The notes below the pieces were generated by a model. That model worked only from the letters and a program-made list of their open reading frames with translations. It was not told where the DNA came from and did not search any database. DNA of 64,000 nucleotides, taken from the NCBI GenBank assembly GCA_963821525.1, contig CAWGED010000004.1:352001-416000 (forward strand), written 5' to 3'. Both the position numbers and the translations under genes were made by a program. Origin of the DNA: an uncultured Gemmatimonadales bacterium (lineage in GTDB: Bacteria; Gemmatimonadota; Gemmatimonadetes; Gemmatimonadales; GWC2-71-9). Of the stretch, positions 1 to 64,000 are shown one piece after another (the stretch's first letter is position 1; each line of letters opens with the position of its first letter).

Positions 1-2
1 CC

Positions 3-527
3 GGTCTCGAGGGCCGGATCCGCGCAGGCGCCGACCGGCTGATCGGATCCTCACGCCTCGCGCTCGGCCTGACCTTCAGCACCTTCGACAACGATCAGTT
101 CAGCGGCCTTGCAACCGGAAGTGGTCGGTACAGTCCCGGCAACCGACTGATCGGCGAGGTGAATCTGACCTCTCCTGCCGGCTCCGGCAGCATCACCGCT
201 TATGCCTGGGACTTCTATCGCACCGCCGGCGACAATTCGGCGGTCGCCACCTCCAACAAAGAGAACGTGCTCACCTTCGGGCTTTCCGGCGGATGGCCAC
301 TCGGCCGCACGGTTCAGTTGCAGCCGCTGGCGGAAGCACGGCTCTGGTCTCCGGATGAGGGAAGCGGCCAACTTTATGGCGCCGGTGCTGCCCTGCGCTT
401 CACGCTATCTCCTCGACTCGTCTTCGCTCCCGGTGGTCGATTCGACTTTGGATCGATCGAGCAACTCGGGACATCCTACTCGCTGACCGGCTGGGGATTC
501 TCCGGGCTTCTGCGGTATAACTTCTGA
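3..527 (+). CDS. 5'-truncated hypothetical protein, probable outer-membrane beta-barrel C-terminus
   Basis: Frame open from base 3 to TGA at 527; amphipathic strand-like segments ending ...GLLRYNF (terminal Phe typical of OMPs). Confidence 0.55.
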   Translation, partial: GLEGRIRAGADRLIGSSRLALGLTFSTFDNDQFSGLATGSGRYSPGNRLIGEVNLTSPAGSGSITAYAWDFYRTAGDNSAVATSNKENVLTFGLSGGWPLGRTVQLQPLAEARLWSPDEGSGQLYGAGAALRFTLSPRLVFAPGGRFDFGSIEQLGTSYSLTGWGFSGLLRYNF

Positions 528-656
528 CAAACTATAGATTTAGGTTAGCACGATCGGCCGGGCTTATTCTGATCCAATAGTAGTAGTGCTAGCTACGCCT
601 TATGGAGAAAGCGGGACCAGTCTTATTTCCCGCTCCGAAGGCCTAGGCGCAATCGC

Positions 657-685
657 TTGACTGGCACAGCGGGCAACGATACGTT
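657..685 (+). promoter_or_regulatory. sigma70-like promoter
   Basis: TTGACT (657-662), 17-nt spacer, TACGTT (680-685), upstream of GGAGG and the ORF at 700. Confidence 0.4.
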
Positions 686-699
686 GGCCCGCCCGAAAT

Positions 700-1056
700 T
701 TGGAGGACAGCTTGGCTTCGGAACTCGGCGGCTCCCAGATCTCGACGCTCCTGGAGACTCTGCCTGGCATCGCAAACGTTCTGCGAAGCCCGGTGGCCGA
801 TGCGTTGCTTAACGTGATTCGCTCCGCGGCACGACTCGCGGAATTTCAGATTGCCGATGCGGATGAGCTGGTGAAGTACGCGGTGCGGCGGGGACTGGTG
901 GGGGCGGAAGAGGGCGACCGGGTTCTGATGGAGATCCACGCGGCCCATCAGCGCCGGATCGAGAAGTCCGAGGCTCGGATCCGGCCGGTTAAGGCGAAGG
1001 CGAAACCCAAGGCCAAGCCGCGTGCAACGAAGCGGCCGGCGAAGAAGCGCCGGTAG
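700..1056 (+). CDS. hypothetical protein with Lys/Ala/Pro-rich basic tail
   Basis: 118-aa ORF ending ...KAKAKPKAKPRATKRPAKKRR. Confidence 0.7.
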   Translation: MEDSLASELGGSQISTLLETLPGIANVLRSPVADALLNVIRSAARLAEFQIADADELVKYAVRRGLVGAEEGDRVLMEIHAAHQRRIEKSEARIRPVKAKAKPKAKPRATKRPAKKRR

Positions 1057-1071
1057 AGCAGTAGTCCAACC

Positions 1072-2766
1072 TCAGGTTCTGAATCCCTCGACCAGTTTGC
1101 TGAGTCGGCCAGACGCGTCGAGCAACTCGCTCGCCGAGCTGGCCATGTCCTCGGTTGACGCGCTCTGCTCTTCGGCCGCGGCTGAGACCTCCTCGCTGCT
1201 GGAGGCATGATCCGCGGCGGAGCGGGAGACTCCCACGGTCCGTTCCGCCAGATCCGCCACGACAACCCGATTCTCCTCAGTATGCTTGGCCACCATCGCG
1301 GCTGCTTCCTGCACCTCAGCGATGGCCTTGCCGATTTCCTCGAAGCCTTTCCCCACTGCTTCGGCGACATGCTCGATCCCGCTGACCTTGTTGGTGCCCA
1401 CCTGCATCGTCTCTGACACTTCCCGCACCTGGGTGCGGATGAATTCGACGGTCTTGGTCACTTCCTCGGCGGCCCGGGCGCTGGAGTCCGCGAGCTGACG
1501 GACCTCTTCGGCCACCACCGCGAAGCCGCGGCCGTGCTCGCCCGCCCGGGCCGCCTCGATGGCTGCGTTCAGCGCCAGAAGGTTGGTCTGCGAGGAGATC
1601 TGCTTGATCAGGTCGATGAACTGAGTGATCTGCTCCGACCGAGCGGCCAAGGCTCGCACCTGCTGGGCCGAAGTGGTCACGACTTCACGCACGTCCAGGA
1701 GGGTACGCCGCGCAGTCTCGACATCGGCGTGGTGCCGCGCGGAGACCCGACGGATCTCTTCGCCGAGGCGGACGACGCGTCCCGCGGCCTCGGCGTTGGT
1801 GGCGGCACCGCTCCGCAGAGCGGCGAGGAGCTGATCCGCTTCTGACATGCCGTGCCGCTGCTGCTCGGCGCCGGCCGAGATCTTCACCATCGCGGCGGAG
1901 ATCTGGCCGCTCGACGCGGCGATCTCCTCGCTCATCGCCGAAAAATCTCCCGCGCTGGCGCCCAGGTGCGAGGACTCCTTCACCACCGCCGCGACCACCC
2001 CGCGCAGCTGTCCCGCCATGTTGTCCAGCGCCCGGGCCAATCTCGCCAGCTCCTGAGGCATGTCGGAGAGCTGAATAGCCCGCAGGTCTCCCGCGCCGAA
2101 GCGATCGGCCGCGGCGATCAGCCGGTTGAGCTGCCGGTCCACTTCTCGCACGGTCCAGGTGGAGGCGCCGGCGCCGACCACGAGCGCGATGATGCACAGC
2201 AGAATGACCAGCGCCTGGTTGCGGCTGGCCTTTCCACGGAGAGCCTGTGCCCGGTTCAACGCCTGCTCGGCCTGCGCGTCGCTGAGGCGGCGCACGTCGG
2301 CAACAAGGCTGTCGGTCGCACCGCTGGCCCGCGCCGCGATGGCCCGGGCCTGGTCAGGCTTCCCGATGTCGGAGAGCGCGTGGGCGGTGGCGTACGCCAC
2401 CTCGAGAGTCGCCTGATTGGCGGCGATCTCATTCACGATCCGGCGATCGGCATTGCTGAGGGTCTTCAGTTCGCGGTAGCGAGACTGATACGAGTAGGCA
2501 GAATCGCCGTTCGCAACGAACTCTTCCTTCACCTCGGGACTCGGGTTCAGCAGGTAATGCTCCGCGGCGCGAATCTCCCCCAGCACGGAGGTGACCAGGG
2601 CGTTGGCGATTTCGGCGCCGGTTTGCACCGTCTGCATATCCGTCTCGACCGTACGGCTGATCGAACGGATCGACCAGGCGCCGAGCACCGTCATGGCCAG
2701 CACCAGGACCATCAACGCCGCCATCATGACGCCAATCAGGCGGCGAAGGCTGTGCGACAGTTTCAC
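1072..2766 (-). CDS. methyl-accepting chemotaxis protein
   Basis: Two TM helices, HAMP region, signalling hairpin [34 protein letters not shown]. Confidence 0.95.
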
Positions 2767-3902
2767 TGGCCCCCCGCGGGCTGAACGTTGGCTCCCTGCA
2801 CGATCCCGATGATCACACGCTGCTCCGGTACGTCGCCATTCTCGTCGAAGGCGATTTTTCCGGTGACTCCTTCGAAAGCCGGCGTGGTGCGACCGACCGC
2901 CGCGACGGCGTCACGAATCGCTTTGCGGTTGGTGCCCGCGGATTCGATCACGTCGCGCAGCAGGTACACCACGTCATAGGTCGCCGCGGCGGGCTGGTTC
3001 GGCAGGCCCGCGTCGGGATACTTGCGCCGGTAAGACACGGTGAACTGGCGATTCTTGGGGCTGTTGACCCCCGGAAGATACGCGGCGGAGACGTAAGTGC
3101 CTTCCGCCAGCGGGCCCGCTTCTTCGATACCTTCGAGTCCGTCGCCGCCCATGAAGGGAACCTTGAGTCCGCGCTTCCGGGCGCCAAGGAGCGCCTCCTC
3201 GGCCTCGCTGCGGTTGCCCGCGACGAGAACAAACTGGCTGCGCTTTCGCAGGACGATCCGGTCCAGGTAGGCGTCTACGTTCGGCGTGCTGCCCAGATAG
3301 GGATCGGACTCGAGCACGGTGCCGCCCCGCTGGGTGAATTCGGCAGCGAAGGTCCGCCGGATGCCGCGGCCATAGTCGTCGTTCAGGTACAGGATCGCGC
3401 CACGGTCGAGCCCGAGCTGTTCCCTGGCGTAGCGAGCGAGTGCCGCACCGTGGGCCATGTCGCTGGGGCAGACCCGGAAGGTGTAGGCGCCGGCGGTGGT
3501 CACATCCGGCGATGAAGACGAGGGGGAAATCTGGACTACGGGATCGCTTGCGTCGTTATAGACCGGAGCGGCGGCCAGCGTAGTGCCCGAGTACACGTGG
3601 CCGATCACCGCGACGACCCTCTCCCCCACCAGCGCAGACGCGACCGCAACCGCCGAATCGGGATCACCGAAATCGTCCCGGGCCACCAGTTCCAGCGGCC
3701 GTCCCCGCACCCCGCCCGCCGCGTTGATTTCCTCCACGGCCAGTTCGGCCGCCCGCTTCATGGGTGCCCCGACCGGATCGCTGAACGGCCCTGCGAGGCC
3801 TATGCGAATCGGTCCGCCGCTGTCACCACACGCGGCGAGGGAGAGAAGCAGGAGCGACTGGATTTGGACGACAAAGAAGGTGCGACACAAGCGAGCGAGC
3901 AC
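2763..3902 (-). CDS. branched-chain amino-acid-type ABC substrate-binding lipoprotein (LivK/LivJ-like)
   Basis: Lipobox [48 protein letters not shown]. Confidence 0.9.
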
Positions 3903-3983
3903 GTAGACTCCATGCAGGTTCGGATGAGGGGCGGACGAAGGCTATAGTTGCGTCGCTCCCGGGGCAATCCCTCTATTCCAGGG

Positions 3984-4268
3984 ATGCAGGAATGGACCTA
4001 CCGCGCCCCGGTGGCGACCTTCGATCTCCACGGGCAAAGCGTGCTCGAGGCGGTTGGCAACGCCGAAGCCTTTCTGGCGGTGCAGGCGCGAGTACGACGC
4101 GGCGCAGTAGTGCGACTGATTACCGGAAGGGGACGCGGTGGTCAGGGCGCACCGATCCGGACTCGGGTACGCAGCCTGCTCAAGCGACTCAGGACCGAAG
4201 GGCGGCTGGTCCGGGACTACCTGCTGGAAGACAGTGAAGGAAGCTTCCTGATTCTGCTTTCTGACTGA
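3984..4268 (+). CDS. stand-alone Smr/MutS2-domain protein
   Basis: FDLHG and LITGRG motifs. Confidence 0.8.
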   Translation: MQEWTYRAPVATFDLHGQSVLEAVGNAEAFLAVQARVRRGAVVRLITGRGRGGQGAPIRTRVRSLLKRLRTEGRLVRDYLLEDSEGSFLILLSD

Positions 4269-4269
4269 G

Positions 4270-4823
4270 CTATTTCCCCCCGGTTTCCCGGGTCTTCCCC
4301 CAGTCATCGAGCAAGCGGCCGTCGACCAGGCTGACCGAAGCCAGCTTCTGGCTCTTTTCGATTCGCCAGGTGAGTCGCAGCATCCGGCCCTGCCGGACCC
4401 ACTGCATCATCCACTGGGTGCCCTGGACTCGCGCCCCGACCGATCCGAAGCGGTTTTCGAGAGTGTCTTTCCAGTCGGTGAGCTGTGCGGCGTTCACCGG
4501 ACCGGACAGGGTCAGCACCATGGTGAGGCTGTCGATCGCGGAGAGCCACAGTGAGACGGGCGTCCCGGCCTTGGGATCCCAGAGGTCTGCCCGGCACTCC
4601 GAGACATTGGGATCCCGCTTGGCCTTATCGCAGCGAAGCCGCTTGCCACCGAGTTCCTGCACGAGGTCGGAGACTTCGGTGAGCGAGGCGCCGGCGCGAA
4701 AGCCCAGGAATTCGAGCGGCGGGGGATCGTCGGGCACGGCCGAGGACTGCGCGCTGAGGCAGGGCGCCAGCGCGAGGGCCGCGACCAACGCCGCAAGGCG
4801 CAGGCGACCGCCCCGAGAATCAC
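4270..4823 (-). CDS. hypothetical exported protein (start uncertain)
   Basis: Signal-like LAALVAALALAPCLSAQ followed by a globular region. Confidence 0.55.
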
Positions 4824-4882
4824 TCGGGTCAGCCGCCGTCCGCCTTACAGTTGCTGGAAGGGTACGATGGGGTACGACGCGT

Positions 4883-5083
4883 TCAGGCTTTGCGGACGTT
4901 TGACGCCTGCAAGCCCTTCGGGCCTTCGACAATGTCAAATTCTACCTGGTCACCTTCGGCGAGCGAGCGAAATCCATCCATCATGATCGCCGTATGATGG
5001 ACGAACACATCCTTGCCACCCTCTTGGGCGATGAACCCGAACCCCTTCGCATCGTTGAACCACTTCACAGTACCCTTCGCCAT
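4883..5083 (-). CDS. csp: cold-shock protein (CspA family)
   Basis: [18 protein letters not shown]...DVFVHH...[10 protein letters not shown], 66 aa. Confidence 0.97.
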
Positions 5084-5289
5084 CGCTGCAACCTCTTTGA
5101 ATGGGAGCTCACCGGCTCCGGAAACATCCCAGCCCGAATGGCCGGGAAAAAAACGAGCCGTCGGAGCAGTTGTCCGAGCGGCGATGACTGCCTGAGATCT
5201 ATGAACTGGAGTTCGACTGCAGAAGCATGGCCATAAGGTCAGGTTCAGGCCGAAACTTGTCAAGAAGGGCGAGTGACCCCCCGGGCGGG

Positions 5290-5817
5290 TTAGACCAGGC
5301 GCACACCGGAGACCCGGATTTCATGGTCGAGGAGCCAGCGCTTCCGGTCCAGCCCCCCACCGTAGCCAACCAATCCCCCGCGCTTCCCCACGACCCGGTG
5401 GCAGGGAATGACGATGGCCAACTTATTGGCCCCGACGAGTTGTCCAATCTGGCGAGCGTGGAAGCCCGTCGCATGGGCCAGCTCCTCGTAGCTTCGAGTT
5501 TCTCCCATGGGGATGTCGCACAGGAGGCTCCAGACTTTCTCCTCCGCCCCGGTCAGCTCCAGATGTTCCCGAAGGTATTCCGGGAAGGGGAAGCCGCGAG
5601 GCCGACCCTGGAAATAGCTCTGAAGCAATCCGACCGTCGTCTGGCAGCGCCCCAGCTCGATCTGCGCGCCCGGCCGGCGGGCTCGCAGGCTCTCGACCCA
5701 TTTCATGCGTCCCGCGCGCAGGGCGTACTCGACAACCATGGGCTGCCCATCCACCTCGGCCAGAATCAGGGAGCCGATCGGGGAAGGGAACGTGGTCCAG
5801 GTATAGTGGGCGGCCAT
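5290..5817 (-). CDS. ogt: methylated-DNA--protein-cysteine methyltransferase
   Basis: [15 protein letters not shown] active site, [15 protein letters not shown]. Confidence 0.92.
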
Positions 5818-6012
5818 GGGTGGTGAGGAGATATCCCGGGAACCATCTCTCGGCAAGGCGCTGCCGCGCTGAAACCAGCCGACCCGCTAATGTCGTAGAC
5901 TCGCCGGAACCCTTATATCTCGCGTCGCGAAGAGAGCTCGGAAGGTCGCCTGATAGCCTCCGGCTGTACTCGTTCCGTAGATTTACCTTCAACTCCCCGC
6001 TCGAGGTTTCTC

Positions 6013-8011
6013 ATGATTGCAGCATTGCTGGTCGTCGCCCTGCTTCAACAACCGACCGCGCCTCCGCCGCCGCCCAAGCCGACGATGCAATCGCCGATTG
6101 CCAAGGCAGTGGTGCAGCCGGCCGAGGCGGCCGTGACGGTGGGCGATACGCTCCGGCTCTCGGTTTCCGCCTTCGATTCAGCCGGGCGGCCCTATACCGA
6201 CTATTCCTCGAACTGGTTCACCTCGGGCGGATTCTTCGAAGGAGGAGTGGACTCGACCGGACTCGTCACCGGCGGATCCACCGGAACTCTCAATGTCACG
6301 GCCCTGGTCCGTCCCAAGAGCGGGGGCAAGCCGGTCACCGCGATAGCGCGAATCACGATCCTGCCTCCTCCGGCCGCCCGCGTCGATCTCGATCCGGTGC
6401 CCACCAAGCTCTACGTCGGGCAATCCGTGCTGATCACCGCGACGCCCTTCGCGGCGAACGATGATCGGCGTTACGACCAGGTCGCCTGGACTTCAGATCG
6501 GGCGGGTGTCGTCACCGTTTCGCCGGAAGGACGCCTCATGGCGAAGGCGGCCGGCAAGGCGAACATCACCGCTACAGCAGGACGCGCGACCAGAACGATC
6601 CCCATCACGGTCGCGGCGAATCCCGTCACCAGCGTCAGTCTCGACCCGGCCAAGACCAGCGTCCGCGCCGGCGACGTCGTCCCGATCAAGTTCTCCGCCA
6701 AGGCGGGAAGTCGTGCCGTGACCGACGCGGTGCCGGAATGGTCCCTCAATCCGGGCACCGGCGCAGGTCGAAAACGACGGTGATTTCGTCGCCGAGGTCC
6801 CGGGACAATATCGGGTGGTGGCAACCTTCGCCGGCCGGTCGGCGGAGTCGATCATCGACGTGAGGCCTCGCGATGTCCGCCGGCCCACCGAGCTGGTCGG
6901 GCGCCTTCCGATCAAGGGACAGGCGGCAGAGTTCTGGCTCCATCCCGACGGGAAGCACGGCTACCTCAGCACCATCGGCGACCGGATCTATGCGATCGAT
7001 CTGTCTGATCCGACCAAGCCAACCATCACCGATTCCGTGGTCGTTGACGCGCGTACCATCAACGACGTAATGACGACCGAAGACGGGAAGTACGGCGTGC
7101 TCACCCGCGAGGGATCATCGGTGCGCAAGAACGGGATCGTGGTGCTCTCTTTCGAGGATCCCGCACATCCAAAGCCGATCGCCGATTTCACCGAGACGGT
7201 TACCGGCGGTGTCCACAGCACCTTCATCTACAAGGGCTATGTCTATTTGACGGACGATGCCACCGGCTCGATGCGGGTGATCGACATTCGAGATCCCTAC
7301 AAGCCGAAGCAGGTCGCGCGCTGGGAAACGCCTCGATCGGCAGCGGGCCGGATGCTCCACGACATCGATGTCCAGGACGGGCTTGCCTATCTGAGCTACT
7401 GGAATGACGGACTGGTGATCCTCGATGTCGGTAAGGGCGTCAAGGGCGGCAGTCCGGAGAACCCGCAACTCGTCTCCCAGTACAAATACGACCTCAACGC
7501 CCTGTATCGAGATGTCGAGGCAGTCGGCGGACCGGGCTTCATTCGCGGTACCCACACCGCCTGGCGCGCAGGCAAGTATGTCTTCGTGGGAGATGAAGTC
7601 TTCTCCGCCAAGCCGCGGCCTACCGAAGGCGGCGGCGTAGTCGGACTGGGCCGTGCCTATGGCCGGCTGCACGTGATCGACGTCTCTGATATCGAGCATC
7701 CCAAGAGCGTCGCCTACTACGAGCCCAAGGACGGCGGCAGCCACAACGTTTGGGTCGCCGGCGATACGCTCTACCTCGGTGACTATCAGGGTGGCCTTCG
7801 GGTGCTCGATATCTCCGGCGAGCTGCGGGGCGACCTGCTGAGGCAGGGCCGGGAGATTGCCCACGTGGTGACCGGAGACAAGGCAGGGAACGTCCCCAAC
7901 GCGGCCAACGCCTGGGGAGCGATTTATCGGGACGGCTACATCTACGTTCCGGACATCAATTCGGGCCTGTGGATTGTGCGGGTGGATTCGAAATCGGAGT
8001 TGAACCCATAG
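6013..8011 (+). CDS. secreted Ig-like (Big_2) plus LVIVD-repeat protein; frameshift near 6760
   Basis: Signal peptide; Big_2-like VAWTSD...VVTVSPEGRLMAKAAGKANITATAG; repeated LxVIDxSDPxxP units in ORF 6815-8011. Confidence 0.8.
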
Positions 8012-8013
8012 AG

Positions 8014-8112
8014 GTCAGCCGTCAGCCGTAAGCCGTCAGCCGTGGGCGCCAAGCCGGGGTATAAGAGCTTGGGCCAAGGCTTACGGCTTATTGCTTAACG
8101 CCTACGGCTGTC
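8014..8112. repeat. inverted tandem 7-mer array (GTCAGCC/GTAAGCC x4 ... GGCTTAC-like)
   Basis: Read directly from sequence. Confidence 0.8.
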
Positions 8113-8161
8113 GCTCCCAGAGAGTCGGCCGGGAACCCAGGCCTCGACTATATTTGGTGCA

Positions 8162-8773
8162 ATGACGACCCCGCAAACCCTGACCATCCGCAGCTTCACC
8201 GACCGGGCTGAAGCGTTGGCGCACTTTGTCTTACGCGCCGGTGAAGCCCCCCGGATTCTGGCGTTCGACGATGCCGTTGGCTGTCCGCTGGACATCGCCC
8301 TGGCGGCGCTCGAATGGACCAAGGTGGTGGGAATCCTCAAGGACGACGACACCGTGCACGCGGCCCGGCTCACCAACGAGACCGCGGCGGCGGTGATCGA
8401 ACGGAAGGGGGAGAACGGGCGCCAATTCGTGTACCTTGGCCCCCGACTCGACGCGCCGCCGATGGACGTATTCGAAGGCGCGGTCCTTTTCGACGAACCG
8501 GGGGTAAAGGCCGTCGAGTTCAGCCAGCGGGCCCACGCGCTGGCTCATTTTCTTCGGGCAACGGCGGGCGTCGGTGCCTTGCTGGCGCTGCTCGGACGAC
8601 GGGCTCCGGAAATCCGGCACCTCCGGCGCTGGCTGGGTCCAATCCTGGCAGAGCTCGACCAGCCGCGCGCCCTCGTTGCGGGCTGGTTCGCCGCCAGCTC
8701 GGCTGGCTGTCTGCTCGCGCCGTGTGATACCGAGGCCAACTTTCGTTACATCGAAGTCGGAATGGAATCGTGA
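8162..8773 (+). CDS. hypothetical protein with internal duplication
   Basis: 203-aa ORF; FTDRAEALAHF and FSQRAHALAHF. Confidence 0.75.
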   Translation: MTTPQTLTIRSFTDRAEALAHFVLRAGEAPRILAFDDAVGCPLDIALAALEWTKVVGILKDDDTVHAARLTNETAAAVIERKGENGRQFVYLGPRLDAPPMDVFEGAVLFDEPGVKAVEFSQRAHALAHFLRATAGVGALLALLGRRAPEIRHLRRWLGPILAELDQPRALVAGWFAASSAGCLLAPCDTEANFRYIEVGMES

Positions 8774-9334
8774 CCGGTAAATCTCTCTTCTTCGCCCTGC
8801 TGCTTCTGCCTTCCGCAGCCCACGCCCAGCAGGTCATTACTCCCAACACGCGCGCACCGCTTTCTCCCGAGAAGGCCAAGATTCACACTGCTCTCGTGAC
8901 TCTGCGTGACTCGCTGCTGGCGGTCCAAAGCGCCGGAGGGCGGCTGGAACGCGATCTCCGCAGCAGCTCCGACGCGGTGCTTCGTTCCCGGGCGCGGACC
9001 ATCAGTGCGGCCTGCGCGAGCTCGAGCCGGGCAGCCGATTCGGCCCAGCAAACGATCTCTGCCAGCCCTGAGCCGGCCAAGGACCCCAAGAAGACACGCC
9101 AGGCATTGCTGGCCTCCCTCAAGGACCTTCGCGGTTCCCTCGACAAGTGCACGGCGGACTTCACCTCATACATCGACCCCGCCAACGCTGAAGATCTGCG
9201 TGGATACGGAGTCAGCCGGTCCAGCAAGACGGACGATGCCATCCAGCGCTACGGCGTCCCGCTTACAGCAGTACTTGGGCTTACTGGACATCGTTATCGA
9301 GCCTGAACTCGGCGCTCGACCCTCCACACCGTAA
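8770..9334 (+). CDS. hypothetical exported helical protein (3' end may be frameshifted)
   Basis: Signal peptide ...AAHA-QQ; overlaps upstream stop (GTGA). Confidence 0.65.
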
Positions 9335-9351
9335 TCTTCGGGTGTTGAACC

Positions 9352-9485
9352 TGTGGATTCACATCTCCACATCGTGTGGAGATGCTCGTTACTTGCCTTG
9401 CAGGACGTGAGTTAGTAATCCACAAATCCTCCACTCGAAGTTGTCTAACCCGAATAAAATCAGGCACTTGCGGGGTTCTTCCACG
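9352..9485. promoter_or_regulatory. cluster of DnaA-box-like 9-mers and an IHF-consensus site
   Basis: TGTGGATTC 9352, ATCTCCACA 9363, TGTGGAGAT 9375, TAATCCACA 9416; AATCAGGCACTTG 9458-9470 fits WATCARNNNNTTR. Confidence 0.4.
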
Positions 9486-9603
9486 TCGGTATCTTGGAGA
9501 GAACCGCCAACTGCAGCGCGTCGGAACCCCCTGTTCTGAAAGCGGAGGCTGGCGAGTCTGAGCGGGATATCAAGGTAGACCGTCTACGTACAAGGGCTCG
9601 GAC

Positions 9604-9895
9604 GGTCAAAGACCTTGGTGATCGCCCCGGTTCAGGCAGATGAAGCCAGTCGCGCGCTTCATCCACCCCGATCTAGCGCCTCGGGATGCAGTGCGAAGGG
9701 TCGGTCCGCGACCCGATCCGACTCGCAGCGCTCGCGCAGATGAACCAGGTGGGACGGCCATCCGGCCTGGGGATCCAAGCCAAGGCCCCACCCCAGCCCT
9801 ACCGATCGGCGGAACAGCCAACCGGCGGCAGGTGGGAGAAGAACGGCAGCGCAAGCTCCGGCCTCGGGTAGTCAGCGTGTGAAACGGTCACCAAG
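9604..9895 (+). ncRNA. candidate unannotated structured RNA (~290 nt)
   Basis: 11-bp closing helix 9614-9624/9885-9895, several nested helices, complementary hairpin loops, no credible ORF; strand inferred from terminator. Confidence 0.6.
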
Positions 9896-9926
9896 CCCCC
9901 GTGCCTGGTGGCCGTTTCGTATTTCT
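9881..9926 (+). terminator. hairpin terminator (possibly bidirectional)
   Basis: GAAACGGTCACCA / TGGTGGCCGTTTC 13-bp stem followed by GTATTTCT. Confidence 0.6.
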
Positions 9927-9927
9927 G

Positions 9928-10920
9928 TCACTGGGTGGGTTCGGTTCCCCAGTCGCTCGAACCGCGATAGACCCGCCGTCGGTCCAGCTCCCAGATCCCC
10001 CGACTGCTCACACTTCCCCCCTCCGGAAAATTGGCCGGGGTATTCAACGCGTCCGCCATGGAACGGGCTTTCGCACTGGCGTTATCCGCATAGTGAATGA
10101 CTTCGGCCTCGAGTGTCATGGGATGCACCGGGGCGCCGAACTCGAGCTTGCCATGGTGAGACAGGATCAGATGGTGCAGCACCGTACGCTCTTCGGCTGA
10201 ACAGGGTGGTGAGCTCTGCTGTTCCAGCTTCCGGTCGAGCATGAGAGCGCCGAGTACGATGTGCCCCATCAGCGATCCGGCGGTGGTCATCTCGAAGCAT
10301 CCATTCCACCGGTAGCTCTCGGTCTTCCCGATGTCGTGGAGCAGGATGCCGGCGATGATCAGGTCGATGTCGCCGCCGCAAACCTCGGCGATCCGTCTCC
10401 CGATTGCGGCCACTTCGCAGGTGTGCTTGAGCAGCCCTCCCAGCTCGGCGTGATGTCCTGAGAGACTGGCGGGACACTCCTGGAAGCGGCTGCGAAAGCC
10501 GAGATCGTCATAGAAGAGGGCCAAGGTCTGTCGGAGGCGGGGACCACGGACCTGGTTCCGCCAATCATCAAGCAGAGCCCACCAGGGAGTGACCTCTCCG
10601 ATGGACGGCATGAGGTCCCTCCACTCGATTCTGTCTGGTGCGATCGGTTCGATCGATGTGACCTGGAGCTGCTTCCGGTCGCGCCAAATGCTGATCTGGC
10701 CGGCGACGGCGACCGGATCCCCTCGCTTGAGCCTCAGAATCTGGTCGCTGAGGGGAGGCCAGAATGGCGCGGTTTGGATTCTCCCCCTTCGGTTTCCCAG
10801 GGTAAGCAAGGTGTGGGGGGAGGTTCCGGCCCGGATCTCGACTTCCTGTATCAGAAAGACATCCGAGAGCTCGGTGCCTGGGGGGAGCGCGTGCAGCGGA
10901 GAGAGGGAACGGGTCAGGTC
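9928..10920 (-). CDS. HD-domain 3'-5' exoribonuclease, YhaM/Cbf1 family (start uncertain)
   Basis: OB-fold-like N-terminus; HHAELGGLLKHT, LLHDIGK, ILSHHGKLEFGAP...TLEA...YAD; frame stays open upstream of 10809. Confidence 0.85.
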   Translation of the reverse strand, partial: DLTRSLSPLHALPPGTELSDVFLIQEVEIRAGTSPHTLLTLGNRRGRIQTAPFWPPLSDQILRLKRGDPVAVAGQISIWRDRKQLQVTSIEPIAPDRIEWRDLMPSIGEVTPWWALLDDWRNQVRGPRLRQTLALFYDDLGFRSRFQECPASLSGHHAELGGLLKHTCEVAAIGRRIAEVCGGDIDLIIAGILLHDIGKTESYRWNGCFEMTTAGSLMGHIVLGALMLDRKLEQQSSPPCSAEERTVLHHLILSHHGKLEFGAPVHPMTLEAEVIHYADNASAKARSMADALNTPANFPEGGSVSSRGIWELDRRRVYRGSSDWGTEPTQ

Positions 10921-11066
10921 GAGACCTTCGGGGGCTGGGTAACGATCCGGGAGAGTGGTGTAATTTCGGTCGGGTCGGCTCGTCTCCCTTATAGCCAGGG
11001 GTTCGGTTGACCCGCTGGCGCGGGGAGACCCGCAAGATCATCGTCTCCGTAAATGGGATTCGACCG

Positions 11067-11459
11067 ATGAAGACGAGTCATGTTCTGGTGCTCGACCGGA
11101 ACCAGGCGCGTCGCGACGCTTTAGTCGGGGCGCTGAAGGTTGAGGGGCATGTGCCGGTGGTGGTGGAGAGCGGGGCGGATGCCGCCCGCGCCCTCGCGGT
11201 ACCAGGGCTAGATCTCCTGGTGATTGACTTGGCGATTCCGGACCTCGCCCTGGGGACGCTCCGGGCGGCGCTGGGACCCGAGCAATCGGCCGAGCCCGAG
11301 CCTCTGGAAGCGGTGGAACGACAGCACATCGCGCAGGCCCTCAAGTTCACTGGCGGCAACAAGAGACGTACGGCCCACCTGCTGGGTATCGCCCGCTCCA
11401 CCCTCCTCGCCAAAGTACGGAAATACCGGCTCGACGCGGGGCCCGAGACCCCGGAGTAG
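11067..11459 (+). CDS. receiver-like domain fused to Fis-type HTH
   Basis: LDLLVIDL; LEAVERQHIAQALKFTGGNKRRTAHLLGIARSTL. Confidence 0.8.
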   Translation: MKTSHVLVLDRNQARRDALVGALKVEGHVPVVVESGADAARALAVPGLDLLVIDLAIPDLALGTLRAALGPEQSAEPEPLEAVERQHIAQALKFTGGNKRRTAHLLGIARSTLLAKVRKYRLDAGPETPE

Positions 11460-11479
11460 GATTTTCCTCGAGGAAAACC

Positions 11480-12058
11480 ATGGTGCGTTTCGCCCTTATG
11501 GTCCTGGCGGGCCTTGGAGTCACTGCGCCCACGCCCGCTGCTTCGCAGCTCCAGCTCCCTCTTCGTCCCGGGACAGTGCGTGAGGGCACACTCAGCTTTG
11601 ATGGGCACGCTTCGACCGGCGATTTCATAGGGAAGACTTCGACGGTAACCGGCGAGATGAGCGGCGGAGCCACGCTGCCGGAAATCAAAGGATGGGTGGA
11701 AGCGCCGGTCAAAACCCTCGACACCGACAACGACCGGCGCGATCGTGATCTCAACAAGTCGATGGAGTCGGACAAGTATCCGACCATTCGCTTCGAGCTC
11801 ACGCAGGCGGTAGCGCAGGGGACTCTGGCCGACAGCATGGACGTCGTCCTGCGGGGCCAATTCCTGATTCACGGGGTGACCAAGGAGGTCGAACTTCCCG
11901 CCACGCTGGTATTCCTCAGCGATGGCGTGAGAGTTCGCAGCACCACCCCGCTCAATCTCAAGGACTACGAGATCGGCGGCCTCAGCAAGTTCCTCGGCGT
12001 CCTGAAGATGTCGGAGAAGATCGAGGTGCATGTGGATGTGACGTTTGGGTACCAGTAA
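11480..12058 (+). CDS. YceI-family lipid/polyisoprenoid-binding protein
   Basis: Signal peptide; LDTDNDRRDRDL, KYPTIRF, GQFLIHGVTKEV. Confidence 0.9.
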   Translation: MVRFALMVLAGLGVTAPTPAASQLQLPLRPGTVREGTLSFDGHASTGDFIGKTSTVTGEMSGGATLPEIKGWVEAPVKTLDTDNDRRDRDLNKSMESDKYPTIRFELTQAVAQGTLADSMDVVLRGQFLIHGVTKEVELPATLVFLSDGVRVRSTTPLNLKDYEIGGLSKFLGVLKMSEKIEVHVDVTFGYQ

Positions 12059-12151
12059 GGAGTAAGGAGTAAGGAGTAAGGGGTAAGGAGTGAAAAGGCT
12101 GATTACTCCTCACTCCTTACTCCTGACTCCTCACTCCTTACTTCTCACTCA
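12055..12151. repeat. inverted tandem 7-mer array (GTAAGGA x~5 ... TCCTTAC/TCCTCAC)
   Basis: Read directly; lies between convergent genes. Confidence 0.9.
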
Positions 12152-12577
12152 CTGCACCCTCACCCTCCCATATCTCGACACCACTACCTGTTTCGACCGA
12201 CTCCCTCGGCTGAGGCTGTACGTGGCGTTGGCCAATCCGAAGGCGACGCCGATGGGAGCGAAGGGGATGGTCCGAGTGCCGCCGCCGAGTGTAACGCCAG
12301 CGTTAGCCGGCCCGGCGGCGGACCAGCGGAACAGGGTGTCTACTCCATCAATCACGTCGAGCCGGAGGCTGTCGCTGCGAATGGTGAGCAGGGCTACTCG
12401 CCCTTCCACCACCGCTGTGAGCCGCGCCCTGCTGTGGGCGGCAGTGATCTCGTAGGCCGCCTGATCGACGAGAAAGCGGTTTCGCAGATCTCCCGCTGAA
12501 GGCAGGGCGATCAGGCAAACCAGGCCCGCGATGACGAGCGCGAGCAGCATTTCAACCAGGGTGAGTCCGCGAGGCAT
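12149..12577 (-). CDS. prepilin-type N-methylation protein (FimT/GspH-like)
   Basis: RG-LTLVEMLLALVI class III signal; C-terminal VVVSRYGRVR. Confidence 0.85.
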   Translation of the reverse strand: MPRGLTLVEMLLALVIAGLVCLIALPSAGDLRNRFLVDQAAYEITAAHSRARLTAVVEGRVALLTIRSDSLRLDVIDGVDTLFRWSAAGPANAGVTLGGGTRTIPFAPIGVAFGLANATYSLSRGSRSKQVVVSRYGRVRVQ

Positions 12578-12715
12578 GCCACACGGTGGCACGAAGCCGC
12601 GGTCCTTCCATCATCATTGTGACGCGGCATCGCATCCGATCGACGCGGCCTTGCATGGGCTCGAACTCGCGCTCATACTAGCGCAGGGATTCCTCTCCTT
12701 CTCACCCGACTTCCC

Positions 12716-13347
12716 GTGTCCGCGCCCAGCTCACACGCCACCGATCCACTCGGCACTCTGCGACAATACGCGGCGCTCGCGCCGTGGAGCCTGCGCGACC
12801 TTTCCAGCATGGCTGGAGCGATCCTCGAAGCCTCGGCGACCTTTCCGGTGAACGCGACGGCGCGGCAGCTGCCGACCGAGCGCACCATCCGGTTCTACGT
12901 CACCCGCAAGCTGGTGAGCCCGCCCGAGGGGCGAGGCACCGCCGCGACCTACGGTTATCGGCACCTGTTACAGGTGCTGGCCATCAAGCTGCAGCAGATG
13001 GAAGGCGCTACGCTGGAGACTCTGGGGCGGGAGTTTGCCGCGACCCCCGGCGATGTGCTGGAACGGCGGGTCGCCGCGGCGCTCGGACCGCGACTCCTGT
13101 CTCCCGCGCAACTCCCGCTCGCTGCCGTGACCACGGCACCCCGGGGGAAGGTCGGCCGGGCAGTTCACACCTGGACCTCCCTCACTCCCCCTCGGGAACC
13201 GGCCACCAACCGGCCGCGGACCTGGCGCCGCATCCTGCTCGGGCGGGGAGCCGAACTTCTGGTGGACGACGAGCATCCCCTCTTTGCCGGAGGCGACGAA
13301 GCGAGACTGCAGGCGCTGTTTCAGCGAATCTCTCTCCGATGCGGTAG
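12716..13347 (+). CDS. MerR-like HTH transcriptional regulator (3' end uncertain)
   Basis: PTERTIRFYVTRKLVSPPEGRGTAATYGYRHLLQVLAIKLQQ. Confidence 0.8.
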
Positions 13348-13416
13348 ACGGCCGTCCCTCGCCGTCCTCCCGCTGATCCCCTACTTTTCGGTCATTCCTT
13401 CCACGCGAGAAGTCCG

Positions 13417-13986
13417 ATGGGCCTCATACTGCTGGTCATCGTTGTCGCCATCGTCCTGTGGATTATCGGCGCTTACAACAAGCTGATCTCCCTGAAGAAC
13501 CAGGTGGTGAACGCCTGGAAGCAGATCGACGTGCAGCTCAAGCGGCGCCACGATCTGATTCCCAACCTGGTCAACACCGTGAAAGGGGCGATGGATTTCG
13601 AGCGCGGCACCCTCGAGGCAGTGATCGCAGCTCGTAACAAGGCCGTCAGCGCGACCGGCGTCGCCCAGGTAGCGAAGGCCGAAGGAGAGCTGAGCCAGGC
13701 GTTGGGGAGGTTCTTCGCGCTGAGCGAGAACTATCCCCAGCTCAAGGCGACGGAGAACGTGAAGCAGCTGCAGGAAGAGCTCACCAGCACGGAGAACAAG
13801 ATCGGCTTCGCGCGGCAGCTGTACAACGACGTCGCCACCGAATTCAATACCAAGCAGATGCAGTTCCCGACCAACCTCGTGGCCGGACTGGCCAAGGCGG
13901 AACCCGCCGAATTGTGGGAGATCGAGGACGCGGGTGAGCGGGCGGTGCCGCAGGTGGATCTCTCGATGCAGAGGCCCGCACAATGA
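13417..13986 (+). CDS. lemA: LemA family protein
   Basis: AWKQIDVQLKRRHDLIPNLV, ENYPQLKA, ENKIGFARQLYN. Confidence 0.95.
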   Translation: MGLILLVIVVAIVLWIIGAYNKLISLKNQVVNAWKQIDVQLKRRHDLIPNLVNTVKGAMDFERGTLEAVIAARNKAVSATGVAQVAKAEGELSQALGRFFALSENYPQLKATENVKQLQEELTSTENKIGFARQLYNDVATEFNTKQMQFPTNLVAGLAKAEPAELWEIEDAGERAVPQVDLSMQRPAQ

Positions 13987-14091
13987 GTCAATGATAGAAA
14001 TGGCGGAATGGCGGAATGGGAGAATGAAAGAATGACACAGTTGCCCAGCCTCTCTCATTCCTCCATTCCGCCATTCATCATTCCGCCATTG
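13982..14091. repeat. inverted tandem 8-mer array (AATGGCGG-type ... CCGCCATT)
   Basis: Read directly; lies between lemA and htpX. Confidence 0.85.
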
Positions 14092-14093
14092 CA

Positions 14094-15137
14094 ATGACCG
14101 CCCCCAATCTCTTCGAACAACAGGCCAGCAATCGCCGGCGATCCTTCTGGCTGGTCGCCGGTTTCATCATCTTCTTCGCCTGGGTGGGCTTCGGAGGAGA
14201 CGCGGGACTCTATCTCGAAACCCGCGACGCGCCCGCCGGCTCCTATCATCACTTCATTCCCTTCATCGGCATCGTCGTCACGCTGATCGCGGGCGGCGTG
14301 TGCTGGTATTCCTGGAAGAACGGCGCAAATCGCGTGCTCTGGGCAACCGGCGCCTGGGAGGTGATCGAACCGGCGGATGACGATCAGCGCCGGCTGGTGA
14401 ACGTGGTCGAGGAAATGGCCATTGCGGCAGGCTTGCCGAAGCCGCGGGTCTGGGTGGTTCCCGATTCCGATCCCAACGCGTTCGCGACGGGCATCGATCC
14501 GCGGAGCGCCAGCATCGCGGTGACCGAGGGCCTGCTGCGCACGCTCAACCGCGAGGAGCTGCAGGGTGTCGTGGCGCACGAGATGTCACACGTGCGGAAC
14601 TTCGACACCAGGCTCATGACGCTGCTGGCCGGAATGGTCGGTGCGATCGCCCTCATGTCAGACGGGCTGGGACGCATGCTGCGAGGCGGTGTCAGGATCG
14701 GAGCGGGTCGCGGCGGCGGTGGTGGCGGAGGCAAGAGCGGCAAGGATTCGAGTCCAGTCGGACTCATCATCCTGGTAATCTGGGTCCTCACCCTGATCAT
14801 CGCACCGGTGATCTCCCGACTGCTTCAGGTGGCGGTGAGCCGCAAGCGCGAGTACCTGGCTGACGCGACGGCGGCCCAGCTCACCCGGAACCCCGGGGCT
14901 CTCGCTGCCGCACTGGAGAAACTCGCCGCCGCGAGTGAGCCGACCCGGTCCATCACCAACGGGGCGGCTCACCTCTGTATCGTGGATCCCACCTCCAACA
15001 AGTTCAGCGAGCGTGAAGGTGTGCTGGGCGACATCCTCGCCTCGCATCCTCCCATTGCTCAGCGGGTGATCCGGCTCAAGGGAATGGCCTACCAGCAGGC
15101 CAAGCGCGAGTCGCCCCCGGCCGCCGCGGCGAGCTGA
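14094..15137 (+). CDS. htpX: M48 zinc metalloprotease, HtpX-like
   Basis: PNAFATG, GVVAHEMSH, SRKREYLADA, SHPP...R. Confidence 0.92.
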   Translation: MTAPNLFEQQASNRRRSFWLVAGFIIFFAWVGFGGDAGLYLETRDAPAGSYHHFIPFIGIVVTLIAGGVCWYSWKNGANRVLWATGAWEVIEPADDDQRRLVNVVEEMAIAAGLPKPRVWVVPDSDPNAFATGIDPRSASIAVTEGLLRTLNREELQGVVAHEMSHVRNFDTRLMTLLAGMVGAIALMSDGLGRMLRGGVRIGAGRGGGGGGGKSGKDSSPVGLIILVIWVLTLIIAPVISRLLQVAVSRKREYLADATAAQLTRNPGALAAALEKLAAASEPTRSITNGAAHLCIVDPTSNKFSEREGVLGDILASHPPIAQRVIRLKGMAYQQAKRESPPAAAAS

Positions 15138-16651
15138 TGCGACTGCTGGCTGGCGTCGGCATCGCCCTGCTGGCGCTGGCCGGCGTCATCTGGCTGACCC
15201 GCCGTACCCATGCGGCGGTGCTGGGGCGGATGCGCCGCTCCGGGCGACGCGCCGTCCATCAGTTTCGAGCCCGGCTGGATCGGTACAAGCTGGTCGAGCG
15301 CGACATCATCCGCGAACAGCTGTTGCACGACCCCGAGATCCTCGCCGCGATCCAGCGCCACGCCGAGGAGTACGAGGAAGCGGAGTCCCAAGTCCGGGTC
15401 AGGGTCAACCAGTACATCGACGAGATCGTCCCCTTCTTCAATGTCCTCTCGTACTACCGGATCGGGTACAACACCGCCCGCCTGCTGATCAACCTGCTTT
15501 ACAAATCGAACATCGAGTACCGGGATCACCAGGCGCTGGACCAGATCCCCAAGCGGGACGTGGTGCTCTACCTGATGAATCACCGGAGCAACGCCGATTA
15601 TGTCGTCGTGGCCTATGTGCTCGCCCGGGTCGTGAGCATCAGCTATGCAGTCGGCGAGTGGGCCCGGACCTGGCCGCTCGAATACGTCTTCAAGAGCTTC
15701 GGCAGCTATTTCATCAGACGGCAGTTCCGGGAGCCGCTGTACCACACGGTGCTCGAGCACTACGTCCAGCTCATCACCCGGAACGGTGTCACTCAGGGGC
15801 TCTTTCTCGAAGGCGGGCTGACTCGTGATGGCGCCTTGAGGCCGGCCAAGATCGGGCTCCTCGATTACGTCGTGCGCACGATGCGGGACCCGGGCTTCGA
15901 TCGCGACATCTGGCTGGTGCCGGTCGGGATCAACTACGACCGGGTGCTGGAAGACCGTTCGCTGATCCGGGAGCGGATCGTAGGCGGGCGGCGGCTTTCG
16001 CGCTGGAGCCAGTTGACCGGCGTCGTGAGCTACCTGGGGAGCAACCTGCTCCGGCTGATCACCGGTCGCCTGCAGCGCTATGGCAAAGTGGCGGTGAGCT
16101 TCGGAACTCCAGTCTCGGTTCGAGCGTGGTTGGCGAACCAACCGTCCGGGCTCCTGGAGCTGCCGAAGGAAGTGCGCCTGCCCCACATGCAGCGTCTGGC
16201 GGACCACGCCATGGAGCGCGTCGGGCAGGTGGTACCGATCACGCCGGTGCCGCTTGCCGCTGCGACGCTGCTGTCGTTCGGCAGCGCCAGTCTGATCAGA
16301 CGCAACGAACTCCTCGAGCGGATGGATGAGATCAGGGACCGGCTCGCGGAGTTCAATGCCAAGATCGTGCGCCGGGAGCTTCCGGTTGAGGAGGTGTGGA
16401 ACCGGGCCTGGCTGATGTTCCAGATGCGGCGCCTGGTAATCTCCCAGGGCGACGAGTTCGTCATCCTTCCCAATCAGCGCCCTCTCCTCGAGTACTACGC
16501 CAACTCGATCCGTCACCTCCTCCCGCAGGAGGTGGTCGTGTGCCTCTCGCCGGTCGACGAGGCGGATCCAACGCTGCCGCGGCTGGCGTCGCGCGAGGAA
16601 TTGGACATCGTGACCCGGGAAATGCCCACGGGGAAAAGCCCGAGGCGCTAG
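15137..16651 (+). CDS. glycerol-3-phosphate acyltransferase-like (PlsB/PlsC superfamily)
   Basis: NHRSNAD (HX4D), FIRR, FLEGGLTRDG. Confidence 0.85.
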   Translation: MRLLAGVGIALLALAGVIWLTRRTHAAVLGRMRRSGRRAVHQFRARLDRYKLVERDIIREQLLHDPEILAAIQRHAEEYEEAESQVRVRVNQYIDEIVPFFNVLSYYRIGYNTARLLINLLYKSNIEYRDHQALDQIPKRDVVLYLMNHRSNADYVVVAYVLARVVSISYAVGEWARTWPLEYVFKSFGSYFIRRQFREPLYHTVLEHYVQLITRNGVTQGLFLEGGLTRDGALRPAKIGLLDYVVRTMRDPGFDRDIWLVPVGINYDRVLEDRSLIRERIVGGRRLSRWSQLTGVVSYLGSNLLRLITGRLQRYGKVAVSFGTPVSVRAWLANQPSGLLELPKEVRLPHMQRLADHAMERVGQVVPITPVPLAAATLLSFGSASLIRRNELLERMDEIRDRLAEFNAKIVRRELPVEEVWNRAWLMFQMRRLVISQGDEFVILPNQRPLLEYYANSIRHLLPQEVVVCLSPVDEADPTLPRLASREELDIVTREMPTGKSPRR

Positions 16652-16653
16652 TC

Positions 16654-17020
16654 GTGCAGGAGGACCTTCTGCTCGTGGCGGAGGACTGGCAGAGCCGCGC
16701 GCTGGTGCTGGCGGAGCTGCAGGAGGCGGGCTACGAAGTGAACGCACAGGCAGGGCTGCGGCGCGCGTTGAACCACCTCGCGCGAGATCCGGAACACCCT
16801 CCCCTCGTGGTGCTGGACCTCCACGGCGACGAATTCGCCACTCCCGAAACAGTGGATGCGCTACTGCCGCCTGGTGCCCAAGGCGAAGCTGATCCTCATT
16901 GTCGGGGTCTATGCGGAGCCGGTCTGGGATCGATTTGCTGCGGAAGGGAATATCGTGCTGCGGCGACCGGTCTCGGTCGGGGGAATTGTCGAGCAGGTGA
17001 AGCGGCTCTTGCCTCGTTAG
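16654..17020 (+). CDS. single-domain receiver-like protein; frameshift near 16865
   Basis: LLLVAED...PPLVVLDL; second frame gives ...LRRPVSVGGIVEQVKRLL. Confidence 0.6.
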
Positions 17021-18069
17021 ACCTTCATCCTGGCCAGCAGTTCACTCACGAAGGTACCCGGATCGAAGGGAAGACTGACCACGAGGTCGGCCCCTCCCTC
17101 CCGTGCGGCACTCCCATCTCCCGCCACCAGCGCCACCAGGGTGTAGCCTCGATCCGCCGCTGGCCGGAAACCTCCAAACGCGTCTGCCCCATCGCCCGCA
17201 GTGCCCATCAACACGACGAGGTTGATCCCCAGGCGCGAAGCGGACGCCTTCAGGCTCTCCAGTCGTTCCACCCGCTCCACCGAGAAGCCGGCGTGTTTGA
17301 GCAGCAGGCTCACGACCCGGGCGAGGTCTTCGTCGGGAAGAAACACCACCGCTTCGCCCAAGGCGAGCTGGGCAGTCTGGGTGCGGCGGGAGAGGTCAAT
17401 CATCGACACGCCTTCCACGTACTCCGCGGTCTTGTCATGTCTCAGGGTACTGACGCGCTGGAGTGTCTCCTGAATAGTCTTGAGCGCAGAGCGGATCGTC
17501 TCCAGCGACTCCCGCTGTTCCGGCGTGAAGGTGGCAGCGTCACTCAACAGCAGCTCGGCCTCGGCGGAGGCGGCCATCAGCGGGTTGTTGATCGTGTGAT
17601 GGAGGGTGACGTTCAGCTGTCCAATAGCGGCCAACCGCTCCGCATGCACCAGATCCCGCTCCGCCGCCGCGAGCGCTTCGCGAACGGCGCGGATCCGGCG
17701 CACCCGCTCCAGGACCTGGGGCAGCAGCTGGGCGAGCGAAGCGTCCTTCACGAGGTAGTCTTCCGCGCCGAGCCGGAGGGCCGCCGCGGCGATCGACTCG
17801 TTGCCATGCGCCGTGATCATGATGACGGACGGCTGGCCCGGAATCGTCCGGAGACTGGGGAGAAGCTCGATCCCGTTTCCGTCGGGGAGGTTGTAATCGA
17901 GGAGTACCACGTCGGCATCGGCGGCCCGCTCCACCGCCTCCTTGGCCGTGCGAGCGGTGCGGGTGGCGTCGAAACCTGCCGCGATTAGAACCATTTCGAT
18001 CAGGCGAAGAACGGCATCATCATCATCCACCGCGAGGACCCGCAACCCCGTGGTCTCAGGCACGCGCAC
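17017..18069 (-). CDS. receiver-HisKA-(degenerate receiver) protein
   Basis: VLAVDDD, LLDYNLPDGNG, TAHG; H-box LHHTINNPL; no ATPase boxes. Confidence 0.8.
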   Translation of the reverse strand: MRVPETTGLRVLAVDDDDAVLRLIEMVLIAAGFDATRTARTAKEAVERAADADVVLLDYNLPDGNGIELLPSLRTIPGQPSVIMITAHGNESIAAAALRLGAEDYLVKDASLAQLLPQVLERVRRIRAVREALAAAERDLVHAERLAAIGQLNVTLHHTINNPLMAASAEAELLLSDAATFTPEQRESLETIRSALKTIQETLQRVSTLRHDKTAEYVEGVSMIDLSRRTQTAQLALGEAVVFLPDEDLARVVSLLLKHAGFSVERVERLESLKASASRLGINLVVLMGTAGDGADAFGGFRPAADRGYTLVALVAGDGSAAREGGADLVVSLPFDPGTFVSELLARMKV

Positions 18070-18260
18070 CCTCCGGATGTTTCTGGAAGCCTACCCGCGC
18101 GAACTTCTCCCAGCTGCTCTTTCCCCGCCAGGCATCTACCAGACCACGAAGCCGCCAATAGAGCGTCAGGAACCGCCAGAAGACAGAACCAGCTTACTCA
18201 TCAGGCAGGCTGACGCGAAACGGTGCAACGGGACCGGTCTCCCGGAAGCCGGACCGTATC

Positions 18261-18289
18261 AAAAGGCAAAGGCCGCCATCCGGGCGGCC
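18261..18289 (-). terminator. intrinsic terminator after HD-GYP gene
   Basis: Minus strand GGCCGCC-CGGAT-GGCGGCC then TTTGCCTTTT. Confidence 0.7.
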
Positions 18290-18322
18290 CCCGACCTCGT
18301 GAGGGGTATACCCCGGAGCGGA

Positions 18323-19387
18323 TCACGCCCTTGCGTCGTCCAGGAAAACCAGCGCCTGTCTGCGCTTCACCGCGGACTCGAGCGCCTTGTACACGTCCGG
18401 GTCGATCACAGTCCCCGCCAGGTCCCGCATCCTCTCGACGGCAACGTCGGGCGGCATCTTCTCCTGATAGGGGCGCGATGTCGTGAGGGCGTCGTAGATC
18501 TCGGCCGTCGCCAGAATCCGGGCCCCCATGGGAATCGCGTCACCCCGGATCTTGTCGGGATACCCCTGCCCGTCCCAGCGCTCGTGATGGCTTCGCACGA
18601 AGGAGATGATTTCTCCCAGATGAGACAGCGGGGCGAGAATCTGTGACCCGACCACCACATGCTGCTTCACCGACTCGTACTCTTCGCTGGTGAGCGGGCC
18701 CTCCTTGTTCAGGACCTCTTCCCGAACACCGATCTTGCCGATGTCGTGCAGCCGGCCGGCCATCCGGACCCGTTCGACATCCTCGTCGTTCATGCCAAGC
18801 TCGGAGGCGATCATGGCGCCCATGTCCGCGACCCGGGCCGAATGCCCCCGCTGATAGGCGTCCTTTGCCTCGAGCGCATTGACCAGGGCCTCCAGCGTCG
18901 CGACCGAGATCCGCTCCAGTTTGCCCCGCTCCCGCCGCAGTTCGGCGGTACGAACGGCGACCTCTTCCTTGAGCCACTGGTTGAGGTTCTGCTGCTCGAT
19001 CATACTGTCGCGACGCCGGATGGCCCGGAGGATGGCGCGGGCCAGGTCGCTCAGGTCGATCGGTTTGGCGAGGTAATCCATGGCGCCACGCTGCATGCAC
19101 AGTGCGGCAGTCGTGGCATCGTTGACCGCGGTGAGCATGAGGATGGCGATCGCAGGCTCGATCTCGATGACCTGGGGCACCAGGTCGATCCCGCTCCGGC
19201 CCGGCATCCGTACGTCCAGCAGCACGCAGGCAATCTTCTGCCGTTGTAAGGCCTTCAGTGCCTCGTCTCCGGAGGCTGCGGTGCTGACGTCGTACCCTTG
19301 TTGTGTGAGGAATTTCTTCAGTGCGTTACGGATCGGCTCCTCGTCATCCACCACGAGTATGCTGATTGGCGCGTCGGACAAGGGCAC
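18323..19387 (-). CDS. response regulator with HD-GYP c-di-GMP phosphodiesterase domain
   Basis: Receiver plus GHSARV, LHDIGKIG, HHERWDGQGYP. Confidence 0.93.
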   Translation of the reverse strand: MPLSDAPISILVVDDEEPIRNALKKFLTQQGYDVSTAASGDEALKALQRQKIACVLLDVRMPGRSGIDLVPQVIEIEPAIAILMLTAVNDATTAALCMQRGAMDYLAKPIDLSDLARAILRAIRRRDSMIEQQNLNQWLKEEVAVRTAELRRERGKLERISVATLEALVNALEAKDAYQRGHSARVADMGAMIASELGMNDEDVERVRMAGRLHDIGKIGVREEVLNKEGPLTSEEYESVKQHVVVGSQILAPLSHLGEIISFVRSHHERWDGQGYPDKIRGDAIPMGARILATAEIYDALTTSRPYQEKMPPDVAVERMRDLAGTVIDPDVYKALESAVKRRQALVFLDDARA

Positions 19388-19468
19388 CGTGCCTCCGTCG
19401 GTCAGGACCCGCTGGTCCGCTAAACCTCAGTCCTCTAAGAATATATCCCGTGTCATCAAGCTGAAAGG

Positions 19469-20309
19469 CTACACAAACTCCACAGCGACTTTTTCCGGGA
19501 CGAGTCCGGCAGACCAGGCCCGGTCGAGCAGGGCACGCACCGCCTCCCGCCCCTTGTCCCCGTAGTCCACGGTCCAATGGTTCACGTACATCCCGACGAA
19601 CCGGTCGGTTCGCTCTTCGCCGATTCCGCGGTTGAACCGGCTGGCGTGCACCAAGGCCGGGGCGCGGTGTTCGAGAGCATAGACGATGCTCGCCTTGAGA
19701 TCCCGGGCCACCTGCTGAATGACTGCTGGGCCGAGATCGCGCCGCACGACATTGCCGCCAAGGGGGAGGGGGGAGCCCGGTGTCCTCGTACCACCATTCT
19801 CCCAAGTCAGTCCAAAGGTGGAGACCCCGGTCGGCGAAGGTCAACTGACCCTCATGGATCAGCAAGCCCACATCCACCTCTCCCCGCAGAACCGCGTCCT
19901 CGATCGTGTCGAAAGGCAGCACAACCTCGACGAATTCGGGCTGGTAGAGCTTCAGGGTGAGATACGCCGTGGTGAGCTTGCCTGGAACCCCTATCCGAAG
20001 CCCACGGAGGGCCGATCTGGGATCCGTCGGTCGCGCCGTCTTCGAAACGAGCCGCGGCCCGTAGCGATCTCCCATCGAGGAGCCGCTGTTCAGCAGGGCG
20101 TAGGTTCGATGGAGATAGGCATAGGCGTGGATCGAGACTGCGGTCACCTCCAGGTCGCCAGTGAGGGCGCGGCGATTCAGCGACTCGATGTCCGACAGCT
20201 CGTGCACGTAACGCAGGTCGCCAGTGTCGATCTTACCCTCGGCAAGGGCGTAAAACATGAACGCGTCGTCGGAGTCAGGACTGTGGGCGACGTGGATCGT
20301 AGTGGTCAT
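19469..20309 (-). CDS. mqnD: 1,4-dihydroxy-6-naphthoate synthase (futalosine menaquinone pathway); frameshift near 19765
   Basis: AHSPDSDDAFMFYAL, DIESLN, PGKLTTA, LIHEGQL, FVGMYVN. Confidence 0.85.
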
Positions 20310-21052
20310 GGGGTCTGGGATGCCTGGCGGCGGAACTCTTCGAGTGCCGCCTTGTGCTCCTGGTATTCGGGGCGATTCTGGGCGATTTCCCCGTCGTAGT
20401 GACTCAGAAACGCCCGGTGGGCCTTCGTGATCCCTGCCTTGTCTCCCTTGGCCTCGGCGACGGCGGCGCGGATCATCGATCCGAAGAGGTGATCCTTTAC
20501 CTCGGCAGTAATCGAGTCGGCGAGTGCTGCGGCCTGGGGGAGATCACCGGCGGCCACGTGCAGGATCGCGGCGTGATAGCGGAGATCGATGTCACTGCGA
20601 TCCAGTTGCCCGTAGGCGGCGAGCGCCATCGGGAGGAACCGAGTGGCAGTGGCAGAGTCGCCCTGCTCGATCGCGTTCATCACCCGGTCGTTGAGCCGGA
20701 TGAACCGCTCATCGGGACTCATCTGGCTGATATCGGGCGGTCTGGGGCCAGCGGGGCCGCTCGCCGCGGCGCCAGTGTTGGCCATATCCGGCCGCGCCGC
20801 CTCGGGATGCTTGACCAGAACCCCGTAGAGGATCGCGCCTATCGACAGGGCGATGATCGACGCAGCCACGATCCAGGGCGTTGACGAGCCCGGCCGCGCC
20901 CCACCGGCGACCGCATGGCCGCAGCGATGACAGAACTTGGCCCCGGGGGAGAGTGTTGCCTGGCATTTCACGCACTGGCGGGGGCCCATAGCGGTCCCGC
21001 ATTCGGCGCAGAAGTTTCCGGTGACATTGGCACCGCAGGCGGGGCAGGTCAT
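20306..21052 (-). CDS. double zinc-ribbon membrane protein
   Basis: CPACG..FCAECG..CVKC..FCHRCG, one TM, helical C-terminal domain. Confidence 0.8.
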   Translation of the reverse strand: MTCPACGANVTGNFCAECGTAMGPRQCVKCQATLSPGAKFCHRCGHAVAGGARPGSSTPWIVAASIIALSIGAILYGVLVKHPEAARPDMANTGAAASGPAGPRPPDISQMSPDERFIRLNDRVMNAIEQGDSATATRFLPMALAAYGQLDRSDIDLRYHAAILHVAAGDLPQAAALADSITAEVKDHLFGSMIRAAVAEAKGDKAGITKAHRAFLSHYDGEIAQNRPEYQEHKAALEEFRRQASQTP

Positions 21053-21068
21053 GAGTGGTCGGGAATGT

Positions 21069-21213
21069 AGGGCGGACAGGCGGGAAGGCGGTAGGGCGGT
21101 CAAGACGGAACAGGTCGGACAAGGCGGACAGGGGGTCCGGGCGGACGAATAGGATGAGCGATTTTCTTGTCCGACCTGTCCGTCCCGACCGACCTGTTCG
21201 CCCTGACCGCCCC
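21069..21213. repeat. inverted tandem 8-9-mer array (GGCGGACAG-type ... CTGTCCGTCC-type)
   Basis: Read directly; lies between divergent genes. Confidence 0.75.
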
Positions 21214-21245
21214 AAGGCTAGCGGCCCGGACCCGGCCGCATTACC

Positions 21246-21548
21246 GTGAACACAACCACGGAGGGAGTGACGATGGGCATTCCTCAGCACCCCCAACCGG
21301 CAGTTCTCCCCGAAGCCCCAGCCGCGCGGCATCTGGGTGACTTGGCGCGCAGCCAGGTCCGCTGGAGCGTGTATCTGGAGACTCGGAACGAGGGCAGACT
21401 GGCCGAAGGCCGGCTGCACTTCGTCGAAGGCTCCCGCCATCGCAGTACGGGCTGGATTTTCCGGCAATGGACCGAGCGCGACATCGTCGACCGGTTCAAC
21501 GAGTTCAGCCCGATCGAGTTGTGGAAGATTCTCGACAGCCTCAGCTAA
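21246..21548 (+). CDS. small hypothetical protein
   Basis: 100-aa ORF with GGAG before internal ATG. Confidence 0.6.
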   Translation: MNTTTEGVTMGIPQHPQPAVLPEAPAARHLGDLARSQVRWSVYLETRNEGRLAEGRLHFVEGSRHRSTGWIFRQWTERDIVDRFNEFSPIELWKILDSLS

Positions 21549-21561
21549 GTGACGAGTAGAA

Positions 21562-21664
21562 AGGACTGAGGACTGAGGACTGAGTGGAGCCGTCGGCCAT
21601 CAGCCCTTGGTTCTTAGCTCGGTACTCGGTACTCGTACCTCTCAGTCCCCAGTCCTCAGTCCTC
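21562..21664. repeat. inverted tandem 7-mer array (GGACTGA x3 ... TCAGTCC x3) with internal CTCGGTA repeats
   Basis: Read directly. Confidence 0.85.
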
Positions 21665-21681
21665 CTTACTTTTCTCTCCCT

Positions 21682-23055
21682 ATGCCCCCATCCCGTCCGC
21701 CAGCGTCCGACTTCCCCCGCCACTTCGACCGGGTCTCCAAGACCGAGGTACTGAAGCTGGCCACTGAGTTCCAGGTGGATTTTCTCCGGCTCCAGTTCAC
21801 CGACATCCTGGGGATCAATAAGAACGTCGAGGTGCCGAAGAGCCAGTTCGAGAAGGCGCTGGACGGCGAGATCATGTTCGATGGCTCGTCCATCGAGGGG
21901 TTCGTGCGGATCGAGGAGAGCGATATGCTCCTCGTCCCCGACCTGCCGACATTCCGGCTGTTGCCCTCGGATGACGAAGGCGGGCGGGTAGGGCGCCTCA
22001 TCTGCGACATCTACACCCCGGATCATGAGGCCTTCGCGGGATGTCCCCGGCTGACGCTCAAGCGTACGATCGGCAAGGCCGAGGATCTGGGCTACACTCT
22101 GATGGCGGGCTGCGAGGTGGAGTTCTTTCTCTTCGAGAAGGATGCCTCCGACAATCCGACCACGACGACCCACGACGACGCCTCGTACTTCGATCTGACG
22201 CCGGTGGACCGGGGCGAGGAAATCCGGCGAATGATCGTGAACGATCTCGAATTAATGGGCTTCGAGGTCGAGGCCGCCCATCACGAAGTGGCGCCGGGCC
22301 AGCATGAGGTGGACTTCAAGTACGCCGACGCGCTCACCACGGCGGACAACATTGCCACCTTCCGCTTCGTGGTGCGGAACGTGGCGAACCGGCACGGCTT
22401 CGTCGCTTCCTTCATGCCCAAGCCGATCATGGGCCAGAACGGGAGCGGGATGCACACCCACCAGTCCCTGTTCCGCGGCAAGGACAACGCCTTCTTCGAC
22501 CCGAAGACCGACCACCAGCTCTCAGCGGTAGCGCTGAGCTACGTCGAGGGACTGCTGCAGCACGCCAGGGGATTCTGCGCTATCACCAATCCCCTGATCA
22601 ACAGCTACAAGCGCCTGGTGCCGGGCTACGAGGCGCCGGTCAACGTCGCCTGGTCCATGCGGAACCGTTCTCCGCTGGTCCGGATCCCGGAGCGCCGCGG
22701 GGTGGGCACCCGGTGTGAGCTGCGGATGCCGGACCCTTCCGCCAATCCTTATTTGTCTCTCTCGGTGCAGTTCGCGGCCGGGCTCGATGGCGTGGTGCAG
22801 AAGCTCGAATGCCGGGAGCCGGTCAACCGCAACATCTTCCGGATGAGCTATCGCGACCGCCGGAAGTACCAGATCGACGATCTGCCCCGGGACCTGCACG
22901 AGGCGCTGGATCGGTTCGAGAAGGACGATGTGATCAAGTCGGCCCTGGGCGAGCACCTGACCGAACGCTTCCTCGAAGCAAAGCGCGAGGAGGTCCTGCG
23001 GTACAACACCCAGGTGACGCGGTGGGAGGTGGAGAATTATTTGGGGCGGTACTGA
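21682..23055 (+). CDS. glnA: glutamine synthetase type I
   Basis: FDGSSIEGF, HHEVAPGQHE, FMPKP..NGSGMHTHQS, NSYKRLVPGYEAP, ELRMPDP. Confidence 0.95.
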   Translation: MPPSRPPASDFPRHFDRVSKTEVLKLATEFQVDFLRLQFTDILGINKNVEVPKSQFEKALDGEIMFDGSSIEGFVRIEESDMLLVPDLPTFRLLPSDDEGGRVGRLICDIYTPDHEAFAGCPRLTLKRTIGKAEDLGYTLMAGCEVEFFLFEKDASDNPTTTTHDDASYFDLTPVDRGEEIRRMIVNDLELMGFEVEAAHHEVAPGQHEVDFKYADALTTADNIATFRFVVRNVANRHGFVASFMPKPIMGQNGSGMHTHQSLFRGKDNAFFDPKTDHQLSAVALSYVEGLLQHARGFCAITNPLINSYKRLVPGYEAPVNVAWSMRNRSPLVRIPERRGVGTRCELRMPDPSANPYLSLSVQFAAGLDGVVQKLECREPVNRNIFRMSYRDRRKYQIDDLPRDLHEALDRFEKDDVIKSALGEHLTERFLEAKREEVLRYNTQVTRWEVENYLGRY

Positions 23056-23070
23056 GAGGCATGAGGGGAA

Positions 23071-23210
23071 AGGACTGAGGACTGAGCGAGTTGGATGGAA
23101 GATTGAAGATTTCAGATTGAAGATTTAACCGCTCGGGTCGCCGGCACGTGCTGTTCAATTTTCAATCTGCAATCTGAAATCTTCAATCCTCCTTCAGTCC
23201 TCAGTCCTTC
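23071..23210. repeat. nested inverted arrays: outer GGACTGA/TCAGTCC, inner AGATTGA-AGATTTC/AATCTGC-AATCTTC
   Basis: Read directly. Confidence 0.85.
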
Positions 23211-23220
23211 TTACTCATCA

Positions 23221-26200
23221 CTACTGCTTAGCCAGCATCTTCAAAATCGGCTCCGCCCACGCAAACAGGAATTTCCGCAGTTCGGGGAACTCGGAGCTCA
23301 GCAGGGTAAGCAGCGGCAGGGCCCCGAAAGTCAGCAGGTTCATCACGAATCTCAGATTCCAGGTCACCTTCCCCGGCTCGGTACGGTCGATCCGGCTCAA
23401 TACTTCGTCGCGGTTCATCTGGATCAGGACGAAGATGAGGCTTCCGACAGTCCCCCCGAGAACCACGAGGAGGATCAGCCGCAGCAGGCTCTGCGGAGGG
23501 TAGGGGTAGCTGGAGAGCAGCAGCGTGGCCAACAGGAGCGAGAGCAGCATGAACAGCGCAAGCTCTCGGAGGTGACGGGTAACCCATTCGACGTACTCCA
23601 CCATCCGGGTTCCAGCGTACTCCTCCGCGGCGCGCACCCATAGCCGGACCGGACCAGCGAATCCTCGCCGAATCAACAAGGCAGTGGAGGCTTCTTCACC
23701 TCCGCGAGGTACTGGCTTCTCGAATTCCTTGTTCAGCCCCTCTATCAACGCATTGACGTCGGCCTTCATCGGCTCGAGACGCCACAGCTCGCGCAGGACG
23801 TCGTGCAGGGTGCCCAGGCGCTCGACCAGGGCCCGGCGGCCCCTCGAGGTTAGTGCGAGCTCCTGCGCGGCAGGCTCCTTCATCAAATCGGCGACGACTT
23901 CCGTCAGCTCGGCACGTTCCGGCCCCAGCTCCGTGGCAAATTCTTCTTTCTTGGCCTGATGGATTCCCTGCAAGTGGAGCCATTGCAGATCGGCCACGGC
24001 GCCGATCGCGGTTCCCGACGCGGGGCCGGGCAGCGAGAGCTGGGTCAGGCGTGCCAGGCGCGGGGGCAGGCGATCGAATGCGGTAACGATCGGCATCCGG
24101 GCGAATCCTTCCAGGCACTTTCTCAGACCCAGCCACACAACTGCCAGGCGGAATGCGCCCCATGACGTGGCGATCAGCATGGCGAAGACCGTTAGCCGGA
24201 AGAGCTTGTCGAACATGGGTACCCCGTCCGGCGAGTCGCTCATGAGCGCTTCCAACGACCGCCCGAACTGAGGCCCGACCCAGAAACTGAGGCAGAGGAA
24301 GGCGACAATGAGCCCCACAGCCCAGTTGCTGGGAGCCACCCGAAACAGTCGAAGCCGGATGGTTCGGATATCCACGGCGGAGCGGCGCAAGTCATCTCGG
24401 AGGGCGGTGCGGAACGTCGTGCGAGGTTTCCGTGGGGAGCTCAACTCGGTCTCACAGACGCTCTCGAAGATGGTCCGCTGCTGCAGCAGTGCGATTCGCC
24501 GGAGGTGCCAGGTACACCAGACTGCGAGGCCGAGACCCCCCAGCACCAGCGGGAGCACCGGGGAAACCATGCTGTCGATCTCAACGGCACGGCGAAAGAA
24601 CAGCCACCATCGCCCCGGGTCGGGCTTCGACAGATTAATGACGTCGGTGACGAAACCGATCGAGAGGCTCAGATAGACCACCCCGAACACCGCCGTGGCG
24701 ATTCGCGCCAGCACATCAACTCGCCAGGCCCATGGTTCACTCGGAATCCGCCAGGGGCCGCTCCAGAAATACTTGAGCCCCTGCCGGCCTAGCTGTACCG
24801 CGAGGGTCAGCACCGAGACGATCCCGCTCAGGAGCGCCGTCACACCAGCCACACCGGCAATCGTGATCAGCGCTCCCAAGACCTTGAGGGAGACATCGCT
24901 GTTGGTTCGGAACACGAGCCGGAGCACCGGGGCACAGGTTGCGAGCAGTATGCAGAAGAACGCAACGACCCTGAGCAGCCCGTAAAACCGGTCATGCAAA
25001 CGCAGAGAACCTTCGGCCAGCTGGTCCGCGATTGGCCGAAGGTCATACTCCCAACTGGTTCCCGTTCGGGCGTGCGATCGGCGCTGGAGATCGAGCCTGA
25101 TGTTCCCGAGGCCCAGAACGAACAGAGCGAAACCGGCGAGCATTATCGCCGCCAATGGCAAGAACGGGAGATTGAGGGACGGATACTTCTTCGGAACTGC
25201 GGGACACTGGGCTGGAACCTTGCAGGGGGCGGCAAGGTAGCTGGTATCCGAAACCGTGTCGATCCGAATGGGAAGGAAGGTCTTGTTGCCAACCGTGGAA
25301 AGCCACACTGGCGGCCTCAACCGGGTTTGCAACAAGGAATCTCGAGGCACGCTGTCCCCCGGCTGCGGATCCTTGTCCTCCGGGTATTTCCGGGTTGGCC
25401 GGTAATCGAGGACCGCCTTCTCGTAGCCGAGCTGCATGAGGGTGGCGTTGTAGGTCCCTTGCACTCCATCGCTGCTGAAGGCGAAGCGCTGCTTTTGATC
25501 TGCGTCAGCCGTGAACCACTGGTTGTCGAGAATGAGTGGATAGGTCGCGAACACCAGCATGCCACGAAGGGCGAGGTTCTTGTCCGAGCGCAAATACAGC
25601 ACGTTGCTCTCATAGGTAAAGAACTGCACATCGGGCATCCGCTTCCGCAGCTCCTCCCCCAGGAACAGCTTGTCCCGCACGTCGGTCGCCAGCAGGCCTA
25701 CCATTCGGATCCGGTGGCGATTGAGCGTTCGCGCCAGGTCGTCGAGCATCAGATCCAGGGCCAGGGGCGAGAGTCGCGAGGTGACCGGAAAGTCCTCCTT
25801 GGGCCGGGTTGGATCGACCAGGTCAAGCGGGAGTCGCGGCGCGTCGCCGGCGCCGGGCAGGGCCGGCGCCTCGATCTCCGCCGAGGGAACCCGCTGGTAT
25901 TCGGTGCGCAGGCTCGAAATGCTCATCGGAAAAGGGACGATGAGGAAGTCGCTGCTATCGGCGATCAGTCCCTGCCCGTACTGGGTCGAGGATTCCCGCA
26001 GCAGCGCGACCTGGGAATCACTGAGTCCCAGCCGCTTCATCGTGACCTTCATCGACGCACTCAACTGGTCGTCGGCGTTGATCGTGGCCTTGAAGTGCAT
26101 GCGTAGTGCCGGGAGGTCCAGCGTCGTGATGTTCTCCCGGTCGGTCGCCGTCCCGCTCAACATCTCAACGGAGTCCTCGGGGTGTCGGGCGAGCCAGCTC

Positions 26201-26850
26201 TTCAACCCCAACTGCAGGGAAAGCGCGGAGCCGGAGAAATTCGGGCCGATGATGCGGATCGGCGCGGTGCGTTCGGCACGGAGCGGCAGTTTTCCGGGGC
26301 CTAGCAGCAAGCGGCGCTCTTCCAGCGCGGCACTCAGCGCTTCCTTGTAGATCCCGCGGGTGGGCAGTTCCTGAATCACGTAGAGCAAGTGCAGCCGGTG
26401 GTCACCCGGTTTGCTGCTCCGGAACAGCACGACCCCGGGCCTGACCTCGCGCAGAGCGACTCGCCCGTGACCGGCTCGCCGCACGCTGTCGCGTTGGCCC
26501 GGGAGCCAGAAGCGGTCGGTCACATAGCCGGCGGTCTCGAAGGCGCGGCGGATGGTTTCCATCGCCCCGTCGAAGGACCAGTCGAGATGGGAGTCGTAGG
26601 GATCCGGGACGCAGGCGATCAGAACGTCGAGCGAGAAGCTGTCGCTGACGGCGGGGACTGCACCGAAGAAGCCGGCGAGCAGATCCTCCCCGCGTTCGAA
26701 GGGCGCGTCGGCCGGTCCGGTTTCTTTCGAGATCTGAGCAACGCTGGCGGAATCGGCCGATCCGGGGCGGGGCGCGCTGGGGCGGGTGATCGACACCACC
26801 GCGACCGCGGCGGCCGCAACGAAGCCGAGACCCAGCGCGCGGTTGTCCAT
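23221..26850 (-). CDS. 1209-aa hypothetical membrane protein (extracytoplasmic domain plus many TM helices)
   Basis: Intact long ORF; N-terminal signal/anchor, ~550-aa soluble region, then roughly ten or more hydrophobic segments. Confidence 0.85.
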   Translation of the reverse strand: MDNRALGLGFVAAAAVAVVSITRPSAPRPGSADSASVAQISKETGPADAPFERGEDLLAGFFGAVPAVSDSFSLDVLIACVPDPYDSHLDWSFDGAMETIRRAFETAGYVTDRFWLPGQRDSVRRAGHGRVALREVRPGVVLFRSSKPGDHRLHLLYVIQELPTRGIYKEALSAALEERRLLLGPGKLPLRAERTAPIRIIGPNFSGSALSLQLGLKSWLARHPEDSVEMLSGTATDRENITTLDLPALRMHFKATINADDQLSASMKVTMKRLGLSDSQVALLRESSTQYGQGLIADSSDFLIVPFPMSISSLRTEYQRVPSAEIEAPALPGAGDAPRLPLDLVDPTRPKEDFPVTSRLSPLALDLMLDDLARTLNRHRIRMVGLLATDVRDKLFLGEELRKRMPDVQFFTYESNVLYLRSDKNLALRGMLVFATYPLILDNQWFTADADQKQRFAFSSDGVQGTYNATLMQLGYEKAVLDYRPTRKYPEDKDPQPGDSVPRDSLLQTRLRPPVWLSTVGNKTFLPIRIDTVSDTSYLAAPCKVPAQCPAVPKKYPSLNLPFLPLAAIMLAGFALFVLGLGNIRLDLQRRSHARTGTSWEYDLRPIADQLAEGSLRLHDRFYGLLRVVAFFCILLATCAPVLRLVFRTNSDVSLKVLGALITIAGVAGVTALLSGIVSVLTLAVQLGRQGLKYFWSGPWRIPSEPWAWRVDVLARIATAVFGVVYLSLSIGFVTDVINLSKPDPGRWWLFFRRAVEIDSMVSPVLPLVLGGLGLAVWCTWHLRRIALLQQRTIFESVCETELSSPRKPRTTFRTALRDDLRRSAVDIRTIRLRLFRVAPSNWAVGLIVAFLCLSFWVGPQFGRSLEALMSDSPDGVPMFDKLFRLTVFAMLIATSWGAFRLAVVWLGLRKCLEGFARMPIVTAFDRLPPRLARLTQLSLPGPASGTAIGAVADLQWLHLQGIHQAKKEEFATELGPERAELTEVVADLMKEPAAQELALTSRGRRALVERLGTLHDVLRELWRLEPMKADVNALIEGLNKEFEKPVPRGGEEASTALLIRRGFAGPVRLWVRAAEEYAGTRMVEYVEWVTRHLRELALFMLLSLLLATLLLSSYPYPPQSLLRLILLVVLGGTVGSLIFVLIQMNRDEVLSRIDRTEPGKVTWNLRFVMNLLTFGALPLLTLLSSEFPELRKFLFAWAEPILKMLAKQ

Positions 26851-26898
26851 CGCTCTTAATGCCCCGGGACGAATGTCGAGGTCATGGTCGGCTTTGCA

Positions 26899-28435
26899 TC
26901 AGAGGCCGGTGAAGGCATGGGCCAGCGCATACAGCTTGTCCAAGTCGAGACTGAACCCGAAATTCCCGCGCACTTCATCCTCATCAATCAGGTCGGTTCG
27001 ACTGGCGTAGGTAACCGAGAGCGGCAACGTCACACCGCGTCGTCACCGGAATCGAGACCTTCACCTGCGCGATGTGGATCGCATCATTCGCTTCCTCGAG
27101 GCGACTCAGCTGGTAGGCCGCCGAGATCAGTATCGGCTCCACCACATCCAGCTTCTTCGAGCGGCCAAAGGGGTTCTTCACCGATCCAGCCAGCTCGACC
27201 GTTCCCCCGTAGTCGCGCACCGACTCCTGATTAAAAGCCGGATCCGGATGGTCGTACCAGGAGATGAACCCGTTGACCACGGCGTCGAAGGGAGCGAGGT
27301 GGGCATCGAAGAGCAGCTTGGCGTCGGATACACCAACCCCTGGACCTTGGTGTGATGGGTAAACGCGACGGTGAGCAACGGCGACCGGTTGAGCTCTCGT
27401 GAATGCCGCCCAGATCCTGCTGCGCGCTGAACAGGTCCTGGTGAGCCTTGACCAGTCCACTCATCGCCACGGTGATCCCGCGGAAGGTCTCTTCGCTCAG
27501 CGCGATCCGACTCTCCGAGATCGGGTCGAAGACCGTCGACTTGAGGGCTGAAAGGGTCATGGTAGTGATGGTCTCGATCCGTTGCTCGCGAGGGACGCCA
27601 TCACTGCTTTCGAGATATCCCGCGATCTGCCCTTTCAGCGTTTCCGAGGAAGCATCCGCGGCATCTCGCAGCTCCGGTGAGCCATTGAGCGCCTTGCTGA
27701 TGCCTCCACTCAGCGCATTGAGTCGCGCCTGGATCTTGGGCTGCACGACCTCGCTCCAGCGCTGGGTGAATTTCTTGGTCCGAGTGCTGCGGTCGCCGAT
27801 GACCCGCACCCGGATCGACCATTCAGCCACCTGATTGATGTCGACATTCGCGATCGTGGGGTCTTCGGACCGCATGTCGAAGGTCACCGACCCGCCGATC
27901 CGTCTCCACAGCCCGTACTGCTCGAAATTCGCGGCATTGTCCGGCTCGAGCAGACGTACAAAGGCGTAGGGAGAGGTCGAGAGGGTCAGCCCCGTCCCGC
28001 TCACCGACTGCTCGATCGCCCCGTGCTCCAGCGCAAGGGCGAGGAGTTCGGAGAATCCGGGCTTCTCGGCGAGAGAGGTGCTACCGGGCCCGCTGCTCGT
28101 GGCGCCGAGCTGCTTGTCCGTGCGGCCCAACTCCGCGAGGTAGCGGTAGGCCTGAAGTCCGCGAACCTCATGCGGGTCGTCGCCGGGGAGGGCGTCCGCT
28201 ACGGTGTAGAACACCAGGCGGTTCCATACCTGATCCGGGGCCAGCTCGGCCGCTTCACCGGCCTGAGTCCCTCCCTCGAATTCCGAAAGAATGTCGGCCG
28301 CTCTCCCCGCGAGGCCGCGTCCCGCAGCACCTCGGGTGGGTTTTCGTATTCCTGGGCCCGCAGCGCACCACAAGGAAGGCCGAGCCACGCCACGGGAAGG
28401 AGCGGCGTCCGGCATGACAGCCTTGGGATCACCAT
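26899..28435 (-). CDS. hypothetical exported protein with beta-strand-rich C-terminus; several frameshifts
   Basis: GAGGAG RBS, signal ...ALRA-QE; pieces in ORFs 27231-28508 and 26984-27460; ends ...LSVTYASRTDLIDEDEVRGNFGFSLDLDKL. Confidence 0.65.
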
Positions 28436-28446
28436 GACGGAACTCC

Positions 28447-28790
28447 TCAGCTGACGGTGAAGCGGAACTCGGGATCCCAGATCTGATTCGTCTTTCGGAC
28501 CACGACATCCTTGAACACGCCGCCCTTGGAACCCCGCAGCTCGACGTCGAAGTGCGCGGTGTTGGGATCTTCGTCGAGGAAGCTGCATTCGAGGATGACG
28601 AAGTGGCTGTTGCCGGGGACCTGATTCACTTCGAACTCGAAGGTGGGCGTATCGGGCCCGTCGCCGGGTTCTCGAGTGCCTCACCGTTGTCTGCCGCCGT
28701 CACTCGAGCTCCGGTCTCGATCGGCGTGACCTTGATCGTTACCGTCTCGCCTTCACTGACGTCATAGCGGAACTTGGTCCTGCGTTTCAT
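28447..28790 (-). CDS. small hypothetical protein; one frameshift
   Basis: MKRRTKFRYDV... joined to ...WDPEFRFTVS; RBS present, operonic spacing. Confidence 0.55.
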
Positions 28791-28803
28791 GGCGCTCTCC
28801 CCG

Positions 28804-29497
28804 TTAGACCAGCCGTTCCCACACCGCCTCGATACCGTCGGCGGACAACGCGCGGCATTCGGCCAGGCTCAGTCCTCCGGTGTACTGGAAGTGCGGGATG
28901 TCCTTGAAGCCCTTCCAATCGCCGCCCCATTCCAGCCCCACTGATCGCCCCGCCTCTGCGGCCCGCTTCCAGCCGGGATGAGAGGTGTTCCAATCGGTCT
29001 TGCCCATGGAGTCCAGCACGATGATGTCGAAGGCGAGGCCGAAATTGTGGTAGCTCTGGCCTCCTCTCGCCTTGGTCACGATGTGCGAAGCGCCGATGGG
29101 CGGGACCGTTCTGCCCCTGGTGAAGAGCGCATCCTGCTCCTCCCAGGTGCGGACACCCTGGGTCACCCAGAATGGCGAGGCCCGCCAGGCTGCAGAGGTC
29201 GAGCATAGCCCGGGCACGACTGGCCACCACGGGATGCAGTCCGCTCAGCCGTTGATCACTCAGTGCCGCGGGACGAGTGGACGTCCTTGCCGGGGAATCG
29301 CGTGGAATGGCGCGGGGAGTAAGGCCGGTCTCGGCGACCAGCAGGTCCGGGACGATCAACGCCTGGCCGATCGTGAGCCGGTCGGGATCGGGGATGTTGT
29401 TTGCCGCCACGATCAGCGGGAATCGCGCCGAGTCGCCGTAGAATTGCCTCGCAATTTTGCCGAGAGTGTCGCCCTTCTTCACGCGATAGGTGTTCAT
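28804..29497 (-). CDS. LysM-domain M15 (L-Ala-D-Glu/VanY-like) peptidoglycan peptidase; frameshift near 29170
   Basis: YRVKKGDTLGKIA..IPDPDRLTIGQALIVP; RTWEEQDALF..GR, SYHNFGLAFD, EWGGDW..FKDIPHFQ. Confidence 0.88.
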
Positions 29498-29529
29498 AGG
29501 TCCGGATCGAGTGGTGGACGCGAAGCCGG

Positions 29530-30413
29530 CTACGAGTCCCTGATCACGGCACTGGCCGCCTGCTGGGCCTGCGCCTGCATCCGGTTCTTGAGTCCGAAGA
29601 GCGTCTCCAGCAGGTCGTGCCAGAAAGGAGCGCCGAGGCTCACCAGCAGCACCGACGCGACGATTCCGATCCACCACCGGTAGTCCCGCAAGCGCCAGTT
29701 CGCTGGAGAGCCAAGGAAGGCGCCGGACCCGATCGTGGAGCGGGCCACGTTCAGCACCGCGAGGTTCAAGCTGTCGCTGCGATGTCCGAGAGCCTGTTCA
29801 GGGAATCGCTACCGGCGCACCTTGAAGGAGTCCGCGACCGCTTGCGCCTGCTTCCTCGAGACCTTGAGTGACGCTGGTAGCCGAATCCACCCGCGCCCGG
29901 AACTCGGGGTCCATCCTCGCCTGCTGGAGGATGGTCAAGGCATCGGCATTGAGGCCCAGCACCACGATGGCGCTGGTCAGGACTCCCCATCCCCGCATGC
30001 GGCGGCGGTAGCGCTCTTCCACCGGCGCCATCGAGAGATCGAACCATTCGATGGCGCGGTCCGAGAGCTGCTTCAACTTGGAAGCGACAGTGGGATCGTT
30101 GGTCGCGGTCTGAATGAGTGACCGGAGCTTCTCGGGGGTTATCCAGTCGAGCCGGACCTTGTCCTTCCGCACCCCATCCTGCGCCAGGCCGCGGAGCCGC
30201 TCGACGATCTGCTCGAAGATCTTGTCGGTCTCCGCCTTGGAGAGACCCGTCGCCTTCCCGGATTCGCGGATACAGGCCCGCGATGGCATCTATCCGCGCC
30301 TTGCCCTTCAGGGCGAACATCACCTTCAGGATTTCCTGCAGGCTCTGCGCGGCGAGCGCCAGCACCAGCGCGGTGCCCACCAGGGAGAGCAGGACTTGCA
30401 ACAGACTCGACAT
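29530..30413 (-). CDS. hypothetical membrane protein with C-terminal LGAPFWHDLL motif; frameshifted
   Basis: Pieces in ORFs 29766-30413, 29798-30289 and 29530-29769; three TM segments. Confidence 0.7.
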
Positions 30414-30436
30414 GCGACCTCCGCTCTGCTGAACCG

Positions 30437-30940
30437 CTATTCAACCACGAGTCCGGGAACAAACCGGCTGAGCAGCTTCAGTCCGATGGACATGACGAAG
30501 GGGAGACAGCCGTCCACCAGCGACCAGCCGAGGATGTAGCCGAGGTTTCCGGGGATGATGTGGAGGAAGTTGGGACCGTCCCAGGTCCCGAACAGGAGCT
30601 GCTCGATGTATTTCACGACCAGGCTGAGCGTGGTGAACGTGATGAACACCACGAGAGGAGAACGGCCCCGGGTCGCGAAGTAGAGCCAGGGGAACCCCAG
30701 GCCAATCCAGAAGAAGCTGTGGAGGAAGTTGTTGATCCACGGCAGGAAGGTCATCGCGCCGATCTTGAACAGCAGGAAATTCGTGATGAACGCGATGCTG
30801 AATCCCGCACCGCAGAGCAGCAGGAAGGTCTTGCGCTCGTCCTTGGTCAGCGTGCGGCCGCTGATGCTGATCACGACAAACAGCGCGGCGTAGAAGAGCA
30901 GGATCAGGGCGATGCGACCGGGTGTGAATGGAGGCGTCAT
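30437..30940 (-). CDS. hypothetical integral membrane protein (about 5 TM)
   Basis: 167-aa hydrophobic ORF. Confidence 0.8.
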   Translation of the reverse strand: MTPPFTPGRIALILLFYAALFVVISISGRTLTKDERKTFLLLCGAGFSIAFITNFLLFKIGAMTFLPWINNFLHSFFWIGLGFPWLYFATRGRSPLVVFITFTTLSLVVKYIEQLLFGTWDGPNFLHIIPGNLGYILGWSLVDGCLPFVMSIGLKLLSRFVPGLVVE

Positions 30941-30964
30941 GTCGGCTTCCTCTCGCTTGGGCGG

Positions 30965-32340
30965 TCAGACGTAGGTCTTGCGCCGGATTCCGTTCCAGAG
31001 GTCCAGGGTGGGGCCACGATCGGCCCGCGCGGTCTTGTCCTCTTCGGTCTTGTAGAAGAAGGCCATCGTCATCTGGGAGGCCGTCGAGAAGCCGTCGCGC
31101 GAGGCGGTACGCTGGATGAGCGGCAGGAGGGTGCCGGTGTTGATGTACATCCGCACCCTTCCATCGAGTGCCGCACCGAAGGCGATGTGGCGGGCCTTGT
31201 GGGTGTGACCGTACAGCACGTACTGGATCGGGCCGGGCGGGTTGGCCGTCCAGAATCTCCAGATTTCCTCCTCCTCTGCGCCCTCCGCGCACTCGTCCTT
31301 GTCCGGTGTGACCTTGTCCACCAGTCCCTGCAGCTTGCTGAGCGAGTTGACTCGCCCGCGAAATTCATCGAAGGAATTGCCCAGCACGTGATTCTTGAGC
31401 AGGGCCAGCCGGTCAGTGAGATCGCCCTGGAGAAGAAGGTCGGTCACCAGACGGTCCCACTTTTTGGCGAGCGAGGACTGCAGCACCCCATCGAGCGATT
31501 GCTTCATCGCCTGGTGCAGTGCCTGCTTGTAGCCGGGGAGCTGATCGCGGGCGAACCACTCGAGCCAGGGGAACACGTCGAGAGTGGGCCGGATGTTGTT
31601 GATGTCCTTGAACGCCTCGATGAACTGGGGGAAATCGGGGACGTTGCCCGGCTGCGCCGCCCGGGCGAAGTGCACCAGGCCCGACATCAGCTCCGCGGTC
31701 ACCACCTCTCCGATCGCCATGATCTGGTAGTCCCGGGCGTCGAAGCGGCCGAGCTGGGGCGTGCTGTCCGGCCGGAGCACCTTGTTGTAGAAGGTGAAAC
31801 CGTGGCAGTTCTCGTCCCACTCGTGGCCGTGCCGGGCGAGTACGCCGTACTCGTCTGCCTTGAACAGGTTGGCGAACTCGATACCCGGCAGAACGGCGCG
31901 CACCTGTTGTTGCAGGGCGGGGAAGTTGTTGAAGACCCGGTCGTGGGTTTCCCGACGACGAGGGTGAGTTTGGCCGGCAGGTTGGTGAGGGCCGAGAGTC
32001 CGTTCAGCATCGCGATCAGCGCCTTCGCCTCGGGAGTGGCGAGCACGCCGGCCAGCACCGTGGCGAATTGGGTCTGAATGAGCGCGGTGTTGCGGTTCAT
32101 GCCGGTCTCGGGATCGAGATCGCCACCCCAGGGACGCTGGTCCGGTGTCGTGGTCCGATGCCAGAAATCGGTGCGAACGAGATCGAAGATGTCTCCCAGC
32201 AGCACCACATGAAGCTCGACCGCGTCCTTGGCCTGCGCCGCCGTCGCGATCTCCCTGCACATCAGGTCGAACGCCGTGGCGTGGACGTTGTGGGCGGTGG
32301 AAAGGTCCGTGAGATGGATATCGCTGATGACGACCAGCAT
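30965..32340 (-). CDS. calcineurin-like metallophosphoesterase; frameshift near 31950
   Basis: SDIH, LGDIFD, G(N)HD across the shift, RHGH, YGHTH, YINTG. Confidence 0.85.
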
Positions 32341-32384
32341 GGGTCGCTTCCTCCGATGGAAAACGCCGCCAACACGGCAGCGGG

Positions 32385-35265
32385 TTATTCGATCCGGGTC
32401 GCCGCGTAGCGGGCGAGAGACATCACCGTCATCTGCGGGTTGACCTGCACGCTGCCGGGGAAGACGCTGGCGTCGCAAACGTACAGGTTGTCGTAGCCGT
32501 GAACCCTGAAGGATTCATCCACGACTCCGTGATGCGGATCGCGATTGATGGCGTTGCCACCCTGGGGATGCGAGCTCGCTAGGGTGATGAACTCCGGGTC
32601 TTTGGTCAGAGTGCGAATGCGCGCGATGTCCGCCGGACTCGTGATGTTTCCGTGGTCCCAGGTGTTGAGCAGGACCCGTCGCGTGCGGCCTCGAACAGAA
32701 CGGTGGCAAGCGCCTCCAGCCCTTGCCCCAGGCGGTCCATGTCCGACGAAGGCGGGGTGAAGCGGAAGGCCGAATCGCCGTTCAGGGGAGACAGGAACGC
32801 TCGTCCCTTGGCACTGGTGCCTACCACGAGGCCATAGGCCACCGAGCAAGCTGGAGCGCTGCATGTTGCGGTAGTGCTCGTCGTAACCAACCCGCCATCG
32901 CCGTCGCGAGGCCCACCGGCGGACTGAACCAGGTCTCGATGATGAAGGCTCGTCGGCGTGCTTGACATAGTGCCCCATCTGGATTCCGGCATAGGAGTTC
33001 TGCGGTGGCTCCGGAAACTCGGCGAAGACCGGGGTGAGCATGTTGAAGGAGAGACCCTTGCCGACCGGGCGGCCGAGTGAGATGCCGCTCCGGAGCAACA
33101 GCGCGCTCGAGGCGATCGTGCCGGCGGAGATGATGAACCGGTCCGCGTGGATCCGGATCTGGCGGCCGTCGGTTCCACGGGCGGGCAATTCCCAGGCGCG
33201 CATCCGCTTCCGGCTCATGCTGCGGATGCGTTCCGCGTCGCATTCGGCGAGGATGGTGACGCGGCCGGGGAAACGCGCCTGCGCCAGCGGGAGCGTGTGG
33301 TCCAGCATGGAAAGCTTCTTGTCCCAGGCGCAACCGATGTTGCATTGCCGCAACCGTAGCAGCCATCGGGTCCGACCCTGATGTTCGCGTCGAATGGCTC
33401 CGGATCGCGAGCCCTACCTGATTCCCGATGCGAGCGAGCGCCGGCTCGATCACCTTCGCGGCCGGATGATGCCCGCCAGGCCGGATGTCGCCCGGCGAGC
33501 GTACCTCCATGAACTGGCGGACCGACTCGGTGGCCTGCTCGAGCTGGGCCTGGTCGAGTCCCGCGCCATCGCGGTTCCAGCGCTCGATCTTGTCGGCGGG
33601 AGGAGCGAAACAGATCGCGTTGTTGATCGTGGTCGACCCGCCGACGCAATTCCCCTGCAGCACGTCGAAGCGGAAATCCTCCGAGATCTGCAGCATTCCG
33701 CGCTGATAGAGCGAGCCGATCTGCCGCAGCTCGTCCTCGACAAAGAGCGAGGGGTGCACGTGCTCGCCCCGCTCGACCAGCAGCACCTCGTAGCCCCGCT
33801 CCGCCATGGTGTAGGCCGCGATGGCTCCGCCGGCCCCCGAGCCGATGACGCAGACCTCCGTTTCGCGGATCTCCTCCTTACGGTCCCAGGGTCGTTCCAC
33901 CGCAAGCGGGCGGTGCTGGGGAGGCGGCAAGGAAAGTCCGGACTCCCGCGCCCGCACCGTGAACGGTTTGAAGTGAATCGCCGAGTGGACCTTCGGGTCG
34001 TTGTAGAAGCCGAGCACCCAGAGCTGGTGCCCGACCCGGAAGAGGATCCTGGACCATGGTTCGGATCAGGCGCCATTTCTGGCGCCGCCCGGCATCCCGG
34101 GTGAAGCGCTCGCGGATGAAACGGGATCGGAGCGCGGGCCGCAGCTCCGGCAAGGGCGGGTGGAGCGAGAACAGGGGCCAGAGGTGAATTACCGCCAGCG
34201 CGATGCGGAAGCTGCCCTTTCGTTCGGCGCGAACCCGGGCCAGCGCCTGGTCCCCATTGCGGGCGGCCGCTTCGGGCGGGATTGCCTCGTTGTGCCCGGC
34301 GATCATCACCTCGGTGAGCGCCGTGAGCGTGCGGAATTCGAGCGGGCGGAAGAATTCCAACTGGAGCGGCGATGTCCAGGCGGCGTAGTAGAGAGCGAAG
34401 AGCAGAACCCCGATGACGCCGTCGAGGACCATGGCCCCGATCAGGATCTGCCGCATCGGCATTGCGTTGCCGGCGACGGCGAAAACCTCATTAAGCTGCG
34501 CGGCCGGCACCAGCAGCAGGTAGATCGCCTGCGCCACGACGGAGACGAAGTGCACCGCGATGATCGGCCCCACCAGCGCCATGCGCGGCCTCAGGGCCTG
34601 CGCCACGTAACCGCAGAGCATCGCCAGCGTCGAGACTTTCACGACCGAGTTGGTGACGAACGGCAGCTCGCGAACCAGGTCGGGCGCGAATCCGAGGAGG
34701 GGTGCCACTTCGTAGCCGATCGCCCGACGATGAAGACCACCGTGAGGAGAACGAGGAGGCGGCGCAGCCACTGCTCGGCCGGAGTGAGCCAGCTGGAAGG
34801 CTCGGTCCGCCAGGCTACGCTCGACAAGGCGCGATTGGCGGGCAGGTAAAGCAGCAGCAGGAAGATCATGATCACGCCATCGAGTGCGATGGCGCCCCAC
34901 AGTACCCGGCTCACCGGCTGCGGCCCGCCCATTCCCGGGTCCACGATCCGGCCGGTGTCTCCCACGAACAGAATGATCAGCATCGCCACGAGGGAGACGG
35001 CGTGCGCGATGATCAGAATCAGCACCAGCCCCTTCCGCCGGATGAGATCGCCGGCCGCGTAGAGGCATACGCCCAGCAGCAGGCTCACCTTCACTATTGA
35101 ATTGGAAACGAAGGGAAGGGTCTGGAAGAACCCGGACGTGCGAGACCAGAGGGCCCGACCTGGTACAGCAACGCGACCAAAACGAAGACCCCGGCCAGTA
35201 TCCGGATACCGTTCGAGGCGGGTCACGGATCGGGAAGCGGGACTGAGTGTCATGATATGCCCCAT
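32385..35265 (-). CDS. GMC-family FAD oxidoreductase with N-terminal duplicated membrane domain; multiple frameshifts
   Basis: VIGSGAGG, VERG, GNCVGGSTTIN, SHPQGG, GVVDESFRVHGYDNLYVCDASVFP...NPQMT. Confidence 0.85.
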
Positions 35266-35333
35266 GATGCAACTGGCGGGACCGGGGACGGATTCGCACG
35301 ATGAGGTGCGCCATCCTGTGCCAGGAGGTCCCC

Positions 35334-37392
35334 ATGGCGATGCTTCCCATCGAACGCCGTTTCCTCACCGCATTCGCCGAAGCGTGCTCGGCCTCGAGCA
35401 TCACGAGCTGGGTCAGGCGGCCAAGGCCGTCGATCGGCTCGACAAATTCCTCGATCACTCCTCGTTCGGCCTGCGATTCACTTTCCACCTGGCGCTGCTG
35501 GTAATGCCGGGCGGACTGCTGACCAAACTGAGATTCGCGGGACGGCCGCTCGCCCGGCGGCGCACCTACTCCACGGGCTCTTTCTGGAAAACATCGGCAG
35601 GGCACCGGGCTGGATCGTGGATGCGCAGGGAGTCCTGGCCACGGTCAAATCGATGGTGAGCGGCAGCTTCTGCGAGCGGCCGGAGTCCGGGAGCGCATCG
35701 GTTATCGTGCGCGCCGGGCGCCTTTCCGGTTTTCGACGGCGCAACGCGGTGCCCCCGTCCGGCCCGGAGGTCGAACCGACTGAACCCACCGCGCCGGGGA
35801 AGCTGGTGAAGCAGCGTGCCGGGTCCCTCGCCAGCCTGCCGGAGCGGTTCCCCGGCGAGGAGACCATTCTCATCATCGGGGCGGGCGGCGCCGGTCTCGC
35901 GGCGGCCCACGCACTCGTGGCGCGACCGGAAGGTCGAGCGGCGCGAATCATCCTGCTGGAGTCCGAGCGCTCCACACCAATGAGGCATTCCCTCGTACCA
36001 CGCTCGATGGGTTCAGCCAGCTCTATGTCAATTCGGGGGTGACGCCGGGGAAGTCGCAGCGCATCGGCTTCATTCAGGGCCACTGCGTGGGCGGCGGCAC
36101 TACGGTAAACAACGCGGGCAGCCCGCAGCCCAAGGGACCCTGGGCCGACATCATGCACTGGCGCTGGGGCTCGGAAGGCGCCGACCTCGATTGGAGCGGG
36201 CTGGATAGCGCCTTCGATGACCTCGAGATTCGCTGCACATCCGTGTCGTTGATCAGCGGATTCTGACCACCGGGACGAAGCGAGCGTTCAGTGGATTCGG
36301 TGAAGTGCCCGGCAGCATGTACGCGGGACTGCTGCAGGCCAACCTGAAGACCGCGTCTCCTGCGGGCAGTGCAATCAGGATGTCCTTACGATGCGCATCG
36401 CGCGCCGTTCATCACGCTGCTCCCGGAGACGCTTCGGCAGAGCGATCGGGTGATGCTGATTCCCAACGCCACCGCAACCCGGTTGCTCTGGGAGGGACAA
36501 GGCGGCGGGCGCCGGGTCGCCGGAGTCGAGGTGGAGGGAAGCGACGACAAGCGCATTCTGCGCCCCGACAAGGTCCTGCTCACCGCCGGCGCTTTCGCTT
36601 CCAGCGCGCTCCTCCTCAAGAGCGGCTTCACCTCGGCCGATGGCCGCCGACGCCCGGTAGGCCAGCGCTTCAGCTGCAACTACGCGAGCCCGGTCATCGG
36701 GCGCTTCACCGAGCCGATGAACGCGGGACGTGGAATCCAGATCGGTTACATCATCGAGATCCCGCCCCAGCGAATGATCATCGAGACCGCGTTCGCCCCG
36801 CCTACGGTGCTGGGCATGATGTTGCCGCAGTGGGGCAGCGGGTTCCGGGAAAAGGCGCTCCAGTACAACTACTACGGCGTGTCGTTCCCCACCCTCTCGA
36901 GCGATGGGTACGGATCGATCGACTACGCGCCCCTCACTCCCTGGAGCAGTCCCCAGATCCGCTTCGATCTGGGCCCCTCGGACATGGCACGGCTCGAATG
37001 GGGGCTGGTGCAATGTGCCGAGGCGATGCGGCAGGCCGGAGCGGTTGAGTTGTTCGACAGCCGGTACGACGGCCACTCGGTCGCCTTGAGCGGCGATGTC
37101 CGGAAGACCGGGAACGAATCACGGCCTACTATCGGGGATTCAGTCCGGCCACCTACGTCAAGGTGCAAAGCGCCCACCTGCAGGGCGGCAACGTGATCCA
37201 CCGGGACCCGACCCGCGGGGTGGTGGACAGCAACCTCAAGGTCCATGGCGTCGACAACCTCTGGATTCTGGATCCAGCGTCTTTCCGGCAGCCATCACGC
37301 TGAACATCCAGTACACCACGATGGCGCTGGCTCGTTACGCGGCGCTACGTCTTCCACTCGGCGAGCGGGTCATGACATCCCACGCCGCTTGA
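35334..37392 (+). CDS. second GMC-family oxidoreductase; multiple frameshifts
   Basis: AGGAGG RBS; IIGAGGAG, GHCVGGGTTVN, AHLQG..GVVDSNLKVHGVDNL, VFPAAITLNIQYT. Confidence 0.8.
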
Positions 37393-38224
37393 GATAGCGG
37401 TGCAGGCTGCCTTCGACATTGCTCGCGGTAGCCTGCTGCTGGATGTTCTGTTTGAGCTGTTCAGTTCCCAGGTGCTCGATCGCTGTCGTCATCACGGCGA
37501 GCATCTTCTGCCGCTTGGCGAACCGCCACCACAGGACGCCGCCTCCCAGCGCGAGCAGGACGATGGCGCCCAGCAGCACTTTCCCTCCGACCGTCTTCAA
37601 CAGATCCTTCAGCCGGTCGGTAAAGGTCTTGGTGACCGTGCCCGTGGTCTTCCCCACCGTGTCGCTGGCTTCCTGAATCAGCGCGAGCAGGCTATCCTCA
37701 GCGGTCCTCGCAACGCGATGGACAGCGAAATCGCGCCGTGACTCACCGCCGAATCGGCGATCGCTCCGACCGCGGCACTCCCCTCATTCCTCGCGCGGGT
37801 CAGCAATTCGTCGAGCCAGACCCGCAACGAACTCCGCACCGCGTCACGAAGCTCGGAGTCGGTGCTGGTCACCAGGAGCGACAGCGAATCTCTCGCGCCT
37901 CCGCGACCGCCGCCTGGAGCCGGTCCCCGATCACCTTGCCGATCGAGTCGGCCTTGAGCTTCCCCGTGTCGCCGGCCGCGGCAAGCAGAGAGAGCAGCTC
38001 CGGCCGCAGTGAGTCCCGAATGTCCCGGGTCAGCCGGAAGGTGAACGAGTCAACGGCGGGCTGGGTCGCCACCGCGAGCGTATCACGGTCGGACTTCACT
38101 CCCTTCACCAGGCCGGTACCCAGGGAGTGGCCGGCGCCGCTGAGCGAACACGCCGCAAGCGCGACCGGCAGCAGACCGAGAGGGTCCACCATTTCCCGCT
38201 TCGCCCAGCGCCGGTCCACCCCAT
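37370..38224 (-). CDS. hypothetical lipoprotein with C-terminal TM; frameshifted
   Basis: Lipobox LAAC; helical pieces; C-terminal VLLGAIVLLALGGGVLWW. Confidence 0.55.
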
Positions 38225-40225
38225 CAGGCCTGGGGCATGACACGGAGGGTCGGCTTGGGCTCCGGAGCGGCCTGGTCGAAGACCGCGCCGCCCTCCTGCC
38301 ATTCGTCCAGCAGCTTGATCAAGTGTTCCAGCCGGGCCAGCGCCTTGGTGGGCCACGGATCATTGAGCGAGAACGGGAATTTCTGGATCCCGTCTCCTCC
38401 GAGTTGTTGCTTGAGCAAACCTGCGGCATCGAACGCGGGGTCCTTGAATACCTCGCGCATGAGGCCGAGACGCTCCTCCAGCCGGCTCATCAGCACCCGG
38501 AACCGGACCCACTGGTGGATCCGAAAATCGAAACTGTCGCACAACACCTCTCCGGCCCGATCTCCCTTGTCCACGATCTTGGCGATGGTCTTCGAATCCA
38601 TGGCGAGATTGAGCCCGCCTTCGCCATCCTCGAGGCGGACCTGGACCACGCGTTCGCGGTAACTGGGCAGGAGTGACTGGCTGTTGTCCCGGTAGTTTTG
38701 CGCGGTAGCAAAAATCGCGGTGAGAAATTTCAGGAGGTTGTTGCGCGACGCGGGGTCGGTGGGCACCGAGGTGAAGGGAATCCACTCGGGGGACTGCTGG
38801 TCCTCCGGTCGCGGCATGTAAACGCTGCGGTCGATGTTGATCTCGTTGCTGCTCGGCCGATTCCCCGGGCCGCGCCACTGGTTGGCGGCGTAGCTCATGT
38901 ACTGCTGGCTGACTCGACCTTGCCTGATGCTGTCCTTGGGAAGGTCGGTCAGACTGATGCCGAAGGTGGGGCGGCGCGGCAGCCAGCCATCGAAGAAGTG
39001 GATGGGAAAGTTGCTGCAGATCCCGCCGTCGCTGAACCAGAGCCGCTGCAGATCGGTCTGGGCATTGAGCGTGACGGTTTCACCGCTGGTGCGGGCCTGG
39101 ACTCCGCGGTCATGCCGAATGGCGTAGAGCGGCACGCCGCTGAAAAGCAGCGGGAAACTCAGGCTCATCCGCGCCGCAAGGATCACGGGCAGCTGCCGGG
39201 CTTCAGGCAGGAAGTGATATCCCTCCGGCAGCCGGCAGTAGGCTCGGATCTCATCTTCGGGCTGGATCAAGTGCTTCATCACCGCCTCGGGCAGCAGCAA
39301 GGCAAGCTCGTCCGCCTTGAAGGCGAAGAGCTCCCCCTCGAAGGGAAGGGTGTAGGGCTGGCCGTGACTGAGGCAGGAGGTCACTACCTGGAGGTTGACG
39401 GTCCGATCCCGCGGCGATTCGGCAGGTTTGTCGCGGCCGGCGTCCCACAGCATACCGAAGGTGAGGGGCGTGTCGTTCGGGAGGCCAGCGAGCATCTGGA
39501 TCCGCTCGTGCAGCCATTCCGTCACCGCTGGCTGACCGGTTGGACTGTTGCGGAGCCCGGTGCAGAGTCCGAAGAGGTTGGCCGGCACCCGGTCAACCAG
39601 TGTGCGCCCCAGATGCCAGAACGGAATCAGAGGCCCGAGGAGTGCTGCGGCGAAGAACAGGATGGTCAGCGCGATCAGCCAGGAGATCCAATCCCAGTGA
39701 CTGGGCGGGACCATCGCGTGCTGAACGCTGAAGATCCGGCCGGCGATCACGGTGACCACCGAGACTGCGGCCATACTCGAGATCAGCCCGACGGCGTAGA
39801 CCAGGGCTCCGCATTTCCAGAGCGCTCGGTGCAGCGGGTACAACCAGCCCAGTGGTATCGAGCGGGGTGGAACCGGTCCCGTCTTCAGGTAGAGGAGGAA
39901 GCGGAAAGCTGCGGGTGGGGCGCGCCGGTTGAAACAGGCCGAGCAGCAGACCCGGCTGGCACAACTCGTCCCGGGTCTTCTTGAGCCCGGCGAATCCCTG
40001 GTTTTCGTTTCCGCCTTCCAGCCAGGGGCCGTCTTGTTTGCGAGATTGGCGCCCGTATTCCGCCGCGGCGGTCAAGGCCGCGGCCATGGCGCCGGCCGAA
40101 GTCCCGCCGATGTTGCGGAAACGATACTTATCCTTGAGGCGGAGGATCGCGGCAGGGTAAACGATCCCGCTCGTGATCCCGCCCTTCATGACCAGATCAC
40201 ACTCTAACAACCCGGATTGACCCAC
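38224..40225 (-). CDS. patatin-like phospholipase with internal TM insertion; frameshift near 39900
   Basis: DLVMKGGITSG, GGTSAG, ARMSLSFPLLF, SDGGICSNFP. Confidence 0.9.
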
Positions 40226-40453
40226 GAGCCCCCTGACCCGGAGCCGTCGAAAGTCAGTGGCTCCTCATGTCAGGCCAATATTTGACCGGGCAGATGACAC
40301 GCAAGTGCTGATTTGTCAGCAAAATGAACTAGACCGAAGATCTAGATCCGAAGGGCAATAGTGCATTCTTCGACGTCAACTCTTGACACCCTTCAACACA
40401 GGCCGTGTATTAGCAGAGTACTCCTGTCCCATTTCCGCTTTCCAGATCCTGGC

Positions 40454-41161
40454 ATGGTCACGACGCGCCTACTCATCGGCTCCGACGTCAGGCTGTATAG
40501 CGAGGGCCTGCGCCAGTTCCTCGGAACCCAGGGGGGCTTCGAGGTGGTCGGAACTGCCGTCCATGCGGCTGCCGTCCTGGCCGAGGTGAGGCGTTGGGAA
40601 CCCGACGTAGTCCTTCTGGATCAGGCACTCCCCGGGAGCCTCGAGACTCTGCGGGGCATCCGGCGCATCTCTCCTCCCTGCCGGGTGGTTGTGCTCGGAG
40701 TCCCCGACCAGGAGGAGGCCATGCTGCACTGGGCCGAAGTCGGAGCGGTGGGATTCGTTCCGCGGGATGCCTCGCTCGAGGATCTGGTCGAGACGATCGA
40801 AAGTGCGGTGCGGGGAGAGCTGCGCTGCACCGCGACACTGGCCGCGAAACTGGTGCAGGCGCTGTCCTCGCGGGAGCGTCCCGCCGCGGGACACGCGCCG
40901 CGCAGCCCGCTCACGGCCCGGGAATCCGAAATCGTACAACTGATCGACGAAGGACTGTCGAATAAGGAGATCGCGGTGCGCCTCGGCATCGAGGTCGCGA
41001 CTGTCAAGAATCACGTGCACAATCTGCTGGAAAAACTCCGGGTGCATCGGCGCTTCGAGGCCGCCGCCCGGCTGCGAGGCAAAGATCCTCGCCGGCCTAC
41101 CCCGCAGGAGTTGTTCTCCTCGACCGATTATGATGGATCGTTACAGGACCAACGGATCTAG
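40454..41161 (+). CDS. NarL/LuxR-family response regulator
   Basis: PDVVLLD; LTARESEIVQLIDEGLSNKEIA...TVKNHVHNLLEKL. Confidence 0.92.
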   Translation: MVTTRLLIGSDVRLYSEGLRQFLGTQGGFEVVGTAVHAAAVLAEVRRWEPDVVLLDQALPGSLETLRGIRRISPPCRVVVLGVPDQEEAMLHWAEVGAVGFVPRDASLEDLVETIESAVRGELRCTATLAAKLVQALSSRERPAAGHAPRSPLTARESEIVQLIDEGLSNKEIAVRLGIEVATVKNHVHNLLEKLRVHRRFEAAARLRGKDPRRPTPQELFSSTDYDGSLQDQRI

Positions 41162-41256
41162 GTCCACTCTCCTGAATCTCTTCTGAACCAAATCGTCCAT
41201 TCTCGCCGGGGTTCCTCCTCGGCAGATTAGGCGTTCCCGCTTCCGGGCGCACGGCT

Positions 41257-41629
41257 ATGGTGGCCAGGTTTACAATCTTATTGGGCAGGACGCCCCGGAT
41301 GCTGCGCGAGATACTGCTGTATCTGATGCGGCAGCGCGCCGACGTCGAGATCGTTGAGGCAGGAAGCAGCGCGAACCTCGCGGCGACCGCCCAACGCACT
41401 GCACCCGATGTGGTCGCGGTCGGCCGACCCGATTCCGATGCCATCAGCGCCTGGACCGTTCTTGCCGTGGCACCCTCGGCCCGATTCGTGGAGCTGTCGG
41501 CCGACGGACGCAGCGCGGTGCTGTACAGTGCAGATGCGGCGCCGCGAACCTTCGAAGGACTCGCGCCAGATCACTGCTGGACCTCATTCTCTCCGACACA
41601 CCCTCCGAACCCGCTGCGCCCTTCGCTAG
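41257..41629 (+). CDS. small degenerate receiver-like protein
   Basis: MLREIL..DVEIVE..PDVVAV; runs into the HAD frame through a probable indel. Confidence 0.5.
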
Positions 41630-41655
41630 TCTTTCCGTGTACCTTCCTCACATCG

Positions 41656-42456
41656 ATGCGCGGCTTTTTGTTGGACCTCGACGGCACGATGTATACCGAT
41701 GCCGGAGCGGTACCCGGTGCACTCGAGACGATCGGCGCTCTGCGGTCGCGCAGAATCCCATTCCGCTTCGTCACCAACACCACCGGGCGACCGCGGAGCA
41801 AGCTGGTCGAGAGGCTGAGAGGGTACGGCCTCGAGCTGACCGCCGACGAGATCCTCACTCCGGTGGGGGCGGCGGTCGTGCTGTGCCAGGAGCAGGGCTA
41901 CAACCCCGCCGCGCCGTATGTGCCGGAGGCGACACTGGAGGATCTTCAGGGACTCGATCGGGTGGCCGGCACGACCGAACGAGCGAGGGAAGGGGCTCGG
42001 CCCGGCGCCGTCATCATCGGCGATCTCGGCGACCGGTGGACCTACGAGTTGTTGCAGGAAGCGTTTGGTTTTCTGCTCGACGGGGCGGAGCTGGTCGCCT
42101 TGTCCCGCGACCGCTACTGGCTCAAGGGCAACCGGCTGGTCCTCGATGCGGGTCCCTTCGTCACGGCACTGGAGTACGCCTCGAGTCGCACCGCAAGAGT
42201 CACTGGAAAACCCACCAGGCAATTCTATGATGCGGCGGCGAAGAGCCTGGGTCTACCGCCGGATACATCGCCTGGCGATATCGCGATGATCGGAGACTAC
42301 GTGTGGTCCGACGTGCGCGGAGCCCAGGAGGCAGGATGCCAAGGCTGGCTGGTGCGCACCGGCAAATTCCGGGACGAGCAGTTGAGCGAGAGCGGGGTGG
42401 TGCCGGATCGGGTGCTGGCGAGCGTCGCCGACTTGGCGGGGGATTTGAAAAAATGA
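41656..42456 (+). CDS. HAD-superfamily class IIA hydrolase (LHPP/NagD-like)
   Basis: LDLDGT, VTNTT, GKP, MIGD, VRTGKF. Confidence 0.9.
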   Translation: MRGFLLDLDGTMYTDAGAVPGALETIGALRSRRIPFRFVTNTTGRPRSKLVERLRGYGLELTADEILTPVGAAVVLCQEQGYNPAAPYVPEATLEDLQGLDRVAGTTERAREGARPGAVIIGDLGDRWTYELLQEAFGFLLDGAELVALSRDRYWLKGNRLVLDAGPFVTALEYASSRTARVTGKPTRQFYDAAAKSLGLPPDTSPGDIAMIGDYVWSDVRGAQEAGCQGWLVRTGKFRDEQLSESGVVPDRVLASVADLAGDLKK

Positions 42457-42553
42457 GAGGTGAGATGTAAGAAGTGAGAGGGGGAGGCGCCCTCTCACTT
42501 CTCACCTCTCACTTTTTGTTGGTCCCGTCTCCCGTCTCCCGTCTCTCGTTTCC
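42454..42553. repeat. inverted tandem 7-mer array (GTGAGAG ... CTCTCAC) followed by CCCGTCT repeats
   Basis: Read directly; lies between convergent genes. Confidence 0.8.
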
Positions 42554-43411
42554 CACCAGCTTCAGCACCTCGGCCACGACTACATCCGGCCGCTCCTCGT
42601 GGACATGCAGCCCGCAGTTGGGCACCGAATCGACGGCAAAGTTAGGAATCCGGTCCCGCATCGCCTGGACCTTGTGCGAGTTTATCCCGGAATCATGAGG
42701 TCCGGTTGGGAGCAGGAGCGTTACTGGCACCTTGATCTCGCTCAGGTGATTGGTGATCGAGTCGGGCTCGACCGCGTTGACCATGCCCTTGAGCACCTTC
42801 AACACTGCGCCGATGTCTCCCGCGGCTCCCTCGGTGTAGCCGTCGATCACCTCATTGGTGATCCACGTGGTATCCGTCGAGGAGGATATCAGGCCCTTGC
42901 GCACCTCGCTCCGAATCTTGCCCCGTCCCGCGAAGATCTTGAGCAGAAAACCGAACTTCACCGCCTTCTTAACCCCGGCCGTGGCCAGTTTCTCGTCCGG
43001 CCCGCCATCTATCGTGAGGATCTGAGCCACCCGATCCGGCCGGCGCACCGCCATTCGCAACGCCATCGAGGCCGAGACCGAGTGTGCGACGATCAGCGAG
43101 GGCGGAAGATGGAGGCTGTCCATCACCGCCGCGATACGGTCTGCCTGTGAGGTGAGCGAGTAATTCGCCTTGCCCGGCCGCGAGGAATTGCCGGTCCCGA
43201 GTGGCTCGATCACAATGAGCTGCAGCCCGTTCTCGGCCAGCGGCGGTATCACCTTGCGGAAAGCAAAGGCGCGGCCGGAGAGCCCCGGGATAATCACTAC
43301 CGGCGTCCCCGTACCCGTAATGGTGACGCGGATCGATTCCGCGGGAGCGGTCGTCACGGTGCGTACCACGGCACTGTCCAGCGCGACCAACAGCGAGAGA
43401 GCGAGCAGCAT
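42509..43411 (-). CDS. secreted alpha/beta hydrolase
   Basis: PVVIIPG, GTGNSSRP, nucleophile elbow VAHSVS, HVHEERP. Confidence 0.8.
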   Translation of the reverse strand: MLLALSLLVALDSAVVRTVTTAPAESIRVTITGTGTPVVIIPGLSGRAFAFRKVIPPLAENGLQLIVIEPLGTGNSSRPGKANYSLTSQADRIAAVMDSLHLPPSLIVAHSVSASMALRMAVRRPDRVAQILTIDGGPDEKLATAGVKKAVKFGFLLKIFAGRGKIRSEVRKGLISSSTDTTWITNEVIDGYTEGAAGDIGAVLKVLKGMVNAVEPDSITNHLSEIKVPVTLLLPTGPHDSGINSHKVQAMRDRIPNFAVDSVPNCGLHVHEERPDVVVAEVLKLVGNERRETGDGTNKK

Positions 43412-43650
43412 CAGGTCCAATACCTCGTGTATCAGAGTCAAACTGGGCCGGAATGTGGTGGGGTTGGGCAGAGGGGACAATCGCCCAGGGCAGATTACAG
43501 AAACCTCGTGTGCGTCGGACACGGGTAGGTCTGACCCGGGACCGCGGGGCTGGCTCCGAGGGGTGTGACTAACTGCTTGACCTGCTGGCGTTTGCGACTG
43601 TGACTCCCAATGGGGGGCGCGGCCTGATCGTTGCCCCTCTGACTTCTACT

Positions 43651-44404
43651 ATGCCGCAATTGTCTATTCGTCAGACGGTCATTCTCGCCGCGGGGTTCGG
43701 CTCACGGTTGAGCGCCACCCGGGGAGAATTGCCCAAGCCGCTGGTGCGAGTGGCGGGCAAGACTCTCCTCGATCACGCCCTGGCCCAGGCTGCCGCCGCC
43801 GGTTGTGATGAGGCCATCGTAGTTACCGGCAATGCCGCCGAGATGATTCGCGATCACCTCGCGAGCATCAGGACTGCGCTTCCGGTCAAGCTGGTGCACA
43901 ACGAACGCTATCAGGAACCGAACGGTGTTTCCCTCATGACGGCGGAGCCGTTGATTGACGGGCCGTTCTTCCTGCAGATGGCCGATCATCTTTTCGCCGA
44001 ACCGGTGCTTCCGATCCTGGCTGACCGTCTATCCGCCCCGGCGGGCTATCAGAGGTTGCTGGTGGACTTCAAGCCGGTCGGCATCGACGAAGACGACGCC
44101 ACCAAGGTGAAGGTGACAGCACGGACGGATCACCGCGATCGGGAAGGATGTCTGGGATTACGATGCGGTCGACACCGGGTACTTCCTGCTCGATCCTCGA
44201 GTCTTCGGTGCACTGAAAGAAGTCGCCAAGGTGGAGCCGCCTTCAGTCACCCTCGGCATGCGAAAGTTGATCGCGGCAAACCAGCTCGCGTCGGTTTCGT
44301 TGACCGGTGTTCGCTGGACCGATGTCGATACTCCGGAGGATTACTCCAAGGCCGAGGTACTGCTCGCGTCGGCCGGCCGGCGGCAGAAGATTGCGGCGAC
44401 CTGA
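43651..44404 (+). CDS. NTP transferase (phosphocholine/phosphonate/inositol-phosphate cytidylyltransferase-like); frameshift near 44120
   Basis: ILAAGFGSRL, PKPL, MADH, DDATKV, VDTG, WTDVDTPED. Confidence 0.85.
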
Positions 44405-44405
44405 T

Positions 44406-44520
44406 GGCGGGAAGGCGGTAGGGCGTAAGAAATGAAGAGGCCGAAGATGTTTCGGCCTCTCGTCTTTGGCATCTCCCGCCCGCTCCCGCCTCACCGCCCT
44501 CCCGCCCTCCCCGCCTTCTC
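44406..44520. repeat. inverted tandem 8-mer array (GGCGGGAA-type ... CTCCCGCC)
   Basis: Read directly; lies between convergent genes. Confidence 0.65.
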
Positions 44521-45630
44521 TGGCCCCCCCGCAAACACCCACTGCGCTCCCGTCATCGCTCCCGATACCAGGAAAATCACCGCCGACCAGATCACCGCGA
44601 CCAGGTCTACGTGCAGTAGCGCGCAAGGCAGGTAGAGGAAGGTGAAAGTCGCGCCGGGCGCCCATTTCGATCAAATCGTCAACCACCTGTTTGATCCCGC
44701 GCTTGCCGGCAGCCGGCTGACTGGTCGGGGCTGCCTTCTGTCCCCACCAGCGAATCGAGGTGACGCTGCCGCTTCCTCCGCCTCGGGTGAGCAGAGCGGC
44801 ATAAAGCGCAGCCTGATAAATCAGGTGTGAAATCACGCCCACCAGCGTGATCCAGCCCGCGGGAACCGATCCCGCCCGATAGAGCGTGTACCCCACTGCG
44901 GCGAAGTAGCCCACGTTGACCGCATCATCGAACAACTGGTCCAGCCATTCGCCGAGCCGGGATCGCAGATACTTGAGCCGACTGATTTCCCCATCGCAGC
45001 CGTCGAGTATCGACTGGACCAGGAGCAGCAGTGCGCCCGGGATAAGTCCGGACGTGCCTCGTATCGCCACTACCAGGATCGCGGCGAGACCGAACAGCGC
45101 CGCGACGACCGTCATCTGGTTGGGGGTAACCGGCCACTTGAGGAGCGCCCGGGTCACCTGAAGCGAGATGTGCCGGTTGAGTTTGCGGGAGACGATACCG
45201 TCGGTGGGTTTGAACAGAGTCTTGAGCAAGAAGACGTTCGGCCTGGTCTCGAGTGGCCGCGGTGTCGGTCGTCACGATGAACTCACCCGGTGCAAGCGGC
45301 GCTCTTTCGATGTCGGTGCTTTGGTCCCCCCGGGCAGTTGCTTGGGTATCGCCGGATGCCAGACGAGGCCGACATGCGCGGTCAACTCCGGCGGACCGGC
45401 GGACAGGTTGCCCCGAGCGAAGGGAGGGGGCGGACCGGCGGACTGGCGGACGGACGCGAACGTGAGTCTCGAATCCGTCGCCAGTTCGGCCGGCACACCG
45501 CCGGAACCTCGACCTCCGTAATGCCGGCGTCCTGCAGGGAGAGCAGCTGTCGCAACAGGACCGGAAGTCCGGCGACCACGGCTTCCGGGTCGCCCGCGGG
45601 CGGACCGATCAGCCTGGCATGACGAATCAC
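44491..45630 (-). CDS. CDP-alcohol phosphatidyltransferase with N-terminal degenerate NTP-transferase-like region; frameshifted
   Basis: KPTDGIVSRKLNR, TPNQMT, LDGCDGEISR..GEWLDQLFD; N-terminal VAGLPVLLRQL. Confidence 0.85.
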
Positions 45631-46460
45631 TCGCCGACCCTTCGCGGCTCGATGGCAACCAGGGCGGCGAGGTACACGTTGAGTGCCGTCGCGCAGAACG
45701 CCATGTAGACGGCGGTAGCGTCTGGCCAGACCGCCGTGAGCGCCAGAAACAGATAGGCGAGGGCGAAATGGGTTCCGATGCCGAGCCAGGTCCAGGCCCG
45801 CATGCGGCCGGCGTTCTGGCTGCGGTAGGCAACGGGATCGTTCACCGGGTCGATGCGCAGTGCCGCGTGCTGCGCCCTGGAATAGCGTTCGTAGACCGAG
45901 AAGAGGAACACGTCGCCCCAGCGACCGGCGGCCCGCGCCGCTTCCCGGTTTCGCATCACTTCGGCAACATCCTCCTCACGCTCGAGGTACCCGCCGCCAA
46001 CCCGCGCGATGTAACGGGTCTTGGCGTGATCAAACAAGGCTGATTGCAGCGCGGAGCTCGCCGCGCCCGCCAGTCCCAGCAGGGCGAACCAAAGGCTGTG
46101 GTAGTACATCACCATGAAATAGGACGCACCGATCGCCAGCGCGATTCCCACCAGATAATCCGTGATGCCGTCGAGGATGGCCCCCGTGGTCGAGGAGATA
46201 CCCCTCGCCCGCGCCAGTTGCCCGTCACAGCAATCGAGAACCACGGAGAGAAAGAGCAGCGCTCCGCTGACCAGGCACATGACCGGCCGGGTCACACCAA
46301 GGGCAAGGCAGACGCCGGCCAAAATGCCGGTGAACCCGCTGAGAAGGGTGACCTGATTGGGAGTGATCGGGGTGCGGACCAGCAGCGGGATGAGTCGTGC
46401 GGCGAGCGGGCGATGGATACGCAGGTCGACCAGCTCCTCGACTTCGACCGGTTTGCTCAC
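45627..46460 (-). CDS. CDP-alcohol phosphatidyltransferase family protein
   Basis: TPNQVT, LDCCDGQLAR..GAILDGITD. Confidence 0.9.
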   Translation of the reverse strand: MSKPVEVEELVDLRIHRPLAARLIPLLVRTPITPNQVTLLSGFTGILAGVCLALGVTRPVMCLVSGALLFLSVVLDCCDGQLARARGISSTTGAILDGITDYLVGIALAIGASYFMVMYYHSLWFALLGLAGAASSALQSALFDHAKTRYIARVGGGYLEREEDVAEVMRNREAARAAGRWGDVFLFSVYERYSRAQHAALRIDPVNDPVAYRSQNAGRMRAWTWLGIGTHFALAYLFLALTAVWPDATAVYMAFCATALNVYLAALVAIEPRRVGE

Positions 46461-46480
46461 CTCGCCCTTCTCTTTCCCGG

Positions 46481-47212
46481 TCAGCGGCCGGCGAAGCGGG
46501 CGCAGGCGTCTTCGAAGTCTTCGTAGCTGTCGATCTCGGTCCATTCGGCGCTGCTCACCGGAACGACGCTGAATGAGGTACCGCTGTCGATCATCCGCTG
46601 AAAACCTTCTTCGTAGAACACGTCGGTCCGGCCCGAGCGCACCAGATCATCCAGCGTGGGCCAGAGCCGCCCGAGGGCCGGGCCGCCGATCTTCTGGATG
46701 CCGATGGATTCTCCCGCTGCGACCCTGGGATCGATCGTCTTCGAAAGCCTTGTCACTCGTCCGCGAGAATCGAGCATCACCTTCATCTCCTCATCGGCGA
46801 GTTGCGCCTCCTGATCCACCAGCAGGGCACAGGCCTCTGCCTCGTCCATGAGACGACGGATCGCGTCGCCAGAAAGCACGACGTCCCCATCGCAAATGAC
46901 TAGCGACCCGGGTCCCAGGTGAGACCGCGCGGCGAGCAGGCTCACCACGTTGTTCGTGGTCGCGTAATCCCGATTGGGTGCGAGGGAAACTTCGAATGGC
47001 GGTGCGTGCTGCGCGAGATGTTCTTCGATGCGGTGGGCGAGATAGCCGGTCACCAGGACGCCACGCGTAATGCCGGCCTCGGCAAGACGCTCCAGCAACC
47101 GCTCAAGAATTGTCCGGCCGCCCACTTCGAGCAGGCACTTGGGAGAACTGTCGGTGAGGGGGCGAAGGCGCAGGCCGCTCCCCGCCACGAGGACAACGGC
47201 CTGCCGCCGCAT
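46481..47212 (-). CDS. cytidylyltransferase (LicC/PntC-like)
   Basis: LVAGSGLRLRPLTDSSPKCL, TNNVVSL, DGD, EEMKV, GESIG, WTEID. Confidence 0.88.
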   Translation of the reverse strand: MRRQAVVLVAGSGLRLRPLTDSSPKCLLEVGGRTILERLLERLAEAGITRGVLVTGYLAHRIEEHLAQHAPPFEVSLAPNRDYATTNNVVSLLAARSHLGPGSLVICDGDVVLSGDAIRRLMDEAEACALLVDQEAQLADEEMKVMLDSRGRVTRLSKTIDPRVAAGESIGIQKIGGPALGRLWPTLDDLVRSGRTDVFYEEGFQRMIDSGTSFSVVPVSSAEWTEIDSYEDFEDACARFAGR

Positions 47213-48385
47213 TCAAGCTGGAAGTTGTCTGGCCCGAAGCGGGGTCTCGCGCTGAGCAAGGCCCGACACCTCGGCCGCCGCTTCGAGGAAGTCGTCCACC
47301 ATGGCCGAATCGATGTGACCCATGTTGGCGACGAGGAAGGTGTCGTGGCTGATCGGACCCTTGCCACGGTAGACCAGGAAGCCGCGGTCCCGCATGCCGG
47401 CGTAGAACACGTCGAACGTCATACCCGGAGGCAGCTGCGCCACGGACAGCGACAGGCGTTGCCCAGCGTTTCGAACCGGAGCTTGAAGCCGAGCGTCTTG
47501 AGCCCTTCGCGGATCTGCTGGTGCAACGCCTGGTAGCTCGCCCGGCGGGCCGACGTTCCACCCTGATCTTCCAGCTCGCTGAGCGCTTCGTCGAGTGCGG
47601 CGATGGCCGTCACCGGAGGAGTGAAGGCGTTGGCCGCTCTCCCTCGCCGCCGCGCGATAGCGCCTCAAGTCGAGGTACATCGAGCGGGGCCGCACGTGCT
47701 CGGTGTCTTCCCAGAGATCGTGCTTCACCAGCACGAACCCGAGTCCCGCCACACTGTGCAGGCACTTGTTGGCGCTGCCGATCACGACGCTGGCGCGGGC
47801 CCGCACCGTGTCGAACTCTTCGGCGCCCAGGCTCGAGACCACGTCCACCAGGAACCGAATGCGGCGCGGCGCAAGAAGGCGGCCCACCTCGACCACTGGA
47901 TTGAGCCGCCCGACTGAAGTCTCGTGATGCACCATCGCGACCGCGCGAATCCGCGAGTCGCCCTCGAGCATGCCGGTGATCTGCTCGAGCACCACCCGGT
48001 CGCCCCACTCATAGCGCAGGTGGCTCACCGGAATTCCCAGTGCCACCGCAATCTCCGCCATCCGCTCCCCGAAGGCGCCGTTCGAGACCACGAGCAGCCG
48101 CTCTTCCGGCGCGATGAAGGTCGCGAAGGCCGCCTCGGTCGCGGCGGTTCCGCCGCCGCCCAGCACCAGCGCTTCGTGCTCCGGCGCGGACGCCACGCCC
48201 TTCAGCCGGGCGCGTACCCGATCAAGCAGCTCCACGAAGAGATCGTCGCGATGCGCGATGTCGACGCGAGACATCGCATGCCGAACCCGTGGGCTGGTGA
48301 GAACGGGACCAGGGCAGAACAGTTTGAGCTGCCCTGATTCGACTGACACCTTGGTGCCGTGGCGGATGGCGATGTGTGATTTCAT
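47213..48385 (-). CDS. class V PLP aminotransferase, 2-aminoethylphosphonate transaminase-like; compensating internal frameshifts
   Basis: PGPV, SNGAFGERM, VHHETSVGRLNP, DVVSS, SANKCL, GFLVYRGK. Confidence 0.85.
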   Translation of the reverse strand: MKSHIAIRHGTKVSVESGQLKLFCPGPVLTSPRVRHAMSRVDIAHRDDLFVELLDRVRARLKGVASAPEHEALVLGGGGTAATEAAFATFIAPEERLLVVSNGAFGERMAEIAVALGIPVSHLRYEWGDRVVLEQITGMLEGDSRIRAVAMVHHETSVGRLNPVVEVGRLLAPRRIRFLVDVVSSLGAEEFDTVRARASVVIGSANKCLHSVAGLGFVLVKHDLWEDTEHVRPRSMYLDLRRYRAAARESGQRLHSSGDGHRRTRRSAQRAGRSGWNVGPPGELPGVAPADPRRAQDARLQAPVRNAGQRLSLSVAQLPPGMTFDVFYAGMRDRGFLVYRGKGPISHDTFLVANMGHIDSAMVDDFLEAAAEVSGLAQRETPLRARQLPA

Positions 48386-48556
48386 CACGATCTCATTTGG
48401 GATGACGACCAGCGGCCCCAACCTCACCACTGATCGCCTATCTCGTTTACCAACAACAGCTTAGAGACGCACCTACCGCGTCTCTACCGTGTCAGATGAA
48501 CCCAACTTCCTAGTCGGGAATGGGTTATGTGGCAGGAAGCAGGCCCCCAGAGGGGC

Positions 48557-49699
48557 TTAGGGCGTAACGGCGAGGCGGGCGGTAATAAAGTCGCGGATTC
48601 GGATGGCGCGGCTGTCCCAGGTCAGCCCCCGGACGGCCTCCATGGCCCCGGCGCTGAGCCGCTCGGCCAGGGCCGGGTCGCTGGTTATCCGGCGCAAGGT
48701 CGTGAGCAAAGCCTCGAGATCTCCGGGCGGGACCAGGGCGGCGTTGACCCCGTCCTTGAGAAGCTCGGCCGTGTCCGGTGCCTCCGGCGCCAGTACCACT
48801 CGGCCCGCCGCGAGATAGAGAAACAGCTTGATCGGGAGGACGGTATTGCCGTGACGCTGGAGCGGTTCGAGACTCGGCGGGATGATCAGCACGTCGGCCG
48901 CGTAGAGGTACGGGGCCAACTCGCTGAATTTCTGCCAGGGCACAACTCGCACGTTGGAGAGCTCCCTGGCCTCGGACTCGATGCTCCCTTCTCCCTCGGA
49001 CCCGACCAGTACCAGAGTCATGTCTTCCATCCTGCGGGCCGCCCCGAGCAGAATTTCGAGCCCCTTCTTGCGATTTACTCGGCCGGTGTAGACTGCGACC
49101 GGTTTTTCCGCTGGAAGCCCGAGCTGCAGCCGCGCCGCCTGGCGAGAGAGGCGCGGCTCCATCCGTCGCGGATCCCACCCGTTGTGCGCCACCATCAATC
49201 GTTCGGGTGGCGCGCCCAGGTTGATGTAGCTCTGTCGAGTATGATCGGAGTGAAAGACCGCGCCGACCAGCCTTGGATGGTGCACGATCCAGCGCAGCAC
49301 GGGGCGGAGTGCGGGATATTGATCTCCCCAGGGGCGGAAGTGTTCGTACACCACTCGATGCCCATGGCGAAGCAGCGTTACGACGCTGGGCAGGTTCCGC
49401 GTGTAGGCGAGGTCGGCTGCTCGAGTGCGCTCGTCGCCGGCTACGCGGAACGCGTGGCTCCATTTCTCGAAGAAGCGAGCGCCAAAGGGAGACTTGGGGA
49501 GCAGTCCGACCTCGAAGGGACCCTCGACTTGGAAATACTCCCGGAGTGCCGCGGGTTGGGGCGCGTCGTTCGAGACGCTGGGAATCAGCAGCTGGACCGA
49601 AACGCCATTGCGGCCGAGGGCGGCCACGGTGTTGACCACCTGCTCGGCGTCCGCGCCGGTATGGGGCAACGGCTCGTCGTACGCGTAGGCGATTTGCAT
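48557..49699 (-). CDS. GT4-family glycosyltransferase
   Basis: YTGRVNRKKG, AADVLIIP, PIKLFLYLAAG. Confidence 0.9.
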   Translation of the reverse strand: MQIAYAYDEPLPHTGADAEQVVNTVAALGRNGVSVQLLIPSVSNDAPQPAALREYFQVEGPFEVGLLPKSPFGARFFEKWSHAFRVAGDERTRAADLAYTRNLPSVVTLLRHGHRVVYEHFRPWGDQYPALRPVLRWIVHHPRLVGAVFHSDHTRQSYINLGAPPERLMVAHNGWDPRRMEPRLSRQAARLQLGLPAEKPVAVYTGRVNRKKGLEILLGAARRMEDMTLVLVGSEGEGSIESEARELSNVRVVPWQKFSELAPYLYAADVLIIPPSLEPLQRHGNTVLPIKLFLYLAAGRVVLAPEAPDTAELLKDGVNAALVPPGDLEALLTTLRRITSDPALAERLSAGAMEAVRGLTWDSRAIRIRDFITARLAVTP

Positions 49700-49755
49700 T
49701 GGGCTGGCCAAGGTACTTGGTCCGCCCTCCACGCCGCCACTACCTTGGAGGCCGA

Positions 49756-51012
49756 ATGCCCACGGTCCTCCTGATCACGCCGTATTTCCCTCCGATGAGC
49801 GTGGTCGGGGCGAAGCGGCCGCTGAACCTGGTCCGCCACCTCCCCCGTTTCGGCTGGCAGCCAGTGGTACTCGCCGGCGACCCCGCGGGGGAGAACGTTG
49901 ATCTCGGGCTCGCCGACCTGATCCCTGCCGATCTGCCGGTGAGTTACGCCTACGGCGAAGGGAAACAGGCCTCGAGTGGGTCCGCCCCACGCCCGCGGGA
50001 GAAAGAACGCCGGTTCCTCGGGTGGGACGCCGGCTACATCACTCCCTTCGATCGCTATCTATGGCACAACGCTGCCGCCCTGCACGAAGCGGCGCACCTC
50101 ATCGAGCAGCACCGGCCGAGCGCGGTGGTGGTCTGTGCCGATCCGTGGTCGCCGCTGTTGGTGGGCATGAAGCTGGCGCATTCGCCCGGACTGCCACTTG
50201 TGGTGGACTTCCGGGATCCCTGGTCGCTCCAGCGAGCCAAGATGGCGCTGCGTCCGCCGCCCACCCGCTGGATCATCCGGCAGACGGAATATCGAGTGTT
50301 CCGGACCGCGCGACGCATCGTGCTCAATACCGAGGAGTGCCACGATGCGTACACCGCCGCGTACCGGGGCCGCGTTCCGTCGGAGCGCTTCACCTGCATC
50401 CGGAACGCCTTCGATCTCGGAGTTTTCAAGGAGGCTCCGGTTCAGCGAACCGACCGGTTCACGGTACTTCACTTCGGGCATTTCCGCCGGCTGGTTCCTT
50501 CCGAGCCGCTGCTCAAGGGCTTCGCCAAGTTCGTACAGCGCGAAGGGCTCGGTGCGGACAAGGCAGCGCTGGTGCTGGCGGGGACTCCGCGAGAGGAAGA
50601 CCTGCGGCACGCCTCGTCGCTTGGTATCGCCGACTACGTGGAAAGCCGTCCACCGATCCCCTACCGCGAGGCGCTCGGGGTGATGCGCAGTGCGGATGTG
50701 CTGGCGCTGGTGACGGTGGGAGACATGGCCCTCACGGTGCCCGCCAAACTCTACGATTACCTCGCGGCCCGTCGTCCTATCCTGGCGATCACTGATCAGC
50801 CCGAGCCGGGTCGGATCGTTGACCAGACCGGAGCAGGCGTCGTGGTGCCTCCGGCGAATCCCGAGGCGATCGCGGCGGGGCTGGCGCGACTTCGCGCGCG
50901 CTGCCAGGCGCCCGATCGGGGAGAAATCCCCGCCGAGTCGGTGAGTGCCTTCGACGCGGAGGAGCAGGCACGTCGCTTCGCCGCGGTGCTCGAGGCGGCA
51001 ATCGCGCGATGA
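49756..51012 (+). CDS. GT-B (GT4-like) glycosyltransferase
   Basis: YFPP, VDFRDPW, PAKLYDYLAARRPIL. Confidence 0.88.
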   Translation: MPTVLLITPYFPPMSVVGAKRPLNLVRHLPRFGWQPVVLAGDPAGENVDLGLADLIPADLPVSYAYGEGKQASSGSAPRPREKERRFLGWDAGYITPFDRYLWHNAAALHEAAHLIEQHRPSAVVVCADPWSPLLVGMKLAHSPGLPLVVDFRDPWSLQRAKMALRPPPTRWIIRQTEYRVFRTARRIVLNTEECHDAYTAAYRGRVPSERFTCIRNAFDLGVFKEAPVQRTDRFTVLHFGHFRRLVPSEPLLKGFAKFVQREGLGADKAALVLAGTPREEDLRHASSLGIADYVESRPPIPYREALGVMRSADVLALVTVGDMALTVPAKLYDYLAARRPILAITDQPEPGRIVDQTGAGVVVPPANPEAIAAGLARLRARCQAPDRGEIPAESVSAFDAEEQARRFAAVLEAAIAR

Positions 51013-52527
51013 CCGCTCCCGACGCGCTGGCGGAACGAAAAGAGGTCGCGGCCGGTGCCGGCCTCGCCTCGTTCGGGCAGTTGATCAGCGGAGTGTTCAA
51101 TCTCCTCCTGTTGATGGCGCTTACGCGGTCGCTCTCCAAGGCGGAGTTCGGGCTCTTCTCGCTCGTTTACCTGATCCAGGACACGGCAAGCGTCCTGTTG
51201 CCGCTTGGGTTGCCTGCGGCCCTCGCCTATTTCGTGCCCCGCCGTGGCGATGCTCATGCGCGCGCTCTCGGGTTCTGGACCGGCATACTGCTCGGCCTGC
51301 TGGCGATCCCCGCGACCCTTGTCCTCTGGTTCATCGGCCCGCTCCTGTCGACCAGCCCCGAGACATCCACGGTGTTTCGGCTGCTCGCGGTGTTTGTATT
51401 GCTGGACTTCCCGTCCCAGGCGCTCCCGGCCTATCTGCTGGCCCGCAGGGCCTATCGCGGATTCTTCCTGATCACTCTGCTGTTTTCGCTAACCCGAACC
51501 GTGTCGCTCGCGTTACCAGCGATGCTCGGTGCGACGCTCCCCACCATCATGGCGTGGTTCCTGGTTGCGGCCGGGGTCCGGCTGGTGATGTATCTGGGCT
51601 ACTTCCTGGGATTCACCGAGGGCCATTTGGACTGGAAGGAGGTTAAGCCGGGGGAGCTGTTCGGCTTCGGAGTACCGCTTTCGGCGGCGAACATTGTTTC
51701 CAAGCTCAATGTCCAAGCCGACAAATACATGGTGTCCCTGGTCGCGGGACGGGAAGTGCTGGGACCTACACAGTCGGCGCGACCGAGCTTCCGTTGGTTC
51801 CGTCGCTGGCCTATTCGGTGACCAACAGCCTGGTGCCGACTCTGAGTCTGGCCCACGCCCGCGGGGATCGGGAAAGCTTCCGGCGCTACTGGCATGATTC
51901 CATGATCAAGGTCGCCGAGATCATCATGCCGGTCTTCTTCTTTTTCCTGCTGCTCGCCGGTCCGGCGATCCGGGTGCTGTTCTCCGCCAGTTTCGAGGCG
52001 GCCGTCATTCCCTTCCGCGTCTACCTGCTCGTGCTGCCCTTGCGGTTGTGCTCCTACGGGGCGGTCCTGCGCTCATTGGGGGAAACCCGGGCGGTATTCA
52101 CCTCGGCGATCGCGGCCCTCGCGGCCAACCTGATCCTGATCCTTCCGCTCTACTATCTGCTGGGGCTCGCCGGTCCCGCCGTGGCCGCCGTCATTGGGCA
52201 GCTGGTGATCATCAGCATGCTGCTGGTCCGGATCCGCGCCGCGCTCGATATCCACTGGTCGGAGCTACTGCCCTACCGGCCATTGAGAAAGACCATTCTC
52301 ACGGCCGGTGTTTCGGCGCTTCCTCTCCTCGGCCTTTCTTTCTGGCAGGCGCCCGATGGTCTGCGGCTCCTCATCGGCGTGGCAACGATGGTCCCCCTGT
52401 ACTCATCCTGGGGCACCGGACCGGGGTCATCGCGCCGAAAGATCTGGAGTATCTGTGGCACCTATTCACTCTCGGGAGCCTGCGGCGGCGTGAGAGTGAG
52501 GGTACCAAATCGTGGGACGATTCGTGA
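51009..52527 (+). CDS. Wzx-type oligosaccharide flippase; frameshifted
   Basis: Many TM helices, LTRSLSKAEFG, ADKYMVS. Confidence 0.85.
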
Positions 52528-52635
52528 CGACTGCGGGGAGCTTCCACCGATGGAGGCGATTGGACCCGGGCGCGGCACATCGCGTTGCTGGCGATGGTCA
52601 GCGGCTCCATCTTTGGGAGCAGCAACCCTTCCCAC

Positions 52636-53595
52636 ATGAGCGGTCTTGAGCCCATGAGCGATCGTGATCCAGCGAGCCACCGGGTTACGGTGGTCATCCC
52701 GGTGTACAACGCCGAGCGTTCGCTGAAGCAACTGGTGCACGAGTTGATCGAGGTGCTCAGAACTCTCGGTCCCGCCTTCGAGGTGGTGCTCGTCGATGAC
52801 GGAAGCCGGGACGGCAGCTGGCAGGAGGTTGTCGGACTGGCGGCTCAGTTCGCCGAAGTGCGTGGCATCCGCATGATGCGCAACTTCGGTCAGCACAACG
52901 CGATCCTTTGCGGGGTCCGGGAGGCGCGGTTCGAGGTCGTGGTGACCATGGATGATGATCTCCAGCACCCCCCGCATGAGATTCCCCGTCTGCTCCACGC
53001 CCTGGAGGGAGCCGACGTCGTCTACGGCACGCCGCGCGGTGAGCAGCACGACGTCTGGCGCGCGGTCGCGTCCCGGGTCACGAAGCTTGCGTTGCAGAGT
53101 GTGATGGGGGCAGAAACGGCGAGAAGTGTAAGCGCGTTTCGGGCTTTCAGGACGCAGCTTCGCCGCGCCTTCGATGACTATCGTAGTCCCTTCCTCTCTA
53201 TCGACGTGCTTCTGACCTGGGCCACCACCCGGTTCACGGCTATCGAGGTGGAGCATCGTGAGCGGCAGTATGGCGTATCGAACTACAGCTTCCGTCAGCT
53301 GGTGGCCCACGCCGTCAACATGATGACGGGTTTCAGCGTCCTGCCGCTTCAGATCGCCAGCATCACCGGCTTCGTCTTCACGGTCTTCGGTCTCGCGGTC
53401 CTCGCCTTCGTGGTCGGGCGCTACCTGATTCACGGCACCACTGTTCCGGGCTTTTCGTTTCTTGCGTCGGTAGTGGCCATCTTTTCCGGGGCGCAGCTCT
53501 TCGCCCTGGGCATCATCGGCGAGTATCTGGCCCGGATGCACTTCCGCATGATGGAACGGCCCACTTACGCAGTGTCCGAGACCACGGAGCAATGA
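52636..53595 (+). CDS. GT2 polyprenol-phosphate glycosyltransferase (ArnC/GtrB-like)
   Basis: VIPVYN, VDDGSRD, RNFGQHNA, MDDDLQHPP, two C-terminal TMs, GIIGEYLAR. Confidence 0.92.
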   Translation: MSGLEPMSDRDPASHRVTVVIPVYNAERSLKQLVHELIEVLRTLGPAFEVVLVDDGSRDGSWQEVVGLAAQFAEVRGIRMMRNFGQHNAILCGVREARFEVVVTMDDDLQHPPHEIPRLLHALEGADVVYGTPRGEQHDVWRAVASRVTKLALQSVMGAETARSVSAFRAFRTQLRRAFDDYRSPFLSIDVLLTWATTRFTAIEVEHRERQYGVSNYSFRQLVAHAVNMMTGFSVLPLQIASITGFVFTVFGLAVLAFVVGRYLIHGTTVPGFSFLASVVAIFSGAQLFALGIIGEYLARMHFRMMERPTYAVSETTEQ

Positions 53596-54311
53596 GTGCA
53601 CCGGGAGCAGTGCTGCCGTGGGATTCGGAGTTCTTCGGAGTCCGCGTTGCCCGGGCAGGGTCGGCTCGACTGTCGCCTGAGGCCAGCGATCGCCTTCTTG
53701 AGTGGTGCGCGGTGGAGCGCGTTGAGTTGTTGTACCTTCTCGCCGATCCGCTGCCTGAAACCATTCGTGAAGCCGAACGGTCAGGCTTTGGTCTGATGGA
53801 TGTGAGAATCGAGCTCAGCGCGCCCGCCGCCCACTTGGCGAAGGCTCCGGCCGACGATGCAGTCCGGCCCGCGCGCACGGACGACCTCCCGCAGCTGCGC
53901 GGACTCGCGCGCGAGGCCCATCGGGATTCCCGGTTCTTCGCCGACCAGCGGATCTCCCAGAACCGCGCCGCGGATCTCTTTGTACGATGGCTGGAGCGGG
54001 ATTGCGCCATCCGTGACTCGGGATGGGCCGCGGTAGCGGATGACGGCGCGGGAGCCGAAGGCTACGTCACCGGGAACATCGCCAACGGAGTCGGACAGAT
54101 CGGGCTGCTCGCGCTCGGTGCGCGGGTCCGAGGGCGCGGATTGGGACAGGCGCTGCTCGGTGCAGCCGGCCGCTGGTTCCTCGCGCAGGGCGTTGAAGAA
54201 GTCCGGGTGGTGACCCAGGGTCGCAACCTGGTCGCCCAGCGTCTGTATCAGCGGGTCGGGTTTCGCACCGCGTCACTCCAGCTCTGGTACCACAAGTGGT
54301 TCTCACAGTGA
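53592..54311 (+). CDS. wecD: dTDP-fucosamine acetyltransferase (GNAT)
   Basis: LPWDSEFFG, SRFFAD, RGRGLG, VVTQGRN..AQRLYQRVGF. Confidence 0.8.
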   Translation: MSAPGAVLPWDSEFFGVRVARAGSARLSPEASDRLLEWCAVERVELLYLLADPLPETIREAERSGFGLMDVRIELSAPAAHLAKAPADDAVRPARTDDLPQLRGLAREAHRDSRFFADQRISQNRAADLFVRWLERDCAIRDSGWAAVADDGAGAEGYVTGNIANGVGQIGLLALGARVRGRGLGQALLGAAGRWFLAQGVEEVRVVTQGRNLVAQRLYQRVGFRTASLQLWYHKWFSQ

Positions 54312-55451
54312 GCACACCGATTCCGTTCAATCGGCCCCAGGTCACCGACCAGGGCCGGGAGTACGCGCTAGCGGCCATGGCCTCCGGTCACCATAGCGGC
54401 GACGGTCCATTTACCCGTCGCTGTCATGAGCTGCTGCGACGGGAGCTCGGCGTGAACAAGGCGCTGCTCACGACCTCCTGCACCTCGGCTCTCGAAATGT
54501 GCGCCCTGCTGCTCAACATCGCGCCGGGAGATGAGGTGATTCTGCCCTCCTTCACCTTCGTTTCCACGGCCAATGCCTTCGTCCTCCGGGGAGCGAAACC
54601 GGTATTTGCCGATGTGAGACCCGACACCCTCAACATCGACGAGCGCATTGTCCCCTCGCTGGTGACCGATCGCACCCGGGCCATCCTCCCGGTGCACTAC
54701 GCGGGGATCGCCTGCGAAATGGACCCGCTGGTCGCGATTGCCGAATCGCGCGGCGCCGCCATCGTCGAAGACAATGCCCACGGTCTCTTTGGGCGCTACC
54801 GCGGCAAGTTACTGGGGACCTTCGGCCCGCTCGCAACCCAGAGCTTTCACGAGACCAAGAATTTCAGTTGCGGCGAAGGCGGCGCGCTGCTCATCAACGA
54901 CCCCAGGTTCGCCGAGCGGGCGGAGATCCTGCGGGAGAAGGGCACCGATCGCAGTCGCTTCTTCCGGGGCGAGGTGGACAAGTACGGCTGGGTCGACCTC
55001 GGCTCGAGCTATCTGCCATCCGATGTGCTCGCGGCCCTGTTGCTGGCCCAGCTGGAGCAGTGGAAGGAGATTCAAGATCGGCGGGGCCGGCTGTGGAATC
55101 GCTATCAGGAGAACTTGCGGGAGTGGGCCGGGGCGCATGGCGTGGCCCAACCCACAGTCCCGGCGCACGTCGAGTCGGCCCACCATCTCTACTACATGCT
55201 GGTCCCCTCGGCGGCCGACCGGCCCAAATTGATCGCGCACCTCAAGTCCGCGGGAGTGCACGCCGTGTTCCACTATCAGCCGCTCCATCTATCCCGGATG
55301 GGAGTGGCGAGGGGGGGGACGGCCCGGCCTCTGCCCGGTCACGGAGGATGTGAGCGACCGGCTGCTTCGGTTGCCGTTCTTCAACAGCATGACGGACGAT
55401 GAGCAGGACCGGATAATCGAGGCGGTACTCAATTTTCGGGGATGGTCCTGA
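54308..55451 (+). CDS. wecE: dTDP-4-amino-4,6-dideoxygalactose transaminase; frameshift near 55320
   Basis: [46 protein letters not shown]. Confidence 0.92.
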
Positions 55452-56365
55452 TGAAAGGCATCGTGCTGGCGGGCGGCGCGGGCACCCGGCTGTTCCCGGC
55501 CACCCAGGCCGTGAGCAAGCAGCTGCTGCCGGTCTACGACAAGCCGATGATCTACTATCCCATCTCGGTGCTCATGCTGGCCGGGATCCGGGACATCCTC
55601 GTGATCTCGACCCCGCAGGACCTCCCCCGTTACGAGCGGCTGCTGGGCGACGGTGCGTATTTGGGCCTCGCCTTTCGGTACGCGGAACAGCCGACGCCAA
55701 GCGGGCTGGCCCAGGCGTTCCTGATCGGGCGGGAATTTGTGGGCCGGGACCATGTCTGCTCATCCTGGGCGACAACATTTTTTATGGTGACGGGTTGCGG
55801 GCCAAAGTGCGGCGAGGCGGCCGAGCCTCGAGGGGGAGCGACGATCTTTGCCTACTCGGTCCGGGATCCCGAGCGCTATGGGGTTGTGACCTTCGACGGC
55901 GAGCCGGGCGAGTACTCGATCTCGAGGAGAAACCGGCCAACCCGCGCTCTCGCTGGGCGGTGACCGGACTCTATTTCTACGACAACAGCGTGCTGGACAT
56001 CGCCCGGGACCTCCGCCCTTCCCCTCGTGGCGAATTGGAAATCACCGACGTCAACCGCGAATACCTCCGCCGTGGAACGCTGCAGCGTCCGCCGTTTGGA
56101 CGCGGCTACGCCTGGCTGGATACCGGAACTCACGAATCGCTGCTTCAGGCGGCCAACTTCATCCAGACCATCGAAGAGCGGCAAGGGCTCAAGATCGCGT
56201 GCCTGGAGGAGATCGCTTTTACCGAACGGTGGATCGGTCCAGCAGAGCTGGAGGCGGCCCTGGGACGCTACCGGAACACTCCCTATGGGGTGTACCTGGA
56301 TGACCTGCTTGCGCCGGGGGCGGGGTGGAGACGGGGTCAGGGCGGCCAGCCCGATGGCCGGGTAA
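55451..56365 (+). CDS. rfbA: glucose-1-phosphate thymidylyltransferase; frameshifted
   Basis: [44 protein letters not shown]. Confidence 0.93.
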
Positions 56366-56376
56366 GAGGTCTTTCA

Positions 56377-57408
56377 ATGCATCTCCTGGTAACCGGCGGG
56401 TGCGGCTTCATCGGCTCGAACTTCGTTCGGCTCGTGCAGCAGGAGCGGCCCGATTGGCGGATCACGGTGCTCGACGCCCTCACCTATGCCGGCAATCTCG
56501 CCAATCTCGCGGACCTCAAGGGCGAGCCGAGCCTGCGCTTCGTCCGGGGAGACATCGCGGTCCCCGAATCGGTTCGGGCGGTCATGGCCGGCGCCGATGC
56601 GGTGGTCAACTTCGCCGCCGAGAGCCACGTCGACCGATCCATTCTGGATTCCGCTCCTTTCATCAGGACCAACGTTCTCGGGACCCACTGCCTCCTCGAT
56701 GCTGCGCTGGAGCTCCGAGTGCGCCGCTTCCTGCAGATCTCGACGGACGAGGTGTACGGTTCGCTCGGTCCGGAGGGTCAGTTCACCGAGCTGACGCCGC
56801 TCGCTCCCAACAGTCCCTACAGTGCATCGAAGGCCGCCGGCGATCTGCTGGTCCGTGCCTACACGCACACCCATGCTCTGCCCGCCCTGATGGTACGCTC
56901 CTCCAATGCGTATGGGCCGTATCAGTTTCCCGAAAAGCTCATTCCCCTGATGATCGCCAACGCCTTGGGCGGACAGCGTCTGCCGGTGTATGGCGACGGT
57001 CTCCACGTGCGTGATTGGGTCCACGTACTCGATCTCTGCCAGGCGATTCTCCTGGTGCTGGAGAAGGGAAGCGATGGTGAGGTCTACAATGTCGGCGGTG
57101 GGAACGAGCTCACTAACCTTTTCGTGGTGCGGCAGATCCTGGAGCTGACGGGGGCCGATCCTTCACTGATCAAATTCGTCCCCGACCGGCCGGGGCACGA
57201 CCGGCGCTATGCAATGAATCACCAGAAACTCAGCGCGGATCTGGGCTGGCGGCCGCGGCACGTCTTTGCCGATGGCTTGCGGGAAACAGTCGACTGGTAC
57301 CGAGGCAACCAGGCCTGGGTGCAATCGGTGCGGAGTGGCGAGTATCTGTCCTACTACGAGCGTCAGTATGCGGCGCGGCTCGCGGCGGGGACCGCGGGTC
57401 CCGTCTGA
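56377..57408 (+). CDS. rfbB: dTDP-glucose 4,6-dehydratase
   Basis: TGGCGFIGSNF, AAESHVDRS, STDEVYG, PYSASK, DRPGHDRRY. Confidence 0.95.
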   Translation: MHLLVTGGCGFIGSNFVRLVQQERPDWRITVLDALTYAGNLANLADLKGEPSLRFVRGDIAVPESVRAVMAGADAVVNFAAESHVDRSILDSAPFIRTNVLGTHCLLDAALELRVRRFLQISTDEVYGSLGPEGQFTELTPLAPNSPYSASKAAGDLLVRAYTHTHALPALMVRSSNAYGPYQFPEKLIPLMIANALGGQRLPVYGDGLHVRDWVHVLDLCQAILLVLEKGSDGEVYNVGGGNELTNLFVVRQILELTGADPSLIKFVPDRPGHDRRYAMNHQKLSADLGWRPRHVFADGLRETVDWYRGNQAWVQSVRSGEYLSYYERQYAARLAAGTAGPV

Positions 57409-57426
57409 GGAGCCCCCGCCGGATTC

Positions 57427-59112
57427 CTACCGCAGATCAACCACCTCGAAGTCCTGGTTTCGATACACCACACCGCTGCTGTCGGCCCGCGGCGCTCGGA
57501 ACACCGCGTATTCGGCGCCGTATTCCCCCTTGAGCGAGTCGAGCGCCGCCGGCGTCAGCTTCGCGTACCCTGCCTCCGCCTGCTCCAGTCCGGCCACCGC
57601 CGAATCACCGCTGATCCGCCCGATCCTGCGATACCACTCCAATACCTCCGAGGCCAGGACCGGAGAAGCCTTCCAGTCGACCACCACGGCTCGTTCACTC
57701 TGGAGCCGGAAGTCCGCCATGTTAGGCGGAATCAGGAATACCGCCGCCTGGTCGGTCGTTCTTGCCCAGGCGTAGAGCGCTTGCTCCGTCTTCGTCCCCA
57801 CGCCGTGAATCAGGGTCGACTCCTTTACCGAGATGAACAGGAACACTGCCAGCACCGACGCGGAGACCAGCGCCGCAACGCGGTTGCCGCGCGAGTCGGA
57901 CGGCGCCGTGCCGCTCGAATCGCTCCGTTTCCACCACAGGTAGACCAAAGTGCCCACCAGGAGCAGAAGCGGCAGGACGAGATCGTCGGCGGTTGGCTTG
58001 TGAGTAGCGGCGCGCACCAACGGCAACGCTAGACCGATGGCCCAAAGCCGGTTCCGCCATGCGGGCCACGGCGCGGCCAGCTCCGGCGGCCTTCCGGTCA
58101 ATTTGGCCAGGATCGCGTGGATCACTACGACCTCGGCCAGCAGTACCGAGAACGGAGCCGCGCGAGTCAGCAGCAGCATCGAGACCCGCGGGATAAACAC
58201 CACTGTTGTGAGCAGAGTGCTCACCGAGACGATACCGACCAGGACAAACTGCAGGCGCCACAGGCGACGCAGGATCGGGTTCAGCGGAGCTTCCCATGGC
58301 GAAGCCGCGGCGATGGCCAGCAGCAGCCAGGCGATGTAGTGCAGATAATCCCCGAGGAAACTTGGCGGGTAGAAATGATGGGGCGCCCGGATCAACTGAA
58401 AGATGTGAAAGCTCGCCTCGCGCTGCGGGTCCTTGGCCACGGTGAGGAGGACCGGCAACTCCTTCAGCAGCACCAGCCCGGCCGGCAGCAGCTGCATCAG
58501 CCCACGCCGGATCAATCCCTCCCAGCCGAGCGTGAGGTGAACCAGGCCGAACACCATGATGCCGATCACGAGGTAGCTGTCGTGGAATGCCGCTCCCAGC
58601 GCCAGAACGATTCCCGAGGCCAGGTATCGTCCGTGGAGGAAGCAGACGATGGCCAGCAGCATGCCGAACACCGCGAAAGACGAGGGCTGCAGGAAGTTGT
58701 TGAAGAGGTAGGTCACCCCGACCGAGCGCGTCCGCTGCGCGACAAACGCCGTGGCCAGAAGGAGGGTAGCCGCGGTGGCTGAACTCGCATCGAGACTACG
58801 GAACACGGCGCGGAACGCCAGCAGAGTGCCGCCGACCATGAGCACACTGAGGAGCACCGTCAGCAGCGGAAGCGGCCCGATGCGCGCGAGGATGGGGATG
58901 AGGGCCGAGAAGACCGGATGAATCAGGTAGGTCTGGCTGGCCAGCCAGTCATGGCTGAGCAAATCGGGCCGGATCGCCCGCAGGCCCGCCAGCAGATAGA
59001 CATTCTGGTTGTTGATACCGTAGTTCAGCCCGAAGTCCGCGCCGGCGACCAACAGCGCGAGTATCAGGCCGGCCCATCCCCAAGCCGATTGCCCCTCCAC
59101 GTCCCGATTCAT
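57427..59112 (-). CDS. polytopic membrane protein, possibly GT-C-like
   Basis: More than ten TM segments, RAPHH motif, soluble C-terminal domain (FLIPP..FRL..ERAVVVDWK). Confidence 0.7.
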   Translation of the reverse strand: MNRDVEGQSAWGWAGLILALLVAGADFGLNYGINNQNVYLLAGLRAIRPDLLSHDWLASQTYLIHPVFSALIPILARIGPLPLLTVLLSVLMVGGTLLAFRAVFRSLDASSATAATLLLATAFVAQRTRSVGVTYLFNNFLQPSSFAVFGMLLAIVCFLHGRYLASGIVLALGAAFHDSYLVIGIMVFGLVHLTLGWEGLIRRGLMQLLPAGLVLLKELPVLLTVAKDPQREASFHIFQLIRAPHHFYPPSFLGDYLHYIAWLLLAIAAASPWEAPLNPILRRLWRLQFVLVGIVSVSTLLTTVVFIPRVSMLLLTRAAPFSVLLAEVVVIHAILAKLTGRPPELAAPWPAWRNRLWAIGLALPLVRAATHKPTADDLVLPLLLLVGTLVYLWWKRSDSSGTAPSDSRGNRVAALVSASVLAVFLFISVKESTLIHGVGTKTEQALYAWARTTDQAAVFLIPPNMADFRLQSERAVVVDWKASPVLASEVLEWYRRIGRISGDSAVAGLEQAEAGYAKLTPAALDSLKGEYGAEYAVFRAPRADSSGVVYRNQDFEVVDLR

Positions 59113-59743
59113 TGCTTCGTCCGGGGTGAGGCGCAGCTGAGCAGGGCATGGGTATAAGGAATCCGAAGCAAATCGGTTCGAGTGCGCGCCTCGACTCGGC
59201 CGAAGTGTGGAGTGGCAAGCTCGCGGTAACCCTCCAGCGTTCGGACGTTCTGCCCGCGATCGCGGCGGATCACGGCGCGCGCGATGATACTCTGACCCTG
59301 CTCCAGGCAGGGATCCACCGTGCAAACCCGCCCACCGGCCGCAACGCCTTGGCCGCCATCTCGAAAAGCTGACTCGCCTCGGCATCGCTCAAGTGATGGA
59401 GCAGGCCGATGGCCAGCACGAGGTCAAACTTGGGGAGATGGGCCAGGTCGGCATCGGTGAGGAGTTGTCGCGCGAAAGTGCCGCGGTGCCCGAACCGCTT
59501 ACGCGCGGTTTCGATGTAGGCCTCCGAGGCATCGAACCCGTGGTACTCGACGTCTTCGGGGAGATATCGCAGGATCTCCGCCGTCCCGCAGCCGATGTCG
59601 AGGATGCGGCTGTGGGGCCCCACTCGGAGATGGTCCGACACGATGGTCCGCCGGAACGACTCGGCTCCGACCAGATTCTGGAAGAAGTCGTATGCCGCCG
59701 AGGCCGACAGCACTGACCGCAATCCGTGGGTAATCTGAGACAT
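59109..59743 (-). CDS. class I SAM-dependent methyltransferase; frameshift
   Basis: ILDIGCG, GLLHHL. Confidence 0.85.
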
Positions 59744-59747
59744 CCGA

Positions 59748-60741
59748 TCAGTCCCGGGTGATCGCGAAGCGCATCGGCGTGGTGAGACTGGCGGGGAGGT
59801 AGCGAAACAGGCGGATCAATCCCGTGGTCTTGAGGGTGCGGAAGACCAGGGCGGCGATCCCGCTGTCATGTCGCTCGCGGAACACCGGATCGCTGTCGAG
59901 CCTGAGCAAGGCCCCGTGGAGCAGTCCAGGTTCGAAGCTCACCCGATGTCCTTGCCGCCTCGCGAAACTCCGGATGTCTCCGTAGGTCAGAAAATCGAGC
60001 GAATCCCAGATGCCGGGGTTCGCGGCAATCCTGGAAGCAAAGACCCGGCGGGTCAGTCGAGGCGACCAGGCCAGGACCGGGATGCCGTAATGCGGTTCGT
60101 AGGGAAACCAGTAATTCGGGCAGGTGTGGACCATTTGACCAGCGGGGCGCAGCACCGCCAGCATGGCGATCAGCGCTTCCTGCCAATCCGGAATGTGCTC
60201 AACGACGTTGTTACTAAAGATGAGGTCGAAGGTTCCATGTTCGCCCGGATTGAGCGCGCCGGCCGGTATCTCGAGCACGCTGCAGGTTCACGGCGGCAAA
60301 ATGCTCCAGGATGGCATTCTTGCACGCCGCGAACATCTCGTAACCGCCGATGGCAGGTTCCAACGCGACGATGTCGTAATCCTCGCTCTTCAGAAAGATG
60401 CTGAACAGGCAGATGCCCGCGCCAACCTCGAGCATCCGTTGCTTCCGGTCCAGTCGAGTCTCCACCAGGGAGAGCGTCGCATGGGTCTCATTGACGAAGG
60501 TCTGCAGTGTCGCGGCGATTTCGTCGCGGCTGAAGGATGAACTTGCCTGAATTCTGGACACCAGGGCATCCAGCGGCAGCCCAGCGAGGAATGCAGCGAG
60601 CCGCGGCTTCAAGGGATGCTGTGCTGTCTCAGTTTCGGTGTTCGACGAGGTCGGCACGGGAGGTCTGGGAAGCTCCGTGTAGGATATTCGCTGAACCATG
60701 TCCTGCATCGTGGTGCTGCGAAATGACTTGGCTTCGTGCAA
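59748..60741 (-). CDS. class I SAM-dependent methyltransferase; frameshift near 60280
   Basis: MLEVGAG, FDLIFSNNVVEHI, PNYWFPYEPHY. Confidence 0.85.
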
Positions 60742-60821
60742 TCGGGGATTCTAATCCCCCGGACAGACTTTTATCATTCCCCCCCGGATTATCATTCTCC
60801 CCCCTACGCTCGGAGTATTCT

Positions 60822-62503
60822 CTGCGCTGCACCATCTGTTGGCTGGCTCTGCTGATGGCCCCTGTTGCGCTCCGCGCCCAGGACAGTGCCTCCACAGATA
60901 CCACTCAACTCTCCTCGCCCCAGAGGATTGATTCCGTCCTGACTCCGGTCGGAACGATGCCCGATTCCGTGCTTCCGGATTCGAGCAACATCATCCGCTA
61001 CGTCGAGGTCCGCCGGTCCGACGTCTTCGATTCGTCCGAGGCGAAGAACTGGGCCACCAAGCTGGTCAACGACCTGCATATCGTGACCATGCCGGGCGTG
61101 GTGAACCGCGAGCTGCTCCTCAAGGAAGGCGAGCCGTGGGACTCGGCCCGCGCCGCGGAGACCGCGCGCAACCTCAGGAGGCTCGGAGTATTCCGCAAAG
61201 TGTCGGTGGACTCGGTGACCACCGACTCCGGCCTCGTCATGCTGGTGCAGACCAAGGACGGCTGGAGCACCCAGGCCGACGCGCGCTTCCGCAGCACCGG
61301 CGGCCAGACCGACTGGCAGATCATGCTGGCGGAGCGGAACCTGATCGGCTCGGCGTCGCGCTTCACGGTCCGCTACCGTCACACGCCCGACCGGTCGCTG
61401 GTCAACTTCAATTTTCTCCAGCCGCGCCTCGTGGCCAAGCAGGTTTCGCTGGGGCTCAACTACCAGCATCGCTCCGACGGAGACCGCTTCATCGCCGCGG
61501 TGGACCGGCCCTTCTACTCTCTGGAAGACAAGCGCGGCGTCTCGTTTCTGTTCGACTACCGGGACGAGAGGGTGCTGCAGTATTTCGACGGCATCACGAC
61601 CGCGGGTGATTCGCTCCGTCGCCGCTACCTCCTCGCCGGCATCGAGGCCGCCAAGGCGATCAAGAAGAGTACTTCCGGTTATCTCCGAATCGGCCTGAAT
61701 GGGCAGATCCGCCAGGACGACTACACCACATGGCCCGGGGACCCGGCCTATGGCGGACTTACCGGAACGATCGGCGCCTTCGTCGAGGCTCGAAAGGCGA
61801 ATTTCGCGATCACCCGCGGGTTCCGCAGCTTCGGCCAGGATGAAGACATCGACCTCAGCAACTTTATCCGGTTCGGGGTCTATGCCGCACCGAAGGCTTT
61901 CGGCTACGACGACCAGAGCGGCGTCGGCGGGCTAATGCAGGTCCGTCTCGGGCACCCAGCTTCCCTTCGGTTTCGCCTGGTTCGACGGCCGGGCGAACGG
62001 TCTCCTGGGCAGCGGGGGCCTCGACTCGGGCTCGGTGGTCCTCGGCGCCACGTCGGTGATCCGGCCGATGGCGAAGCAGATGTTGATCCTCCACGCCGAC
62101 GTCGGCTGGATCAAGGATCCCATCCCCGGCTCCGAGTTCGATCTGGGCTTCGCGGTCGGACCGCGGGCTTTCCCGATTCACGCGTTCACCGGCGACCGGA
62201 CCTACTTCACGACCGCCGAGTACCGGTTGACCTTCGTTGACGATCTCTTCAAGGTCCTGGCCCTCGGTGCCGCAACCTTCGTGGACCACGGCGGGGCCTG
62301 GTACAACGGCAGCGATACTCGAACCGGCACCGACGTCGGACTCGGCCTCCGCCTGGCGCCTTCGCGCGCGGCCGACGCCAACACGACCGCGTCTCGACCT
62401 GGCTTATCGCTTCGACAACGACCGGCTCAAGGCGGGGTGGGTGTTTGTGTTCGCGTCGGGTCTCGTGTTCTCGACGTCGCCCAGAGGCGGTGGAGGGTCG
62501 TAG
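60822..62503 (+). CDS. Omp85/BamA-TamA-like outer-membrane protein (POTRA plus barrel); frameshifted, start uncertain
   Basis: Signal ...ALRA-QD; VVNRELLLKEGE..ETARNLRRLGVF, ERNLIG, AEYR, DVGLGLR. Confidence 0.8.
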
Positions 62504-62505
62504 TC

Positions 62506-62689
62506 ATTTCAGATTGAAGATTTCAGATTGAAGATTCGGGTGTCATTGCGAGGCATCTCCGAGCGGAGCGAGGGCCGAACAATCTCAACACTGTGGGTGA
62601 AGACGCAGAACGCGGAGAGATCTGCTTTGGCGCCGTCGCCATCGCAATGACATCCCCGCCGATCTGCAATCTGAAATCTGGAATCTTCC
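62506..62689. repeat. inverted 7-mer array (AGATTGA/AGATTTC) enclosing a REP-like palindrome
   Basis: TGTCATTGCGA 62541-62551 and TCGCAATGACA 62642-62652 are perfect inverted ends. Confidence 0.85.
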
Positions 62690-62759
62690 ATTGACCCCGA
62701 CCCCTCTGCCCGAAAGACCATCTCACGAAATCCGCAGAGAGGAGGTAGATTAGCCGCCC

Positions 62760-63167
62760 ATGACTACCCCCGACGCCGCACCTCCCGCGGGAGGCTGGAA
62801 GAGCAAGGCCAAGAAAACCATGGTTCTGGTGGTGCTGGTGCCACTCCTTCTCCTGACGCTCTACACCATCGTCGCTATTACCTGGACCTACTCCTCGGGC
62901 TACCGGGCGGGAACCCTGATGAAGTTCTCCCGGAAGGGTTTCATCTGTAAGACGTGGGAAGGCGAGGTCCAGCAGGCGGTGGTCACGGGTGTGGCACCGG
63001 TGATCTGGCAGTTCACCGTGAAGGACGACGCGGTCGCCAGCAAGATCACCGGCATGCTGGGCTCCAAGGTGAGCCTGCACTACGACCAGCACCTCGGCGT
63101 CCCGACCAGCTGCTTCGGAGACACGGGGTTCTGGGTGGATAGTGCGGTGGTCACTCAGAAGGATTGA
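62760..63167 (+). CDS. conserved hypothetical single-TM protein
   Basis: YSSGYRAGTLMKFSRKGFICKTWEGE..CFGDT. Confidence 0.8.
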   Translation: MTTPDAAPPAGGWKSKAKKTMVLVVLVPLLLLTLYTIVAITWTYSSGYRAGTLMKFSRKGFICKTWEGEVQQAVVTGVAPVIWQFTVKDDAVASKITGMLGSKVSLHYDQHLGVPTSCFGDTGFWVDSAVVTQKD

Positions 63168-63217
63168 GGGATTGAGGGATTGAGGGATTGAGGGATCGAG
63201 GGATTGAGGGATGAGGG
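63161..63217. repeat. left arm: tandem 8-mer GGATTGAG (6 units plus a degenerate one)
   Basis: Read directly. Confidence 0.95.
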
Positions 63218-63287
63218 CGGTGCGTCGGTTTGGCCGGTGGCGCGTTTGAATGGTATGAGGCGGCAGGGCTGATAGCCATGATTCAGC

Positions 63288-63667
63288 ATGGAACCGGCCG
63301 GCCGCTTCTGGTTATCCCGAGTTATTGAAACAAAGGACCTGCGAGTTTGCGGTCCTGGGATCCGATTGGTCCGAGCGTTACCGACCGACATGGCGGCAAG
63401 GGTAGTTGGTACCAACTGCTTCGCGCTGCGACTGGTTGGGCGAATTACCGTGCAACCTGTCGCGCGAGGAGTCGCGGGAGTTCATCGCAAAGATGGAATC
63501 GTGATCGAGGAGGCCGACGAGTGTATGTTCTGGCTCGAGTTGCTAGAGTCGACTGAATTGGGTCCGCCGGCATACGAACCGCACTCCAGAAGGAAGCAAA
63601 TGAGCTGATCTCAATATTCGTCGTCACAAGACACCATGCCCGCCAGCGCAGCGCCACCGCAGAATGA
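63288..63667 (+). pseudogene. four-helix-bundle protein (23S rRNA IVS / Avd-like family), disrupted by about 5 frameshifts
   Basis: Reassembled across frames: LKQRT.EFAV..IRLVRALP..QLLRAAT..ANYRATCRARS..EFIAK..IVIEEADECMFWLELL..KEANELISIF. Confidence 0.8.
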
Positions 63668-63697
63668 CCCACCCTCGTAACCCCATTCCTAACTCCC

Positions 63698-63730
63698 AAT
63701 CCCTCAATCCCTCAATCCCTCAATCCCCTC
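63698..63730. repeat. right arm: tandem CTCAATCC (about 4 units), inverse of 63161-63217
   Basis: Read directly. Confidence 0.95.
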
Positions 63731-64000
63731 CGCTCTCATCACCACCACCTCCCCCTCCCGCAGCACCTCCCCCGACACCACCACCGGCGTCGCCACCAAC
63801 TCAGCAGCTTCTCCTTCGGCAACGGCGCTCCGTCGGGGCCGGTCAGTAGAATGAAGGCTGCCGGGCCGGTGGAGTCGTGGACGATGAGCAGTGGCGGAGC
63901 GCCGCCGGAGAGACAGCGCGTGGCGCAGCCGCGGTGGACCGCGCCGTTCCCCGGGCGCATGACGCCCAGGTAGCACTTCGAGTCCACGATCTCGCCGTGC
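63704..64000 (-). CDS. 5'-truncated hypothetical Cys/His-motif protein; frameshifted
   Basis: GEIVDSKCYLGVMRPG.G..HRGCATRCLSGGAPP. Confidence 0.65.
   Translation of the reverse strand, partial: ARRDRGLEVLPGRHAPGERRGPPRLRHALSLRRRSATAHRPRLHRPGSLHSTDRPRRSAVAEGEAAELVATPVVVSGEVLREGEVVVMRAEGIEGLRD

Follow-up and report, generated by a model that had tools for sequence, protein, structure and literature searches.

A gene for a folded non-coding RNA of about 420 bases, with a doubly knotted core, lies on the + strand at about positions 9505-9926 of the window, i.e. the whole 64,000-nucleotide stretch of Gemmatimonadales DNA that was analysed. It represents a previously uncatalogued structured RNA family, the fold of which is well supported and the mechanism of which is a proposal. 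Bacteria have few large, highly structured RNAs that are retained almost universally, and the ones with an understood role perform core jobs in the cell. Within a soil family, 71 of the 72 genomes sampled retain the present RNA, which also occurs in RNA libraries of many studies. Its natural variants delimit the working part to a core of about 95 nt, a size within reach of probing, activity assays and cryo-EM, and the RNA brings with it a named candidate partner and a candidate regulator. Moreover, soil metatranscriptome pipelines would gain a missing annotation.

An initial annotation, made from the letters of the window, had proposed a structured RNA of about 290 nt. The RNA is real, yet it is longer and folded otherwise than in that reading. 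The segment 9604-9926 is more stable than its shuffles (z = -2.18, none of 100 equalling it), and the region was recovered by DNA search in 41 of 61 genomes; 26 of 30 loci were aligned for the study of the boundaries. The extent of about 9505-9926, which adds about 100 nt at the 5' end, follows from a conserved promoter box and a covarying terminator. The conserved upstream box and a sigma-70-type promoter (9446-9495, + strand) form invariant or near-invariant columns across the 26 loci, with the -35 element at 9468-73 separated by a 16-nt spacer from the -10 element at 9490-95. The promoter box has a single match within the window and none in 100 shuffles, and the combined -35/-10 pattern occurs once genome-wide. 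At the other end, an intrinsic terminator hairpin with a U-rich tail (9880-9926, + strand) is 85% paired, and 14 of the 17 pairs of the hairpin proper (9880-9919) covary, in keeping with the terminator recognised initially. Generic promoter and terminator scans called neither end of the RNA.

The RNA is flanked on one side by a + strand gene that stops at 9306 and on the other by a convergent YhaM-like gene whose end lies at 9928, and its promoter and terminator stay conserved while the flanking genes vary between loci. The initial view of a stand-alone RNA is borne out by these conserved signals, and the rejection of a riboswitch leader by a downstream gene that is usually convergent and by the lack of a conserved alternative to the terminator. 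A protein-coding reading was discarded, as the length differences break the frame and none of the frames stays open across all 25 rows of the alignment.

Five TCCACA/TGTGGA hexamers, which we take to be DnaA-box-like, are found upstream of the promoter at 9323-9424, and two of these boxes are conserved in the 26-locus alignment. The cluster is one of six genome-wide, of which one is a simple repeat. The other clusters of this genome (G000; C4:233978-234217, C5:631135-631361, C12:73531-73677 and C13:7234-7380) lie at the end of dnaA, at one further site and, on two contigs, before a sigma-70-family-like gene, a duplicated gene that presumably encodes a sigma factor. From sequence, the clusters may possibly mark a DnaA-type regulon. 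A replication origin at the locus itself was considered and rejected, the skew minimum of the contig being at 212,910 and dnaA at about 234,000, versus 361,500 for the locus.

Judging by the aligned homologues, the helices of the RNA are supported by covariation on independent alignments, and they fall into an optional leader, a core and an optional 3' domain, all on the + strand. The leader comprises hairpin L1 (9505-9554), for which the support consists of predicted folds (single-sequence folds of six homologues and the consensus fold), and helix L2 (9556-9637, with strands 9556-76/9612-37), which is 84% paired and has 26 covarying pairs out of 30, with 0 of 500 shuffles as good; this shuffle test, here and for the core, is inflated by kinship, and slid controls were only 30-52% paired throughout. 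The core (9639-9732, about 95 nt) is built of three hairpins, P2 (9639-63), P3 (9664-88) and P4/P4b (9692-9727), tied by two pseudoknots: PK1, a loop-loop kissing interaction (9649-54/9707-12), and PK2, in which the P3 loop pairs with the strand just 3' of P4 (9675-79/9728-32). The six core helices are 96-100% paired in the 26 close homologues. A second alignment of 40 further, more divergent matches, which retains four weak chance hits and was fitted to the nested helices and not to the pseudoknots, is 90-99% paired, with 30 of 39 pairs covarying and none of 500 shuffles equal to it. Furthermore, a blind mutual-information scan ranked a PK1 pair sixth and also listed a PK2 pair.

Conservation is concentrated in the core, which holds 34 of the 35 positions that are at least 95% conserved among 98 distinct sequences. 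Most of its invariant bases are paired, which suggests that the exact geometry of its surface matters; the invariant unpaired ones are 9689, 9705, 9706, 9720 and 9721. The 3' multi-junction domain (9733-9879) is closed by P5 (9733-41/9871-79) and contains P6 (9745-54/9761-70), P7 (9780-85/9862-67), P8 (9787-9836) and P9 (9844-60), joined by conserved, purine-rich junctions; it is 90% paired over 51 sequences, and 37 of its 43 pairs covary. The unpublished genomes G018, G097 and G131 are excluded from all these structural alignments. They enter some of the counts given here (G018 the region search of 61 genomes, the 6S survey of 61 and the 68 primary loci; G097 the range counts for the core, the 3' domain and the 203-aa protein, the 68 primary loci and the RF00029 search; G131 the group II intron comparisons, including the profile of nine D5-D6 sequences), and no conclusion depends on them.

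All the complementarities listed by the initial annotation are present in the sequence, and the search for homologues and covariation that it recommended produced homologues in which both the core and the 3' domain covary. In the 26 sequences, the hairpin at 9639-46/9656-63 has 99.5% of cells paired, with 5 of 8 pairs covarying, that at 9664-71/9681-88 is 98% paired and three pairs longer than first seen, and the arms 9692-96/9723-27 and 9698-9704/9713-19 are 98% and 96% paired. The kissing loop, i.e. PK1, is 100% paired in the same set, and 2 of its 6 pairs covary among the 40 divergent matches. Of the proposed GNRA hairpin at 9848-57 the stem endures (90% paired) and the GNRA loop is not kept. 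Four other helices gave way on comparison: 9629-34/9741-46 (65% paired in the 26 sequences), 9748-53/9787-92 (72%), 9798-9803/9831-36 (63%) and the supposed closing helix of the whole RNA, 9614-24/9885-95 (60% and 45% paired in homologues). Their strands have other, covarying partners, the 5' strand of the closing helix belonging to L2. The switch imagined between this closing helix and the terminator after 3' trimming falls with it, since the helix is not conserved and is computed as unfavourable: its pairing probability is 0.00 in the full RNA, where it would cost 18 kcal/mol, and 0.008 after trimming at 9895, and it reaches 0.89 only when the leader is removed too, as in coordinates starting at 9604. 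The earlier reading did not contain the 5' leader of about 100 nt, the promoter, PK2 or P5.

Parts of 9300-10100 are held by 24 sequencing runs from 19 studies, of which 16 are recorded as RNA; none of the 24 holds half of the sequence words of that stretch. Contigs of four runs, chosen for holding this stretch, were mapped on 8200-11200. In line with the metatranscriptome check proposed initially, contigs from RNA libraries concentrate on 9511-9895 in three of the four mapped runs. In runs X2 and X6 every covered bin falls on the RNA, and in X4 depth, added up over many relatives, reaches 1.4e5 on the core versus 1-4 on the upstream gene; X3 covers coding genes too and may contain DNA. Contigs from two studies start at 9511, and in X2 three near-identical contigs tile 9511-9895 at a depth of 19-33. 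Because the contigs carry neither strand nor level and the runs were preselected, this evidence is supportive of presence in RNA rather than proof, and the strand and level of expression are those that we infer. Processing to a core-only form was considered and dropped, as the peak in depth at the core is a total over many relatives and the near-identical contigs are level. A circular RNA was likewise discarded, a single X2 contig in one run joining 9895 to 9632. That chimeric contig connects 9740-9895 to 9632-9661 through an 8-letter insert, and it is explained as a template switch because the eight letters are the reverse complement of 9672-79.

In the host family the core covariance model matches all 72 genomes, with E <= 1e-9 for 71 of them and only 0.008 for G025, and in the sister family it matches both; weak matches were obtained in 1 of 31 genomes of a third family of the order and in 2 of 44 from the remainder of the phylum. 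Under strict filters it matched none of a sample of 150 genomes centred on an actinomycete and none of 150 centred on a proteobacterium. In a metagenome pattern scan, 65 of 80 loci among the matches listed are genuine, and none of the five viral pattern matches among those listed scored with the core model. Mobile carriage was discarded on the basis of these viral hits and of plasmid and phage comparisons that gave no meaningful match. Weak distant core hits (E 4e-4 to 8e-3) were also set aside, their knots being absent or the hits not recovered. The 3' domain model matches 55 of the 72 host-family genomes. Distant homologues of this domain were considered in two family f7 genomes and rejected: the weak hits differ at roughly every third base, as judged by eye, and are therefore probably coding. 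In several genera the RNA consists of the core only, or of leader and core, with the same promoter, terminator and neighbours (L085-L093). The core is the indispensable part, as it is the sole portion retained in every variant seen, and the periphery is dispensable. Two or three strong copies occur in 18 of the 72 genomes, the extra copies having other promoters and unrelated neighbours.

A gene for a conserved 203-aa protein, the candidate partner (8162-8773, + strand), adjoins the RNA at 67 of the 68 primary loci. In metagenomes, among the matches listed, it accompanies the RNA in 37 of the 39 loci that carry the promoter box and extend 1.1 kb or more upstream. In the sister family it lies on the other side of the RNA and in the opposite direction. 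Its range over the same 150 genomes (71/72 in the host family, 2/2 in the sister family, 1/31 in the third family at E 1e-3 and 0/44 in the rest of the phylum) is nearly that of the RNA, a coincidence largely due to kinship and linkage. Genomes G025 and G058 are without both RNA and gene; G025 is also without the YhaM neighbour, so that its absence may reflect an assembly gap. In the 99% complete G021 the RNA is present and no match to the protein was found, and the gene is beside none of the 18 extra RNA copies.

With a pI of 5.5 and a net charge of -5, the 203-aa protein is acidic, and it belongs to no Pfam or NCBIfam family. Among 1.84 billion representatives it has 126 relatives, and the source names of its homologues are Gemmatimonadales or Gemmatimonadota. 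The predicted model is confident (pLDDT 90) and depicts a soluble-looking alpha/beta protein, for which structure searches returned no clear fold match and no resemblance to an RNA-binding fold. Against the sliding clamp (PCNA/DnaN) the best Foldseek E was 0.006 and the PCNA TM at most 0.27, and the best structure comparison gave Z = 4.0 with an rmsd of 4.3 over 102 residues. As to function, its Atlas neighbours are mutually inconsistent, and a PDB sequence search yielded nothing usable. The protein shows a two-fold internal repeat, residues 12-23 resembling 120-131; although its net charge is negative, it has a conserved Arg-rich stretch near 147-157. A functional connection between the RNA and this protein is conceivable, with a chance somewhat short of even.

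Between this gene and the RNA lies a 178-aa spacer gene (8770-9306, + strand), present in 13 of 68 primary loci and assigned to no Pfam or NCBIfam family; its product is probably secreted, to judge by eye from the N-terminus, and the gene is outside the RNA system. On the other side, the convergent gene (9928-10809, - strand) encodes a YhaM-like HD-domain exoribonuclease, with a Pfam HD match and an NCBIfam YhaM match at E = 9e-32, below the family cut-off. It is beside the RNA in 36 of 68 primary loci, frequent but not fixed, and it is also found in two of three tested genomes of a family without the RNA. A Fis-type gene is near the RNA in 36 of 68 primary loci as well.

The RNA family and its fold are new and match no catalogued family, while the broad type, an orphan structured RNA such as raiA or OLE, is already known. 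The Rfam comparison recommended by the initial annotation, run with Rfam 15 on the whole window, gave no match at the gathering threshold; on 9200-10100 the only hit was ASpks, at 17.9 bits versus a threshold of 52, and in ten homologous loci ncS035 alone hit the RNA, scoring 23 bits versus 79. RNase P, SRP and tmRNA, which that annotation had already discounted, are encoded above cut-off elsewhere in this 81%-complete genome. OLE RNA is a large orphan structured RNA with an adjacent gene for the Oap protein. The present RNA resembles it in size, orphan status and tight linkage to a protein gene, but it has no Rfam match and its neighbour is a soluble-looking, acidic alpha/beta protein, a candidate binder by linkage. 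The 6S (RF00013) and Ms1 RNAs are abundant and stand alone, with their own promoter and terminator, and both bind RNA polymerase; 6S RNA is a long rod with a central bubble. The RNA described here likewise stands alone between its own promoter and terminator; unlike 6S it has no long rod with a central bubble, and its indispensable part is a pseudoknotted core. The 6S and Ms1 models had no hit at the locus. 6S RNA was found neither there nor in any of 61 genomes of the order (the present one among them), with or without the RNA, and the 6S of the Gemmatimonadales is missing or highly divergent. Nothing indicates that the new RNA replaces it, because relatives without the RNA likewise show no 6S.

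The raiA motif RNA, or ModT (RF03072), is described as a stand-alone, abundant RNA of about 200 nt with unknown function, reported from Bacillota and Actinomycetota, with two pseudoknots and a conserved core to which optional arms are added, its minimal variants being near 113 nt (PMC10861870; PMC12968392). Its P1 is described as pairing the 5' and 3' ends, and one linker as forming both pseudoknots (PMC12968392). The two pseudoknots, the conserved core and the minimal variants recur here; in contrast to raiA, there is no conserved 5'-3' closing helix and the knots are loop-loop and loop-tail. The raiA model, in a search whose controls included no genome known to hold raiA, had no hit at the locus at E <= 10, and its best genome-wide value (E = 3.3) fell on another contig. 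A permuted raiA was also considered and rejected, as what we take to be a raiA look-alike motif near 9600-9614 is not conserved and the raiA model gave no match. No description of the RNA was found in the literature searched, a scope outside which most subscription papers fall. The string Gemmatimonad* is absent from the main text of PMC10861870 and PMC12968392, and it is unnamed in the main texts of bioRxiv 10.64898/2026.10.21.760802 and 10.64898/2026.09.22.753630, whose supplements could list the RNA among their clusters.

The preferred reading, held at about an even chance, is that of a trans-acting, protein-binding regulatory RNA, with a partner that is a candidate only. A separately transcribed, stable RNA of about 420 nt would act in trans; its double-pseudoknot core would fold into a compact protein-binding module and sequester or scaffold the bound protein, with leader and 3' domain serving as optional add-ons. 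Trans action fits because core-only variants retain promoter and terminator, and because the extra copies are self-promoted among unrelated neighbours. The retention of the core in 71 of 72 family genomes is a further point for the preferred reading. The adjacent 203-aa protein would be the first candidate partner and RNA polymerase the second. The gene of the former stays adjacent even where side and direction switch, against which stand the acidity of the protein and the absence of the gene in G021 and near the 18 extra copies. The level of the RNA probably tracks the growth or replication state, because the promoter hexamer recurs at dnaA and before the sigma-70-family gene. A bolder and rather doubtful extension would see in it a new class of RNP, in which a double-pseudoknot module of about 95 nt and of new fold, abundant in soil and under DnaA-type control, would be bound by a protein of new fold and perform an essential regulatory or catalytic job in a major, uncultured soil lineage without detectable 6S.

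Other functions of the core have to be weighed against this one. It is unlikely that the core forms a new class of ribozyme, with either itself or some other molecule as substrate and with the periphery only as a stabiliser. Small ribozymes often show such nested architecture, and the core is a compact double pseudoknot in which few invariant bases, the five named above, are unpaired. The near-identical X2 contigs, however, tile leader, core and 3' domain at a similar depth of 19-33, so that they show no dominant cut; none of the ribozyme families matches, and self-cutting of a core-only transcript would give no obvious product. Loop-loop pseudoknots and few invariant junction bases are also typical of aptamers, and some of the extra copies have genes for RtcB, beta-CASP nuclease, PRPP synthetase and flavodoxin around them. 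It is quite unlikely, all the same, that the core binds a small molecule or ion as a trans-acting sensor or sink, an aptamer without expression platform, given that the downstream gene or pathway is inconsistent and the terminator helix is constitutive, with no conserved competitor. Both the ribozyme and the ligand-binder are kept as candidates because the core is compact, with five invariant unpaired bases. The ribozyme idea has also been raised for raiA RNA (PMC10861870).

Descent from a known RNA and action in cis fare worse. The pair of pseudoknots, the conserved core and the minimal variants shared with raiA (PMC10861870; PMC12968392) would suit a distant relative of raiA, 6S or Ms1 missed by the Rfam models; this is improbable, since none of the three models had a hit (for raiA at E <= 10), the topology differs from that of raiA, and the core model found nothing in the 150 genomes centred on an actinomycete. 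P8-P9 loosely resemble D5-D6 of group II introns, including circularly permuted ones (PMC8637638), and could derive from domains 5-6 of a domesticated, catalytically dead intron. In an unfiltered search of 19 intron loci and four other loci, five of the top 14 weak hits of the 3' domain model (E 0.055-0.38) fell on D5-D6 on the right strand, four of them through the P8-P9 part of the model. Those four nevertheless come from closely related introns. A sequence profile of nine related D5-D6 reached a best E of 0.69, with 2 of its 41 top hits in the 3' domain, and a covariance model of the same nine reached 0.27, its top hits lying off P8-P9. Furthermore, P8 in the alignments is without the intact catalytic triad or bulge of D5, P8-P9 are dispensable, the core model matched no intron domain, no Rfam intron family was found at the locus and RF00029 had no match in G000 either, all of which leaves an intron remnant very improbable. 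A role in cis, in which the RNA would be a regulatory leader or would serve the convergent YhaM-like gene as an antisense or terminator element, with a switch, could draw on the 36 of 68 primary loci in which that gene follows and on the 11-bp competing helix of this genome. Homologues do not conserve that helix, its formation is unfavourable, RNA and gene do not overlap, and in the DNA examined a YhaM-like neighbour is missing from 32 of the 68 primary loci and from every one of the 18 extra copies, so that a cis element is barely credible.

Group II introns of the sample were observed in two genomes of family f2 just after the tmRNA gene and near a tRNA gene (L160:1210-1990; L154:1355-2020), and a subgroup related to these introns has a long D6. 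A selenocysteine tRNA was called in G000 at C5:1056970-1057067.

The extra copies of the RNA fall partly into classes. One (L071, L073, L078, L079, L080, L082, L083, L084) has a different upstream motif, and its neighbours are RtcB, beta-CASP nuclease, PRPP synthetase, flavodoxin, radical SAM or helix-hairpin-helix genes; these sites are perhaps stress islands. A second class, in genus g23 (L066, L068-L070, L072, L074-L077), has a leader of 26-30 nt and is served by a sigma-70-type promoter of its own, with inverted hexamer boxes. The extra copy of G014 (L081:3064-3188) is a core without 3' domain or terminator-like tail in the DNA examined, and it is possibly decayed. In G166, a partial second 3' domain (L161:3542-3619) lies 6.5 kb downstream of the extra copy, adjoining RtcB-linked genes.
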